DNA from: an uncultured Acidobacteriota bacterium
Lineage (GTDB): Bacteria > Acidobacteriota > Terriglobia > Acidiferrales > UBA7541
Assembly (NCBI GenBank): GCA_963842255.1
Contig: CAWJGI010000034.1
Location: 16,601 to 80,600 of the forward strand
Reading direction: 5' to 3'
DNA: 64,000 nt
Shown here: one piece after another, positions 1 to 64,000 of the stretch
Numbering within the stretch: position 1 is the first letter of the stretch
Layout of the letters: each line of letters starts with the position of its first letter
Made by a program: the position numbers and the translations under genes
Notes under the pieces: generated by a model
Database searches by the model: none
The model's input: only the letters and a program-made list of their open reading frames with translations
What the model was told of the DNA's origin: nothing

Positions 1-691
1 GATCAATGGAAGAAAGAAACCGGCGAAGCCGCTGCCAAGCTGGTCGAACCGGCATGGTCGTCGGCCTTGGCACCGGATCGACGGCAACATTCGCCGTGAC
101 GGCTCTCGGACGCAGGGTCGCGAAGAGGGTTTGCGCATCGTCGGAATTCCAACTTCGGAGCGCACGGCTGAACTGGCGCGCGCCGTGAAAATTCCGCTCA
201 CTACGTTCGCGGACCACACGCAGATTGACTTGACCATCGACGGCGCCGACGAAGTTCTCCCCGGGCCTCTGTACCTGATCAAAGGGCACGGCGGGGCGCT
301 GCTGAGGGAAAAGATTGTGGCTGCGGCGAGCAAACGAATGATCGTGGTGGCCGACGATACGAAGCTGGTGAAGCGTCTCGGAGAATTGGTCTCCGTTCCG
401 GTCGAAGTAGTGCCTTTTGGATGGCAAGTGACCGCACGAAGACTGGCCGAGCTCGGCGGAAATCCCACGATGCGACTCGACGCGGCGCACGAGCCTTATG
501 TCACCGACGGAGGCCATTACATTCTGAACTGTGCGTTCGGGCCGATGAAAGATCCCAAGGAAATCGCGCATCATCTCGACCACGTAGTGGGACTCGTCGA
601 GCATGGATTATTTCTGAAGTTCGCTTCGGAGGCGCTAATGGCCGGGCGCAACGGAGTGAGGGTCTTGAAAAAGGAAGTGGCTGCCCCGTGA
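1..691 (+). pseudogene. rpiA: ribose-5-phosphate isomerase A; 5' end cut by the window edge; two apparent frameshifts in the first ~125 nt as sequenced
   Basis: ORF 131..691 carries the RpiA core (DGADEV, KGHGGALLREK). The GLGTGST phosphate loop (GMVVGLGTGSTATFAVTALGRRV) lies in frame 3 (nt ~51-120). The preceding WKKETGEAAAKLVEP lies in frame 1 (nt 1-50). The frame switches sit at G runs near nt 50-52 and 120-122. Confidence 0.85.
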
Positions 692-790
692 TAGTGCTGG
701 CTTAGTTCTTGGAAACGCAGCCTTGCGGATAGACGGCGTCGAGCGCGCCCCAAAGCGCTTTAAGGCTTCGTTCGGCGGCGCAAAGCACGC

Positions 791-1404
791 TTACCGTATC
801 CACATTCTTCTGATCGTGAGCCATTCGCGCCAGGCAGCGCGGTGTCGTACGTCCGCTTCTTCGTGGACTGCAAAATAAGCCAGTGCACGCGGCTCGGTGA
901 TGTCATAAAAGCGGCGCAGACCGTCAATCTTTTGACTGGCGATTTCTGGAACTTGCGCCTCGTAAACGTAGAAAGCGGCGACGGCCTGGGTCATCGATCC
1001 CTGCGCGGCTACTTCATCAAACGTGTCCAGCAGCGCGGCAATGCCCGGCACGGGCTGCGTGGCTTCCAGCGATTCGTCGGTTACGCCGAGCGTCCCCTGC
1101 GAACTGCCGCCAAAGCTGCGGGTGCGGCGCCGACGCGTCCAGCTCTTCGTCGAGATTTTCTTGCACGATGGATTTCAGGTTGCCGTCGCCATTGGTGCGG
1201 CCGGCGAAGTGCTTCAGGTTTTCCGGGAACGCTCGGACGTGTTGGTAGTACTGCTCGGCGTACAAGTCCCAGCTGCTGCTTCGAAAGCTTCCCTTCCGTC
1301 CACGCCTGGTAAAACGGGTGCTTGAGCAGATGGTGCTTCTCAACCAGTGCATCAAGCGATTCGAGCAGGGTCTTAGGACCGCTAGGCTTTTTTGGACATT
1401 CCAT
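791..1404 (-). pseudogene. PqqC/CADD-like iron-containing redox enzyme (heme-oxygenase-like fold); two frameshifts as sequenced
   Basis: Three overlapping minus ORFs join into one protein: MECPKK..HHLLKHPFYQAWTEGKLSKQQL / WDLYAEQYYQHVRAFPENLKHFAG..HPQLWRQFA / GTLGVTDESLEATQPVPGIAALLD..HEEADVRHRAAW. The shifts lie near 1268 and at the CCCC run 1094-1097. Confidence 0.7.
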
Positions 1405-1479
1405 GTTCCTGAATGTTTCGGCGTGTAATAGCGAGGCAAAACCACGGCATACTAGCGGAATTCGCCGTGAAAATCCAGT

Positions 1480-1887
1480 TCTGTGCATCCGCCGACTCCA
1501 ATGCGTTAACCCGGGCTGGGAATCCCGAGATCTGGGACAGATTTTGCGGGAGAGCCCTACTGTGCTTCCCGATGACGCGGTACGCTAAAGCTAAGCCCTT
1601 GAGGTGATTCCGATAAACAGAGTGGCGCCCGCCTTCGCATAACAACTCTCAGCCATGGTCCAGGAGCTGACCCAACCAGGTCGCGCCGCTTCCTCTTCGA
1701 AAGCGATGCGCACGGCGATCAACTCACGCTTCGCTTCTTGGGAGCGTCCCTTGAGCGCGATTGATCGGTTGGATTGCAAAATCAGCTGGATCGCTTCTTT
1801 CGAATTTCGCCTCAGCCAGGGTAGCGTGCGCCCCTTTTTCTCGATGATGGCAGTGAACTCGCAATCCATAGTCTTGATTGGAATCAT
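1480..1887 (-). pseudogene. possible decayed HicB/HicA-like toxin-antitoxin remnant (very tentative)
   Basis: MDCEFTAIIEKKG...KEAIQLILQ is HicB-like at both ends but lacks the central segment. Downstream pieces, split over two frames, loosely fit HicA motifs: KRELIAV...PGW... / GGRHSVYRNH...VIGKHSRALPQNLSQISG. Confidence 0.2.
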
Positions 1888-1914
1888 GATAGCAATTCTT
1901 CCGTGTGCGGTGTT

Positions 1915-3105
1915 TCATGATCGGCTCTTGGTCCTCCCTCTCGGCCGCTCAATGTCGAGCTGAATTGCGTCGTCGCCTATCTCCTCTCGAGTTGGCGACA
2001 GCAACTCCGGAACACCGGTCAGCATCCCCTCACCGCGACTGTAGGCCAGATCGAACTGAAGTATTTCGAGCAAATTCTCGGTAAATTCTTCACCCCAAGC
2101 GTGCTCGACGTCGAGCGCGACTGCATATGCAGTGTATTTCTCGAGAGTCTGCGGCGTCAGTCCCGGTTCATTCTCGCGGTTTAATCGGTCTGCATCGGCG
2201 CGAGCCAAAAATTCGCGAAATCCATCCAGCTTCGCAAGTGCTGCGCGCCCAGTGCTCGTGGGCGCTTCCAGAAGAGTCCTGAACACAATAATTGACGCGG
2301 AAAGGCCAGTCAGCAGAACGGCCAATCTTATGGAAGTAAGCGCCGCGAGAAAGCCAAACGCTAATAGCGACGACGCGGTGAAAATGATCGGCGGAATATC
2401 GGCCGCGTCAAGTCCGCGCCGGGGCCGGCCATCTCGCCGAAAAATCGAAGCAAGTTTCGAAACAGTGGGCGGCCACGATCGAACCGCGGCCGCGAAGCTC
2501 GAGACGCCAAGCGCAATAAAGAAGCCCAGGAACAATACCGAACCAAGCGATGCCATTTCACTGAAGATCCGGACAGAATGAAATAGATACGCGACCGCGG
2601 CTACGGCATAGACGATTCCGCTGAACCAGACGAAGGAGTGCGCGGACATTAACTCGGGTTCGGCAATCCCCTCCATGCTTTTGATGAATTTCTTGTACGT
2701 TTGCGCCAGCCGAGAACATTCGCGCGAATTGAACTTGTAAGTATGAATGCCGGCTGGATAAAAGAGCGTCGCGAGAATCGTCGATTCCTCCGGGGGCAAG
2801 GAGCAGTCGGCCTGGCGCAGTCTTTCCAGAGTGAACCAGTCCTTAATTTGCTGAATTCGCAGGTAGCCTTTTGACGCGAGAGATACCAGCGCAGCGGCAA
2901 AAGCCGTCTCGCAGTCTCCATTTCCATGCAGGTAACCAGCCAGCGCCGGTGAAATTCCGTCGGGCGGATCGTATCGCGTAACCGTCGGGGTTCTTGGTCT
3001 CCAGCGCAGAAGAATTACCGTAGCGGCATAGAAGATCGCCAGCATGGCGATGCCTATCCAATCGATTGGATACAGGTGATCGACAGAGGCAGAGGGGGTC
3101 TGCAT
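1915..3105 (-). CDS. multi-pass membrane protein, DUF2207-like
   Basis: 396-aa ORF with several hydrophobic spans. The motif YDPPDGISPALAGYL resembles the conserved DUF2207 segment. Confidence 0.55.
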   Translation of the reverse strand: MQTPSASVDHLYPIDWIGIAMLAIFYAATVILLRWRPRTPTVTRYDPPDGISPALAGYLHGNGDCETAFAAALVSLASKGYLRIQQIKDWFTLERLRQADCSLPPEESTILATLFYPAGIHTYKFNSRECSRLAQTYKKFIKSMEGIAEPELMSAHSFVWFSGIVYAVAAVAYLFHSVRIFSEMASLGSVLFLGFFIALGVSSFAAAVRSWPPTVSKLASIFRRDGRPRRGLDAADIPPIIFTASSLLAFGFLAALTSIRLAVLLTGLSASIIVFRTLLEAPTSTGRAALAKLDGFREFLARADADRLNRENEPGLTPQTLEKYTAYAVALDVEHAWGEEFTENLLEILQFDLAYSRGEGMLTGVPELLSPTREEIGDDAIQLDIERPRGRTKSRS

Positions 3106-3237
3106 GGAAAGCTTGCTTCATTGTCCCATTTACTTTACCGCCGCGCACGATGGTCCAAATGGGGTTGTTCTTAACTTAAATGGGGCGCAACATCCCTCAA
3201 CTCGATGTGCTCTTGGCTGACAACTAGCGCAGGGGGC

Positions 3238-4807
3238 TTATAGAGGGATGTTGCCGTGTTTTTTGCGAGGGTTGGTGTCGCGCTTATTTTCCAGCGAGCG
3301 CAGCGCGGTGATCAGTTTGGCACGGGTTTGGGCCGGCTCGATTACGGCATCGATGTAACCCTTTTCGGCGGCCACATAAGGATTAGCGAAACGCTCGCGG
3401 AAATCCTCGATTTTCTCGCGGCGAATGTTTTCGCGCTCGGCTTCAGGCGCGCGATCGATGTCGCGTTTGTAGACGATGTTCACGGCGCCCTCCGGACCCA
3501 TCACCGCAATCTCCGCGGTGGGCCAGGCGAAATTCATGTCCGTGCGGATGTGTTTGGACGCCATCACGCAATAGGCGCCCCCATAAGCCTTGCGCGTGAT
3601 CACTGTGATTTTAGGCACGGTGGCTTCGGCGAATGCGTAAAGCAGCTTCGCACCGTGCTTGATGATCCCAGCAAATTCCTGCTGCGTACCGGGCAGGAAC
3701 CCCGGCACATCTTCGAATGTGATCAGCGGAATATTAAACGCGTCGCAGAACCGCACGAAGCGGGCACCTTTCACTGAGGCATTGATATCCAGTACGCCCG
3801 CGAGAAAGGCGGGCTGATTAGCCACGATACCGACCGAGCGGCCATCGAGCCGCGCGAAACCCACCACGATATTCTTTCGCGTAGTGCTCATGAACTTCAA
3901 AAAATTCTGAGTCATCGGCAAGAGCGTGTATCACATCCTTGATGTCATAAGGCTGTTGCGGATTCTCGGGGACGAGCGCATTTAGCGCAGGTGTCGCGCG
4001 GTCCCACGAATCGTTCGATGTTTTGCGCGGAGGATCGTCCAGATTGTTCGAGGGAAGATAACTGAAAAGTTCGCGGATCATTGCCAGGCATTCCGCATCG
4101 TCGCGCGAAACGAAATGCGCAACGCCGCTGGTGACGTTGTGGGTCATCGCGCCGCCGAGCTCCTGCTTAGTGACTTCCTCGTGGGTGACCGTTTTGATCA
4201 CCTCCGGGCCGGTGACGAACATATAAGACGTGTCGCGCGTCATAAAAATAAAATCGGTTATCGCCGGAGAATAAACCGCGCCGCCCGCGCAGGGTCCCAT
4301 GACCGCGCTGATCTGGGGAATGACGCCGCTAGCCAAAGTATTGCGCAAAAAGATTTCGGCGTAGCCCGCAAGCGATTTCACTCCTTCCTGGATTCGCGCG
4401 CCGCCGGAATCGTTCAGTCCAATTACGGGTGCGCCGGCGCGCATCGCAAGATCCATGATTTTTGTGATTTTCGCGGCGTTGGCTTCCGAGAGCGAGCCGC
4501 CAAACACGGTGAAATCCTGCGCGAAGACGTACACCAGCCGTCCGCTGATGCGGCCGTAACCGGTGATGAATCCATCTCCGGGCGGCCGCTGCGTTTCCAT
4601 GCCGAAATCATGCGACTGATGGCGAACGAATTTATCGAGCTCTTCGAAAGAACCTTCATCGAGCAGCAGATCGATGCGTTCCCGAGCGCTGAGCTTGCCT
4701 TGCTGGTGTCCACGCTCGCGGCGCTCCGCTCCGCCGCCAGCTTCGGCTTCGCGATCAAGCTTGCGCAGTTCTTCCAGGCGATGGTGGTGTTTACGATGGG
4801 TGGTCAT
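3238..4807 (-). pseudogene. acyl-CoA (propionyl/methylmalonyl-CoA) carboxylase carboxyltransferase beta subunit; one frameshift as sequenced
   Basis: The N-terminal ORF (3818..4852, start MTTHRK at 4807) and C-terminal ORF (3238..3921) are both carboxyltransferase-like ([32 protein letters not shown]). They join as ..EVHEHYAK|[11 protein letters not shown] at the TTT/AAA run 3875-3877. Confidence 0.85.
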
Positions 4808-4976
4808 CGTGGACCGACGGTGGCGGCGCACTCGGAAATCGCAGCGATGCAAAGAAATTGCGGCTGAAGGAAGCCTCTAAAAATCGTGCGCTTGCGGTTG
4901 ATCATCCAGACAAACTATAGCGAAAGATCACAGTTAATCAAAGGCTGCGCTAGCAGGAAGAATGAACTTGCGCCGC

Positions 4977-6028
4977 TCAAGCCACTTCGGTTTCTGAATG
5001 ACGCGGCGCGGAACCCAGCTCAGCTGGCTCTTCCGTTTGATGGATCGGCAAGCTTCGATTCTTGGGCGTGGTGGTGATGGTAATCACGCTAATTAAAATC
5101 AGCAGCGCCCCAAGCAACATGCGCGGGCCAATCGGCTCTTTGCCAACCAAGTATCCCAGTGCGACAGCGACCACGGGGTTGACGTAGGCGTACGTTCCAA
5201 CTTTCGTCGGCGATTCGTAATGCAACAGCCAAATGTAAGCGGTAAATCCAGCGATCGACCCGGCAACGATCAGATATGCCAGTGAAAACCACGCAGTTCG
5301 CGAAACAGCTTGCACCTGAAATCCAGAAAATTCACCGGTGATTCCCGCGAGAACGAACAGCTGAAGCCCTCCCAAGAGCATTTGGGTTGCAGCGCTCATC
5401 GGTTTCGATGCCGGAAGCGGGAGGCGGCGCGTGAGAATCGTAGCCACCGACCAAGTGAACGAAGCGAGCAGCAGTGCAAGGGCACCGGCGCGATTGACGG
5501 GAGCTTCGGCTAATGAAAATGAGTGATTCATCAGGACGGCGACGCCACAAAGCCCGACGATCAGGGCCGCGCTCAGCCGTAACGTCAGGCGCTGCGTGTG
5601 CAAGAAGATTATTTCCAGCAGCGTGATAAACACCGGTATGGTCGCCAGCACCACCGCGGCAATTCCGGAGGGCACACGCTGCTCGGGCCCAGAACAAGGA
5701 GCCGTAATCGAGCAAGAAGATTAATGCGCCGAGAAACGTTGCCGCCAGCCACTCGCCGAGCCGCGGAGTTGGCGTGCCACCTATCCGCAGCCAGGCGTAC
5801 ATGATAATTCCCGCGATTGTGAAGCGCAGCCCGGCCATCAGGAATGGCGGGCATTTCGCGAACGCCGACTCGAATCGCCAGAAACGTGGAACCCCAAACG
5901 AAGTAAATGACGGCGAAGGCGAGAAGTATTTTCCACGAAGGTGGACGCGGGGTCGCCAACTCCGAAGTCTCCTGGTGACAAAGTGAAGCGCCTGCTGCTC
6001 GGTTCAAGATTACACGGCTTCGATTCAA
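4977..6028 (-). pseudogene. EamA/DMT family transporter; two frameshifts as sequenced
   Basis: Three ORF pieces make a 10-TM DMT protein: KILLAFAVIYFVWGSTFLAIRVGVREMP / LMAGLRFTIAGIIMYAWL..SLFWA / EQRVPSGIAAVVLATIPVF... The shifts lie near 5841 and 5688. Confidence 0.75.
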
Positions 6029-6209
6029 GATGTGACACGTTTAATTGCCAAGTCACAACGGCCAAATTGGCTACAGTCCTCGTTCATCACGCTGATCATG
6101 CCTCGCCTTCATAAAAAATCGCGCTAGAATGCGTCTGCTGAAACCGGCGCGGGGCCGATCTGTAAGGGCAAAGACGACACCGCGGCGCCCATACATTGGA
6201 GGATCAAAG

Positions 6210-8104
<1,895 letters not shown>

Positions 8105-8170
8105 GACAAACCCGAGCAGTTGTTGGGCGCGGTTGCGGGCGGAGCAGCATCTTTGGCGAACGAGCTTGCG

Positions 8171-8195
8171 GCTTGCCGACCCCGGCAAGTTTTTC
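8171..8195 (+). terminator. intrinsic terminator downstream of tgt
   Basis: The stem is CTTGCCG / CGGCAAG (7 bp) with loop ACCC, followed by TTTTT. Confidence 0.6.
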
Positions 8196-8256
8196 CGTCC
8201 TGGCGGGTTTCACCCTTCCAAGCCTTGGCGGGCGAGGGAGCAGAGGCGCAACGATC

Positions 8257-8589
8257 GTGACAATTTGCTGTTTGATTTCGGCGAACCTGGGCCTCCTGCT
8301 GCAAGGTCAGCAGCCCGGCGGTTTCGCGCTGTTTCTGCCGCTGATTCTGATCATGGTAATTTTTTATTTCCTGATGATTCTGCCCGCACAGCGCCGCCAG
8401 AAGAAAGTCACGGAGATGCTGAAGGCCTTGAAAAACGGCGATAAAGTGATCACCAACGGCGGAATTTATGGGACCATCGTCGGCCTCGAAGACGACACGG
8501 TTCAGTTGCGTATTGCCGAGCAGGTGAAGATGAAAGTTTCGCGCAGCGCCATCGCCGGAATGCAGGCCGAACCACCGAAGGAGAGTTAG
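8257..8589 (+). CDS. yajC: preprotein translocase subunit YajC
   Basis: Contains FLPLILIMVIFYFLMILPAQRRQKK...GDKVITNGGIYGTIV. The track ORF start at 8173 overlaps the tgt terminator, so the GTG at 8257 (AGAGG 10 nt upstream) is preferred. The exact start is uncertain. Confidence 0.8.
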   Translation: MTICCLISANLGLLLQGQQPGGFALFLPLILIMVIFYFLMILPAQRRQKKVTEMLKALKNGDKVITNGGIYGTIVGLEDDTVQLRIAEQVKMKVSRSAIAGMQAEPPKES

Positions 8590-8598
8590 CTAGCTCGC

Positions 8599-10212
<1,614 letters not shown>

Positions 10213-10274
10213 GTGTAGAACCAGGGAACAAATGCGGGCACCGTGGTGTCAGATAAAGGTGGATAGGTATCTGA

Positions 10275-11504
10275 ATGGAATTTTTTAAGAACGTCAATGT
10301 CGATTGGATGGGAAAGGCGAAATATTTCGCGGCCTTGTCCCTGATCCTGCTGGTTGTGGGTTGGGCCTCGATCTTAAAGAACCATGGCCTGCGCTACGGA
10401 ATTGATTTCCGCGGCGGGACGTTGGTTTATGTGCGATTCGCCGGCCCGGCACCGCTTGACCGAATTCGCAAGGGGCTGGCCTCGGCGGGCCTGGCCGACA
10501 GCACCATTCAGACGATCAGCGATACGGTTTTGAATAATGGCGGCCAGAACGATGTGGTCATTGGTCTCGAACGAGGTGGTCAGGACGAAGACTCACTTGA
10601 TTCCGGCAAGCAGGCGATCCTGGACGTGCTGCACAAGAGTTTCGGTACCGCCGATGCCTCCGGCAAAGTCGATTTCAATTCGGCCACCAAAGAAGCCGTC
10701 GCTACTTATCTGACTCAGAAGGATCCGTTGTCACTCGGCACCAATGCCGGAGACCGTTATAACCAGCTCGCGCAGCGCTTACTCGATGCGCGCGATCGCG
10801 ACCATGGCGGCATCGTAACCAACTTCGACCAGCTGAAAAATGTCGATGGCGTGACTCTCCCAGTGATCGCGGCGCTAACCAGCGGTTTTGCTCTCGGTGA
10901 TTTCACCATTCGCAATGTCGAAGTCGTCGGTCCGAAAGTCGGCGCGCAACTGCGGCGCCAGGCGATTCTGGCAACTCTGTATGCCTTGGCGGGAATGCTG
11001 GTTTATATCGCGATTCGATTTGAGTGGGTATATGGCGCTGCGGCCGTAATCGCCGTCTTTCATGACGTGCTTATCACTCTCGGTTTTTTCTCGCTCTTCC
11101 ATTTTGAAATCTCCTTGACGGTCATTGCCGCGCTCCTCACGCTGGTCGGTTATTCGATGAACGACACCATCGTAATCTTCGATCGCGTTCGCGAAGACCT
11201 TCGCATCATGCGCAGGGAACCATTTCCAAACGTGGTCAATAAGGCTATTAACCAAACCCTTTCTCGTACCATTCTTACCAGCGGACTGACTTTCCTGACG
11301 GTTCTGGTACTCTTCCTGATGGGTGGGGAAGTTCTTCGTGCGTTCTCTTTTGCTATGGTGGTGGGAGTTGTGGTAGGAACATACTCCAGTTTCGGTATTG
11401 CAGCGCCCATCGTGGTGCTTTGGAATAAATATCGCGGTCAGGGAACTGCCGTTCGCGCCGGATCCGCAGCCGATAAGCGCGTGGTGGCAGCGGCGAGGAG
11501 GTAG
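10275..11504 (+). CDS. secF: protein translocase subunit SecF
   Basis: 409 aa. Contains YGIDFRGGT and a C-terminal SecF TM block (GYSMNDTIVIFDRVRE). It lies directly after secD. Confidence 0.95.
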   Translation: MEFFKNVNVDWMGKAKYFAALSLILLVVGWASILKNHGLRYGIDFRGGTLVYVRFAGPAPLDRIRKGLASAGLADSTIQTISDTVLNNGGQNDVVIGLERGGQDEDSLDSGKQAILDVLHKSFGTADASGKVDFNSATKEAVATYLTQKDPLSLGTNAGDRYNQLAQRLLDARDRDHGGIVTNFDQLKNVDGVTLPVIAALTSGFALGDFTIRNVEVVGPKVGAQLRRQAILATLYALAGMLVYIAIRFEWVYGAAAVIAVFHDVLITLGFFSLFHFEISLTVIAALLTLVGYSMNDTIVIFDRVREDLRIMRREPFPNVVNKAINQTLSRTILTSGLTFLTVLVLFLMGGEVLRAFSFAMVVGVVVGTYSSFGIAAPIVVLWNKYRGQGTAVRAGSAADKRVVAAARR

Positions 11505-11509
11505 CTACC

Positions 11510-12250
11510 ATGTTTGATGATCTTGTTGTTTCCAGCCCTCACGTAAAGAAGACCAACAAGCCTTGGACCGTGGTGCTTTCCGCGATCATTCAGGCCGGTC
11601 TGCTGGGCATCTTGATTTTGATTCCGCTCATCTACACGGAAGCTTTGCCTAAAGCGATGCTGACGACCTTCCTGGTTCCCCCGCCCCCGCCGCCTCCTCC
11701 GCCTCCTCCGGCCGCGGCAGTGCAGCGGATCGTGAAGCCAGTGCAGCGTTTGCTGCACAACGGCCAGATGATGGCTCCGACCGTCATCCCCAAAAAAGTT
11801 CAGATGATTAAAGAAGAGGAACTGCCGCCGGACGTTGGCGCGGTTGGTGTCGTGGGCGGTGTGCCCGGTGGCGTTCCGGGCGGGCAAGCTGGCGGGGTGC
11901 TCGGCGGAATTATTGGCGGTGTGGGCTCGGCTCCCCCGCCCCCGCCAAAAGCGACTCCTTCACGCATTCGCGTCGGCGGTAACGTTGCTGCGGCAAAATT
12001 GGTTCGACAGGTAACTCCGGTTTATCCGGCCATCGCCAAGACCGCACACATTTCCGGCACTGTGATCTTGCACGCAATCATTTCCAAGGACGGCTCGATC
12101 GAGCAGCTGGAGTATGTCTCCGGCCCGCCATTGCTGATGAAGAACGCGATGGATGCGGTCCGTCAGTGGCGCTACAACCCCACCTTGCTCAACGGTGAGC
12201 CGGTGGAAGTGGACACCACAATTTCGGTTGTCTTTACTTTGGGTGGTTAA
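11510..12250 (+). CDS. tonB: energy transducer TonB
   Basis: Has an N-terminal anchor, a poly-Pro linker (PPPPPPPPPPP) and a C-terminal TonB domain (YPAIAKTAHISGTVILHAIISKDGSI..). Confidence 0.85.
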   Translation: MFDDLVVSSPHVKKTNKPWTVVLSAIIQAGLLGILILIPLIYTEALPKAMLTTFLVPPPPPPPPPPPAAAVQRIVKPVQRLLHNGQMMAPTVIPKKVQMIKEEELPPDVGAVGVVGGVPGGVPGGQAGGVLGGIIGGVGSAPPPPPKATPSRIRVGGNVAAAKLVRQVTPVYPAIAKTAHISGTVILHAIISKDGSIEQLEYVSGPPLLMKNAMDAVRQWRYNPTLLNGEPVEVDTTISVVFTLGG

Positions 12251-12358
12251 GCCGTAAATGGTTCAGGTCTCTTGCGGGGCCCGGGCTGATTCGAAATAAA
12301 ATCCGACCGGCAGAATATCGCTGCCGTGATCGTCTAGCAGGAACGGAGGAGCAAACTA

Positions 12359-13087
12359 ATGTTTTCGAATTTACTTCTAGCTGGCGTGGTGATGTTGCAG
12401 CAGCAAAGCGGCGAGGTCGGTTGGGATCTGGTCAGCATGTGGCACAACATGGGTGTGCCCGCGAAAGTGGTCGTCATCATTCTGTTTACGATGTCCGCGT
12501 GGTCGGTGGGCATCATGATCGACCGCGCCCTGATGTACAGTGCGGCGCGCAAGCAATCCCGCATTTTCGTTCAGCAGGTTGCGGGCGCTCTCAAGGACAA
12601 CAAGCTCGACGAGGCGATCTCCATTGCCGAGCGCAACAAGAAGAGCCACATCGCCAAGGTCGTGGCCACCGGACTTTCCGAGTTCCAGGCGGCCTCGGCG
12701 CAGGTCGGCGATGAAGAAGTGATCGAGGCGGCCAAGCGCGGCCTCGAGCGCTCCGTCGCGATCGTTCACGCCGAAATGAAGCGTGGCCTTTCGGGTCTTG
12801 CAACCATCGGATCGACGGCGCCTTTCGTCGGTCTGTTTGGCACTGTGATGGGCATCATCAACGCGTTCAAAGGAATTTCGGCATCTAAGGCCACCGGCCT
12901 GTCGGCGGTTGCTGGCGGTATCGCCGAAGCCTTGGTCACCACCGCGCTCGGCTTGCTCGTGGCCGTTCCCGCCGTGTGGACCTTCAACTATTTCACCAAT
13001 AAAGTAGAAGCCTTCGACGTCGAGATGGACAACTCCTCAATGGAGCTGATCAACTATTTCATCACCCGTCGCGGCGGGAAGAAGTAA
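12359..13087 (+). CDS. exbB: MotA/TolQ/ExbB proton-channel protein
   Basis: Contains TIGSTAPFVGLFGTVMGIINAF and GGIAEALVTTALGL. Confidence 0.9.
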   Translation: MFSNLLLAGVVMLQQQSGEVGWDLVSMWHNMGVPAKVVVIILFTMSAWSVGIMIDRALMYSAARKQSRIFVQQVAGALKDNKLDEAISIAERNKKSHIAKVVATGLSEFQAASAQVGDEEVIEAAKRGLERSVAIVHAEMKRGLSGLATIGSTAPFVGLFGTVMGIINAFKGISASKATGLSAVAGGIAEALVTTALGLLVAVPAVWTFNYFTNKVEAFDVEMDNSSMELINYFITRRGGKK

Positions 13088-13090
13088 ATC

Positions 13091-13543
13091 ATGGGATACA
13101 AGCCAAAAGCACCACCGGTAATGGCCGCGCCGAACGTGATCCCGATGGCGGACATCATGCTGGTGTTGCTTATCATTTTCATGGTGGTCACGCCCATGTT
13201 GCAGAAGGGCGTTTCGGTAGATATGGCCAAGGTGAATAACGCCCAGGACATGCAGGACGCCGATAAGGATGACGCCATCATTCTAGCCGTCACCCGCGAC
13301 GGCCAAATGTACCTGGGCAGCCAGCGCATACAGCTCGATGAGATCACGACCAAGGTGAAAGACCTGATTGCCAATCGCCTCGACAAGACGGTCTTTGTTC
13401 GTTCTGATGCGCGCGCTAAATACGGCGACGTGGTCAAGGCTGTCGACGAAGTTCGCTCTGCCGGCGTCGATAAGCTTGGCCTGCTGACTGAGAAGAACCG
13501 CGGCAACAAGCCAACCGCGCCTCCGCCTCCTCCCGCTGATTAG
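13091..13543 (+). CDS. exbD: ExbD/TolR biopolymer transport protein
   Basis: Contains NVIPMADIMLVLLIIFMV and a periplasmic ExbD fold with a Pro-rich tail. Confidence 0.9.
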   Translation: MGYKPKAPPVMAAPNVIPMADIMLVLLIIFMVVTPMLQKGVSVDMAKVNNAQDMQDADKDDAIILAVTRDGQMYLGSQRIQLDEITTKVKDLIANRLDKTVFVRSDARAKYGDVVKAVDEVRSAGVDKLGLLTEKNRGNKPTAPPPPPAD

Positions 13544-13597
13544 TGTTGGTGGCGCAGTATTGCAGCGATTTGATTTCAAGGTTTAAAGGAGTCCCCC

Positions 13598-14026
13598 ATG
13601 GGAATGGCAGTTGGTAGCAGTAAGGGATCAATCTCCGAACCGAACATCGTGCCCCTCATCGACGTGTTGCTGGTGCTGATCATCATCTTCATGGTCATTA
13701 CGCCCACGACTCCGCAGGGTCTTGATGCGCTCGTTCCACAGCCCACGCCTCCCAACCAGAAGGAAAATCAAGAGCTGTTGGACAAGACCATCGTGGTGCA
13801 GGTGACTTCCAACGGAAAAGTGATGATCAACCAGGATGATATCTCCTGGGATGACCTCGGCCCGCGTCTGGAAGACATCTTCAAGCAGCGCGCCGAGAAA
13901 GTTGCCTTCGTCAAGGGCGACGATAACGTTGAATTCGCAAACGTGGCTCGCGCCATTGATATCATGCGCGGTGCGGGCATCGACAGCGTCGGCCTTATAA
14001 CCGCGAAAATCGAAGCCGGCCAGTAG
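13598..14026 (+). CDS. exbD: ExbD/TolR biopolymer transport protein (second copy)
   Basis: Contains NIVPLIDVLLVLIIIFMV...VAFVKGDDNVEFANVARAIDIMRGAGI. Confidence 0.9.
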   Translation: MGMAVGSSKGSISEPNIVPLIDVLLVLIIIFMVITPTTPQGLDALVPQPTPPNQKENQELLDKTIVVQVTSNGKVMINQDDISWDDLGPRLEDIFKQRAEKVAFVKGDDNVEFANVARAIDIMRGAGIDSVGLITAKIEAGQ

Positions 14027-14074
14027 TTCAGACTCCTCGGGCCGGGACTCAGCTTTCATGAAGGAGAGCAAGGA

Positions 14075-14902
14075 ATGCAGCGGAAGCCTTATACCAATTT
14101 ACTTCTGGCGGTGGTGGTGATTTCGATCACCGCGACAGTCGGGTGCGATAAACTAAAGGCGCGCGACAAGCTCAACAAAGGTGTGCAAGCCTATAAGGGC
14201 GGCCAGACCGAGGCCGCCATTGAAGATTTCAAGCAGGCCAAAGATCTTGACCCTTCGCTGACCAACGCGCGGCTGTATCTAGCCACCGCATATTCCGCAC
14301 AGTACATTCCCGGTGCGCCTTCTCCTGAAAATATTCGCAACGGCGACCAAGCCGCGCAGGAATTCCAGCAGATCTTGGCCAACGATCCCAATAATCTTGC
14401 GGCCCTCGATGGCGTCGGTTCCATTCTCTACAACATGGCGGGCGGGCCTCCTTTCGATCCCAAAAAGATGGAGGAATCGAAGACGTTCCACCTGAAACAC
14501 GTCCAATTGAAGCCCGACGATCCCGAGCCGTATTACTGGGTTGGCGTGATTGATTGGTCGCTCGCCTTCCGCGGCAATCGCGACATGCGCGAGGAATACA
14601 ACAAGACCGCCAAGAAGTCGATCAAGGACACCGATCCCATGCCGCCAGCGCTGGCGACCGAGTTCCAACAAAAGTATGGCAGCGTCGTGCAAGAGGGCGT
14701 CGATAATCTGCACAAGGCCATCGAACTGCGTCCGGATTATGACGACGCAATGGCATATTTGAATCTGCTCTATCGGCAAAAAGCGGATATGGAGACCAAT
14801 GCCGACGCTCGCGAAGCTGACGAAAAGCTGGCTGACGATCTGGTCGAGAAGGTGAAGGCCATCAAGCAAAAGAAGATGGAGAATCCTCAACCAACATCGT
14901 AA
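14075..14902 (+). CDS. TPR-repeat lipoprotein
   Basis: Has a lipobox (TATVGC), followed by TPR-like repeats (AIEDFKQAKDLDPSLTNARLYLATAY). Confidence 0.7.
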   Translation: MQRKPYTNLLLAVVVISITATVGCDKLKARDKLNKGVQAYKGGQTEAAIEDFKQAKDLDPSLTNARLYLATAYSAQYIPGAPSPENIRNGDQAAQEFQQILANDPNNLAALDGVGSILYNMAGGPPFDPKKMEESKTFHLKHVQLKPDDPEPYYWVGVIDWSLAFRGNRDMREEYNKTAKKSIKDTDPMPPALATEFQQKYGSVVQEGVDNLHKAIELRPDYDDAMAYLNLLYRQKADMETNADAREADEKLADDLVEKVKAIKQKKMENPQPTS

Positions 14903-14939
14903 CGTCGTCGATTTACGGATATATCTCAAGAATTTAACT

Positions 14940-14969
14940 GACGGGCCTTAGGGCCCGTCGTTTGTTTTT
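14940..14969 (+). terminator. intrinsic terminator closing the secDF-tonB-exbBD-TPR gene string
   Basis: GACGGGCC-TTAG-GGCCCGTC (8-bp perfect stem), followed by GTTTGTTTTT. Confidence 0.75.
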
Positions 14970-15067
14970 GGCCCGCCTGGCCCCGCCCTCTACCGCAGGA
15001 ACGTCCGATGGATAAGCCGCCGGCCACAGGCACTGCCTGATCGGCTCGAATTGAGATACAATTATTT

Positions 15068-17266
15068 ATGCCCCCGGCAGAAAAGCCTGCCATTTCACCA
15101 GCGGCCCGTCGCGCGGTTGACTTGCGTTTTGTCGAATTAATCGACAAGGTGCGCCGCAGCCGGCCCGGCAACGACCTCGAGCTGCTGCGCCGCGCCTACG
15201 ATTTCGCCGCCGAACAACATAAGACTCAAACCCGGCTCTCCGGCGAACCTTTCCTTTCGCATCCTTTGGAAGTGGCGCACATCCTCGCGGATATGAAGCT
15301 GGATGTCACGTCACTGTGCGCCGCGCTTCTGCACGACGTGGTGGAAGACACCAAAATTCCTTTGGCGACAATCACCGATCAATTTGGCGCGGACGTCGCT
15401 CGGCTGGTTGAAGGAACCACCAAAATCAGTCGCCTCGATCTGATCGCGCCGGAAACGCGCCAGGCGGAAAATGTTCGCAAGATGCTCCTGGCGATGGTCA
15501 ATGATGTTCGCGTCGTGGTGGTGAAGCTTGCCGACCGCCTGCACAACATGCGCACGCTCAACTTCCTCGATTCCGAGCGCCAGCAGCGCATCGCGCGCGA
15601 GACATTGGATATTTATGCTCCGGTCGCTAACCGCCTGGGCATGGGTTTGATTCGCGGCGAACTCGAAGATCTCTCATTCCGCTATCTCGAGCCCGAGGCG
15701 TTCTTCGAATTACAGAAAAAACTCGCAGCCAAGCAAAAGGCTTTCGATAAGTTCCTGGTCGAAGTGCAGGATGCGATTCGCGGTAAAATGGTGGAAACGG
15801 GGATTCCCGCTGAAGTGCAGGCACGCGTCAAGCGCATCTATTCACTGCATCTGAAGAGCCAGAAGCAGCAACGCACTATCGATCAGGTGTACGACCTTCT
15901 GGCAATCCGCGTCATCACCGATACCGTCAAAAATTGCTACGCGACGCTTGGTGTAATTCACCAAATTTGGCCGCCGGTACCGGGGCGCTTCAAGGACTAC
16001 ATCGCTATGCCGCGGCCTAACCTCTACCAGTCGTTGCATACGACTGTGATTCACGGGGGGCAAGCCTTCGAAGTTCAAATCCGAACTCAGGACATGCATC
16101 GCATTGCGGAACAAGGCGTGGCCGCCCACTGGAAATATAAGGATGGCCGTACCGAAGTCTCGACTGCCGACGATCAGCGCATCGTCTGGATGCGACAGTT
16201 GATCGAGTGGGTGCAGGAAATGCAGGAGCCCAGCGAATTTCTTTCAACTCTCCGAGTAGACCTGTATCCCGAAGAAGTTTACACATTCACGCCCATGGGC
16301 CGCGTGGTGGTGCTGCCACGGGGCGCTACCACGATTGATTTTGCCTATGCGGTTCATACCGAAGTAGGTCATCAATGTACCGGCGCAAAAGCGAACGGCG
16401 CGATCGTTCCTCTGCGCCACACCCTGGCCAATGGCGATGTGGTGGAAATTATCACGCAGAAAGGCCACGAGCCTTCACGCGATTGGCTTTCCTTCGTGCA
16501 CACCTCGCGGGCCCGCAGCAAAATCCGCCAATGGATTAATCTCCACGAACGCGAACAGGCCAAGGATGTGGGCAAACGCTTGCTGGAAAAAGAGGCGCGC
16601 CAAGCGGGCATCCCGCTGAAGAAAATTACGTCGGAGGATTGGCAGCGCGTTGCGTCTGAATATGGCTGCGGACGCATAGACGATCTCCACGCTGACCTCG
16701 GATACGGCAAATGGTCCGCGAGACAGGTGCTAGCGAAGGCTTCTGGTCAGACGCTCCTCGAGCTCTCTGACGAAAAGCCGAAAATCGTAGACACCGTAAA
16801 GCGCATGTTGGGCATGAATGACGGCTCGATTCTGGTGCGCGGGCACGACGATTTGATGGTCTATCGTTCGAAGTGCTGCAATCCAATTCCCGGAGATGAC
16901 GTGGTCGGTTACGTAACGCGCGGCCGTGGCATCGCAGTGCACGGCAAAAGCTGTCCCAACGTTCAAAATCTTCTGTACGACGCCGAGCGCCGCATCGCCG
17001 TCGAATGGGCAGGCCAGACGCAAGCCACATTCCCGGTACGATTGCGTATCCTTACCGAAGACCGTCCCGGTATGCTAGCCAACATCACCGCAGTGATTAG
17101 CGATGCTGGGGCGAACATTCGCACCTTCGAAAGCGGCGGGCAAGATTTGCGCGCGCGCATCGATGTGGCTCTCGACGTTCAAGACCGCAAGCAGCTCGAA
17201 CGAATTCTTTCCGCGATTAAGCGTATCCAAGGGGTCTTCGATATCGAGCGCGTCTACAACGTCTGA
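15068..17266 (+). CDS. rel: bifunctional (p)ppGpp synthetase/hydrolase, RelA/SpoT family
   Basis: 732 aa. Has an HD hydrolase motif (HDVVEDT), a synthetase block (YIAMPRPNLYQSLHTTV), and TGS and ACT C-terminal domains. Confidence 0.95.
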   Translation: MPPAEKPAISPAARRAVDLRFVELIDKVRRSRPGNDLELLRRAYDFAAEQHKTQTRLSGEPFLSHPLEVAHILADMKLDVTSLCAALLHDVVEDTKIPLATITDQFGADVARLVEGTTKISRLDLIAPETRQAENVRKMLLAMVNDVRVVVVKLADRLHNMRTLNFLDSERQQRIARETLDIYAPVANRLGMGLIRGELEDLSFRYLEPEAFFELQKKLAAKQKAFDKFLVEVQDAIRGKMVETGIPAEVQARVKRIYSLHLKSQKQQRTIDQVYDLLAIRVITDTVKNCYATLGVIHQIWPPVPGRFKDYIAMPRPNLYQSLHTTVIHGGQAFEVQIRTQDMHRIAEQGVAAHWKYKDGRTEVSTADDQRIVWMRQLIEWVQEMQEPSEFLSTLRVDLYPEEVYTFTPMGRVVVLPRGATTIDFAYAVHTEVGHQCTGAKANGAIVPLRHTLANGDVVEIITQKGHEPSRDWLSFVHTSRARSKIRQWINLHEREQAKDVGKRLLEKEARQAGIPLKKITSEDWQRVASEYGCGRIDDLHADLGYGKWSARQVLAKASGQTLLELSDEKPKIVDTVKRMLGMNDGSILVRGHDDLMVYRSKCCNPIPGDDVVGYVTRGRGIAVHGKSCPNVQNLLYDAERRIAVEWAGQTQATFPVRLRILTEDRPGMLANITAVISDAGANIRTFESGGQDLRARIDVALDVQDRKQLERILSAIKRIQGVFDIERVYNV

Positions 17267-17570
17267 GTTTGCAGACAGCTCCCGAGACCCGGTCTAAGGT
17301 TTCAAGGTGGCGCCGGCCGTTATCCCCGCCGAGATGCCAAAAGTGTATATAGCTGGGCTCAGTTTCAACGCGAAAACATCCAGCTAAAATAGCGGTTGGC
17401 GGCTGCCCCTTAGTTTTATAGCGCCCGCCGTCGGCTGGCCGCTTCTGACTTTCTCTGCATCCTTCGCGGCAGGGTTTTGCGCCTCAAAGCCGTTAATCCT
17501 TCCGCGTCACGCCGCACACCCGTCGCACGCCACTCTGTACAATAAAATCGGGGGCAGTATCCAGCCATTC

Positions 17571-18200
17571 ATGTTCGCGCGCAAACCAGGTCGCAGCAAC
17601 CACCGCACCTGCACACTCGCGCCGGTGCTCGCAGGCGTGTTATTCCTCGCATCGTGTCAAAGTTTGATGCCGCTGGACACCGTTCCGCTCGATAACGCTG
17701 GAATGTCCTACCAGACCATCAAAGAGTTGAAGACCCTGCATATCGCCCAGCCCGAGGTGAGGGAAATCGCGGAAGTGCGTCAAGCGGGCCTGCCCGATTC
17801 ATATTGTGCTGAATTGCTTCGCATTTTCCACGAGCGCCACCAGCAATTTACAGCTGGCAGCGCGGCTGCCGGAATGCTGCACTCCGGAATGCGTGAGGGG
17901 ACAATTTTGGGCCTCGCCAATATGGATCAGCTGGGTCTGGGCTCCGGTGAACTGCAAGCCATGCACCTGGCAGGGCTGTCCGACGACATAATTCTGGAGG
18001 TAGCACGTCGTCATGCTTCGGGCCAGCCCGTGCTTTCGGGCGCGTCGCTCGGTAATATGAGGAACGCTCGCCTGGACAATGCCACCTTGCTCGAACTGGT
18101 CCGTCGCGGCGTCCCCAATTCCGAAGCGGCTGAAATTGTCGCGCTGCGTCGCAATGGCAGAACTGACGCCGACATTCTGCGCCGGCTGCCTGCTCCGTAA
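17571..18200 (+). CDS. hypothetical lipoprotein
   Basis: Has a signal peptide and lipobox (LFLASC). I recognised no family. Confidence 0.5.
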   Translation: MFARKPGRSNHRTCTLAPVLAGVLFLASCQSLMPLDTVPLDNAGMSYQTIKELKTLHIAQPEVREIAEVRQAGLPDSYCAELLRIFHERHQQFTAGSAAAGMLHSGMREGTILGLANMDQLGLGSGELQAMHLAGLSDDIILEVARRHASGQPVLSGASLGNMRNARLDNATLLELVRRGVPNSEAAEIVALRRNGRTDADILRRLPAP

Positions 18201-18301
18201 GCCGTCACTCGACATTTAGCGGCGAACACCTCGCGGAATTACACAGTTGCGCCAATTTGGCTTTTCCTTTTTTCATCCTTCGCAGCTAAAATCTCTGCAT
18301 C

Positions 18302-19795
18302 TTGAACCGTATTGCGACGCGCTCGATCATTCCAGCATTCCTCGCTATCACCTCAGCTTTGGCTTCTAGTTGCACCGTGCCTTTAGCCCCGGGTTATCGA
18401 ATACTGAAGGAAAGTAGCGAAGTCAGGTTCACGCCTGGCCCGCCGCCCGAACTTCAGGTTAACGTCTCATATACGCTGCGAAATTCCGGCACCAGCAGTT
18501 TGTCCTTCGTCGATGTGATTTTCCCGGACGAAAAACTTTACGGACGCAAGAGTTTGCGTATCAAAGTGGATGGCCACGATATTACGCCTGGCAAACTGCC
18601 TGAAGAACTGCAGCAAGAATCACCCGAGGCATTGCGCATTCCCCTCGATCCCGTCTGGGAGCGGAAACAGGGTCGCAGTTTGACGATCGAATATGCCTTC
18701 AGTTCTCCGTCGGATGAAGGCATGCGCATAACCCTGGCCTCCGATAATTTTCATCTCAGCTCGCGCGGTTGGCTTCCTTTGCCTCAGCCCCCCAAGCGCA
18801 TATTAGCGCCCTACCCTGTGCGTCCGCAGAAGACGACCTACTCCGTGCGCGTACCGGTTAATTTCCTTGTACTCGCGCGCGGTACGCCGCTCGGACGCAA
18901 AAAAGATGGCGGCGAAATCGAATATCGCTTTCAATTGCGCAAAGCAGAGCTGCCTCCTTTTATGGTGGCGGGACGGTACGTCGATTCCGCGGCTAACCGT
19001 GGCTCGACTTCCGTATCGTTTTGGACTTTTGAGCCGCTGAAGCAGGATCCCGCCATTGCGGCACAGCGTATCGCCGCCGCGTGGTCCACGTTGCAAAAGG
19101 ATTTCGGCCCGCTCGATAAAAATATCACGAGCCCGCATGTAATCGAATGCCCAGAGCTGCGCGCCGATGTCCAGAATTCCGATGATCACGGTGAAAATGC
19201 AGTCGCGTCGTTTCCTGGAGGAGTGCTGGTGCGCACGCTGGCTGACGGGTTAGGGAGCGATGAACTCCTGCTGCAAATGAATGAGGCCTTGGCACACAGT
19301 TGGTTCCGCGAACAGATTTACCCGGCTGCGAACGCCGCAATTGGCTTGGGTCAAGGTCTGTCAAATTATGCAACCATCGTTATGGCCGAAGCCAGCGGCG
19401 GCGAATCCGCGCGTCGCAACCGTGTGATTGAATTCCTGCGCGCCTACCAGGATGCGGTCAAGCAAGCTGCCGGAACGCCAAATGCCGAGAAGGCCATAAT
19501 CAGCACCATGCCTTACGATCCGATCGATCAACGCCGTATGGCTCGATCCAAAGCCGCGCTCTTCTTTATCGCACTCGAAGACGCATATGGCGAAGAGCCG
19601 GTGCGACGGGGTCTTACTGACGTTGTCGCTTTGCTGCGCGGCGAGCAAGTCGGGTATGAAGATGTTCGTTCAGCGCTAGAGCATTCCACAGGAAAGGATC
19701 TGGGCGAGCCATTTCGAGTTTGGCTTTACACGGTTGGTATTCCAAAGGACTTTAGCGATCGCTATGCGTTTGCAGCGACCAACGGCGGTCAGTAA
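18302..19795 (+). CDS. lipoprotein with a degenerate M1-peptidase-like (gluzincin) domain
   Basis: TTG start and lipobox (ALASSC). EALAHSWF at nt 19280-19306 aligns to the M1 motif HExxHxWF, but with the first His changed to Glu and the catalytic Glu changed to Ala. Confidence 0.5.
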   Translation: MNRIATRSIIPAFLAITSALASSCTVPLAPGYRILKESSEVRFTPGPPPELQVNVSYTLRNSGTSSLSFVDVIFPDEKLYGRKSLRIKVDGHDITPGKLPEELQQESPEALRIPLDPVWERKQGRSLTIEYAFSSPSDEGMRITLASDNFHLSSRGWLPLPQPPKRILAPYPVRPQKTTYSVRVPVNFLVLARGTPLGRKKDGGEIEYRFQLRKAELPPFMVAGRYVDSAANRGSTSVSFWTFEPLKQDPAIAAQRIAAAWSTLQKDFGPLDKNITSPHVIECPELRADVQNSDDHGENAVASFPGGVLVRTLADGLGSDELLLQMNEALAHSWFREQIYPAANAAIGLGQGLSNYATIVMAEASGGESARRNRVIEFLRAYQDAVKQAAGTPNAEKAIISTMPYDPIDQRRMARSKAALFFIALEDAYGEEPVRRGLTDVVALLRGEQVGYEDVRSALEHSTGKDLGEPFRVWLYTVGIPKDFSDRYAFAATNGGQ

Positions 19796-19819
19796 GATTT
19801 GAAATTAAGAAGGAGGAAA

Positions 19820-20222
19820 GTGAGAGAGGTAATTTCCACCGACAAAGGACCGAAGGCTATCGGCCCTTATTCGCAAGCCGTCAAGGCGAACGGCTTCATT
19901 TTCGTTTCAGGGCAAGTTGCGTTCGACCCGGCCACTGGCAAAGCGATCGAAGGCGACGCGGCTCAGCAGACGGAGCGCATTTTTACAAAGTTTGAAGGCG
20001 ATTGTGGAGGCTGCAGGTTCCTCGCTGGACCGCGCGGTCAGACTTGGCGTGTTTCTGAAGGACATGAACGATTTCGCCGCCATGAACGAAGTCTACGCGC
20101 GCTATTTTCCAGACAACCCACCGGCGCGCACTACGGTAGAGGTTGCGCGCCTTCCCCGCGATTTCCGCGTAGAAATCGACCTCATTGCGTTGGCCGGAGG
20201 CAACGGAACAGATCGGAGCTGA
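19820..20222 (+). pseudogene. ridA: RidA/YjgF-family reactive-intermediate deaminase; one frameshift as sequenced
   Basis: GTG at 19820 follows AGGAGG. The pieces [32 protein letters not shown] | [38 protein letters not shown] join at the T5 run 19980-19984. Confidence 0.85.
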
Positions 20223-20547
20223 GGAGGGCCTGTCGATTCACTTGAATTCGTCGATTCGTCGCCTCGGACATAAATATCCCAGGTCTCTACACTTGAGCAG
20301 CGGTATTGCATTGACTACTGCTCCTCGCTCCCGTCGTGGCGCACTACCGGATTTTTCAGTATGCTAGTCGCATTCACAATTCGGTAAACTCGTCGCGGCA
20401 CAATCGCCCTGAACGCACTCTGTCCCCTTCCGTGCGTCGAAACTGGGTCTGATCAGGATCGAGGGAACGCTCGGCCGACGCGAGTCACGCAGCCGCGGAG
20501 CGCAAATCCGATTTCCGAAATCATCCCGTAAGTAGATAGGTGAGCGT

Positions 20548-21936
20548 ATGCCTGAGACTCAATTCGATCTCGTGGTGATTGGCAGCGGACCGGCGGGCCA
20601 AAAGGGCGCCATCTGCGCGGCGAAGCTCCGTAAGCGCGTTGCGATCATTGACCGCACGCTCATGATGGGCGGCGTTTGCGTGCATACCGGAACAATTCCC
20701 AGCAAGAGCGTCCGCGAAGCCATTTTTCAATTGACTGGAAACGCAGTCAAAGCTTTCTACGGCGATAATTATCGCGGCAAGAATGAGATTTCTGTGCAGG
20801 ACCTTTCCTTTCGCGTCCGCAGTATCGTCGCCCGTGAAACCGACGTGATTCGCGCGCAACTTCGCCGCAACCACGTTCAGATTTTTCAAGGCAGCGCGCA
20901 GTTTGTCGATGCACACGCGATCGAGGTTCAAGGCGACAGCGAAAAGGCCGTTATTCACGGCGACCATATTCTTGTCGCATGCGGTACACGCCCGGCGCGA
21001 AATCCTGATATTCCATTCGATGATAAATTCATTGTCGATACCGACCGCATTTCCGGAATGGAAGGCCTGCCACGAGAACTTATCGTCGTCGGCGCTGGCG
21101 TGGTGGGCTTGGAATACGCTTCGTTCATGGCCGCGCTGGGAACAGAAGTAACCCTGATCGACCAGCGCCCGACGTTACTGGATTTCGTCGACCGCGAGAT
21201 CACCGAAGCCTTGGCGTACCATTTGAGGCAGATGGGTACCATGTTCCGCCTGGGCGAAAAAGTGACGCGCGTCGGCATCGATTCGGAGCGTAATCGTGTT
21301 TTTGCGGAGCTTGAAAGCGGCAAGAAAGTGCAGGCGGACGCGCTGCTTTATGCCGTCGGAAGGCAGGCTAACGGCGATCAGATTCGAGTGGAAGCTGCCG
21401 GATTGCAACCCGATCCGCGTGGAAAACTTACGGTAAACCAGTTTTATCAGACCAGCGTCCCGCACATTTACGCCGCCGGCGATGTTGTCGGTTTCCCTGC
21501 CCTGGCCAGCACCTCGATGGAACAAGGACGCCTTGCAAGCTGCCATATGTTTGGCGCACCCTCCGAACATATTACCGACCTTTATCCGTTCGGTATCTAC
21601 ACCATCCCCGAAATCTCGATGGTTGGGCAAACCGAAGAAAGTCTTACTGCGAAGAAAGTCCCTTATGAGGTGGGGCTCGCCAAGTACAACGAACTCGCCA
21701 AAAGCATGATGCTTGGCGATGAAAGTGGCATGCTCAAGCTTCTGTTCGATCGCAACACGCGCAAGCTTCTGGGGGTCCATGTTATCGGTCAGCGGGCTAC
21801 CGAAATTATTCATATCGGTCAAGCCGTGCTTTATTACGGCGGCAGCATTGAATATTTTCGCGATACGGTTTTTAATTACCCGACTCTAGCCGAAGCTTAT
21901 AAAGTCGCGGCTCTTGATGGCCTCAATAAACTTTAA
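20548..21936 (+). CDS. sthA: soluble pyridine nucleotide transhydrogenase (Si-specific), FAD disulfide-reductase fold
   Basis: Contains DLVVIGSGPAGQKGA and GGVCVHTGTIPSK. This is the single-Cys SthA pattern rather than the CxxxxC of LpdA. Confidence 0.85.
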   Translation: MPETQFDLVVIGSGPAGQKGAICAAKLRKRVAIIDRTLMMGGVCVHTGTIPSKSVREAIFQLTGNAVKAFYGDNYRGKNEISVQDLSFRVRSIVARETDVIRAQLRRNHVQIFQGSAQFVDAHAIEVQGDSEKAVIHGDHILVACGTRPARNPDIPFDDKFIVDTDRISGMEGLPRELIVVGAGVVGLEYASFMAALGTEVTLIDQRPTLLDFVDREITEALAYHLRQMGTMFRLGEKVTRVGIDSERNRVFAELESGKKVQADALLYAVGRQANGDQIRVEAAGLQPDPRGKLTVNQFYQTSVPHIYAAGDVVGFPALASTSMEQGRLASCHMFGAPSEHITDLYPFGIYTIPEISMVGQTEESLTAKKVPYEVGLAKYNELAKSMMLGDESGMLKLLFDRNTRKLLGVHVIGQRATEIIHIGQAVLYYGGSIEYFRDTVFNYPTLAEAYKVAALDGLNKL

Positions 21937-22314
21937 CCATGACATCTTACAGATGGGGACCATCACGCAGGATTCCCAATATTATTCGCAGTGCAATCTT
22001 CTTATTTGATCTGGTAGGAAGATCGAGGCTATAGCATCTCCCTTTTTTCCTCTCTGACCTGTAGGGCCTCCTGAACGATTTTCAAATCGGTAACAAAAAC
22101 CCATTGATGGTCTTCTTCCATCCACCAGTTGGGTATCGATTCGAAACACCCGCGCTTCCCACAACTGCTTTCCTGTCGATTCAAAGTTGCCGAGCGTTGT
22201 TTTTCGTCGCATAATCGTGACACGGCATGCACAACCCAGCCATGCGCGCTATCGTGCATCGAACCCTGGTTTCCGAACCCCAACCACCTTACATTCAAAT
22301 GGAAGGAGATTTTC

Positions 22315-22797
22315 TTGATCTCGTTCGCCATTAATGGCAAGCCCGTTTCCGTGGAAGATCCTCCCTCTACGCCGTTGCTCTGGGTGATTCGCGATTCGCT
22401 GCAGCTTACCGGAACAAAGTACGGTTGCGGCATGGCGCTTTGTGGCGCCTGCACGGTGCACATCGATGGCCAGGCCGTCCGGTCCTGTGTCGCGCCCGTT
22501 TCGCGGGCACAAGGAAAGAAGGTAACGACGATCGAGGGAATTTCGCCGGATTTCTCGCATCCGCTGCAACAAGCTTGGATCGAGATTGACGTGCCGCAAT
22601 GCGGCTATTGCCAGTCCGGCCAAATCATGAGTGCGGCCGTGCTGCTTGCCGAGAATCCCTCGCCCACGGATAAAGATATCGACCTAGCCATGTCCGGCAA
22701 CATTTGTCGCTGCGGCACCTACCCTCGCATCCGCCGCGCGATTCATCGCGCTGCGGAGATTCAAGCCCAAGGCCAGAGCACGAAGGCTGGTGGCTAG
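22315..22797 (+). CDS. (2Fe-2S)-binding small subunit of a molybdo-hydroxylase (IorA/aldehyde oxidoreductase type)
   Basis: TTG at 22315 lies 6 nt after GGAAGGAG. Contains [12 protein letters not shown] and CGYCQSG...CRCGTY. Confidence 0.9.
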
Positions 22798-22814
22798 TGA
22801 CCGTCGCTACAGAA

Positions 22815-24962
22815 ATGAAGCGCCGCGAGTTTCTAAAAACCGGAGTCGCGCTCGGAGGCGGGCTCTTAATCAGCCTGTACGTTCCTAATTTTGTGCCAGC
22901 GCGCGCGGCACAATCGGCCGGCAAGCCTGTTGCGCTTAACGCTTTCGTCCGCATCGGCACCGACGAATCGGTAACTGTGATCTCGAATCATTCCGAGATG
23001 GGCCAGGGAATTTACACTTCCCTTCCGATGCTCCTCGCCGAAGAGCTCGAGGCTGATTGGACGAAAATTCGAGTGGGATCTGCTCCTGTAGAAGCGGTTT
23101 ATAACCATACCGTTTTCGGCATGATGATGACGGGCGGCAGCACCACTACAAACTCGGAATACGATCGTTTCCGCAAGATGGGCGCTATGGCGCGCGTCAT
23201 GCTGATAGCGGCCGCGGCGCAATCGTGGAATGTCGATCCCCAATCATGCCATGCGGAAAAAGGCTACGTCGTTCAGACCTCCACGGGGCGCCGTGCATCT
23301 TTCGGCAGCCTTGCGGATGCTGCTGCAAAATTAGAGCCGCCGAAGGACGTTCCGCTGAAGGATCCCAAGGATTTCACGATCATTGGCCGGGCGACACATC
23401 GCCTCGATACTCCGGCAAAAACGAACGGCAGCGCGCAATTCGGCCTCGATGTTTACATTCCGGGTACGATGACGGCCGTGGTCGCGCGCGCCCCTGTTTT
23501 TGGCGGCAAAGTAAGAAGTTTCAACGCAGATAAAGCTAAAGCGGTTCCCGGCGTTGTCGATGTCGTGCAGGTTCCCTCCGGCATTGCGGTGATCGCCAAA
23601 GGTTTCTGGCCAGCGAAACTGGGCCGTGAAAAACTGGAAATAACCTGGGACGAAGGCCCGGGCGCGCAGATCTCCACTGTTGTAATGCGCGAGCAATTCG
23701 CGGCACTTGCGCGCTCTCCCGGGAATATCGCCCGCAAAATGGGCGATCCCGCCGGTGTGCTTTCCGGCGCGCCGAAAACAGTTACTGCAGAGTACGAAGT
23801 TCCCTACCTGGCCCACGCGATGATGGAGCCGCTCAATACGGTCGTTGATCTGCATGACGATCACTGCGAAATCTGGAGCGGCACGCAATTTCAAACCGGC
23901 GATCGCGCCGCTGCTGCCAAGGTTTTTGGTTTTAAACCCGAGCAGGTTGCGATTCACACCACGTTTCTCGGCGGCGGGTTCGGGCGACGCGCCAATCCTG
24001 CCTCGGATTTTGTCACCGAAGCTGCTGAAGTGGCAAAAGCTGCAAAAGTCCCGGTAAAAGTTGTCTGGGCGCGCGAAGACGATATTCGCGGCGGCTGGTA
24101 TCGCCCCATGTGGTACGACCATTTTGCCGCGGGCCTCGATGCCAGCGGAAATCCCGTTGCATGGACTCACACCATCGTCGGCCAATCCATCTTCGAAGGC
24201 ACCATGTTCGAGAATTTCGGGATCAAGAATGGCATCGATTCCGCTTCTGTCGAAGGCGCGGCGGATTTGGTCTACGAAATTCCCAACGTGCAGGTTGATC
24301 TACACAGTCCCAAGAACGAAGTTCCGGTGCAATGGTGGCGCTCGGTCGGCCACTCTCATACCGGCTTTTCGGTAGAAGCTTTTTTCGACGAGGTTGCTCA
24401 CGCCGGTGGCAGGGATCCTTACGAGCTTCGCCGCGCGCTTCTGGCCCATCAGCCGCACATGCTCGCTGTGCTTGATCTCGTCGCCCAAAAATCAAATTGG
24501 GGCAAGCCGTTGCCCGCGGGCCGTGGCCGGGGAATCGCCACGCATTTTTCTTTTGACAGCTATGTGGCCCAGGTTGCCGAGGTTTCGGTGGATAGTGATG
24601 GAACGGTCCATGTGCATCGCGTGGTGGCGGCGGTAGACTGCGGCAGCGTCGTAAATCCCGACACGGTGAAAGCCCAGATCGAAGGCGGGATCATCTTCGG
24701 CCTCACCGCGGCGCTGAAAACGGAAATCACCCTCGACAAGGGCCGCGTGCAGCAACGCAATTTCCACGATTATCCGATGCTGCGCATGTTTGAATCGCCC
24801 GAAATCGAGGTCTACATCGTTCCCAGCACCGAGAAACCCACGGGCGTCGGCGAGCCGGGAGTTCCGCCAGTCGCGCCTGCCGTTGTCAACGCCATATTCG
24901 CTGCAACCGGCAAACGCGTTCGCCGCCTGCCGATCAAGGCCGAAGACTTGCGGACCGCATGA
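22815..24962 (+). CDS. molybdopterin-binding large subunit of a molybdo-hydroxylase (IorB type), Tat-exported
   Basis: Has a twin-arginine signal (MKRREFLKTGVALGGG) and a xanthine dehydrogenase family a/b-hammerhead and Moco domains. Confidence 0.9.
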   Translation: MKRREFLKTGVALGGGLLISLYVPNFVPARAAQSAGKPVALNAFVRIGTDESVTVISNHSEMGQGIYTSLPMLLAEELEADWTKIRVGSAPVEAVYNHTVFGMMMTGGSTTTNSEYDRFRKMGAMARVMLIAAAAQSWNVDPQSCHAEKGYVVQTSTGRRASFGSLADAAAKLEPPKDVPLKDPKDFTIIGRATHRLDTPAKTNGSAQFGLDVYIPGTMTAVVARAPVFGGKVRSFNADKAKAVPGVVDVVQVPSGIAVIAKGFWPAKLGREKLEITWDEGPGAQISTVVMREQFAALARSPGNIARKMGDPAGVLSGAPKTVTAEYEVPYLAHAMMEPLNTVVDLHDDHCEIWSGTQFQTGDRAAAAKVFGFKPEQVAIHTTFLGGGFGRRANPASDFVTEAAEVAKAAKVPVKVVWAREDDIRGGWYRPMWYDHFAAGLDASGNPVAWTHTIVGQSIFEGTMFENFGIKNGIDSASVEGAADLVYEIPNVQVDLHSPKNEVPVQWWRSVGHSHTGFSVEAFFDEVAHAGGRDPYELRRALLAHQPHMLAVLDLVAQKSNWGKPLPAGRGRGIATHFSFDSYVAQVAEVSVDSDGTVHVHRVVAAVDCGSVVNPDTVKAQIEGGIIFGLTAALKTEITLDKGRVQQRNFHDYPMLRMFESPEIEVYIVPSTEKPTGVGEPGVPPVAPAVVNAIFAATGKRVRRLPIKAEDLRTA

Positions 24963-25642
24963 GCCAGCTCGAGGAAATTGAGTCCATGGAACTGACTCGA
25001 AATCACAATCGGCTGGTTTCCGTCGCGCTATTCACATTCGCGACCCTGGTTTTTTGCTTTCCGGCGAACGCACAACGATACGCGTTCACAAATTCTTCTA
25101 AGCCGTCGCCCGCAGCTACATCCAGCTCAGCTGCGACCACGCCCGTGGTTCGCAATGACGCTGCGGCGGAAGCAGCATTCAAACGCGCCTGGACGGTTTT
25201 CGATTCTCCGCGTTGCCGCAATTGCCATCCGGCTGGCGATGCTCCGCTGCAGGGCGATGACAGTCACGTTCACATGCAAGACGTGAAGCGCGGCGACGAT
25301 GGACACGGCGTATACGGGATGAAGTGCAACACCTGCCACCAGCTGGCGAACCTGTCAGGCGAGGACATGCCTCCTGGAAACCCGAAATGGAGTCTGCCCC
25401 CCGCCAACATGAAGATGGTCATCGTTGGAAAAACTGCCGGAGAGTTTTGCCGCCAGCTGAAAGACCCGGCGCAAAATGGCGGTCGGACGCTGGCGCAAAT
25501 TATTACACATGTCTCCGATGATGACTTGGTGGGTTGGGGTTGGAATCCAGGAGACGGCCGCAGCCTGCCGCCGCTCAGTCGCCAGGATTTTGCAGCAGCT
25601 GTGCGCGAATGGGTGAACGACGGCGCTGCTTGTCCGCAGTAA
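24959..25642 (+). CDS. dihaem c-type cytochrome, putative third subunit of the hydroxylase
   Basis: An ATGA overlap with the upstream stop suggests translational coupling. It has a signal/anchor and two CxxCH motifs (CRNCH, CNTCH). Confidence 0.7.
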   Translation: MSQLEEIESMELTRNHNRLVSVALFTFATLVFCFPANAQRYAFTNSSKPSPAATSSSAATTPVVRNDAAAEAAFKRAWTVFDSPRCRNCHPAGDAPLQGDDSHVHMQDVKRGDDGHGVYGMKCNTCHQLANLSGEDMPPGNPKWSLPPANMKMVIVGKTAGEFCRQLKDPAQNGGRTLAQIITHVSDDDLVGWGWNPGDGRSLPPLSRQDFAAAVREWVNDGAACPQ

Positions 25643-25881
25643 GATTCGGCGACCATGCCCTCGCACATCGCCGTTGTTTGGGTCGTGTCCTGGCTTGACC
25701 CCGTGACGTTCAGTCGCCACTGCACCGCGGTGCATCGCAAAATTTGCGCTTAGCACACCGTAGCCGCTGTTCCCGTGCCCTCCGCGCGTTCATGATGTAT
25801 TAATGTAAATTCTGCGGTTGGGCTGCTACAAAGTTCGTGCGGCCATCAGAGATTTGTTTCAAAGGATCACGTCCGTCCGAG

Positions 25882-27189
25882 ATGACCACCGCTCAACAAC
25901 TCCCTCATGAGCACTTAGCAATTCCCCCGCAATCTCCAACCCCGGGGCCTGTAAGGAAGGTTTTTGCCAAACTCGGCCCAGGTTTGATCACCGGGGCGGC
26001 TGACGACGACCCGTCGGGAATCTCGACGTATTCGGTTGCCGGAGCAGCCTATGGTTACGCCACGCTCTGGATCGCGCTTCTGACTTTTCCATTGATGGCC
26101 GCGGTGCAGCTAATGTGTGCGCGTCTCGGGGTAGTGACAGGACGCGGTCTGGCAGCGTCTGTGCGGACTTATTATCCGCGCTGGGTGCTTTTGGGAGCTT
26201 GCGCGATTCTTGTAATCGCGAACGTCATCAACATTGGCGCTGATCTTGGCGGGATGGCGGAAACTACCCAACTGGTCACCGGAATTCGTCCGCTCTTCTG
26301 GATTCCCGTCTACGCGCTGTTGATCACCGCATTCCTGTTCTGGGGCTCTTATAGGCAATTGGCGCGAATCTTCAAATGGCTGACCTTGGTTTTGTTCGCG
26401 TATATTTTCGCTTCATTTTACGCGCACGTTAATTGGAGGCAGGCATTGGCAGTAACGCTGGTACCTCATATCGAATGGTCCCGCGGATTTCTCTCTGTGC
26501 TGGTGGGGATTCTCGGTACCACAATCTCTCCCTATCTCTTCTTTTGGCAGGCAGCCGAAGAAGTGGAGGAAGTGCAGGCCAACTTGCCCAACCCGGCCAG
26601 ACGCAAACGCGCTACGACTTCGCAGCTAAAAAGCGTGCGCGCCGATACCGTCTTCGGCATGTTTTTCTCCAATCTAATTATGTATTTCATCATTTTAACC
26701 ACTGCTGCCACCTTGCACGCGCACGGGCAAGCAGACATCACCACGGCCAGGCAGGCCGCCGAGGCATTGAGACCTCTTGCTGGCAATGGCGCCTACTTGC
26801 TTTTCACATTAGGGCTGATTGGTGTAGGAATGCTGGGGGTGCCGGTCCTGGTTGGCTCGTGCGCCTATGCGCTCTCAGAGGCAGCAAAGTGGCGTGGTTC
26901 AATGACCGATACACCGAATGAAGCGCCGAATTTCTACGCGGTCATAACTGCAGTGATGGCGACAGGCGCAGCCATGAATTATCTGAGACTCAACGCCGTG
27001 AAAATGCTGTTCTGGTCGGCGGTGATCAATGGGCTGCTCGCTCCGCCGCTCATCCTGCTCGTGATCCTTCTTACCAGCAGCCACAAAGTAATGGGCAAAC
27101 GCGCGAACTCGGCGCTGCTGAATTACTTGGGCTGGGCTACGTTCGCCGTCATGTCAGCTGCCGCGGTGGGTATGTTCCTAACATCTTAA
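25882..27189 (+). CDS. Nramp-family divalent metal cation transporter
   Basis: Contains GPGLITGAADDDPSGISTYS plus about 11 TM spans. Confidence 0.85.
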   Translation: MTTAQQLPHEHLAIPPQSPTPGPVRKVFAKLGPGLITGAADDDPSGISTYSVAGAAYGYATLWIALLTFPLMAAVQLMCARLGVVTGRGLAASVRTYYPRWVLLGACAILVIANVINIGADLGGMAETTQLVTGIRPLFWIPVYALLITAFLFWGSYRQLARIFKWLTLVLFAYIFASFYAHVNWRQALAVTLVPHIEWSRGFLSVLVGILGTTISPYLFFWQAAEEVEEVQANLPNPARRKRATTSQLKSVRADTVFGMFFSNLIMYFIILTTAATLHAHGQADITTARQAAEALRPLAGNGAYLLFTLGLIGVGMLGVPVLVGSCAYALSEAAKWRGSMTDTPNEAPNFYAVITAVMATGAAMNYLRLNAVKMLFWSAVINGLLAPPLILLVILLTSSHKVMGKRANSALLNYLGWATFAVMSAAAVGMFLTS

Positions 27190-28026
27190 ACCCTTCATCG
27201 CTCGTTACGTTTCCCTAGCCTGCTAGTTCCAAAAACGCCGGCGTGACGTTAAAGAAAGTGGACGCCGTTAAGCGGGTCCAGAGACTTAGATTGAATAGTG
27301 TATATCTCGGAAGCGACGGCACTATCCGCGTCACCGGCCGCCCTGGCATTGTGTATATACAGCTCGTCGTTCACGTTAGTGGCACTGAAGGCACGGCCCA
27401 GGGCCGAGGCCGGGACTGCCGAACTCCGACGAATTGATGACCCAGGCGATCCGTTAGTAGTTCCGTTGGGCGAAATCGAAGGTGTCGCGCCAGAAAGCCG
27501 AAAGTGGGCGTCGAAGTTGTGATGCTCGAGAAATTCAGTGTCCCTTGCTAAGCGGAATTGAGGTCAGTGGTCGCCAGGGCCGGCAAAATAGCTGGTGTTT
27601 ATTCCAGTACGCGGGCATGGACCACAGACTGGCGAACTGACCGGTGAAGATTGAACGATTCAGGATCGCTGGAGCAGTCATTGCAGTAGTGAGCCGGAGT
27701 CGGGCGCGGTCATCGCCGAATTTGATCTGCGCCCGGGGATCATTGATCCGTCAAAGAGCGGAACGCCAGGAGGCGCGTATCCTTATTGGGTCTCGATTAA
27801 AGGCAACGAAAAAGCCTACCTTTCCAGTCAGCGCGACCAACCATTTCTTAAGGATCTGACACGAGAGCGTTACATCCTTGCAAGTTACTGAAAAGAGCGT
27901 TTGTGCAGGTGGGCAGAGTAATTTCGGTGCTCTTCAGGAGATCAACCGACGCGTAATCCAATCGGCCTTTACGTGGATGGTCGGTCAAGAAGGAAGTTCA
28001 ATCGATGATTAAACCGCTGCTACGAT

Positions 28027-28103
28027 TGGTGGGCCTGGGTAGACTTGAACTACCGACCTCACCCTTATCAGGGGTGCGCTCTAGCCACCTGAGCTACAGG
28101 CCC
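28027..28103 (-). tRNA. tRNA-Ile (anticodon GAU), CCA encoded
   Basis: The reverse complement GGGCCTGTAGCTCAGGTGGCTAGAGCGCACCCCTGATAAGGGTGAGGTCGGTAGTTCAAGTCTACCCAGGCCCACCA folds as a perfect cloverleaf. The acceptor stem is 7 bp, the anticodon arm is CACCC/GGGTG with loop CTGATAA, and the T arm is GGTAG/CTACC. Confidence 0.95.
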
Positions 28104-28183
28104 GTCAACAACTTACAGACTCTCGGATTTTGCTGGTGTCTGTAGTGGTGTCGATTCGCAGTTCGTTTGGCAAACCACGAATT

Positions 28184-28576
28184 TTACGAATTATAGCTGC
28201 CCAATCGCTCGACCGCAACCAGCTTGTGCTCCGACGCGAGATGGGCATACCTCATTGTCATTTGAATCGTCTTATGGCCCATGAGTGCGGCGATCGTTCG
28301 GGTATCGACTCCCTGCATCGCTAGTCTCGACGGGAATGTGTGACGTAGATCATGCCAAGTGAAATCCCGAAGCCCAGCCGCCTTAACGGCGTCATCGAAC
28401 CAATGACGCGGACCAAGTAGCCGTTCCCCTCCTCGGCCCATGAAGATTGGTCCTTCTGGGTAGATCGAAATAGGTCCGTCTCCGATGCGCTTTTCATAGA
28501 GCCGTTGGAAGGCAGCACGAGCCTCAGCATATGCGTTAATCGCGTAGCACCCATTTATAAAAATATTATGGAAACT
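28184..28576 (-). pseudogene. tyrosine recombinase/integrase, C-terminal catalytic remnant only
   Basis: Contains ..FTWHDLRHTFPSRLAMQGVDTRTIAALMGHKTIQMTMRYAHL (HxxR, GH and catalytic Y). The open frame ends at a stop near 28577 and no N-terminal or core-binding domain is present. It lies 80 nt upstream of tRNA-Ile and is co-directional with it. Confidence 0.75.
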
Positions 28577-28652
28577 TTATTCGTTCTTTACACTCGCCTG
28601 CTTACAATCTGCCCAGACAGTTGGGGTCTTGTGTGACCTAGGAGATGTTGAA

Positions 28653-30347
28653 GTGTTGAAATTTCTGGCAAGACATCGAATTCAATTGATGCTGTTTGTG
28701 TTTTTCTTCACAGCGAGTAGTGACCGCTGCTTCGCACAGAACAATGGACAGGCTTCGGAGCAACAATCACCTCAGTCGATTCAAAGCGAACTCGATGCGA
28801 TGCGAAAGCGTATCGATGAACTGGAAGCGGAGGTCAAAAGTTTAAAAGCGCCAGAACATCCGGCCACGCCTGTGACGACCGCGAAGGCGACCGTGCCGGT
28901 CGCCCCGAATGCTCCAGCGAATGCGCTGCCATCCGCAGCACCGACAGCCGCGGCCACGTCCCCTGCGAGCGCGCCGGTCCAGGCCGAGGTCGCCAAAGTG
29001 GAGCCTTTTTCGGATGCGGATTGGACCTGGCTAAATGGCAATCCGCGCACCAAGGAAATATTTTGGGACACAAAATTCTTTACCCCGGAGATTCGGTCAG
29101 ACGCAGTTTACGTCTACGACTTCAATCATCCCACCGATCACTCCATGGGCGGATCCAGTGAACTATTCCGTTCGCAAGAAGTACAACTGACGCAGCTCGG
29201 CGTGGGCGGCGATTTCCACTACGATAACGTGCGCGCCCGGCTGATGACCCAGTTCGGCATGTATTCAGCGACGACGCCTCGGAACGACCCAAGTCCGGGT
29301 CATGGCCAGTGGGATCTGGTTTCTGCGTATCGCTACATATCGGAAGCGTACGGCGGCTATCACTTCGACAAACTGCACGGAGTGAACGTGGACGCAGGAA
29401 TCTTTTTGTCGTACATCGGATTGTTCAGTTACTACCAATTCGACAATTGGGCCTACCAACCATCATACGTTTCGTCAAACACACCATGGTTCTTTGAGGG
29501 CGTGCGCGTACAGATTTTCCCCACGGCGCACTTGAAGATTGAACCCTGGTTCATCAATGGGTGGCAATCGTATGCGTCGGCGAATCACAGGCCGGGCCTC
29601 GGTGGCCAGATCAAATGGACTCCGAAACCCTGGATCAATGTGATCTCCAACAACTACGGCCTCGGCCGTGATGATCTGTTCATACCCACGCGCAGGCGCA
29701 TCCACACTGACAACAGCATCGAGGTTAAGTATTACGACAGACCCGATAATCTGACTCTCGACAAGATGGCGTTCTCGCTGACCGGCGATGCGGGTTGCGA
29801 ATACGGCGGTGGCGTGAGCTGTTATGGAGATCACCGCGGCGGACCCAAGCAAAGTTTCCTCGGTTATATGCTCTACAACCGCTTCTGGTTTCATCACGAC
29901 TTGTTCGGCCTGACGCTGGGCGGCGGGAAAATCAACAATCCAGGACGATACCTGGTGCTGCTGCCGCCAATCAATGGGGAGAGCGCGATTACGGCATCTA
30001 CAAATTCTCCTTACTTTACGGAGAATCCGGGAAATCCGTTCAAGGCCTGGGACTCATCCATCACGTTTGACTACATGCCCAAGCAGTACATCACCTTCCG
30101 CTGGGAGTACGACTATCGCCATGCGAATGTGCCGTACTGGACTGGCCGTGGTGGCATCACGCCTCCGGGCGGCAATACCGGAACTCCCACAGATTACATT
30201 TGCAATAACGGCGTCTCCTCCGGACAGGAATCGCTGGGCCCTGCGACGACTTTTTGCACGAGCCCATCGCAGAGTTCCAGCGTGTGGTTTCCGGATCTTC
30301 GGAGGGACGAGTCGTTTATCGACATGTCCATTCTGGTCAAATTCTAA
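28653..30347 (+). CDS. outer-membrane beta-barrel porin (OmpL-like bbp2/DUF1597 type) with an N-terminal coiled coil
   Basis: Has a signal peptide, a coiled coil (LDAMRKRIDELEAEVKSLK), the motif PFSDADWTWLNGNPR, alternating beta-strand pattern and a C-terminal F. GTG at 28653 follows GGAG. Confidence 0.7.
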   Translation: MLKFLARHRIQLMLFVFFFTASSDRCFAQNNGQASEQQSPQSIQSELDAMRKRIDELEAEVKSLKAPEHPATPVTTAKATVPVAPNAPANALPSAAPTAAATSPASAPVQAEVAKVEPFSDADWTWLNGNPRTKEIFWDTKFFTPEIRSDAVYVYDFNHPTDHSMGGSSELFRSQEVQLTQLGVGGDFHYDNVRARLMTQFGMYSATTPRNDPSPGHGQWDLVSAYRYISEAYGGYHFDKLHGVNVDAGIFLSYIGLFSYYQFDNWAYQPSYVSSNTPWFFEGVRVQIFPTAHLKIEPWFINGWQSYASANHRPGLGGQIKWTPKPWINVISNNYGLGRDDLFIPTRRRIHTDNSIEVKYYDRPDNLTLDKMAFSLTGDAGCEYGGGVSCYGDHRGGPKQSFLGYMLYNRFWFHHDLFGLTLGGGKINNPGRYLVLLPPINGESAITASTNSPYFTENPGNPFKAWDSSITFDYMPKQYITFRWEYDYRHANVPYWTGRGGITPPGGNTGTPTDYICNNGVSSGQESLGPATTFCTSPSQSSSVWFPDLRRDESFIDMSILVKF

Positions 30348-30448
30348 ATAGGGCTGACCCGGGTGTTGAAGGGGCGTGCCGCAGAATCGGAGGACCAGCG
30401 TTCAGGAAGTTCGTAGCATTCCGTTTTATTAAAGTTGAGGAATAGGAC

Positions 30449-30859
30449 ATGAAAGCTGCCGCGATTCGTGCCATTTCTTTAATCGTGCTGCTCGTCATTC
30501 CCAATATCACTTCGTCGCATCAGCTCAAGGATAGTCCTTTTCAGGGTGACGAAGGCCACTGGGGCGTTGTGAGGTCGGGCTACCTATCCGCTGGGAAGTA
30601 CCTAGCTCTCAAGCCAGACACACAGGGGGCTTACATGGCAGGTATGATCGATGGAATGTATTTAGCCCCAATGTTCGATGCGCCGGATGAAGATAAATAT
30701 TTAGTCAGAATTCGAGTGTGCGTGACTGACGGTGACCTAACGAACACACAAATTGCCGCAATTGTGACGAAATATGCGAAGAAGCGGCCCGACGAATGGC
30801 GGGCGGGTGCGAACGTTGTCGCCTATCAGGCGCTACGAGAATTTTGCCCTGCGATCTAG
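30449..30859 (+). CDS. small secreted protein, Rap1a-like (T6SS-immunity-type fold) by motif
   Basis: Has a signal peptide. YMAGMIDGM...C.TDGDLTNTQIAAIVTKYAKKRPDEW...VVAYQALREFCP matches my recollection of the Rap1a-family pattern. Confidence 0.45.
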   Translation: MKAAAIRAISLIVLLVIPNITSSHQLKDSPFQGDEGHWGVVRSGYLSAGKYLALKPDTQGAYMAGMIDGMYLAPMFDAPDEDKYLVRIRVCVTDGDLTNTQIAAIVTKYAKKRPDEWRAGANVVAYQALREFCPAI

Positions 30860-30939
30860 TCTCAGAAGTGCCTCTGCGCTCGTGCGAATCTCAATTCGAT
30901 AGCCATTTTCCGAAGCGTTACCGGACAGGCTCGTGCCAA

Positions 30940-31095
30940 CGCTTTGGAGGCAAGAACCTCGCAGGGTGCGAATGCCGATGCCGCCCGCGTCCGCGCGCTC
31001 GCCGCCTACAAAGATTTCTTTGCCTCTGGAAAGAAGCCGACCTGGACATCCCCATTCTCATCGCTGCCAAGGCCGAATATGCCAAGCTGCAATGA
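30940..31095 (+). pseudogene. C-terminal remnant of an acidobacterial-type TPR/kinase protein
   Basis: Ends in ..FLCLWKEADLDIPILIAAKAEYAKLQ*. AAYKDF lies in a different frame just upstream, and there is no upstream body. Confidence 0.4.
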
Positions 31096-31180
31096 TTGAG
31101 GGCTAGCTATGATTCTCATCAGGCGAGCCCGGTGAGTCGCGCATCGGCCAAGTAGGCCGAAAAGAATATCTCCGACGCGA

Positions 31181-31516
31181 CTACTGCGTGCCGACGCTGC
31201 AATGCCCGCCTTCTGAGTCCATGAATTGGGCGAGTAAGCCGCCGAAATCTTGTTTTGTCGGTGGCATTGTGAACTGAACTCCCTTTGCGACCATATCTTG
31301 GTGGAATTTCTGGATATCGGGAACCGTAAAGCCCAGTTCAACTGCTCCGGCGGGGTTCTTCGCGCACGCTGGATGCAACGCAAGCCTAGTTTCGCCGGTG
31401 ACAAACTCGCTCCAGTCGGGAGACTCAAACTTCAACTGTAAGCCAAGCACGTCGCGATAAAATTCCACCGCATGGTCCATATCAGCGACAAACTTGATTA
31501 CGTAGCTGAGCTTCAT
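31181..31516 (-). CDS. VOC (glyoxalase/bleomycin-resistance) family protein
   Basis: 111 aa. Contains MKLSYVIKFVADMDHAVEFYRDVLGL...ALH..., typical of a single VOC module. Confidence 0.8.
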   Translation of the reverse strand: MKLSYVIKFVADMDHAVEFYRDVLGLQLKFESPDWSEFVTGETRLALHPACAKNPAGAVELGFTVPDIQKFHQDMVAKGVQFTMPPTKQDFGGLLAQFMDSEGGHCSVGTQ

Positions 31517-31581
31517 GATGGATGCCCTCCGTGCGCGGGAGAATCACCCCGCGTAACATCGCGCTTTGAGTGTGGAATGTT

Positions 31582-31776
31582 TTACATGCTCTTCCGTATG
31601 TGAAACCCTTCATAGGCAAGATAGGCTGCGATGACACACGCGACCGCACTCAGCCACATCGGTACATCCCAGCCGGCGACACTTACCTGCCATTTTAAGG
31701 CGAGCCGCAGCGCGTGAGCGACCGCAACGGCGAGGAAAATTACGCCAGTCAGTAGGGAGAATGTATTCCTGGTCAT
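31582..31776 (-). CDS. small two-TM membrane protein
   Basis: MTRNTFSLLTGVIFLAVAVAHALRL...WLSAVACVIAAYLAYEGF. The internal ATG is preferred over the track start. Confidence 0.45.
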   Translation of the reverse strand: MTRNTFSLLTGVIFLAVAVAHALRLALKWQVSVAGWDVPMWLSAVACVIAAYLAYEGFHIRKSM

Positions 31777-31895
31777 GTGGTCACCCCTAGCAAGGATGGA
31801 AACGCACCGTCTGGCCAACGGAAGATTTAGACATCCAAAACAGACCTAATGGAGTTTTTAGGCTTATTGGCGGAATTGCGCCAGGAACGGGCTTT

Positions 31896-31903
31896 CAAAA
31901 AAC
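31896..31903. repeat. 8-bp target-site duplication, copy 1
   Basis: CAAAAAAC, immediately outside the IR. Confidence 0.85.
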
Positions 31904-31931
31904 GGTTCTGCACAAGAATTCGTAGAGACCC
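31904..31931. repeat. ISL3 terminal inverted repeat (left in window coordinates)
   Basis: GGTTCTGCACAAGAATTCGTAGAGACCC. Confidence 0.85.
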
Positions 31932-31936
31932 GCATT

Positions 31937-33223
31937 TTAGGCCGCTTTCTGAAGAACGATGAATTCGGTCTTTGTGGCCGCCATGCGCTGAGCCTTCAGC
32001 AACAGATAGGCGAGATTTTTGTAGCCGCGACCCCTTCTCAGAAGGGTTTTGATGTTGCCGTTGATGGCTTCCACCACGCCGAAACGTACTTTGGTGCGGC
32101 AGTAATTCAGGATCCCGTCTAGGTGATCCACCAACATCTGGGCGAGTTTTTGAAAGGGCGCCAGCCGTTGCCAGCGCAGTTGATCAATCCAGCTCTGCAA
32201 GTAGCGAAGCATGGCTCCTTCATAACGATACGTCCATAAGCGTTCCAGGCTTTCCTTTAGAAGATAGGCTTTCATCACCCTCCGGTTGAGGGCGAACAGA
32301 TCATTCAATTGTTGTCGTTTTTGCCCGTCCAGATTCATCCAGCGAGTCAGCAGCAGCCAGCGCTTACCCTTCACCACACCGCGCATGCGTCCGCCCTTGC
32401 GGAAGAACTCCGCCCTGCGCACTTCATCGATGGCTTTGTTGGCATGCTGCAGAACGTGGAACTTGTCATACACGATCCGGCAGTTCTGGGCCCAGTGCTC
32501 AATACTGTTGGTGAATGGTCGCCACATATCCACGCACGCCGCCGCAATTCGTTCCCGCTGTGTGGCTTTCAGTTGCGTTCGGAAAAACTCATCCAGTGTT
32601 TCTTGCTTGCGATCCTGCCCGAACCACAAGGGCTCCCCGGTCTCCAAGTTGCTCACCACCGTGATGAATTTCATCTGCTTACCAAAGTAAATCTCGTCCA
32701 CTCCCATCTCCTCTAACGGCGCTTGGCGACGCGTGGCATTCCAGCGCTCTAAGTACCGCAGGTCGATCGCCCGCACCGTGCTAGCTGCCAGTCGGAATTG
32801 TCGGGCCACCTGGCGCACCGAGGCACTTTCGCACGCCGCTCCCACCGCTTCTTCAAAGCGCTGACTGAATGGCGCTTTGCTTGGTAACTGCGGCACCTTT
32901 TCTATCTTCACTCCGCAGTTCGGGCAGCAGACCCGGTAGACTTCGATGACTACCGTTGTCCGAAACTCTCCCCACGGCAGGTCCCGCACCTCACGCTCCC
33001 GGCAATCATGTGCCTCGGTGAACTTCCGCCCGCAGCCGGAGCAGATCAGTTTCCAGTTACCACGTTTGCGCCTCACCCACAGTCGCAGGGTCTTGCCTTT
33101 CTCATCGATCTCCGACTGATAGACCCGGTAACCGGGCCACCTCAGGATTTTCGTGAAATCGTTGTCTCGCATTCGGCAGAGTTTAGCCGAAATACGTTGA
33201 TCGTTGAAAACCCCATCTTTCAA
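31937..33223 (-). CDS. ISL3-family transposase
   Basis: Has an N-terminal zinc ribbon (CSGCG..CPNCG) and the motif MGVDEIYFGKQMKFITVVSNLETGEPLWFGQDRKQETLDEFF. Confidence 0.9.
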   Translation of the reverse strand: MKDGVFNDQRISAKLCRMRDNDFTKILRWPGYRVYQSEIDEKGKTLRLWVRRKRGNWKLICSGCGRKFTEAHDCREREVRDLPWGEFRTTVVIEVYRVCCPNCGVKIEKVPQLPSKAPFSQRFEEAVGAACESASVRQVARQFRLAASTVRAIDLRYLERWNATRRQAPLEEMGVDEIYFGKQMKFITVVSNLETGEPLWFGQDRKQETLDEFFRTQLKATQRERIAAACVDMWRPFTNSIEHWAQNCRIVYDKFHVLQHANKAIDEVRRAEFFRKGGRMRGVVKGKRWLLLTRWMNLDGQKRQQLNDLFALNRRVMKAYLLKESLERLWTYRYEGAMLRYLQSWIDQLRWQRLAPFQKLAQMLVDHLDGILNYCRTKVRFGVVEAINGNIKTLLRRGRGYKNLAYLLLKAQRMAATKTEFIVLQKAA

Positions 33224-33224
33224 A

Positions 33225-33252
33225 GGGTCTTTACGAATTCCTGCTCAGAACC
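33225..33252. repeat. ISL3 terminal inverted repeat (right in window coordinates)
   Basis: The reverse complement is GGTTCTGAGCAGGAATTCGTAAAGACCC. Confidence 0.85.
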
Positions 33253-33472
33253 CAAAAAACAAGCTACACACGGACATCAGTACCATGAGAATTATCCACC
33301 ACATAGGATTCAGAACAGTCCAGATTGCGTAGATGCGGACATCAACCCCCACTGCCCGCGCTGCCGGTTGAATGAGTGGTACGCCGATGCGTTTTAATTG
33401 AAAGGCAATGTAAATGATATTCAAAACTACGAAGGTAACCCCGCCGCACAAAAAGCCTTTGAGGTTTAACAT
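33245..33472 (-). CDS. small membrane protein whose 3' end is replaced by the ISL3 insertion
   Basis: MLNLKGFLCGGVTFVVLNIIYIAF... follows the SD GGAAGGGGAG. The last codons (G F stop) come from the IS inverted repeat. Removing the IS restores ...SLFFESPFLAQFRQ*. Confidence 0.5.
   Translation of the reverse strand: MLNLKGFLCGGVTFVVLNIIYIAFQLKRIGVPLIQPAARAVGVDVRIYAIWTVLNPMWWIILMVLMSVCSLFFGF
33253..33260. repeat. 8-bp target-site duplication, copy 2
   Basis: CAAAAAAC, immediately outside the IR. Confidence 0.85.
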
Positions 33473-33619
33473 TTGGTTTCTTCTCCCCTTCCTTGATTCT
33501 TGGGCCCGTAGCGCCGCCTGTTGTGTGTATATCACAGCCAATTGGGATAAGAGTTCAAAAAACAACAAGCGAATAATAATCAAAGCCCGCGAAAAAGTTT
33601 GTCTCGGTGAAGTCTAGGC

Positions 33620-33712
33620 TTCCTTTTGGCCGGGGCGAAAATACCTTCCCTACCCCTTCCCGGCCGTCGCGTCCTGTACTATGAATCTTCATACGTGGGC
33701 ATCGCGACTGGC
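33620..33712. repeat. ~95-nt dispersed direct repeat, copy A
   Basis: TTCCTTTTGGCCGGGGCGAAAATACC... aligns with copies B and C. Confidence 0.5.
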
Positions 33713-33717
33713 AGCAG

Positions 33718-33790
33718 TTCCTTTTGCGCAGGTCGAAAACTGGAACTCCTACGCCCTCGGTCGCCGTGCATTCGGGCATCCTCCTGTCAG
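33718..33790. repeat. dispersed direct repeat, copy B (tandem to A, 98-nt period)
   Basis: TTCCTTTTGCGCAGGTCGAAAACTGGAACTCCTACGCCCTCGG... Confidence 0.5.
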
Positions 33791-33828
33791 AGGGGAGCAA
33801 CGAGCCTATTTCAGTGAGACAGAGGAGC

Positions 33829-35766
33829 TTAAGCAAACCTGAGCACTTCCTGGGCGGCGCGATGGGCTTGGTCAATCGCGGCATCGGCGTAGGCGCGCCC
33901 GGCCGCGTCCGAATTCGCGATCGAAATCCGGCCAAAGCGCTGGCGTCCGACGACGCACGAGCGTTCGTTCTCGTGCCCACGGGGATCGGAAAGCGATTCG
34001 TATTCGTAGGCATAACCGTGCGCCCAGCGATTCACAGTGATAGCCGAAATATCCCGCGCCGGATCGAATCCCGCCGGTCCCAGCATGCGCTGCAATTGAT
34101 CGCGTGTATTGCGCTCAATCACCGAGAAATTCGTCGAGTAGAGTTCGTATCGGCCGAACCGATACTGATCTCGCCTGGGAAGACCCGGCTTACACGCCGC
34201 CCGAAGCATGAACAGCACCATCGGCTCCGCCGGATCGCTTGGGAACCTGTACTCTCCGAGACTCACGGGAAAATCGAGCGCAACGTATGTGTGATAGCTG
34301 GCCGGCGCAACAATATGGTGGATCCCAAGCTTCTGGAACACAGCCCAATTCTGAATCGCGACGTGCGTATAGAGATACGGTACCTTCACGCCGAGGTGCA
34401 GCGCTTCCTTCTGTTTCGTGGGCAGTTCAGGGCAAAGATACGGAATCATCATGTTGTAACAGGCCAGCACGCACGATTTTGCTTGTACGGACTGCAGCTT
34501 TCCCTCGCGGACGTAGGTGACTTCAACGGACTGCGCGACATCCGGCGCCCCGGCATGGCTTGCGCGAACGGCAGTGCTGTTCAATCGAATGCGCACAGAC
34601 GCTCCGGGAACGTCCAGGCGCGAGTAATCGGCGCGAGCGGTAACCACGTCTTCCATCGTGTGGCCGGGGACTGAACCGGGAACGAGTGAGCGAACCAGCA
34701 AGCGCGCGATGGAAGCGTTGCCGTCCGGAAAATGGAAAATGTACGGCTCTTCCCTTTCAGTGCTGCCCAGGTTCATGCCGTCGAATCCGGCGTAGGTGAA
34801 AGAGCCATAGTCGTCACCCTCGGAGTAGCAGGTCAGCGCCGAAATGGCGTCAATGCCGACGCCAAATAAGTCTGCGGTATATGTCTGAAAAAATGGCAGC
34901 GCTTCCGGATGAAGATTGCAGAGCTTGGTCAGAAAATCGGCGTAGCTGATTTTAGCCAGGCGCGCTCGCTTCTCATCACGCGAGAGTCCCGGCAGATAAT
35001 CTTTTTTCTCGGTATAAACGCGCGCGATATCGCGCCGGGCCGTTTCGGAAAGCGGAGTCTGCGCGAGGAATTTCGCCCAGGGCGTCGTGCCCATCCCGGG
35101 CACGAGCCGGTCGTCGCCAAATGTTTCGCGATTGAAAAAACACGCCGTTCCCAGGTTCGCGTACAGTTTAGAATCGTAGGCTTTGTAGAAACGCTGCGTT
35201 TCGATTCCCAGTTCGCGCAGCAATGCCTTCGCCACTGGGCTGTAGTCGCCCGGACTTTCGATGGATTGGCTCCCGCCATTGGAAAGCAATAACCTGTTGT
35301 GCACCTGAAATTCATTACGCACGGCATGGCCGCCGAAATCGTCATGGTTCTCCAAAACGAGAATGCGTGCGCCCGCCCCGGCGTAATGCCGGTAGAAATA
35401 TGCGGCCGCGAGTCCACTGATGCCTCCGCCGACAACAACCAGGTCGTAGGTTTCGCCCGTGCTCTCAGGCTTTGCCGCCGAATCCCAGAATTGGCCGTCA
35501 CGCAACTGGTGGGCTATCTCGAAAGATCCGGGATGATTTCCGCGCAGGCTAGTCTGCGCCGGCGGATCGTAACGAGGATCGTGCGGCGCTATGCCCTGCT
35601 GAAGGAGAGGATCGTCCGCAGACTCATCCGGCCCCTTGTCCTGCGACGCCCGCGTGTTTGCCGGCAGAAGCGATGCGCCGACGGCCAACGCGACGCCATT
35701 CAAGAAATCGCGACGGGTAATCCTTCGATACATCCCCAGTTCGCGGTCGCGTGAATCGTCGCTCAT
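33829..35766 (-). CDS. Tat-exported FAD/NAD(P)-binding amine oxidoreductase (spermidine dehydrogenase SpdH-like)
   Basis: Has a twin-arginine signal ([21 protein letters not shown]) and a Rossmann motif ([18 protein letters not shown]...[12 protein letters not shown]). ATG at 35766. Confidence 0.75.
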
Positions 35767-35899
35767 CACCTCTCCCGAAGTTCTGCGAAGCGGGACATTT
35801 TCTCCAACTCTGCGGGGTTTTAGCAAGGTTCCAGTAGAGCCAGTTTCAAACAGCGCGGCGCGGAGTTGGCTTCGCCATTTCCTCACGCGTTTCTGAGGG

Positions 35900-35995
35900 T
35901 TCCTTTTGGGCCGGGTCGAAAACTGGGACTCCCACCCTTACCGTTCACCGCGCCCGTTATGCTCGGCCTTCATCCGCTTGGCGGTGCTCCAACAT
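35900..35995. repeat. dispersed direct repeat, copy C
   Basis: TTCCTTTTGGGCCGGGTCGAAAACTGGGACTCCCACCCTTACCG... By eye it is about 80% identical to copy B over the first ~45 nt. Confidence 0.5.
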
Positions 35996-36051
35996 ACCTC
36001 CTTCCCGAGATTATTTTCATGGTTCGCTTGTGACGCCGAAGGCGCCATGAT

Positions 36052-38520
36052 TTATTCGTAGCGCAATGCAACCATAGGATCCACCCGGCTGGCGTGTCTC
36101 GCGGGAAGATAGGTTGCGACCAGCGTCACGCCACTTAGCAAAACTGCTACCAGCACGATGGTAACGGGATCCCAAGGTTTTACACCGAAGAGCAAGCTGC
36201 TCATCAGTCGCGTAAGTCCTAGCGCGGAACCAATTCCGATAATCACTCCCACGAGCGCGAGTTGCATTCCTTGAGTAACGACCATTCGGCGCACTCTTTC
36301 GGGACTGGCACCCAGCGCCATGCGCACCCCAATTTCTTGCGTCCGTTGCTGCACCGAATATGCCATCAGACCATAAACGCCGATAGCCGCCAGCAGCAGC
36401 GCCACGCCCGCGAAGATCGTTAGCAGCGTCATGTAGAAATCGTTTCTTGCCATGGATTCGCTCACCACTTGTTGCATGTTCCGAATGTGGGCTACAGGCA
36501 AACCACCGCTGGCCTCGCGCAATTCGCGCTGAATGTCCGCACTAAGGCTAAACGGCTGAAGTTTCGTTCGAACCAACCAAGTGATAGGACCGATCCGATT
36601 ATTCAGTGCCACGACTCCGTCATTCACCTGCGCGATTGGAACGTACATAGTCGCGATCGGAGGCTCGCTCAATGCGCCCTCCCGGACGTCCCCGACAATG
36701 CCGACGATCTGACGCGGCGGTTCCTCGAATTCCGGACCCACGCCTTTCCCAATGATGATGCGAGCTCCGAGAGCATCGCCTTTCGGCCAGAATTTTTTCG
36801 CCATCGTTTCGTTGATCACCACCACGCGGCCCGCAGCGCCATTGTCCTGGTCTGTAAACGTGCGGCCCTTCACCAGCGGAACACGAAAAATGTCGAAATA
36901 TCGCGGTGATATTGAAATCCAGCCCGCTTCTCCATTGTATGGACCATCGGCCGGCGCTTGCCCTTCGATGTTGAAGGGCAGCCCGAATCCTCCTTCAAGC
37001 GGCAGACAGCAGGTAGCGCCTGCGGCGGTCACTCCCGGCAGACTCTCGACGCGCTGCCTGCCGGCGCGCTCCAGTTGATCTACTCCGGCGGCCTTCTCGA
37101 AACGCGCGTCCGCAAGTGACATTTCCATGGTCAACACATTTTTCGGATCGAACCCTGGATTCACGCCGCGGAGGGCCCCGAACGTGCGTATGAGTAAGGC
37201 AGCCCCAACCAGCAAAATCAGGGCCAGCGCCATTTCCGTAATCACCAGTATTGAGCGCGCTTTGTTGTGGCGAAGTCCGCTTCCTGTCCGCGATCCGCTC
37301 TCCCTCAGCGTAAGGCTCAAGTCTGACCGCGAAGCGCTGAGCGCCGGAACCAATCCGAACAACACGCCGGTAAGAAGCGCCGAAACCAGAGTGAACCCAA
37401 GCACGCGCCAGTCAAGCACCACTCCGGTCCCGTTCTCCCCGATACGCGGAATGTCGCCGGGGTTTATCGCAAGCAGCGCGCGAACACCCAGATAGCCGAG
37501 CACAAGTCCAAGCACGCCTCCAGCCAACGAAAGCAACAGGCTTTCCGTCAGTAACTGCCATATGATGCGTGAGCGTCCTGCGCCCAGCGCGGCTCGAATG
37601 GCAATTTCGCGCTTTCTGATCGTTGCCCTGGCCAACAACAAATTCGCAACGTTGGCGCAGGCGATCAGTAGAACAAAGCCAACAGCGCCGAAAAGCAGAA
37701 GCAGACCGAGACGGGCATCGCCGATCACGCTGTCTCGCAGTGGTACGGCAGTGAAGCTCTCGTCAGGCCCCATAACCGGCGAATTGGGGAATTTTCGTTT
37801 GAACTGTTCCGCGGCCATCTTCATTGCGGCTTGCGCCTGGGCAAGCGTGACGCCCGGCCTCAGCCGCGCCGTCGCTCGCAAGTAGTGGCCTTGATCGATG
37901 CTGTTTGGGTCAGGCTTGAGCGGCAGCCATATATCGCTCTGGGGATCGCTTGTAAACGTCCGACCTAACACTCCGATCACGACATAGGGATCGCCTCCGA
38001 GATCGATCGTCCGGCCGATGATTCCTGGATCTCCACCGAACCGGCTGCGCCACAATCCATTGCTGATCACTACTACCGCGGGGCCTCCCGGACGATCTTC
38101 TTCGGTGGTGTAGGCTCGTCCGAGCGTCATCGGAGCGCCAAACACACGGAAATAGTCAGACGAAGCATGAATCCCTTTGAGCTGTTCCGGGCGGTCTTCA
38201 CCGGTGAGATTTATTCCTGGGCCGGAAAAATCGTAGGCCGCAACTGAATCAAAAACCTGCGTCTGCTCGCGCCAGACGTTGAACTTCGGTATCGAAGTGG
38301 CGTCGCTGTTTCCTTCCTTGGAGGTAAGTTCAAGTTCCACCAGACGGTCGGGATTCGGGTAGGAAAGCGGCTGCAACAGTACGCTGTTGACCACAGAAAA
38401 AATCGCCGTATTACCGCCGATACCCAGCGCCAGCGTCAAAATCGCGACCGTCGAGAAACCGGGACTCTTCGCCAGGCCCCGCAGACCGTACCGAGCATTT
38501 TGCAGGAAAGCTTCCATCAT
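36052..38520 (-). CDS. ADOP-family ABC transporter permease (duplicated FtsX/MacB-like orphan permease)
   Basis: Contains MMEAFLQNARYGLRGLAKSPGFSTVAILTLALGIGGNTAIFSVVNSVLL, two FtsX domains and a C-terminal DPMVALRYE. Confidence 0.9.
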   Translation of the reverse strand: MMEAFLQNARYGLRGLAKSPGFSTVAILTLALGIGGNTAIFSVVNSVLLQPLSYPNPDRLVELELTSKEGNSDATSIPKFNVWREQTQVFDSVAAYDFSGPGINLTGEDRPEQLKGIHASSDYFRVFGAPMTLGRAYTTEEDRPGGPAVVVISNGLWRSRFGGDPGIIGRTIDLGGDPYVVIGVLGRTFTSDPQSDIWLPLKPDPNSIDQGHYLRATARLRPGVTLAQAQAAMKMAAEQFKRKFPNSPVMGPDESFTAVPLRDSVIGDARLGLLLLFGAVGFVLLIACANVANLLLARATIRKREIAIRAALGAGRSRIIWQLLTESLLLSLAGGVLGLVLGYLGVRALLAINPGDIPRIGENGTGVVLDWRVLGFTLVSALLTGVLFGLVPALSASRSDLSLTLRESGSRTGSGLRHNKARSILVITEMALALILLVGAALLIRTFGALRGVNPGFDPKNVLTMEMSLADARFEKAAGVDQLERAGRQRVESLPGVTAAGATCCLPLEGGFGLPFNIEGQAPADGPYNGEAGWISISPRYFDIFRVPLVKGRTFTDQDNGAAGRVVVINETMAKKFWPKGDALGARIIIGKGVGPEFEEPPRQIVGIVGDVREGALSEPPIATMYVPIAQVNDGVVALNNRIGPITWLVRTKLQPFSLSADIQRELREASGGLPVAHIRNMQQVVSESMARNDFYMTLLTIFAGVALLLAAIGVYGLMAYSVQQRTQEIGVRMALGASPERVRRMVVTQGMQLALVGVIIGIGSALGLTRLMSSLLFGVKPWDPVTIVLVAVLLSGVTLVATYLPARHASRVDPMVALRYE

Positions 38521-38564
38521 CCGCCCTTGCCCGTTGCGGAGTGTATGCGCGATAAACAACTCCG

Positions 38565-38750
38565 TCAAATCGCGACCTTACTTACTGGCCCAAGCGCAAC
38601 ATCGTCGGCAAGGGAGGTCAATCCCTGATTCGTAATTGGAAGTCTGAAGTCCACATCGACGATAAGCGCTGTCGGGCACTGCGTTAAGTGCGGAGCCAAA
38701 CCGCGTGTTTTCCGCTGCAATTGCGTGCGCGAGAACTTCTTTCGCACCAC
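38565..38750 (-). pseudogene. possible PadR-like regulator C-terminal remnant (weak)
   Basis: RKKFSRTQLQRKTRGL resembles the PadR C-terminal helix, and its position upstream of an ADOP permease is typical. The N-terminal wHTH is absent. Confidence 0.2.
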
Positions 38751-38972
38751 GACCTCGCCGTGCAGGTTAGGTCCGACCAGATGAAAACTGTCTTGCCAAC
38801 TTTACGGCCTTCATGAATCCCGGAATGCCGGGGTGTCCTCATCTTCCAAATTCAAAAACGATGCTCACAGTCGAGCCAAAATTTCTAAATCCCTTATTTT
38901 TTCCCTTTTAGCACTGTAAAACACGGAAAAGGAAACAGAATCCTTTTTGGATGCTAAGAGCTCACTTTCCCG

Positions 38973-39323
38973 CTATTGCACATTGAGTGTGACGGGAATG
39001 CTGTGAATGTCTGTGCCCGACGACGCGTTCACGGTGACGGTGTACGTTCCTGTCGGCGTTCCCATATTGGGGAACTGTACACACACGCAGCAGCGGAGAC
39101 TGAACGCGAAGCCGTGCTCGCCATGGAAAGGGCGATTTATGGCGATTTGTTTCGAGTTGTTCCCAATTTGGGGAACAGGAACAACTCGGCGGCAATTAAC
39201 TGGAGTTGAGGCTGAAACCGGTTGCCTTGTAACTGAAACTAAAAAGGGCGCTTCGAGGTTTTGCTTCGCAGCGCTCATGGTTGCGGGGGGCCGATACGTA
39301 CCGAATTTAGACAATTTGTGCAT
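38973..39323 (-). pseudogene. remnant of a C-terminal Ig-like surface domain
   Basis: Ends in ..GTPTGTYTVTVNASSGTDIHSIPVTLNVQ*. The upstream part is scrambled over several frames. Confidence 0.3.
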
Positions 39324-39568
39324 CCCATTCCGCAGTGAACTGATTCATTGCGCTCCGTAAGCTTCAAAAACGGCGCTGCTTTCGGGGTTAGTTTCTGTGT
39401 GGCCGTTTATTAGCGGCCAATTCTTTGAATCACACCCCCAGATACACGTAGCCGACAAGCTGTATTCTCTTCCAGTTGGATTTTTGCTTCAGGAGGAAGG
39501 GGGCTCCGTTTCCGGCTGCGATCTTGACGGGTCAACGCCGGAGAGCAAAGCCCCGATGAGCTACGATT

Positions 39569-40099
39569 GTGTTTATCCCATTTTGCGTTCCGCTGCACAA
39601 GCTCGAAACGGATTGGGCTACGAGCTGCGCCGAGGTCATCTTGCGGCGATGCCCGGTTTGTGAGCGCGATTCGATCATCGGCCACGGACGCCGCCGCAAG
39701 CAAGCGCATGATGAACACCACGATTGGATTGGGATTCGGCGCGGTCGCTGTCCCGGTTGCGGAAAGACCTTCACCTTCCTGCCGTTGCTTTCTCTCCCTT
39801 ACACTCAGTACAGCTTGCTGGTTCGCTGTCAGGCATTGCGGCGGCGCTTTGTAGAGCAGCACTGTTCCTGGGAAGAGGCGACGCCTGCGCTGAAGGACGC
39901 GAATCGGACGCCCGATCCTTCTACGCTACGTCGCTGGGCCCAGCATCTAGACCGCTCCCAGCCGGCTCTTTCCTTTCTCCGGCAAACCCTCGCGCATGTC
40001 ACTCACTGGCTGGCGCCTGGTGATCCAGCCGATCACCAAGCCGAGCCTTTGTGTTCGCTGATTCCGGTTCTGCAAATTCTTTTGCCCTTGCGTCTCTGA
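39569..40099 (+). CDS. DUF6431-type zinc-ribbon protein (mobile-element associated)
   Basis: Contains CPVCERDSIIGHGRRRK...IRRGRCPGCGKTFTFLP. Confidence 0.6.
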   Translation: MFIPFCVPLHKLETDWATSCAEVILRRCPVCERDSIIGHGRRRKQAHDEHHDWIGIRRGRCPGCGKTFTFLPLLSLPYTQYSLLVRCQALRRRFVEQHCSWEEATPALKDANRTPDPSTLRRWAQHLDRSQPALSFLRQTLAHVTHWLAPGDPADHQAEPLCSLIPVLQILLPLRL

Positions 40100-40132
40100 G
40101 AAAATTTCGCCACCCACCATCCTTGCCTGGAA

Positions 40133-40456
40133 ATGCTGGCGGCCTTCTCCTACGTTCGTCTCCAGAGGGGAAACTGCGCCGTGGGCGAGGACGTCGAAAA
40201 ACTGAAACAGCGTCTTTCGCTGCTCGATTATCTGCGGCAGCAGGATTGGGTCGCCCGGCCCGCCGCTCACGGCGACGAGTTCGTCGGACTCTGTCCCCTG
40301 CATTTAGAAACCCGGCCTTCGTTCTATGTCAACGCTCGCAAGAATCTCTTTTACTGTCACGGTTGCGGCCAGGTGAAGCCCGCAACCTCCCGACACCCTG
40401 AAAATGGGCAGAGATTGGCCGCCAAAGCCGAACAATTCGGGAGTCGATGGCGATAA
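40133..40456 (+). pseudogene. CHC2 (primase-type) zinc-finger protein, truncated
   Basis: Contains LCPLHLETRPSFYVNARKNLFYCHGCGQ, after which homology is lost. No Toprim or helicase part follows. Confidence 0.55.
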
Positions 40457-40782
40457 GCGCGTTTTCTCGTTACTAATCCAACCTATGCCTGAGCCTCTGG
40501 ATGGGTCCGCTTCAGCATCGGGACGCCTAGGTTCTCAATGAGAGTAAGCAGAAGGTAATTGCTCAGGCGTAAGGTGTGCCTGCCATTGCGGCTTTTATGC
40601 CGACGGTTCCCTGATCATCGATTGCGAGAAAGGCGGCCTTCGCCTTCTGTGTACCTCTGTCTAATTACGTCACCGAGACCGAGTAGCGAAACAACCAGCG
40701 CGGTCGATAACGACGAGACACGTCTCCCGATCAGGTCGGCGAGACAAATTTCCGCTCGAAGAAAGCCGCAGTGAAACGCGGG

Positions 40783-42690
40783 TTAGGAGTGCGCGGTCGA
40801 GTCTTGACCTTGACGCAATTCCCGGGTCATTTGCCAAGCGGAAAGCGCAGCGACTAGCATCAGGCACCCTCCCAGCGTCCATTTCTGCATGAGCAATTTG
40901 CCCACACCAAAAAGAGCGCTGTACACCATTACGGTACCGAGAATACAACACCACAGGTTTTGCCTGAGATCGTGCGTTGCCGGGATTTCGGCTGCGAGCG
41001 CGCCGATCGTTTTCCAGCCGGTGACGTCGGGACGAACCTTGCGGTAGAAAGAGAGCAGTATGCTGTCCGGTTCGGGAGCTGTGAGTAGCGTCACTACAAT
41101 CCACACCGCAGTGGTGATGAAAGTTGTGGTCAGAACATTCTTGGCGAAAAGCACGGTGGCCGACCCCATGAAAAATGTCGGTCGCCCAATCAAAGCGTTC
41201 CACAATTCTTCAGAATGCAGCGCTAAGGTCAAAAGCAGCGCGGTAATCATGGAAGAAATTTCACTCCACGCGTTGATGCGCCACCAGTACCAGCGCAGCA
41301 AGTACACCCCGCCGGTGCCGGCGCCCACTTCAAGCACGGCTTGCCACCCGGAACGAATCGACGCCAGTTGAGCGGAAACGTAGCCAGTGGCGATCACCAG
41401 CAGCACTGTGACGAACTGAGAGACGTGAACGTAGTGACGTTCTGAGGCGTGTCGGACCAGGAAACGGCGGTAGAAATCCTCGACAACATAGGAAGTGCCC
41501 CAGTTCAGTTGCGTTGCGATCGTGGACATGAATGCAGCGAGAAAGCCGGCGACGATAATGCCGCGCAATGCGTGCGGTACATGGTCATTCACCATCATCA
41601 TGTAACTCGTCTCCGGATGGGACAGACCTGGATACAGCACGATCGCGGCAAGCGCGGTAAGAATCCAGGGCCACGGCCGCAACGCAAAGTGCGCCACGTT
41701 AAACCACAACACGGATAGCAGGCCTTGCCGTTCGTCGCGTGCGCTGAAAATGCGTTGGGCAATGTAGCCTCCTCCGCCTGGCTCCGACCCCGGATACCAG
41801 AACGCCCACCACTGCACGCCGAGATACACCGCAAAAGTGATCACCGGTAGAGTCCATAGTGTTTCGGTAGCGAATCCACGCGAAAAATCGGGGAGAAATG
41901 CAATAGGATCCGCGGCACCATTTTTGGAGCGTAGCTCTGCGATCTGCTCGATCATGGAATTCATCCCGCCCGCAGCACGCACCGAATAGTAAGCGATAGC
42001 AATCACGATGCTCATTTTCAGGATGAATTGAAAAAGGTCGGTCCACAGAACCCCGGAAAGCCCGCCAAGCGAAACATAGAAGCCAGTGAAGGGGATGAGG
42101 AAAAAAATGCAAATAATTAGCGCGTAGCCATCGGCGCCGGAAAACGTCGCACCAAACACGCCGCTAAGGCTGCGCGACATACTCTGAAGAAAATGCCATC
42201 CGCTAATGGTAGAACCGAGCGTGGTGCCAACAATGTTAATCATCGCCTTTGTCACCCAGCCCAGGATCAAGCAGTTCATCAGCACACCCAGGTAAATGGC
42301 ACGAAATCCGCGCAAAAACGCAGCGGGCTTGCCGGAGTAACGCATTTCGGCGAACTGCACGTCGGTCATCAGGCCCGAGCGGCGCCACAATCGCGCAAAT
42401 AAAAATACCGTCATCATTCCCGACGGCAGAAAGGCCCACCAGATCCAGTTTCCGGAAATGCCCTGCGTGTAAACGAGGCCGGCTACAAGCAAAGGCGTGT
42501 CCGCGGCGAATGTAGTGGCCACCATGGACGTACCGGCCAGCCACCAGGAGGCCGTGCGCCCGGAAACGAAATAGTCTTCAGAGCTGCGCGCCGCCGAGCG
42601 CCGGAAATAAAGTCCAAGTAGGAGAGTAATCAGAAGGTAGGCAACAATCGCGGACCAATCCAACAATGTGAAGGGCATGGACCAGCGCAT
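40783..42690 (-). CDS. sodium:solute symporter (SSF) family transporter
   Basis: 635 aa with about 14 TM spans. Contains YFVSGRTASWWLAGTSMVATTFAADTPL. Confidence 0.9.
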   Translation of the reverse strand: MRWSMPFTLLDWSAIVAYLLITLLLGLYFRRSAARSSEDYFVSGRTASWWLAGTSMVATTFAADTPLLVAGLVYTQGISGNWIWWAFLPSGMMTVFLFARLWRRSGLMTDVQFAEMRYSGKPAAFLRGFRAIYLGVLMNCLILGWVTKAMINIVGTTLGSTISGWHFLQSMSRSLSGVFGATFSGADGYALIICIFFLIPFTGFYVSLGGLSGVLWTDLFQFILKMSIVIAIAYYSVRAAGGMNSMIEQIAELRSKNGAADPIAFLPDFSRGFATETLWTLPVITFAVYLGVQWWAFWYPGSEPGGGGYIAQRIFSARDERQGLLSVLWFNVAHFALRPWPWILTALAAIVLYPGLSHPETSYMMMVNDHVPHALRGIIVAGFLAAFMSTIATQLNWGTSYVVEDFYRRFLVRHASERHYVHVSQFVTVLLVIATGYVSAQLASIRSGWQAVLEVGAGTGGVYLLRWYWWRINAWSEISSMITALLLTLALHSEELWNALIGRPTFFMGSATVLFAKNVLTTTFITTAVWIVVTLLTAPEPDSILLSFYRKVRPDVTGWKTIGALAAEIPATHDLRQNLWCCILGTVMVYSALFGVGKLLMQKWTLGGCLMLVAALSAWQMTRELRQGQDSTAHS

Positions 42691-42748
42691 TTATGGCATA
42701 GTTCGCCCGATTGGGACAATGGGAATCCGGTTGCGGGGATCACAATAT

Positions 42749-42793
42749 CTAAAAGACAAGCCGGGAGACGTGATCGCCTCCCGGTTTCTTTTG
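42749..42793 (-). terminator. bidirectional intrinsic terminator after the YXWGXW gene
   Basis: The stem is CCGGGAG / CTCCCGG (7 bp) with a 10-nt loop. It is flanked by T-rich runs on both strands. Confidence 0.6.
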
Positions 42794-42829
42794 GACGCGA
42801 GCCTGTTGTGTTAGATGCTCAGGGGTTTC

Positions 42830-44032
42830 CTACTTTTCTTTGGTGCTGCTATTGCTGTGCTTCTGATTGTGAATCTGCTTGCTTTCCTTGTTCTGTTCCT
42901 TATTGACCTGTTTCTTTTCAGCGGGAGTCAGCTTTCCGCCGTTTGCCTTGCGGTCTGCGTTCACCTGCTTGTTGATTTTCTGCTCATTGCCTTCGTCTTT
43001 TGCAGCTTCGCCAGCACTCATTTTGCCGCTTTGAATGCCGTTGGCGATGCGGTCCTGCTGATTCTCTTGCCGCTGGCCTACCTCGCTCTTGTTGCCGGGC
43101 TGTGTCGCGGCATTGTGCTTATCGTCATAAATCGAGCGGCTCACGTTATTCTGCTGTTGATTCACGTGCTGCCGTTCTGCCGGAGTCAGCGTTCCATCGT
43201 TGGCTTTACGGTCGGCGCTCACTTCATGGTTGATGTTCGACTCGCGCGTCTCCAGGTTCTTTGTTTCGCCAGCCGTCAGTTGTCCTGATCGGACGCCATT
43301 CGCGATGCGATCCTGCTGATTTTCGGCGCGAGCGCCTACCTTGCTCATCGCTGGTGTCGCAGGCTTCCCATGATTGACTGAGGCGAAATTCGAGCGGTCG
43401 GTGCTTGCGGCATGTTCATGAGAGGCCTGTTCAGCGGTAGGCTGAACGTGCTCTTCGTGCGCAGCAGCTTCTTCTTCCGCAGTCGGCTTCGCGGCAACTC
43501 CGCCCGGACCGCCATTGAAACTGGTGCGGGTCACCGTCGTATTATTCACGACAGTTTTGTCCACGTAGGTGTTGTGGATCACTGTGGTGTTAACGTTGAC
43601 CACCGCGGTGTTATACGCGAAGTGCCCGCCACGCCACGCCCCGCCGACGAAACCGACTCCGCCATAACCGAAACCGTAATTCACGCCGCCGTAGAAGCCC
43701 ACGTGCGGGCCCCAGTAGCCCCCATGAAATCCATAAACGCCACCCGCAAATCCCCAATAACCAGGGGTCCAAAGCAGACCGACTCGTGGCGGTGCCACCC
43801 ATACGCCCGGTACCCAATAGTAATCACCATTCGTATAACCCCAGTAGCCGGGTGTCCAGATATATCCTTCCAGCGGGCAAGCTGGCTGAACGTAAACCGG
43901 CAAGGCCGGCGGAGCGACATGGACCGAAATACCAATCGCGATTTGCGCAGACGCTGAAGGCGTCGTTGCGAATCCAAGTGCTGCTAACAGTGCAACCGGT
44001 AAAAGTGCTCGAACGACTGCGAACCTAGACAT
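42830..44032 (-). CDS. secreted YXWGXW-repeat protein with two C-terminal ~60-aa polar repeats
   Basis: Has a signal peptide, then GYIWTPGYWGYTNGDYYWVPGVWV...WTPGYWGF. It then has two copies of ENQQDRIANG..SG...AGE...N..V.ADRKANGG.LTPAE...VN..QN. Confidence 0.7.
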   Translation of the reverse strand: MSRFAVVRALLPVALLAALGFATTPSASAQIAIGISVHVAPPALPVYVQPACPLEGYIWTPGYWGYTNGDYYWVPGVWVAPPRVGLLWTPGYWGFAGGVYGFHGGYWGPHVGFYGGVNYGFGYGGVGFVGGAWRGGHFAYNTAVVNVNTTVIHNTYVDKTVVNNTTVTRTSFNGGPGGVAAKPTAEEEAAAHEEHVQPTAEQASHEHAASTDRSNFASVNHGKPATPAMSKVGARAENQQDRIANGVRSGQLTAGETKNLETRESNINHEVSADRKANDGTLTPAERQHVNQQQNNVSRSIYDDKHNAATQPGNKSEVGQRQENQQDRIANGIQSGKMSAGEAAKDEGNEQKINKQVNADRKANGGKLTPAEKKQVNKEQNKESKQIHNQKHSNSSTKEK

Positions 44033-44548
44033 GGTGAATCCTCCATAACAGTAATGGTGTAAATCCCCAACTTGAAGTGGGGGGCCGCATAAGATTGAAA
44101 TCTCGCGAATCGCTTACTGTGTCTAACACCGGGGTCTTAAGAAGGTTGCTGGCTATCGGCGTCAAATCCCTAATTCACGGTTTTTATGAGTTTAGGCAGT
44201 TGCGCTAAACATTGGCAGGAAACAAAAAGTACTCAGGGAATGGGTAAACAGTCGCAATATTAATGATTCAAGCTTTGAAGGTTGGGCAGCGAATTAACTG
44301 AGTAGTAAACTAGAGGGAGATTTTTTCTTTGCCATAAGTTGAGTGGTTCAAGATTTTGTAGCGACCACCTTCAGGTGGACGAATCGCGATCGATGCTGTG
44401 CTAAGGACTTCAGTACGCGATTCCCCACCATAACGAAGGATCGACCCCCTAGGCGGACGACCGGGCTGACACCGACGGTGTGCGACGCGGCGAGATAGTA
44501 TCGTGCAGCTGGGAGCGATCGGCGGTCTGATCGAAGTTGACAGGCGGA

Positions 44549-46249
44549 TCAGTAGCCGGCAGCTTTGCCGGTGGCGCGGCCATCCGGAGCGCCTCGGAGC
44601 CAGCCGCCGCTGATCTGAATCGCCTCGACAAGACCGGAGGATCCTTCGTCGACGGAATAGCCCATGTGTTTGAGGGCGGCGATAGTATCAGGTGAAACTC
44701 CGCGCTCGACTCCGAGGCGGTCCGGCTTCCACTGATCGTGGACGCGGGGAAAGTCTACGGCATCTTGTAGGTCCATTCCGAAATCAATCACGTTGACAAT
44801 CACCTGGAGCACCGCAGTGATGATGGCGGGCCCGCCCGGAGCGCCGAGCACCAGGAACGGCTTGCCATCACTAAGGATGATGGTCGGAGTCATCGAAGAA
44901 AGCGGGCGCTTACCGGGCGCGATGGCGTTTCGCTCGCCTTGCACGAGTCCGAACATGTTGGGTGTGCCAGGCTTCGAGGCGAAGTCATCCATCTCGTTGT
45001 TCAATAGAAATCCGGCGCCGGGCAGAGTGATGCCGCTGCCGTATCCGCCATTCAACGTGTATGTGACGGAAACTGCGTTGCCTTGCTCGTCCACGATGCT
45101 GTAGTGCGTGGTGTTCGTGCCTTCGCTGGCGGAGGGAAGGCCCGGGCTAATCTGGTCGCTCGGAGTGGCGTGAGCCGGATTGATCGTTGCGCGGCGCTTT
45201 TGAATGTAAGTGGAATCAAGCAGAGCGGAGGTTGGGTTCTTGACGAAATCGGGATCACCAAGGTACTCGTTGCGGTCGGCGAAGTAGCGCTGCATGACGG
45301 CGGCCAAGTAATGGTAAGTCTCCGCAGAGCCCGCGCCGGTTTTTTCGTACCCGGTGCCATCCAGCATGCCGAGCATTTGCAGGATGCCGACGCCGCCGGA
45401 GCTGGGCGGGGGCGAAGTAATGATGTGGTAGCCCTTGTAGTTCCCTTCGAGTGGCGCACGTTCGACCGCCCGATAATCGTGAAGGTCAGTGAGAGTGATC
45501 AAACCACCGTTTGCGGCCATCGCATTGGCAAGCAGGTGAGCGGTTTCGCCCTCGTAGAAATCGCGGGCTCCGAGACGCGCGATGCGCTCGAGAGTGCGGG
45601 CGAGCTCGGGCTGGCGGAAGTTTTCCTGCCAGTGGTAGAAGGCACCGTCCTTCAGAAAAATCCGCTTCGATTCGGGGAATTGCGAGAGCAAGTTCGCAGC
45701 GTGGCCGTAGCGCCAGGAATCCATTTGCGACTTTGAGACTGGAAAGCCGTTGGAGGCGAGATCGACCGCAGGCTTCACCAAATCGGCCCAGGGCTTGCTG
45801 CCGTACTTCTTGTGCGCCAGTTCAAACCCGCGCACCGTGCCGGGAACTCCCACGGAGCGCCATCCCACGATGCTGTCGTGGGTGGGGTTGCCGCTCGAGT
45901 CGAGATACATGTCGTGCGTGGCCTTGGCGGGCGCCGTTTCGCGGAAATCGACGAAGGATTTGCGGCCGTCGGCCATGCGGATGAGCATGAATCCACCGCC
46001 AGCGAGGTTTCCGGCGGTCGGGTACGTGGCGGCCAGGGCGAAGCCGACGGCCACAGCTGCGTCGATTGCGTTGCCGCCGGATTTCAGCACAGCGACGCCG
46101 ACGTCCGCGGCGAGAGGTTCCTGCGCAACAACCATGCCTTTGCGCGCGTAAATTGGTTCGCGGCCTTCGGTAGCCTGGCCTATCAGGAGAAGCGGGAGTA
46201 GGAGAAGAGAAACGAGTCGCGTGGGCCTGCGTTTTTGTGACGGCGCCAC
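44549..46249 (-). CDS. ggt: gamma-glutamyltransferase
   Basis: 566 aa with a signal peptide. It has the autoprocessing Thr context (GTNTTHYSIVD) and the motif GGYGSG. Confidence 0.95.
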   Translation of the reverse strand: MAPSQKRRPTRLVSLLLLPLLLIGQATEGREPIYARKGMVVAQEPLAADVGVAVLKSGGNAIDAAVAVGFALAATYPTAGNLAGGGFMLIRMADGRKSFVDFRETAPAKATHDMYLDSSGNPTHDSIVGWRSVGVPGTVRGFELAHKKYGSKPWADLVKPAVDLASNGFPVSKSQMDSWRYGHAANLLSQFPESKRIFLKDGAFYHWQENFRQPELARTLERIARLGARDFYEGETAHLLANAMAANGGLITLTDLHDYRAVERAPLEGNYKGYHIITSPPPSSGGVGILQMLGMLDGTGYEKTGAGSAETYHYLAAVMQRYFADRNEYLGDPDFVKNPTSALLDSTYIQKRRATINPAHATPSDQISPGLPSASEGTNTTHYSIVDEQGNAVSVTYTLNGGYGSGITLPGAGFLLNNEMDDFASKPGTPNMFGLVQGERNAIAPGKRPLSSMTPTIILSDGKPFLVLGAPGGPAIITAVLQVIVNVIDFGMDLQDAVDFPRVHDQWKPDRLGVERGVSPDTIAALKHMGYSVDEGSSGLVEAIQISGGWLRGAPDGRATGKAAGY

Positions 46250-46580
46250 TGTGTTCGCCCCCTAACTCAGAGACCGCTGGGAATCAGTATCGCGAATCCG
46301 GCTTTCGGCGCTAGACTAGCAAGTTTTTTTGGCAATCTTGAAACCGCGCCCATCGGTCTCGGACTGGCAGCATAGTACGAGTCACGGCGCAAACTTAATC
46401 GCACATCATCTTGCGCCACAAATATCGCACCAAAGTATGCCCGCGCCCCGGCAGTTTTTAGCCAATGAAGCCGAAAATAAATCGGATCTAAAAACGTTTC
46501 AGCTGTGTTATAGGAGCACGAACCTTACCTTGGACCATTCTCTCTTCGTGGACGCTGTTCCATTTTTAACAACGTAGCCT

Positions 46581-49500
46581 TCACCAAAGTAACTTGAAGC
46601 CAATTTGAATCTGGCGAGAGGTCGTTGACGTGGATGTGATCACTCCGGCCGTCGGCGAAGGTCCTCCCGTGGCGGACGCGTAAACGACGGGATTCGGCGC
46701 GTTGAAGTTTGTGCGATTCAGGATGTTGAAGAATTCGGAGCGGAACTGCAAATTCAAACGTTCTGAAAGTGGAAAGTTTTTCGCGAGAGACAGATCTGTT
46801 TCGACGAGTCCCGGGCCTCCCAGAAGATTGCGGCCGACGTTGCCGTAGGTTCCGGGCAGAGGTTGAATGAAGGCATTGGGATTGAAGTAGAGGTCGGGTC
46901 CGCCCAGAATCACGGGACCGGTAAAATTCGGATTCCAAGATGGACGGACTGGATTCCGAGTGTCGCCATCGTTCGATGGGTTGTAGGACAACTGTGGAGT
47001 GAAACGGAAGACCCGTTTGCGCGGTCTCGATTGCACTCAGTTGCCAGTTTGCGATCAGTTGTTGCACCCAAGGATGCTCGTTGGCTAATCTGCCGCGCCC
47101 AAACGGAAGATCGTAGGTCGCGTTGATCACCGCGGAATGCCGTACGTCGAACGAAGCCCTGCCGTAATCAGCTTTCGGCAGAAACGGATTCGCAACAAAC
47201 GCCGGAGAATTCGTGGCGACGCTGGTATTCATGTTGTCGCCGTCATCGAGCGCTTTCGAAAAGGCATAGACTCCACGGAATTGCAGACCGGATTTCCACC
47301 GATGGTTCACGTCCACTTCGATCCCGTTGAACGAACTGATGCCCTCCGAAAACCAGTGCGTCGTATTCCATACAGCGTTATTGGCAAGTGCCGCGCCCGG
47401 TGGATAGTAATACGCTCCCGCCAGGATAGCGTGCGGGGCAGGGCGACTGCCGGGCAAATCGTCGGCGTAGGCAGATTCGCGTCCAAGGAGAGCAATTCGT
47501 GGTAGCCATGAGAACCGATGTAGCTGACGCCGAGCGAGGTGTTCGGCGAAAGTTCCTGATCGATTTTCAGGCTCCAGGACTTCTACCGTCGGTGTTTGCA
47601 GGTTTGGCTGCACGCCGCTGGGAATCACCTTCGCGCCGGTGTAGGTGGCGCCAGGCGCGATGCTCGAGAACGCAATGGTCTTGACCGCATAGACTGTATT
47701 GAAGGGCCGTTTTGATCCAGACGGTAGCTGAGGTTGTCCAGCAGCGCGTAATACTGACCGTATCCCGCGCGCACAACGGTCTTCTTGGATGGGAAGGGAG
47801 ACCACGCGATGCCGACGCGCGGCGCCGGCAGGAACTTTGCGTTGTTGACGCTGAAGGCCGAGTCGCCGATCACGGGTTGAGTGATGATCACTCCGTTCGA
47901 ATCAAACGCATAATTCGACGCGCGTCCGTGCGCCTCGTTCCATCCGTTGGTCCCCTCGGCTCGAAAGCCAATGCGCAGCTCGAGCGAAGGTTTGACCTTG
48001 ATCGTGTCCTCCGCAAAGAGCGCCCCTTCAAGCGATCGCCAGTTTAACGGCGTGAAGCTCGGAGCGTAGGTGTAAGTGCTCACTTTGCCTTGCAGGAAAG
48101 TCTGCAGATTGGTGAACGAAACCTGTCCGTACTGATCTTGCACAAGGGTGTCGTTGGATTGAATTCTCTCGAGCCACCCACCGAAGTTGAACAAATGCTT
48201 GCCGTGAGTGAAGGGTGACCTGATCGGACAAAGTGAAAGAGATTCCGCGCCACGCGCAGGTTGCTTCCCGCATTTGTACCGCCGTTTGTGATCTGCGATG
48301 CACCGTTGAGCGTCGTGCCGCCGCCGACAACGACCGCGCCCACCGGCTGCCCTGGGTTGACCCAGCTGGGCAGAGTGACTGTGGTTCCGCTGTTGAAAGA
48401 GAACGCGCCGCGCGAGAAGCCGAAGGTCGCTTTGTTGAGGAGGCTCGGAGAAAAAATGTGGGTTTCACTGATGCTGGCCACTTGTTCGCGCAAAAATATG
48501 TCCACCACGTGAAGGGATTGTTCGTCGGTGAATTGGCGTTGCTATCGTCAATTGTGTAGACGCCCGCTAGCGAATCCTTGTCCGTGAATATCTGATCGAC
48601 TCTTGCCGTCCCAAAGTCCTCGCGTATTCTTTGCAAGGGATTGCTAAATGCCTTGGCAATTCCACTCGGCGCGCCCTTCGAGGTGAGAATCTCCGGACCA
48701 TTGGCCACCGGCCACAAAGCCAGCAGCGGTTGAACGCTCGGAACAGCGCCCGCCCTGGAAGCAGCATCGGGCACCAGTGACAGGTCGCTCAGGCCCAGAT
48801 TCTGCCGAAAGCCTTCGTAGTTTCCGAACAGGAAAGTCTTGTCCTTGCGAATCGGCCCGCCGAGCGAGCCGCCAAAATCGTTGCGCCGGAATTCCGGGAT
48901 ATTGCCGAAATCAAAATAATTCCTCGCATCGAGCGCGCTGTTCCGCAGAAATTCGTACACATCGCCGTGCAGCTGATTTGTTCCGGAGGCAGTCACGATA
49001 TTGATCTGAGCTCCGGGACGCTTGCCGTACTCCGCTCCGTAGGAGTCCTTCACCACCGAAAACTCGCGGACGGCGTCCACGCCCAGAAGCTGGCCGCTCA
49101 CTCCGCCGGGCGTGTTGTTGATCTCCGAGGCGCTGGTGAATTCGACTCCATTCAGTAGGAAAAGGTTCTCCTGAGGTCGGCGCCCGGAAACCGCGAACAT
49201 ATTTCCTACGACGGAATTTGAAGTGCCGATCCCTCCGGAGCGTTGCGATGTGTAGTTCACAACTCCGGGATTGAGCGTCATCAGCTGATCGTAGCTGCGC
49301 CCATTTAAAGGAAGGTCCTTCACTTCGCGCTCCCCCACCAAGCCGGAAACATCTTCGGTATTGACGGATACTGCGTCCGGCACCGCTTCCACTCGCACCG
49401 TCTGGCGTACATCTCCTACCTGAAGTACCAAGTCCACCGTTTCTCGCTGGCCGACCACGAGCAAAATTCCGGTGTGCTCTTGGCTGCGAAAGCCATTTTT

Positions 49501-49779
49501 TTCTGCGCGCACTTCGTAATGGCCTACAAGAAGCGAGGCCGCGTCATACCGCCCCGCTCCATCCGTGATCAGATTCCGCTCCGCTCCGGTCTCAAGACTC
49601 TTGATGTGGACGGCTGCGCTTCCGATGGCGCCTCCCGTTGAGTCACTCACCGTGCCCTGGATGGACGCTTCGCCTTGGGCCGAGCAAACTGGCGTCAGGC
49701 TTACCGCCAACCCGAGCAATAAGAGTCCCAACCAGAAAGCGCCACTTGAATAAAAGTTCTTCACGTTTCGAAATTTCAT
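46581..49779 (-). pseudogene. TonB-dependent receptor with an N-terminal carboxypeptidase-regulatory-like domain; at least 7 frameshifts as sequenced
   Basis: The N-terminus is GTVSDSTGGAIGSAAVHIKSLETG.. plus a plug domain. The C-terminus is ..FFNILNRTNFNAPNP..TSRQIQIGFKLLW*. Five ORF pieces join with frame changes near 48505, 48235, 48207, 47705, 47578, 47440 and 47020. Confidence 0.85.
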
Positions 49780-50005
49780 TTCAATGTCTCCAAACTAAAT
49801 TGGCTCTCGATAGGCATGTGCCAAGCTTCGGTTTTCGGGTTTGTTTTTCGAGCGGGAGGAAAAATCCGCCGGGCGGTGACGGGGACTACAAAGGTAGGTT
49901 CAACAACAAGGACAGTTGTGAGGGGGAAAACGGGTTGCGATAGGCGCCAGCGTGCGTTCCGTGGAGGACTCAATTCGGAACAATCCGCGTACGAACTGTG
50001 TGATT

Positions 50006-50851
50006 CTAGCGGTCACTCACGACTCCTGCCTGCGCAGTGATTCTGCTGTCGTCACCCACACGTCTTTTCAGCAACAACCGGCTGCTGCTCCAAACCAGTT
50101 GCAGGCCCGCGAAGATGGCAATCAGTGCCACAGCCGTCTTTAGCCGATTTGCGGGAACCTTGCGCGCCAGAATGCATCCGACGATGACCCCGGGAACGCC
50201 GCCCGCCAGAAGTTGGAGCAGCACAGAATTGTTGATCGAGCCGAAGCTATAATGAAAGGCGCTGCCAATCAGCGCCAACACCAAGCCAAAAACCAGGTCT
50301 GTTCCCACAACTTGCGCCGGCGTCATTTCAGAATAATTGAGCAGCAGAACGGTCCCCAGCGCGCCTGCGCCCGCGGAAGAAAATCCCGATTCCACTCCGA
50401 TCGGCAAAGCGAGCCAGGGAAGCAATCGCCGATTCTTCAGCGCAAACGAGGGATTTTGTACGCGCCGGATAAATGTCACGCTGGATGACGCGGCCAGGAG
50501 AACGCCCAGCACCAGGATTACGAACGGGTTGCCTGGGTCCCGGCTCAGATATCGGAGCAGCCACGTGCCCACCAAGAGCCCCGGAACGGCGCCCTGCAGC
50601 AGAAGCCACAAATAGCGCGAATGAAACTGCCTTCCGAACAGGTAGAAAGGAGCTGCAATCAAGCGCAGTACGCCTGCAAACAAGAAAGCTGTCCCCACGG
50701 CTTCTCCGGCGGTCAGTCCAGCAATAAGCACCAGGGCTGGCACGGTGAAGCTTCCGCCGCCGATGCCGGTCAATCCCACCGCCAGAGCGATGACGAATCC
50801 CACAAGGCCGTGTATCACTGTTCGCTCCGCGAAATCGTATGGATCCCGCAT
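50006..50851 (-). CDS. TauE/SafE-family sulfite/anion exporter
   Basis: Starts at MRDPYDF. Has 8 TM spans and the motif LTGIGGGSFTVPALVL. It overlaps the cysH 3' end by 37 nt. Confidence 0.8.
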   Translation of the reverse strand: MRDPYDFAERTVIHGLVGFVIALAVGLTGIGGGSFTVPALVLIAGLTAGEAVGTAFLFAGVLRLIAAPFYLFGRQFHSRYLWLLLQGAVPGLLVGTWLLRYLSRDPGNPFVILVLGVLLAASSSVTFIRRVQNPSFALKNRRLLPWLALPIGVESGFSSAGAGALGTVLLLNYSEMTPAQVVGTDLVFGLVLALIGSAFHYSFGSINNSVLLQLLAGGVPGVIVGCILARKVPANRLKTAVALIAIFAGLQLVWSSSRLLLKRRVGDDSRITAQAGVVSDR

Positions 50852-51546
50852 TCCAGTTTCTTGCCGCCCCAACGCCCCGAACGAGGATTGCCTGGGTCGT
50901 CTGGAATCGCAGTGCAGGGTTGGCATCCGATGCTCAAGTACCCTTGATCGTATTGCGGCAAGTAATTGATTTTCTTCTTGGCTATGTACTCCCATACTTG
51001 TGCCCACTTCCAATCGGCTAAGAGGCTCACCTTCAAAATCGTCTTCCTGCTCGGCAATTGGTGCTCTCCCACTTTCTTCATATTTTTCCGTGTGGGGGAC
51101 TGCTCGCGCCTCAATCCTGTGAACCAGACTTCGTAACGCTCCAAGGCTTGGAACAACGGTTCCACTTTGCGCAGTTGGCAGCATTTCGTCGGATCGCCGC
51201 TGTATAAAATTCCGAATTCCGATTCCTGTTGCTCCACCGTCTTCTGCGGAGTCACGTTCACCAGATTCAACGACCATTCCTTCGCCATCCGGTCGCGGTA
51301 CTCGTAGGTTTCAGCGAAGTGATAACCGGTATCGAGGAACAAAACGGGAATCGAGGGAATCCGCTTCCGGAGAAAATCGAGCACGATCATGTCTTCGGCT
51401 TGGAAACTGCAAGTCAGGCACGCGTGTTGTCCGGAATGCGCGTCGAGAACGGCGCTCAATGTTTCCTCTGGTCCCAGGCTCTCGATGTTCTCAGCAAGGA
51501 ATGACGTTGCCATTTCAAACCACCTCCCCAGGATTTCCATCGCCAT
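50815..51546 (-). CDS. cysH: adenylyl-sulfate (APS) reductase, thioredoxin-dependent CysH type with Fe-S cysteines
   Basis: Has the PAPS/APS reductase fold, the CC..(KCCQLRKV) and CxxC (GCQPCT) cluster ligands, and the C-terminal ECGIH. Its start shares one base with the cysN stop (TGATG). Confidence 0.9.
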   Translation of the reverse strand: MAMEILGRWFEMATSFLAENIESLGPEETLSAVLDAHSGQHACLTCSFQAEDMIVLDFLRKRIPSIPVLFLDTGYHFAETYEYRDRMAKEWSLNLVNVTPQKTVEQQESEFGILYSGDPTKCCQLRKVEPLFQALERYEVWFTGLRREQSPTRKNMKKVGEHQLPSRKTILKVSLLADWKWAQVWEYIAKKKINYLPQYDQGYLSIGCQPCTAIPDDPGNPRSGRWGGKKLECGIHTISRSEQ

Positions 51547-53256
51547 CAGAAAATGCGGAACGACTTGGCCAAAGTCAGAACGTGTTCAAGAGCTTCCGCG
51601 TCTCCCACGGGCAGATTCATTTCAGAAAGATCGAAAAAGCGATCCCCCGCCGCCGCTTTCAGTTCCAGTCTCTCCTCCAATCCCAATCTTGAGTTCTGAT
51701 AGATCACTACGAAGCCTGCGGCGTACAATGCGGCCCAAGCTGCCTTCACAGAAGCGAAAGGTGCTTCGCTTTCGTGGGTGACAATCACTTCGAACCCTAT
51801 TGCGAAGAGCGCGCGCTCGATTCGCGGCGCCAGTTCCTCGCGCGAGTTGGTGAGGATGATGCCGGGATAGTGCCCATGCCGGCGATATCGTTCAAGCGGA
51901 GTTAGAGCAGCGTCTACACTCTTTGATTCCCGGCTCGTAAGGATTTCGTCCTGCGTGCGGCTCTCTTGGATCATCCCCGCGGCTAGGGTCGCATTGGTCA
52001 AGGGATCGATGATGATGAAACTACCGGTCGTCCGGTTCTGTTTATAAGAGTCAAAAAAGAGAGGGGTGTTCGTTTCGAATTCCGCGACTGCGATGTCATT
52101 CATCTGCAGTCGCTCAGATGATTCCGTCTCCAGAGTGTTGATGTTGACGCGATGCTGAATTTTGGTGACCGCGCCGCGCACGTGGCGTACTCCGTGTTTG
52201 ATCAAGTAGGATTGCTGCAATTTCAGCGGCTGCGCGTGCATCCACACAATCGCTGCTCGAAATCGCTGTGACACTTGCGGCGGACTGTCTGGAGCAACGA
52301 GCATGTCTCCCCGACTCAGGTCAATCTCGTCTTCAAGCTTCAACGTCACCGACATCGGCGCGAACGCTTCGGCCAGGGGTCCGTCGTAGGTCACAATCGC
52401 TCCCACGCGAGATTGCATCCCCGAAGGAAGCGCGAGAACGGCATCACCGGGACGAATCACTCCACCGGCTACTTGTCCGGCAAATCCTCGGAAGTTCGCG
52501 TCCGGGCGAATCACGTATTGAACGGGGAATCGCACACCTTGCGTGCTTGAGAATCTCGTTATCGGCACAGTTTCCAGGTGTTCCAGCAGCGTCGGGCCCG
52601 CGTACCAAGGCATTCGCTCACTGCGCTCGACAACGTTGTCGCCTGCAAGAGCGCTGATCGGAATGCACTCGACCCTTGCGATTCCCAGCTTCTCGGCAAG
52701 CACGAGGAACCGTTTTGCTAGAGCCCGGAATCTCTGCTTCTTGATATCCCACCAGATCCATCTTGTTGATCGCAGCCACGACGTTCGGAATTCCAAGCAG
52801 CGAAGCGATGTAAGCGTGCCGCGTCGTTTGCGGAAGAAGTCCCTTTTCTGCGTCGATGAGGATCACCGCCAAATCCGCGGTGGACGCACCGGTAGCCATG
52901 TTGCGCGTGTACTGCTCGTGTCCCGGGGTGTCCGCGATGATGAACTTTCGCCGCGCGGTTGTGAAATACCGGTACCCCACGTCGATCGTGATGCCCTGCT
53001 CGCGCTCCACGCGCAGTCCGTCCGTAATCAACGAAAAATCAATGGGTCCGCTCGAACGGTTGATCCGGCTTTTTTGCGCCGAAGCGAGTTGGTCCTCGTA
53101 AAGAGACTTGGAATCGTGCAGCAGCCTCCCGATCAACGTGGACTTGCCGTCGTCCACGCTTCCCGCAGTCGTGAATCGCAGCAGTTCCTTGTTCAGATTC
53201 TGCTCGAGGAATAACCCGAAGTCGTTGGGCAGCTCGATGGCTGTTACTGAAGACAT
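51546..53256 (-). pseudogene. cysN: sulfate adenylyltransferase subunit 1 (GTPase) fused to a degenerate APS-kinase-like domain; one frameshift as sequenced
   Basis: Has [18 protein letters not shown] and NKMD G-motifs. The pieces join at ..[10 protein letters not shown]|FRALAKRF.. near 52730. The last ~118 aa align to CysC (ERYRRHGHYPGIIL..) but the P-loop GLSGSGKS is replaced by TNSREEL. Confidence 0.9.
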
Positions 53257-54233
53257 TAGAAGTAGCCCTCCCGCTTCTTGATTTCCATCGAACCTTCCTC
53301 GTCATGATCGATCACGCGGTTTTCGCGCTCGGACCGGCAGAACGAAATCATTTCTTCGATGATCTTGGGGACAGTGTTGGCCTCTGACCGGATGGCGCCG
53401 GTGCACGGCACGCATCCAAGCGACCTCATGCGGCACTTGACCGGCAGGGATTTCTCACTTGGCAGAAGCTGGTCTTTCGAATAAATCAGGACGATAGAGC
53501 CGCCGCGCACCACGGCTTCGCGCTCGCGCGCAAAATACAGCGGCACGATCGGAATGTTTTCAAAGTGGATGTAGAGCCAAATGTCCAGTTCCGTCCAGTT
53601 CGATAGCGGGAAGATCCGGATGCTCTCCCCTTTGTCAATTCTCGAATTGAAAACGTTCCAAAGCTCCGGCCGCTGGTTTCTGGGATCCCACTGTCCACGG
53701 GTGTCGCGAAACGAATAAATTCTTTCTTTGGCTCGCGACTTTTCTTCATCGCGGCGCGCGCCGCCAAACGCCGCGTTGAATTCGCCTTCGGCCAGCGCAT
53801 CCAGCAGAGATGTGGTCTTCAACAAACCGCAGCATTTTTGCGTGCCCAGCAAAAACGGGTTTGCGCCTGCGTTGAGCGCTTGCTGGTTCTTATGGACAAT
53901 CAGTTCCGCCCCGATCTCCTTCGCATATTGGTCGCGAAATTCGATCATCTCGGGGAATTTGTAGCCTGTGTCTATGTGCAGCAAGGGAAACGGAATCCGC
54001 CCGGGATAAAAAGCCTTCTGCGCCAGCCGGAGCATCACGGAAGAATCCTTGCCAACGGAGTAGAGCATTACTGGCCGTGAAAACTCTGCACCGGCTTCTC
54101 GCAGGATATGAATACTCTCGGCTTCGAGCTTTTTCAGGTGGCTTAGCCTGCGCTCGGGCGACGCGCCCCTGCCGGCGCTCTCAGTGTTGAACTGCGCCAC
54201 TTCATTGGAAAATTCTTGAGTTGGGCTCGCCAT
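53256..54233 (-). CDS. cysD: sulfate adenylyltransferase subunit 2
   Basis: Contains [30 protein letters not shown].. ATG at 54233 follows AAGGGA. The longer track start at 54281 lies inside the leader terminator, so I rejected it. Confidence 0.9.
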
Positions 54234-54264
54234 TCGTTGCTTTCCCTTCTGAAAATTGGCGTAT

Positions 54265-54306
54265 AAAAACAAAAAACCCACCTGCCAGTTGACCTCTGGC
54301 GGTGGG
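54265..54306 (-). terminator. intrinsic terminator (attenuator) in the cysD leader
   Basis: RNA CCCACCGCCAG-AGGUCAA-CUGGCAGGUGGG (11 bp, one bulged A), followed by UUUUUUGUUUUU. It ends 31 nt before the cysD ATG. Confidence 0.75.
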
Positions 54307-54408
54307 CTAGAAAACTCTCGGCTAGATTTCGAGTCTTAGTGCACTAGCCTCCCGGTGCCAGAGGACACGCATGCGCAACAAAGACAACAGATCTGCGCCA
54401 TCCTCTGG
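54293..54408 (-). promoter_or_regulatory. alternative-helix region of the cys attenuator (segments 1, 2 and 3)
   Basis: Segment 1 is CCAGAGGA (54401-54408). Segment 2 is UCCUCUGGC (54357-54365). Segment 3 is GCCAGAGG (54293-54300), which overlaps the terminator 5' arm. The 1:2 and 2:3 pairings are each 8 bp and mutually exclusive. Confidence 0.6.
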
Positions 54409-54428
54409 TTCGTGTGGCCGATGAACAT
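54336..54428 (-). CDS. Cys-rich leader peptide ORF (30 aa from ATG 54428, or 21 aa from the in-frame ATG 54401)
   Basis: Encodes MFIGHTNQRMAQICCLCCACVSSGTGRLVH*. The Cys codons TGT TGT (CTT) TGT TGC (GCA) TGC lie at 54369-54389. Confidence 0.55.
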   Translation of the reverse strand: MFIGHTNQRMAQICCLCCACVSSGTGRLVH

Positions 54429-54435
54429 GGAAAGG

Positions 54436-54464
54436 AGTGTACATGGCCCAAGCGGTCAAGGCAA
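54436..54464 (-). promoter_or_regulatory. candidate sigma70-type promoter of the cys leader
   Basis: TTGCCT, a 17-nt spacer, then TACACT. The -10 element ends 7 nt before ATG 54428, so the leader peptide mRNA may be leaderless. Confidence 0.35.
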
Positions 54465-54797
54465 TAGGCAGAAATGGAACCATTTCTGTGTATGATTTCG
54501 TATGCCTACCACCGGGGCGCTATATGTTGGTGCGTAGTATTCCTCTAGAAGTGGCGATTTGTATCACCCATAAACAGAAATTTACCGCTTGCACACCGCT
54601 GGTGTTACTGCCCTAATAAAAGCTAACGGCAGGGTACTCAGCAAGCGTATGTCCAGCGATTTCCGAAGCCTGAACGGACACGCAAGTGTTCACGATCCCG
54701 TGCAGCGCAGTGGGTAGTGCCTACGCTTGATAATGCTCGCAGCGCGTGGGATGCTGAGCCGCTCGATTCGCGATCCTCAGATTGGAGGTTCTGGCCT

Positions 54798-55316
54798 GTG
54801 GTGAGTCACGTAAGAAGGCTTCTCTTACCGCTGCTGCTTTGTTCAGCCACTTTGGCTTTTGCCCAACAGCCGCCGGTTAATTCTCCGTTACTCGATCATC
54901 TCGCTGGGAGATGGGTGCTCCGGGGCACGATTGCAGGCCAAGACACCACACATGATGTCAACGCCGAGTGGGTTCTGGAACATCACTACCTGGTCATTCA
55001 CGAAGTGTCGCGTCAGAAGAACGGCAAAGGCGAACCGCAATATGAGGCCACGATCTACATTGCATGGAACGAAGCGACGAAGGAATACTCTTGCGTTTGG
55101 CTCGATGTTTACGGTGGCTTGACGACAGAATCGATTGGCGTCGCAAGCCCGAAGGAAAACGAACTATTTTTTGTTTTCAAGGATGAAAAGAGTGAAGTCA
55201 ATTTCAAGAACGATTTCGTTTATAACGCAAAAGCGAGCACTTGGGAGTGGCGCATGGATAATATTGCAAACGGCGTTGCAAAACCGTTCGGACGCGTCAC
55301 ACTTACCCACAACTAA
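54798..55316 (+). CDS. secreted hypothetical protein (possibly DUF1579-like)
   Basis: GTG at 54798 lies 9 nt after GGAGG. It has a signal peptide (LLLPLLLCSATLAFAQQ). Confidence 0.5.
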   Translation: MVSHVRRLLLPLLLCSATLAFAQQPPVNSPLLDHLAGRWVLRGTIAGQDTTHDVNAEWVLEHHYLVIHEVSRQKNGKGEPQYEATIYIAWNEATKEYSCVWLDVYGGLTTESIGVASPKENELFFVFKDEKSEVNFKNDFVYNAKASTWEWRMDNIANGVAKPFGRVTLTHN

Positions 55317-55753
55317 TCTTTTCGATTGTTATGCAATCAAGTGGAATCTAGACACCCTCTGGAAAGACGATCCGCGCCGCTTCCTCGACGCTCATATCGG
55401 CCGGCACCCAAAGAATGCAACAGAGCTTGTTGCTTCCTCTTGATTCGAACCATTCTGACCTCGAAGGTTTGTTAGGTTGCGATGATGGAGGCCCAAGATC
55501 GGAAACGCCACAACATTTTTCTCACGCGCTAACCACGCCTGCGTGCGCTCAGATTACCCGGAATCAGAACCGGCTTTAATTGCATTTCCGATAACCGTTC
55601 AAGCGCAACCGCCACAAAAGCGGGCTCAATCTCCATTGCAGGGGGCGTTCAGGGCGGCCCTTCACAGGGGCGATCCCTTCGAGACTTAGGGCGAGCAGGG
55701 CAGGGAGGGCGTCCGCCGCGGCGGGACGCCCTGCGAAAGGCAGGGGAGAAAGT

Positions 55754-56260
55754 TCAGTTGTGATGGACCCAGTTCGATTCCAGCTTTGGGGGGTGCAGGA
55801 GGGTTTGCATTACTACGCAATAGAGTTCGGTTTTTTCTTGCAGGGCGGTGATTTGGGCGGGGGTGGCGTTGGGGGCGACGATGTCGAAATTCAGACGGAG
55901 GGTCTCGAAGCCGACGCGGGCGTCTTTTGATATGCCGAGGGTGCCGCGGAAATCCAAGTCTCCTTCGACGGAGACCTCAATGCGTTCCGTTGAGATGCCC
56001 ATGGACGCGGCCACCATCTGACAGGTGATTTGGGCGCAGGCGGCTAGGGCGCCGAGCAGGAGATCGCCGGAACAGGCACCGGCGCCGGGGCCACCGACGC
56101 CCTTATGGGCTTCGGCGTGGTAGAGGGCGCGGCCGATGTCAACCGAGCAAGACACTGGGACATCCGTCTGACTACCTTTCGCGCGGAGCGTGATTTGCGA
56201 GGCGTTTGGGTCGCTGCGGTATTGGTCTTTTAGAGGCTTTTGAAGCGATCGAAGATCCAT
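55754..56260 (-). CDS. OsmC/Ohr-family peroxiredoxin-like protein
   Basis: Starts at MDLRSLQ. It has the two conserved Cys contexts (GAGACSGDLLLGALAAC and ELYCVV). Confidence 0.85.
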   Translation of the reverse strand: MDLRSLQKPLKDQYRSDPNASQITLRAKGSQTDVPVSCSVDIGRALYHAEAHKGVGGPGAGACSGDLLLGALAACAQITCQMVAASMGISTERIEVSVEGDLDFRGTLGISKDARVGFETLRLNFDIVAPNATPAQITALQEKTELYCVVMQTLLHPPKLESNWVHHN

Positions 56261-56393
56261 GGGAACCTCGTTCTTTAAATCTTGTTCTTCAATTCCTGGC
56301 GATTTTTCGCCGGGCGCGCGGCTTTTGGGCCTCAGCCTGCCTTGAAGGCGCTGCACCTGCATGCTAGCATGCCTGCGTACTGGGAGAATTCTC

Positions 56394-56666
56394 ATGCCGA
56401 AATTCGTTATCGAACGCGAAGTCCCTGGAGCTGGAAATTTAACCGACGCGCAATGGCGGGAAATCTCCCAAAAGTCGGTCAACGTTCTGAAGGGAATGGG
56501 GCCTGAGATTCAGTGGCTCCATAGCTATGTGACGGGCGATAAGGTTTACTGCGTGTACCTCGCGCCGGATGAGGCGACGGTGCAAGAGCACGCGAAGCGC
56601 GTCGGGCTGCCTGCCAATCGCGTGTCCGCGGTGCGACGACTGCTTGACCCGGCGAGCGCGGAATGA
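56394..56666 (+). CDS. DUF4242 (SCO4226-like nickel-binding) small protein
   Basis: MPKFVIEREVPGAGNLTDAQWREISQKS..GDKVYCVYLAPDEATVQEHAKRVGLPANRV. Confidence 0.6.
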   Translation: MPKFVIEREVPGAGNLTDAQWREISQKSVNVLKGMGPEIQWLHSYVTGDKVYCVYLAPDEATVQEHAKRVGLPANRVSAVRRLLDPASAE

Positions 56667-56749
56667 CTGCCGGCTGAAACTTTCGGCGGTGGGCGGAATT
56701 CGTTCGGGATGCGCGTCGGGTAGCGCGGGGGCGCGCGCGGGCGCTAACA

Positions 56750-59700
56750 TTAGTGGGATGCCGTTTCGGGACTGAGCACGCCCTCGATCGCTTTTTCGAC
56801 GGGCATTGACCAACCTTCCAACCAAGCCGTCGCGCCTGATGTATGGGTCAATGCCTGGCGCGCCGGACCCAAAGTGGCTTCGAGCTTCGACTGCTCCGCA
56901 GGCGTGAGCGGGGCACCGATATTTTGACGGAGGACTGCCGCGGCGCCTGCGAGCCGCAGCGAACGCTCGGCTTGGAGTTGAACGGCCGCCAAGCACGCGA
57001 AACACTCGAGCAGACGGGCGATTCCGCGCTGATGTTGGAGCTCCTGAAAAATTTTCAGGCTTTCGCGGTAGAGAGAGAGCGCTGTGGCGCAATCGCGCTG
57101 CTCCCTTGCCAACGTTCCCAGATCACCCAACGTGGCGGCAATGCCCCAGCGGTCACCGAGCTCACGAAAAATTGCGAGGCCCTGTTCGTAGAACGTCCGC
57201 GCGGGGGCGGAGTCGCCTTGATCTCGAGCGACATCGCCCTGAGAGTTTAGCGACCAGGCGACGCCGGTGCGATCGCCGAGTTCCTGGAAAATGGAGAGAC
57301 ATTCAGCGTATAGAGAATGAGCGCGGGCGAAGTCGCCCTGCAGTCTGACGACGCTCGCCAGGTTACTGAGAGAGCGAGCGACAGCCTTCCGATCACCCAA
57401 ATCTCTCCACAGAGAGAGGCTCTCTTCGAAGAGAGAGTGCGCGAGTGAGACGTCGCCGGAGTCGCGAGCTTGGACTGCGAGCGCGTTCAGAGAGACGGCG
57501 ACGCCCTGGTTGTCACCCAACTCACGCGCGATGCTAAGGCTTTCGCCGGTGAGCGCATTTGCGGAGGCGTAATCACCCTGCTCGAGCGCGAGAACGCCCG
57601 CGGCAAAGAGAGCGCGCTCTCGGGCTTTGGTGGGAGCTGCCGCTCCCGGAATTTTCAGGAGCTTGCCTAGGCGGTCCCTGCCTTCGGCGAGATACTCGCG
57701 CATCTCCCAGAAACGAAACAGGGCCGTGCCGAGACGCAGGCCCCAGTCGGTGTTTCCGGTTTCCGTGAGCCACTCGAGTGCCGCGCGAAAATTGTCGTGT
57801 TCCAATGCGAAGCGTTCGAGCCAGGCCGCCGATTCGGCGCCGCTCTGCTCGGTAGCTTGCTCTTCGGCCAAAACGAGGCAGTAGGCGGCATGGGAGCGCT
57901 TCGTCGAGGCGTCCTCGCCGCTTGCTTCGAGTTTTTCGAGAGCGTATTCGCGAATCGTTTCCAGCATGACGAAGCGCGATTCGCCGTTTGCTTGCTCGAC
58001 CTGCTGCACGAGACTCTTGTCCACCATGGAGGCCATGCCGTCGAGCAGGTCCAGAGCAAGATCGGCGTTGGTGTCGCAGACCGCTTCGACGCCCTCGAGA
58101 GTGCAGCCCCGGACGAACACCGATAATCTGCGGAGAAGCTTTTGCTCGGCGGCGGTGAGCAAATCGTAGCTCCAGTCTATGGCGGCACGGAGCGTTTGCT
58201 GGCGCTGCGGGAGGTCGCGCGCGCCGCCTGTCAATAGCTGCAAGCGGCTCGCGAGGCGTGTCTGCAAGGAAGAGAGCGAGAGAACCTTGATGCGGGCCGC
58301 GGCGAGCTCGATCGCGAGAGGCAGACCGTCGAGCCGGGCGCAAATTTCGGTGACGGCGGGCGCGTTTTCAAGGTTGAGTTCAAAATCCGGCTTGACTGCG
58401 ACGGCGCGCTGCACGAAGAGTGCGACGGCGGGGTACTGCGATAGGACGTCAATCGGAGGCATGGAGCGCGAATCCGGCAGCGCCAGCGGGGGCACCGGGA
58501 ATTCGTGTTCGCCGTAGACGTGCAGAGCCGCGCGACTCGTTATTAGAATTTTGAGATTGGGACCCATCGCCAGGAGTTCGGTGAGGATTGGCGCCGCTTG
58601 AATCAAGTGTTCGAAATTGTCGAGCAGGAGAAGCATTGGCGCGCGCGATGAATCCTGTAAATTCTTCTTGAGGATTTCCAGCGGCGACTGGCCTCCGGCC
58701 TCACGGATGCCCAACGTCTGAACGATTACGGAAGCGATCAAGCCCGGATCTTTCAGCGGGGAGAGCGGAACAAAATAAATTCCGCCTGGAAAGTTCTCGA
58801 CAAGGCCACTGGCCACCTGCACGGCAAGACGCGTTTTGCCGATCCCACCTGGACCCGTGACCGTGACCAGGCGCACATCCTGACGCAGCAGAAGTTTTTT
58901 GACGGCGGCTACTTCCTTTTCCCGGCCCACAAACCCGGTCTGCTGCATGGGAAGATTGCTCGGGCGGGGCTCCGACTGCTTGACTGGATTCTCGGAGAAG
59001 CGGTCGCGAATGGCGGCAAGTTCCTTCGCGAGATCGCGGGTAGAGACGTAGCGCTTATCGGGCTCTTTTGCCAGGCACCTCTCAATCACCCAGCACAGGG
59101 GCGCGGGAGCGTCGGCGGCCAGCGCTGCGATCGGTTCGGGTTCTTCGCGGAGAATGGCCATCAATGTCGCCGCCACCGTGCTTCTGCGGAAGGCACGCTT
59201 TCCGGTCACCATTTCGTAGAGGACCAAGCCGAACGAGAACTGGTCTGAACGGGTATCGAGGCGGCTACCGCTGGCTTGCTCCGGCGACATGTATTGCAGC
59301 GTACCTTCAAGACCCGGTAGCGACTGCGATTGGGAGAGAGTGCGAAAGTCCGAGAGCACGCCGACGGCCGGCGCGACCTTCGCCAAGCCAAAGTCGAGGA
59401 TCTTGACGAATCCATCTTGAGACAGCATCAGGTTCGCGGGTTTTAAGTCGCGATGCGCGATGCCGGAATCGTGGGCCTTGGCCAGCCCGTCGGCAACTTG
59501 GGCCGCGATTTCAATTGCTCTTCGCAATGGCAGCGGGCCGGCGAGAAGGAGGTCGCACAGCGTCTTGCCGTCTACCATCTCCATCGCAATGTAGCGAGTA
59601 GCGCCATCCTGTCCGAGCTCGTAAATGGTGACAATGTTGGGGTGATTGAGCGAAGAGGCGGACCGCGCTTCCCGCTCGAAGAGGCGCAATCGATCCGTGT

Positions 59701-59848
59701 CCACGGAGAATTCGGCGGGCAGAACCTTAATTGCAACACCGCGCTGGAGGCGTGTGTCGCGGGCGCGATAAACCTCGCCCATACCGCCCCGGCCGAGCAG
59801 AGTTTCGATCTCATATTGGCCGAGATGCGTGCCTGGAGGGAGAGGCAT
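56750..59848 (-). CDS. Ser/Thr protein kinase fused to a STAND (NB-ARC/AAA) NTPase and a TPR array
   Basis: The kinase part has GRGGMGEVYRARD, HRDLKPANLM and DFGLAK. It has a P-loop (VTGPGGIGKTRLA), a Walker B (LLLLDNFEH), and at least 8 TPR-like repeats with the recurring motif GD..G.A.SLN.LA. Confidence 0.9.
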   Translation of the reverse strand: MPLPPGTHLGQYEIETLLGRGGMGEVYRARDTRLQRGVAIKVLPAEFSVDTDRLRLFEREARSASSLNHPNIVTIYELGQDGATRYIAMEMVDGKTLCDLLLAGPLPLRRAIEIAAQVADGLAKAHDSGIAHRDLKPANLMLSQDGFVKILDFGLAKVAPAVGVLSDFRTLSQSQSLPGLEGTLQYMSPEQASGSRLDTRSDQFSFGLVLYEMVTGKRAFRRSTVAATLMAILREEPEPIAALAADAPAPLCWVIERCLAKEPDKRYVSTRDLAKELAAIRDRFSENPVKQSEPRPSNLPMQQTGFVGREKEVAAVKKLLLRQDVRLVTVTGPGGIGKTRLAVQVASGLVENFPGGIYFVPLSPLKDPGLIASVIVQTLGIREAGGQSPLEILKKNLQDSSRAPMLLLLDNFEHLIQAAPILTELLAMGPNLKILITSRAALHVYGEHEFPVPPLALPDSRSMPPIDVLSQYPAVALFVQRAVAVKPDFELNLENAPAVTEICARLDGLPLAIELAAARIKVLSLSSLQTRLASRLQLLTGGARDLPQRQQTLRAAIDWSYDLLTAAEQKLLRRLSVFVRGCTLEGVEAVCDTNADLALDLLDGMASMVDKSLVQQVEQANGESRFVMLETIREYALEKLEASGEDASTKRSHAAYCLVLAEEQATEQSGAESAAWLERFALEHDNFRAALEWLTETGNTDWGLRLGTALFRFWEMREYLAEGRDRLGKLLKIPGAAAPTKARERALFAAGVLALEQGDYASANALTGESLSIARELGDNQGVAVSLNALAVQARDSGDVSLAHSLFEESLSLWRDLGDRKAVARSLSNLASVVRLQGDFARAHSLYAECLSIFQELGDRTGVAWSLNSQGDVARDQGDSAPARTFYEQGLAIFRELGDRWGIAATLGDLGTLAREQRDCATALSLYRESLKIFQELQHQRGIARLLECFACLAAVQLQAERSLRLAGAAAVLRQNIGAPLTPAEQSKLEATLGPARQALTHTSGATAWLEGWSMPVEKAIEGVLSPETASH

Positions 59849-60227
59849 ACGTGGCCAGGATTATACCCTTGGAAATACCCTTTCACAGTCGAACATCGTC
59901 CGCCGTCATCCACACGAGGCTCTCAAGAAAATCGGCTACGTCAACCCGTTTACTGAAACCCACAAGGCGGGAAATCATGCATTCCGCCGCTTCCGCAACA
60001 CGTACCTTCGGAACTACACGGCATGCCCGGATGGACTCATTAAATTCTGGTTGGGTCACGCGCACATAGACATGACGGACCGCTACGACAAAATCAGAGA
60101 GGATACGGCTTTCCGGAAAGACGTCGCCGAACGGTGTGGCTTCGGCTTCAAATTGCCTGGAATGGTACCGAATGTACCTAATTGTGTTGAAGAAACCGAA
60201 GTGGAAAACGTAGTACAAGTCATTTAG
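59829..60227 (+). pseudogene. tyrosine recombinase/integrase, C-terminal remnant
   Basis: Contains ..GNHAFRRFRNTYLRN...LIKFWLGHAHIDMTDRYDKI.. (HxxR, GH and catalytic Y). The N-terminal two thirds are missing. The 5' end abuts or overlaps the kinase gene start, and the 3' end is 22 nt from a tRNA fragment. Confidence 0.7.
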
Positions 60228-60249
60228 TATCGGGGGACTACGATAATGC

Positions 60250-60291
60250 GCGCCCGTAGCTCAGCTGGATAGAGCATCTGGCTTCGAACCA
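60250..60291 (+). tRNA. 5' fragment of a tRNA-Arg(UCG)-like gene, disrupted in the anticodon stem
   Basis: GCGCCCG-TA-GCTC-AGCTGGATA-GAGC-A-TCTGG-CTTCGAA-CCA. The acceptor, D arm and anticodon loop are intact. The 3' anticodon stem stops after CCA where the IS21 end begins. I found no T arm or 3' acceptor anywhere downstream. Confidence 0.6.
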
Positions 60292-60313
60292 TGGCAGTAC
60301 AAAATCTAAGCCG

Positions 60314-61738
60314 TTGAATTGGCTTAAGTTCCCCTGTGCAGCCCTCTCATTAAGTGCGCTACGATTTGCGCTACAACGGAAACCGCACTTGGCCCGTCTG
60401 GCGGGAGTTTCCCTGTGCTCTGTTAAGCGCATTGCGGAGGAAGTTCCGGTGGTTCATGTCGATGATGCCGCGGAGCGAGAGAAGCGGCGGATCGGCAGAC
60501 CCAGTATCGTTGAGGATTTCCGGAAGGCCGTTGTAAAGATACTGGAAGAGAAACCCAACCTGCCTTCTCTGGAGATCCTTCGCCGAGTTCGGGAAGCAGG
60601 CTACCAGGGAGGCAAGACCGCCTTGTACGCTCTGGTGGCCTCGGTTCGTCCGAAAGAGATAAAGCCACTGATTCGTTTCGAAGGTCTGCCTGGAGAATTT
60701 AGTCAACACGACTTCGGCGAAATAGACGTTGCTTTTCTCGACGGGTCGACTCGTCACCTTCACTTTTTCGCCTCTCGCCTGAAGTACTCCCGATTTATCT
60801 GCGTCAGTGTGGTGAAGGACCAGGCCGTGGAGAGCTTGGTGCGCAATCTGGCCGAACATCTCGACCGTTGGGGTGGAGCTCCGCTGATGTGCGTGTTCGA
60901 TCGGCCGAAGACCGTCGCCTTGAAGTGGCAGAGAAACGGCGAGGTTACGGAATGGAATCCGGTCTTCGCTTACGTCATGCTCGAGCTGGGCATCGGGGTG
61001 GAGTTGTGTTGGCCTCATAGCCCGCGGCAAAAAGGTTCCGTTGAGAACCTGGTAGGTTTCGTAAAATCTTCCTTCTTCAAAGTACGAAGGTTCCACGATC
61101 CAGAGGATCTCGAGCAGCAGCTCGTCGCCTGGCATCGCGAAGTGAATCATGAGCGTCCGTGCCGCGCGACGGGCATAGTCCCCGTTGTGCGTCTTGTCGA
61201 AGAGGCCTCCAGACTTCGTTGCCTGAAGGTGCACCCAAAAGATCTAGCGCTTCGCATTCCTGTCTATGTAGGCCCGACGGGCACCGTTCTGCATGATGGC
61301 CATCCCTACTCCATGCCTCCCGAGGCCATTAGCATGCCCGCGACGCTGTACTTGTACGCCGATCGCGTACGCATTGTGGCGGGCAGATATGAAGTCAACC
61401 ATCCGCGGAAATTCGTTGCCCACGAGGGCTCTACGCTAGCGGCGCATCGCGCGGCCCTGGTGGCGGCGGTATCGGGTAAGCGCGGCAAGCGTTATCTGAA
61501 GCGCCAGCAGTTGCTCGAACTCGGAGAGCCTGCTTTCCTCTACCTCACCGAGATCGTTCACCGCCGGCCTGGGCAGTGGTTCCACGATGTGGATCGACTG
61601 CACGACGTTCTACAGAGCCATGGAGCTGAAGTTCTTCGCCGCGCCATGGAACAGGGACTGCAAGAGCAAGTTTTTGGTGCCATCTACATCGAGCGTTTTC
61701 TTCAGCGTTCACTCGTCTTCCAGGAGGAGATTTCATGA
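60314..61738 (+). CDS. istA: IS21-family transposase IstA
   Basis: Has an HTH (LARLAGVSLCSVKRIAEE) and a DDE core (SQHDFGE...FASRLKYSRF...DRPKT...PRQKGSVEN). The TTG start means the N-terminus is uncertain. Confidence 0.9.
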   Translation: MNWLKFPCAALSLSALRFALQRKPHLARLAGVSLCSVKRIAEEVPVVHVDDAAEREKRRIGRPSIVEDFRKAVVKILEEKPNLPSLEILRRVREAGYQGGKTALYALVASVRPKEIKPLIRFEGLPGEFSQHDFGEIDVAFLDGSTRHLHFFASRLKYSRFICVSVVKDQAVESLVRNLAEHLDRWGGAPLMCVFDRPKTVALKWQRNGEVTEWNPVFAYVMLELGIGVELCWPHSPRQKGSVENLVGFVKSSFFKVRRFHDPEDLEQQLVAWHREVNHERPCRATGIVPVVRLVEEASRLRCLKVHPKDLALRIPVYVGPTGTVLHDGHPYSMPPEAISMPATLYLYADRVRIVAGRYEVNHPRKFVAHEGSTLAAHRAALVAAVSGKRGKRYLKRQQLLELGEPAFLYLTEIVHRRPGQWFHDVDRLHDVLQSHGAEVLRRAMEQGLQEQVFGAIYIERFLQRSLVFQEEIS

Positions 61739-62607
61739 AAAAAGAACAGGCTAAGAAAAATCCGCGTGATGCGTCGATGACCACAAAGCAGGACGATAAC
61801 ACTCTGAAGAGCCTGGAACTCTCCGAAGGCCAGCTGGAGGTGCATTTCCGGCGTCTGAATCTGGCGCACACGCGCCGGATTTACAAGGAGGTCGCTGATC
61901 GAGCGGAAAAGGAAAGTTGGTCGTATCGAGACTTCCTGGCTCTGTTACTGGCCGAAGAAGTGGCACGTAGGAAACAGACGCGACTGCAGCGTTGTACGCG
62001 AAGCGCGCACTTCCCGTTCTTCAAAACCATCGACGAGTTCGATTTTACGCTGCAGTCGACACTCCGGGAATCGGTGATCGGCTCCTACCTCGGACTGGAC
62101 TTCGTCACCGAGGGTCGGTCGGTGATCCTGCACGGAAAGGCCGGCAGAGGGAAAACCCATCTGGCGGTGGCCATCGGGTACCGCGCCATCCAAAACGGCT
62201 TCGAGACTCTTTTCACCACGGCGGCGGAACTCATTGAGGACCTCTCGAACGCCAGCAAGCGTGGAAATCTCCAGGAGTCGCTGGCAACCTACACGCACCC
62301 TCACGCCCTCATTATCGACGAGGTCGGAGATCTGACCTACGGGCCCGACGCTGCCAACGTGCTCTTCCATGTGGTGAACGATCGGCACCTGCGGAAGCGG
62401 CCGATGATCTTCACAACCAACAAGCCACTGAATGAGTGGGGAAAAGTATTACACGACGAAGATATGGCCGCGGCCATCCTCGATCGGGTTCTCGAGCGCG
62501 GACGCTTTATTCACCTCGATGGACCCTCGGGGAGAACCCGTCATCTCAACCTGGAAGAGAACTTCAATCATCGAGGGTTACGGTGTCGCTTTGGCGCGGG
62601 TTCTTGA
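61735..62607 (+). CDS. istB: IS21-family helper ATPase IstB
   Basis: Has a Walker A (GKAGRGKTHLA), a Walker B (LIIDEVG) and the motif AAILDRVLERG. Confidence 0.9.
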   Translation: MKKEQAKKNPRDASMTTKQDDNTLKSLELSEGQLEVHFRRLNLAHTRRIYKEVADRAEKESWSYRDFLALLLAEEVARRKQTRLQRCTRSAHFPFFKTIDEFDFTLQSTLRESVIGSYLGLDFVTEGRSVILHGKAGRGKTHLAVAIGYRAIQNGFETLFTTAAELIEDLSNASKRGNLQESLATYTHPHALIIDEVGDLTYGPDAANVLFHVVNDRHLRKRPMIFTTNKPLNEWGKVLHDEDMAAAILDRVLERGRFIHLDGPSGRTRHLNLEENFNHRGLRCRFGAGS

Positions 62608-62820
62608 CAGTTGCAAACTCTATGCCGGGAGCCACTCACAAGCCGAGTCAAATCTATAAATTCGCGGTCTTTCGGCTCCTAGCACCCAGATGTCGGCTCA
62701 GCTGGTTCGAAGCCTTCTGCAGCCTTTTGGACCACCGCTACCTGCCATCTGGCGGATAGCCCGAACCCGCCTAGAGAACATACTTGGGACGTCCGGCGTT
62801 TTTATGTGGCGTCTGTAATC

Positions 62821-63375
62821 CTATGATTCATGCCCGTGTCGGCATTCTACTGACCGACTGGCTTGACAGCGCGGTCGGTTTCCGAACCAACTGACACTGT
62901 AAGAAATCGGCAGTCCAACGACTACCATTTTCTGTATCAGGCCCACGAGCAGGGAATGGATGGGAAACGGAGCAGTAATGTGGAGTGCGGAGTGCGGCAA
63001 CACGATGAGGTGCATCACGAGCTTTACAGTAGCACCGAAATACAAACCACACAGAAGCGGGTAATCAATCAAAAATGGCAGTCTGCGGCTGGCCGCGTAA
63101 TAAATGGACGCAGCCGAGAACGCGATGAAGAAATGAAGCATGACACCGAGGGCCATGGTGACAGCGCCGCCATTTTCGGCCTTCGGTCCTAATAAGCCCG
63201 CAGCAATAAACAACGGAATATCCCAACCTAGCTGGATGCAGGCTTGAAGAAGGTCGGCCGCTCCAGCGACAAAGCCACCCACACCGATTGCCAACGGCGC
63301 ACTTCTCTTGATTGCAAGCGGCGCAAAGCTTTGCATCGTCATTCCCTGTGCGTCGTCGAAGTCCTTCCTAGGCAA
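62821..63375 (-). CDS. hypothetical 4-5 TM membrane protein
   Basis: 184-aa ORF with hydrophobic spans. I recognised no family. Confidence 0.5.
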   Translation of the reverse strand: MPRKDFDDAQGMTMQSFAPLAIKRSAPLAIGVGGFVAGAADLLQACIQLGWDIPLFIAAGLLGPKAENGGAVTMALGVMLHFFIAFSAASIYYAASRRLPFLIDYPLLCGLYFGATVKLVMHLIVLPHSALHITAPFPIHSLLVGLIQKMVVVGLPISYSVSWFGNRPRCQASRSVECRHGHES

Positions 63376-63825
63376 AGCAAATGTATGCTAGAGACAGGGA
63401 ACACGTCCACCGCGCAAACCGATGTCTAGTCCAAGTCCACTAATCGGATTCGCGGGGGGCTCTGTTCGCAGCATTAATCGCGGCCTGACGATGCACAGTG
63501 CGGGAACGGCTGTGCGGATTGCGATGGGTTCGTGGAGGCGCTCGCAGGGTGCGGCATCGGGGGCTTCAGCGCCGGGGAAAGCTGCGCGAAACGGAAGAAG
63601 AAAAGCGATATCGAAAGTCGCTTTGGAGGTGGAATAACCGAAGAAAGAAGCGCAAGGCAAAACTGGATGCGACGCCCGGCCCAAATCGCACGCACCGAGG
63701 ACGCTTAGTCAGGCTGTCTACAAAACAGAATGTTGCCACGCATATCTCGCCGAGGTTTTTGAATCCCGATGTCCGAAGGTCCGCAATGAGATACGATGAC
63801 GATGAATCGGGGTATGGAGGTGGGA

Positions 63826-64000
63826 ATGTCTATTAAGACGCCCGAAGAACTGGCAGGTATGCGAGCCGCTGGCGCGGTGGTCCAGCGCATGTTGGAAGCG
63901 ATGAAAAAAGCGGTGCGACCCGGAGTTTCTACCGCTGAACTAGACCTTATAGGCGCTCGCGTTATGCGTGAGCACGGCGCTCGGTCAGCCCCCGCGCTAG
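63826..64000 (+). CDS. map: type I methionyl aminopeptidase, 5' part (runs off the window)
   Basis: ATG at 63826 follows GGAGGTGGG. The sequence is MSIKTPEELAGMRAAGAVVQRMLEAMKKAVRPGVSTAELDLIGARVMREHGARSA. Confidence 0.85.
   Translation, partial: MSIKTPEELAGMRAAGAVVQRMLEAMKKAVRPGVSTAELDLIGARVMREHGARSAPAL

Follow-up and report, generated by a model that had tools for sequence, protein, structure and literature searches.

What controls the sulfate-assimilation genes of this uncultured acidobacterium, and does the short, cysteine-rich reading frame in front of cysD play a part? An earlier note, made from the sequence alone, had proposed that the region upstream of cysD is a ribosome-mediated attenuator of the kind known from trp and his operons. 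In this study, we compared the locus, which lies in an analysed stretch of 64,000 nucleotides (the window), with cysD loci of related bacteria and undertook RNA folding and ribosome-footprint simulations of the leader. A conserved Cys uORF, an intrinsic terminator and both of the alternative pairings lend support to that reading, and judged on these sequence-based analyses the element is likely a trp/his-type ribosome-mediated transcription attenuator that would sense charged tRNA-Cys and control cysD-cysN-cysH-tauE.

The element is directly 5' of the sulfate-assimilation genes, all of which are on the minus strand and whose order 3' of the leader, based on Pfam, is cysD, cysN, cysH and a TauE-family gene. 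The first gene under the proposed regulation, cysD (sulfate adenylyltransferase subunit 2; 53256..54233; Pfam PAPS_reduct, E = 2.7e-51; 80 orthologous loci), has its ATG at 54233 and a Shine-Dalgarno (SD) sequence, AAGGGA, at ~54243-54248. The GTPase subunit gene cysN (51546..53256) falls into two frames in the window, with a 1-nt indel near 52731, versus a single unbroken ORF of 579 aa for its orthologue in locus L001. It is followed by cysH (PAPS/APS reductase; 50815..51546; Pfam PAPS_reduct, E = 1.4e-44) and by a TauE/SafE-family ORF listed by the ORF tool at 50006..51277 (Pfam TauE, E = 1.3e-35, residues 158-394), although the true start of that gene is probably near 50.8 kb, directly after cysH.

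The leader peptide uORF, MFIGHTNQRMAQICCLCCACVSSGTGRLVH, consists of 30 codons plus TAA and extends on the minus strand from ATG 54428 to TAA 54338-54336, ending 102 nt upstream of cysD. Codon positions 14-20 (54389-54369) read TGT TGT CTT TGT TGC GCA TGC, so five of these seven codons are Cys codons, mostly TGT, as the earlier note had described, and runs of at least two consecutive Cys codons are present here upstream of cysteine-related genes of the window. The cluster (54369..54389) is not a product of chance, as five or more Cys in seven codons occurred in only 1/1580 shuffles of 79 upstream regions and the feature is kept in relatives. The first ATG is the conserved start of the uORF because locus L004 has no second in-frame ATG. 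Five other Cys clusters of the window were treated as chance occurrences: 29680-29724 (-), which is antisense inside a 572-aa ORF, 38992-39037 (+), which has no start codon, and those at 42621-42906 (+), 23104-23533 (+) and 17569-17718 (-).

To what extent is this uORF shared by relatives? In a comparative set of 79 Acidobacteriota (Terriglobia) cysD loci, whose cysD upstream regions were searched with a stop-free 7-codon window, at least three Cys per seven codons were found in 67 loci, versus 14% of shuffles. At least four Cys were present in 41 of the 79 upstream regions, whereas the same threshold was reached in 12/1580 shuffles, 3/79 reverse strands and 2/72 of the next 350 nt upstream. 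An independent metagenome set gave the same pattern, with a Cys cluster in 46 of 72 loci; a recognisable Cys uORF is missing in ~15% of related loci. The orthologous uORFs have a median length of 30 codons (IQR 27-31), and their TGY triplets are concentrated in the reading frame (289 in frame versus 115 and 37 in the two alternative frames). There is also a marked bias in codon choice: the uORF Cys codons comprise 225 TGT and 64 TGC (78% TGT), versus 28 TGT and 253 TGC (10%) in cysD. Since only 25% of the other two-fold NNY codons of the same uORFs end in T, the TGT bias is specific to Cys. The comparison of cysD upstream regions that the earlier note had called for bears out its expectation: orthologous leaders that have diverged in sequence again have a Cys-rich uORF, a terminator and both of the alternative pairings. 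The element is present and conserved, its geometry is kept, and its alternative helices are mutually complementary.

The start of the uORF is preceded by a -35 box, TTGCCT (54459..54464), and, after a 17-nt spacer, by a -10 box, TACACT (54436..54441), located 7 nt upstream of the ATG. The same spacing, with a TANNNT exactly 7 nt before the in-frame uORF ATG, was found in 26 loci, against a background of ~0.4% per ATG, and in those loci TTGnnn is usually 17 nt further upstream, as it is in most related loci. This spacing supports the prediction that the uORF transcript is leaderless, which had been put forward in the earlier note as a guess. Together with the in-frame excess of TGY triplets and the TGT bias, it is also an indirect indication that the uORF may be translated. 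A consensus promoter scan missed the window promoter, which has 8/12 matches and is below the cut-off, and a consensus terminator scan likewise missed the window terminator, whose stem is bulged; because of these features, the consensus scans provide no independent support. An inverted repeat adjoining the -35 box was set aside, as it is partly kept in the closest relative only and absent in others.

The intrinsic terminator (54265..54306) has an 11-bp stem with one bulged A, formed by the arms CCCACCGCCAG (54306-54296) and CUGGCAGGUGGG (54288-54277) around a 7-nt loop, and is followed by the tract U6GU5 (54276-54265). It is located where the earlier note had placed it, its U-tract ending 31 nt before the cysD ATG. 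A terminator was identified in at least 58 of 68 Cys-cluster regions (67 loci and the window), and three further ones were recognised by eye. Its covariation is strong: in a 53-sequence alignment 89% of cells are paired and 76 cells show double changes, versus 33 in shuffles, with none of 500 shuffles scoring as high.

The terminator is relevant to one of the rival explanations, in which the uORF senses cysteine by stalling and the output is Rho-dependent termination, mRNA stability or cysD translation rather than intrinsic termination. In favour of such an output, the Cys sORFs of mycobacteria sequester a ribosome-binding site (10.1101/834739) and loci of the Acidobacteriaceae, in which the terminator is absent, keep a leaderless CCC uORF with a CU-rich tract after its stop. 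However, both the window and the large majority of Cys-cluster regions counted above have a canonical, covarying GC-rich hairpin followed by a U-tract, and the SD and start codon of cysD lie 17-31 nt past the U-tract and are unpaired in the minimum free energy (MFE) structure. Single-sequence folds of the terminator-less Acidobacteriaceae leaders showed no consistent SD-sequestering switch. We consider a non-terminator output unlikely for the window.

Three segments that can pair in alternative ways surround the Cys codons, and all were found on the minus strand where the earlier note had located them. Segment 1 (54393..54426; core CCAGAGGA, 54401-54408) would form the 5' half of an anti-antiterminator hairpin, as suggested by the MFE fold and by register-free swap tests. 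Segment 2 (54344..54367; core UCCUCUGGC, 54357-54365, plus a GG and GGCUAG extension) can pair with either segment 1 or the 5' arm of the terminator, based on folds and own-versus-foreign energy tests. Segment 3 (54293..54312; core GCCAGAGG, 54300-54293) was delimited by folds and alignment and comprises the terminator 5' arm (54296-54306), the flanking CUAGCC and loop bases that the antiterminator uses. The 2:3 antiterminator pairing proposed in the earlier note stands, although not its length of 8 bp, as the helix is longer (GUCCUCUGGC..GG..GGCUAG versus CUAGCC..CC.GCCAGAGG). The fold of the leader RNA that the note had suggested as a check gave an unconstrained MFE structure that is exactly the 1:2 hairpin plus terminator, at -58.9 kcal/mol; this energy is unexceptional for the leader (z = -1.8), with 14/200 shuffles folding as well.

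Support for the alternative helices across relatives came from energy tests that do not depend on register. The terminator 5' arm finds its best partner within the last 5-8 codons of the uORF, and this partner changes with the arm (CUGGC..GGG/CCC..GCCAG, CCGAGGGCG/CGCCCUCGG and UCUGACGC/GCGUCAGA). For the antiterminator, pairing with the arm of the same locus is favoured by 3.3 kcal/mol over pairing with foreign arms, with no effect in the control zone, and when one representative per cluster was used the difference was -2.6 kcal/mol (median p ~0.018). The 1:2 hairpin gave a difference of -5.4 kcal/mol between own and foreign partners, and -4.8 kcal/mol for cluster representatives (median p ~0.009). 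Relatedness among the loci inflates the naive p-values of these energy tests, and the cluster-level values are only ~0.01-0.02. In the window's register, the 2:3 helix is 59% paired across relatives, versus 26-46% for slid controls, which supports it moderately, and the 1:2 helix is 62% paired. The compensatory changes that the earlier note had suggested looking for in the three helices are clear for the terminator but not for 1:2, whose column-wise covariation in the window's register was not significant (129/500 shuffles as high). Similarly, when 20 full leaders were aligned with MAFFT alone and passed to RNAalifold, the terminator was the only consensus structure and neither 1:2 nor 2:3 was recovered; these helices are not in a common register in sequence-based alignment. 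Support for the 1:2 and 2:3 pairings therefore comes chiefly from the register-free energy tests.

The positions of the ribosome relative to these segments were examined in simulations. With a footprint on the first Cys codon and a terminator 3' arm still to be transcribed, the 3' end of the uORF tied up half or more of the 5' arm in 48 of 53 loci; with the ribosome at the stop codon this was so in 16 of 53, the footprint sizes in both cases being assumptions. The antiterminator also forms in nascent-RNA folds of the window itself. Median distances are 19 codons from the first Cys codon to the stop and 34 nt (IQR 32-37) from the stop to the terminator arm. One detail of the earlier model has to be corrected, namely that a ribosome at the stop codon covers segment 2. 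The core of segment 2 ends 19 nt upstream of the stop, and a ribosome there masks no more than the antiterminator's 3' extension; when this state was simulated, the 1:2 hairpin re-formed behind the ribosome and the terminator arm stayed free. A ribosome halted at the fifth Cys codon would, in the window simulation, hide segment 2, which leaves Cys codons one to four as the productive stall sites of the model.

From these observations we infer the following sequence of events for transcription start, uORF translation, stalling and cysteine-dependent read-through. A sigma-70-type promoter would start transcription at or next to the uORF AUG, which would let a 70S ribosome bind the 5' end of the transcript with no need of a Shine-Dalgarno sequence. 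With ample Cys-tRNA, this ribosome would pass the five Cys codons and reach the stop, segments 1 and 2 would re-pair behind it, and the ribosome would mask the 3' extension of segment 2; the 5' arm of the terminator would therefore be free to pair with the 3' arm, and RNA polymerase would stop 31 nt short of cysD, at the U-tract. If Cys-tRNA runs low, the ribosome would instead stall at the first Cys codons, mostly wobble-read UGU, in the loop of the 1:2 hairpin and keep segment 1 occupied. Free segment 2 would then pair with the terminator 5' arm once that had been transcribed, with the result that the terminator would be blocked and the operon transcribed.

Could the peptide itself be the functional product? 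A Cys-rich micropeptide (metal-binding, redox-active or modified), made from a short transcript of its own with its 3' end at the terminator, would be co-expressed with the operon rather than act as a sensor. The conserved length, start and Cys run of the uORF would suit such a product, as would the C-terminal motifs kept within subgroups (e.g., VSSGxGRLV) and a strong terminator that would free a transcript of ~165 nt. However, apart from the Cys run and the stretches under RNA-structure constraint the peptide is variable and turns over between subgroups, and the C-terminal motif changes together with the terminator arm with which it pairs, so RNA constraint explains that motif. The preference for the rare TGT over the TGC of cysD is the opposite of what efficient expression would lead one to expect, and within the ~6-kb loci examined the Cys-cluster element was found only directly upstream of cysD. 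These features make a micropeptide very improbable.

Equally improbable is an RNA switch of the riboswitch or TRAP-like type, which would bind a protein or ligand at the UGY repeats and in which their frame would be incidental: a terminator with alternative helices would suit any RNA switch and the UGY triplets do sit in a hairpin loop, but those triplets are in one frame with spacings in multiples of three, that frame has an ATG 7 nt from the -10 box and a stop at the median distance from the terminator arm given above, no conserved unpaired sequence is evident apart from the Cys codons, and there is no Rfam family match even at E up to 10. That scan (Rfam 15, 53800-55000) returned nothing relevant, only two chance matches to eukaryotic lncRNAs, and gave no match to SAM or other sulfur riboswitches or to known amino-acid leaders.

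How does the proposed attenuator compare with known systems? The enterobacterial attenuators trpL, hisL, leuL, thrL, pheL and ilvL have a run of codons for the end product and overlapping helices 1:2, 2:3 and a 3:4 terminator. The window element resembles them in its short uORF with end-product codons, its three overlapping helices, its similar overall size and its predicted output, intrinsic termination before the first structural gene. It differs from them in concerning cysteine and cysDNH, in its apparently leaderless uORF without an SD, in having the regulatory codons in the 1-2 loop rather than inside segment 1, and in the stop, which follows segment 2 instead of preceding it; the two are related neither in sequence nor through Rfam. 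Several leader peptides of Corynebacterium glutamicum appear to be on leaderless transcripts, and if so, the combination of a leaderless uORF and a terminator is not unprecedented. The C. glutamicum leaders of trpE, leuA, ilvB and aroF are examples of leader-peptide transcription attenuators outside the Proteobacteria, although for other amino acids (Trp, Leu, Ile/Val, aromatic) and in another phylum (PMC3890552, PMC11857589).

Leader peptides specific for Cys are known from mycobacteria, where they were first predicted by Seliverstov et al. 2005 (PMC1262725) and where polycysteine leaderless sORFs are present at Ms5788A and five other loci (Canestrari et al. 2020, bioRxiv 10.1101/834739). Control by such a leader was shown experimentally in Mycobacterium smegmatis (bioRxiv 10.1101/834739), and this case, together with a predicted one upstream of cysS in Rhodobacterales (PMC8632094), revises the statement in the earlier note that Cys-specific versions had only been predicted. 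The window element shares with the mycobacterial sORFs a short ORF with consecutive Cys codons at the head of cysteine or sulfur operons and, as predicted for the window, a leaderless start and the use of the ribosome as a sensor of Cys-tRNA. However, the mycobacterial element acts on translation, where an RNA duplex hides the SD of the following gene and a terminator is absent (10.1101/834739; PMC1262725), whereas the window has a canonical terminator and a free cysD SD, and the phyla also differ (Acidobacteriota versus Actinomycetota). The window element is therefore like the mycobacterial family at its sensor end yet is not a member of it, and likely had an independent origin. The Rhodobacterales uORFC-8-2 (Brewer et al. 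2021, PMC8632094) is likewise a predicted ribosome-mediated attenuator, its tandem Cys codons being inside a stem that precedes a terminator with a U-run, but it has two such codons (~positions 14-15) before cysS, versus five (14-20) before cysD in the window. It also belongs to cysteinyl-tRNA synthetase in Alphaproteobacteria rather than to sulfate assimilation in Acidobacteriota, and its paper describes no leaderless start (PMC8632094), whereas that of the window is predicted to be leaderless.

Attenuation by Cys codons in a leader is thus not categorically new, being known in mycobacteria and predicted in Rhodobacterales. In line with the earlier note, our search of the open-access literature on Cys leaders and attenuators found no earlier report of this classical ribosome-sensing mechanism for Acidobacteriota. 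To our knowledge, gene regulation is almost uncharacterised in this phylum, which is among the most abundant in soil. The element would extend ribosomal cysteine sensing beyond the Actinobacteria and offers a testable model of how Acidobacteriota could control sulfate assimilation with no dedicated transcription factor. More than 100 loci can also be annotated by the rule it supplies: upstream of cysD, a leaderless, CCxCC-containing uORF of ~30 codons together with a terminator.

A more tentative proposal concerns the Terriglobia as a whole. Possibly, though we hold this with some doubt, they have a widespread, so far unannotated leaderless Cys sensor whose sensing module (leaderless uORF and UGU run) is kept while its expression platform is exchanged, and the preference for UGU over UGC, the codon favoured in the genome, is a selected tuning of stalling sensitivity. 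Most lineages, including that of the window, would use the intrinsic terminator and antiterminator, and the terminator-less platform of the Acidobacteriaceae may be Rho-dependent or translational. We know of no documentation of selected codon tuning of stalling sensitivity for attenuators; together with the TGT bias, the terminator loss in Acidobacteriaceae offers a natural series on the tuning and rewiring of an attenuator. Five Acidobacteriaceae loci have a further Cys-rich frame (..KTW[SWL]CC[IT]CC..) ~2.6-2.9 kb downstream of the cysD start, which we do not regard as a second leader. It is located within cysH and lacks a start codon, its cysteines are encoded by TGC in four of the five loci (with one TGT in L066), and it is an out-of-frame reading of the conserved ..EDMVVLHLL...

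Examination of the minus strand upstream of the cysD-cysN-cysH-tauE genes bore out the earlier note's reading of the region, with each leader element found where it had been placed. A -35 box TTGCCT (54464-54459) and a -10 box TACACT (54441-54436), separated by a 17-nt spacer, precede a 30-codon uORF, MFIGHTNQRMAQICCLCCACVSSGTGRLVH, which runs from an ATG at 54428, 7 nt past the -10 box, to a TAA at 54338-54336, and in which Cys makes up five of seven consecutive codons (54389-54369). Downstream lies a terminator (54306-54265) consisting of CCCACCGCCAG, a 7-nt loop and CUGGCAGGUGGG, then U6GU5; its stem has 11 bp with one bulged A, and 31 nt separate the end of the U-tract from the cysD ATG (54233). 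The downstream genes were identified by Pfam as cysD, cysN (in two frames), cysH and a TauE-family gene. Unconstrained folding of the leader gave a minimum free energy structure composed of the 1:2 hairpin, or anti-antiterminator, and the terminator, the energy of which (-58.9 kcal/mol) is unexceptional (z = -1.8). A generic promoter/terminator scanner picked up neither the leader promoter nor the leader terminator in the window, and a search of the leader region against Rfam 15 produced no match at E up to 10. With these blanks and an ordinary folding energy, a case made from the window only would rest on the improbable Cys run and the fit of the pieces with one another.

A CysD protein scan, limited to one genome per species, provided 80 loci for comparison, all from Acidobacteriota of the Terriglobia, the majority MAGs, with CysD identities of 71-90%. 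Stop-free 7-codon windows with at least four Cys codons were present within 350 nt upstream of cysD in 41 of 79 real regions, versus 12 of 1580 shuffles, 3 of 79 reverse strands and 2 of 72 regions covering the next 350 nt upstream; for at least three Cys codons the corresponding values were 67/79, 14%, 10/79 and 15/72. The short ORFs holding these clusters have a median length of 30 codons (IQR 27-31), and their peptides are highly divergent except for a CCxCC-like core and a subgroup-specific C-terminus. Counts of TGY triplets across the uORF span are 289 in the reading frame and 115 and 37 in the two alternatives. The relative L004 has no counterpart of the window uORF's second in-frame ATG, which points to the first ATG as the conserved start. 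A metagenome scan that took L070, the first set's most divergent CysD, as its seed replicated the finding, as 46 of 72 usable loci had at least three Cys codons in seven, 30 of those 46 had a terminator, and the Cys-cluster loci included relatives whose CysD is just 68-71% identical to the window's.

The Cys codons of the uORFs are also distinctive in their third position, 78% ending in T (225 TGT, 64 TGC) versus 10% in the cysD genes (28 TGT, 253 TGC; Fisher p = 1.5e-65), whereas other two-fold NNY codons are T-ending in 25% of cases in the uORFs and 39% in cysD. Within the uORFs, Cys is far more T-ending than those other codons (odds ratio 10.8, p = 3e-31), and since the latter are mostly C-ending, the rare-codon (TGT) bias is confined to Cys codons. 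This bias may stem from selection favouring UGU, which is read by wobble and presumably more slowly, as a way of tuning the sensitivity of stalling; alternatively, TGT could keep the hairpin loop unstructured.

That the uORF is leaderless had been a guess, and it is now backed by the promoter comparison. TANNNT lies exactly 7 nt before an in-frame uORF ATG in 26 loci (the background rate at a given spacing is about 0.4% per ATG) and at 8-10 nt in other loci. TTGnnn usually precedes it across a spacer of 17 nt that is not conserved in sequence, and in L009 and L014 the 7-nt spacing is kept by the second ATG. Because this spacing is conserved and no SD was found before the uORF ATG in the window, the uORF is predicted to be leaderless. 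Among all ATG triplets in the 80 loci, TANNNT occurs 7 nt upstream of 1.1% versus about 0.4% at other spacings, an excess for which the leader uORFs account only in part, so that leaderless starts may also occur at further genes of these genomes. Adjoining the -35 box in the window is a perfect inverted repeat with 9-10-bp arms (CAGAAATGG TT CCATTTCTG, 54468-54489), which could be an operator; it is partly kept in the closest relative, L001, and absent from the other relatives examined.

Of 68 Cys-cluster regions (67 loci and the window), 58 were found to have a hairpin and T-run separating the uORF from cysD, and three further loci have a terminator missed by the detector. The stem varies from subgroup to subgroup (CCCACCGCCAG, CCCACCACCGG, CCCGCCCUCGG, CCCACGCACUGG, CCCACGCGUCAGA). 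In an alignment of 53 sequences, 89% of terminator cells are paired (slid controls, 29-49%) and 76 cells have double-side changes versus 33 in shuffles, none of 500 shuffles being as high.

Each terminator 5' arm (segment 3) has its strongest pairing partner within the final 5-8 uORF codons, and this partner varies with the arm. For the 2:3 helix, the antiterminator, a uORF 3' end pairs with its own arm 3.3 kcal/mol better than with different arms from other loci (Wilcoxon p = 1.7e-7, n = 53), and for 1:2 the 3' part of the same uORF is a better partner for the 5' part than foreign 3' parts are, by 5.4 kcal/mol (p = 1.4e-10, n = 46), both p-values being inflated because the loci are related. 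No own-versus-foreign effect on terminator-arm pairing was found in a control zone. When, to allow for kinship, each of 14 sequence clusters was represented by a single randomly drawn locus, the differences persisted at -2.6 kcal/mol for 2:3 (median p about 0.018) and -4.8 kcal/mol for 1:2 (median p about 0.009). In the fixed register of the window, the 2:3 helix is 59% paired over the 53 sequences (slid controls, 26-46%), with a covariation score of 0.197 versus 0.156 in shuffles; the 1:2 helix is 62% paired in a 20-sequence alignment, where its covariation is not significant. RNAalifold recovered the terminator alone from the leader alignment, with no 1:2 or 2:3 helix. Since the register-free tests are positive and the fixed-register tests weaker, both helices appear to be preserved as complementarity without one common register.

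Folding of the window leader with a ribosome footprint masked on Cys codons 1-4, and the terminator 3' arm omitted as untranscribed, produced an extended antiterminator in which GUCCUCUGGC..GG..GGCUAG pairs with CUAGCC..CC.GCCAGAGG. Once the footprint is moved to the stop codon, the 1:2 hairpin forms again upstream of the ribosome and leaves the terminator arm free; were the ribosome to stall on the fifth Cys codon, segment 2 would be masked. Among 53 loci, 48 have half or more of the terminator 5' arm sequestered by the uORF 3' end in the stalled state, versus 16 with the ribosome at stop (mean fractions 0.70 and 0.28, respectively; shuffled controls, 0.44). The spacing across these loci is tight, with medians of 19 codons from the first Cys codon to the stop and 34 nt (IQR 32-37) from the stop to the terminator arm.

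In its logic the element matches trp/his-type ribosome-mediated transcription attenuators, as the earlier note had proposed, and the comparative tests support that proposal with minor corrections. Judged in silico, the leader ORF, Cys run, terminator and antiterminator of the classical class are present; a 1:2 helix is predicted, with support in register-free tests, and the uORF would be translated and read-through would respond to cysteine. A 2005 study (PMC1262725) predicted Cys-run leader peptides, without accompanying terminators, ahead of cys operons in actinobacteria. The Cys leaders of Mycobacterium smegmatis were shown to be leaderless sORFs, in which a ribosome stall on Cys codons relieves an SD-sequestering duplex, attenuation being translational (10.1101/834739). 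For Rhodobacterales, a uORF with two Cys codons, together with a terminator, has been predicted in front of cysS (PMC8632094). The window element would share its sensor with the mycobacterial family but not that family's defining output, since a terminator is present and the SD of cysD is left free. No description of a Cys leader for Acidobacteriota was found in the searchable literature (open-access papers only). The element is a well-conserved, unannotated putative cis-regulator in an under-studied phylum, and we predict, with good confidence, that its mechanism is a classical one, Cys-responsive ribosome-mediated transcription attenuation.

Acidobacteriaceae loci, including Terriglobus albidus and Edaphobacter, have a shorter uORF of 13-24 codons with CCC (M..RACCC..RRCPR), predicted to be leaderless; in Granulicella mallensis (L076) no ATG-initiated uORF was found upstream of cysD. 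No intrinsic terminator was found in the cysD upstream regions of this family, the terminator-less leaders being L060, L063, L066, L069, L070, L075 and L078, with cultured Terriglobus and Edaphobacter among them. A CU-rich tract follows the uORF stop codon in Acidobacteriaceae loci (e.g., CUCCCUCC) and might base-pair with the SD of cysD or serve as a Rho-loading site; single-sequence folds of the terminator-less leaders revealed no consistent alternative mechanism.

A conserved Cys-rich frame, ..KTWSCCICC.., was rejected as a second leader, as it lies inside cysH and is an out-of-frame reading of the conserved ..EDMVVLHLL.. (L065:5242-5313, L066:5047-5178, L075:5384-5455, L076:5129-5200 and L079:4877-4948); automated Cys-uORF searches could be misled by it. 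The cysN gene of the window is split into two overlapping frames (52618-52796, minus strand) by an indel near 52731, apparently a single extra base (..CAA GAA GCA GAG A TTC CGG GCT..), and L001 has a single intact frame of 579 aa. The split points either to an indel introduced in assembly, a typical fault of long-read MAGs, or to recent pseudogenization. The TauE-family ORF (50006-51277) shares about 460 nt with cysH (50815-51546), read in a different minus-strand frame; because the TauE domain begins only at residue 158 of this ORF, its true start is probably near 50.8 kb, just past cysH.
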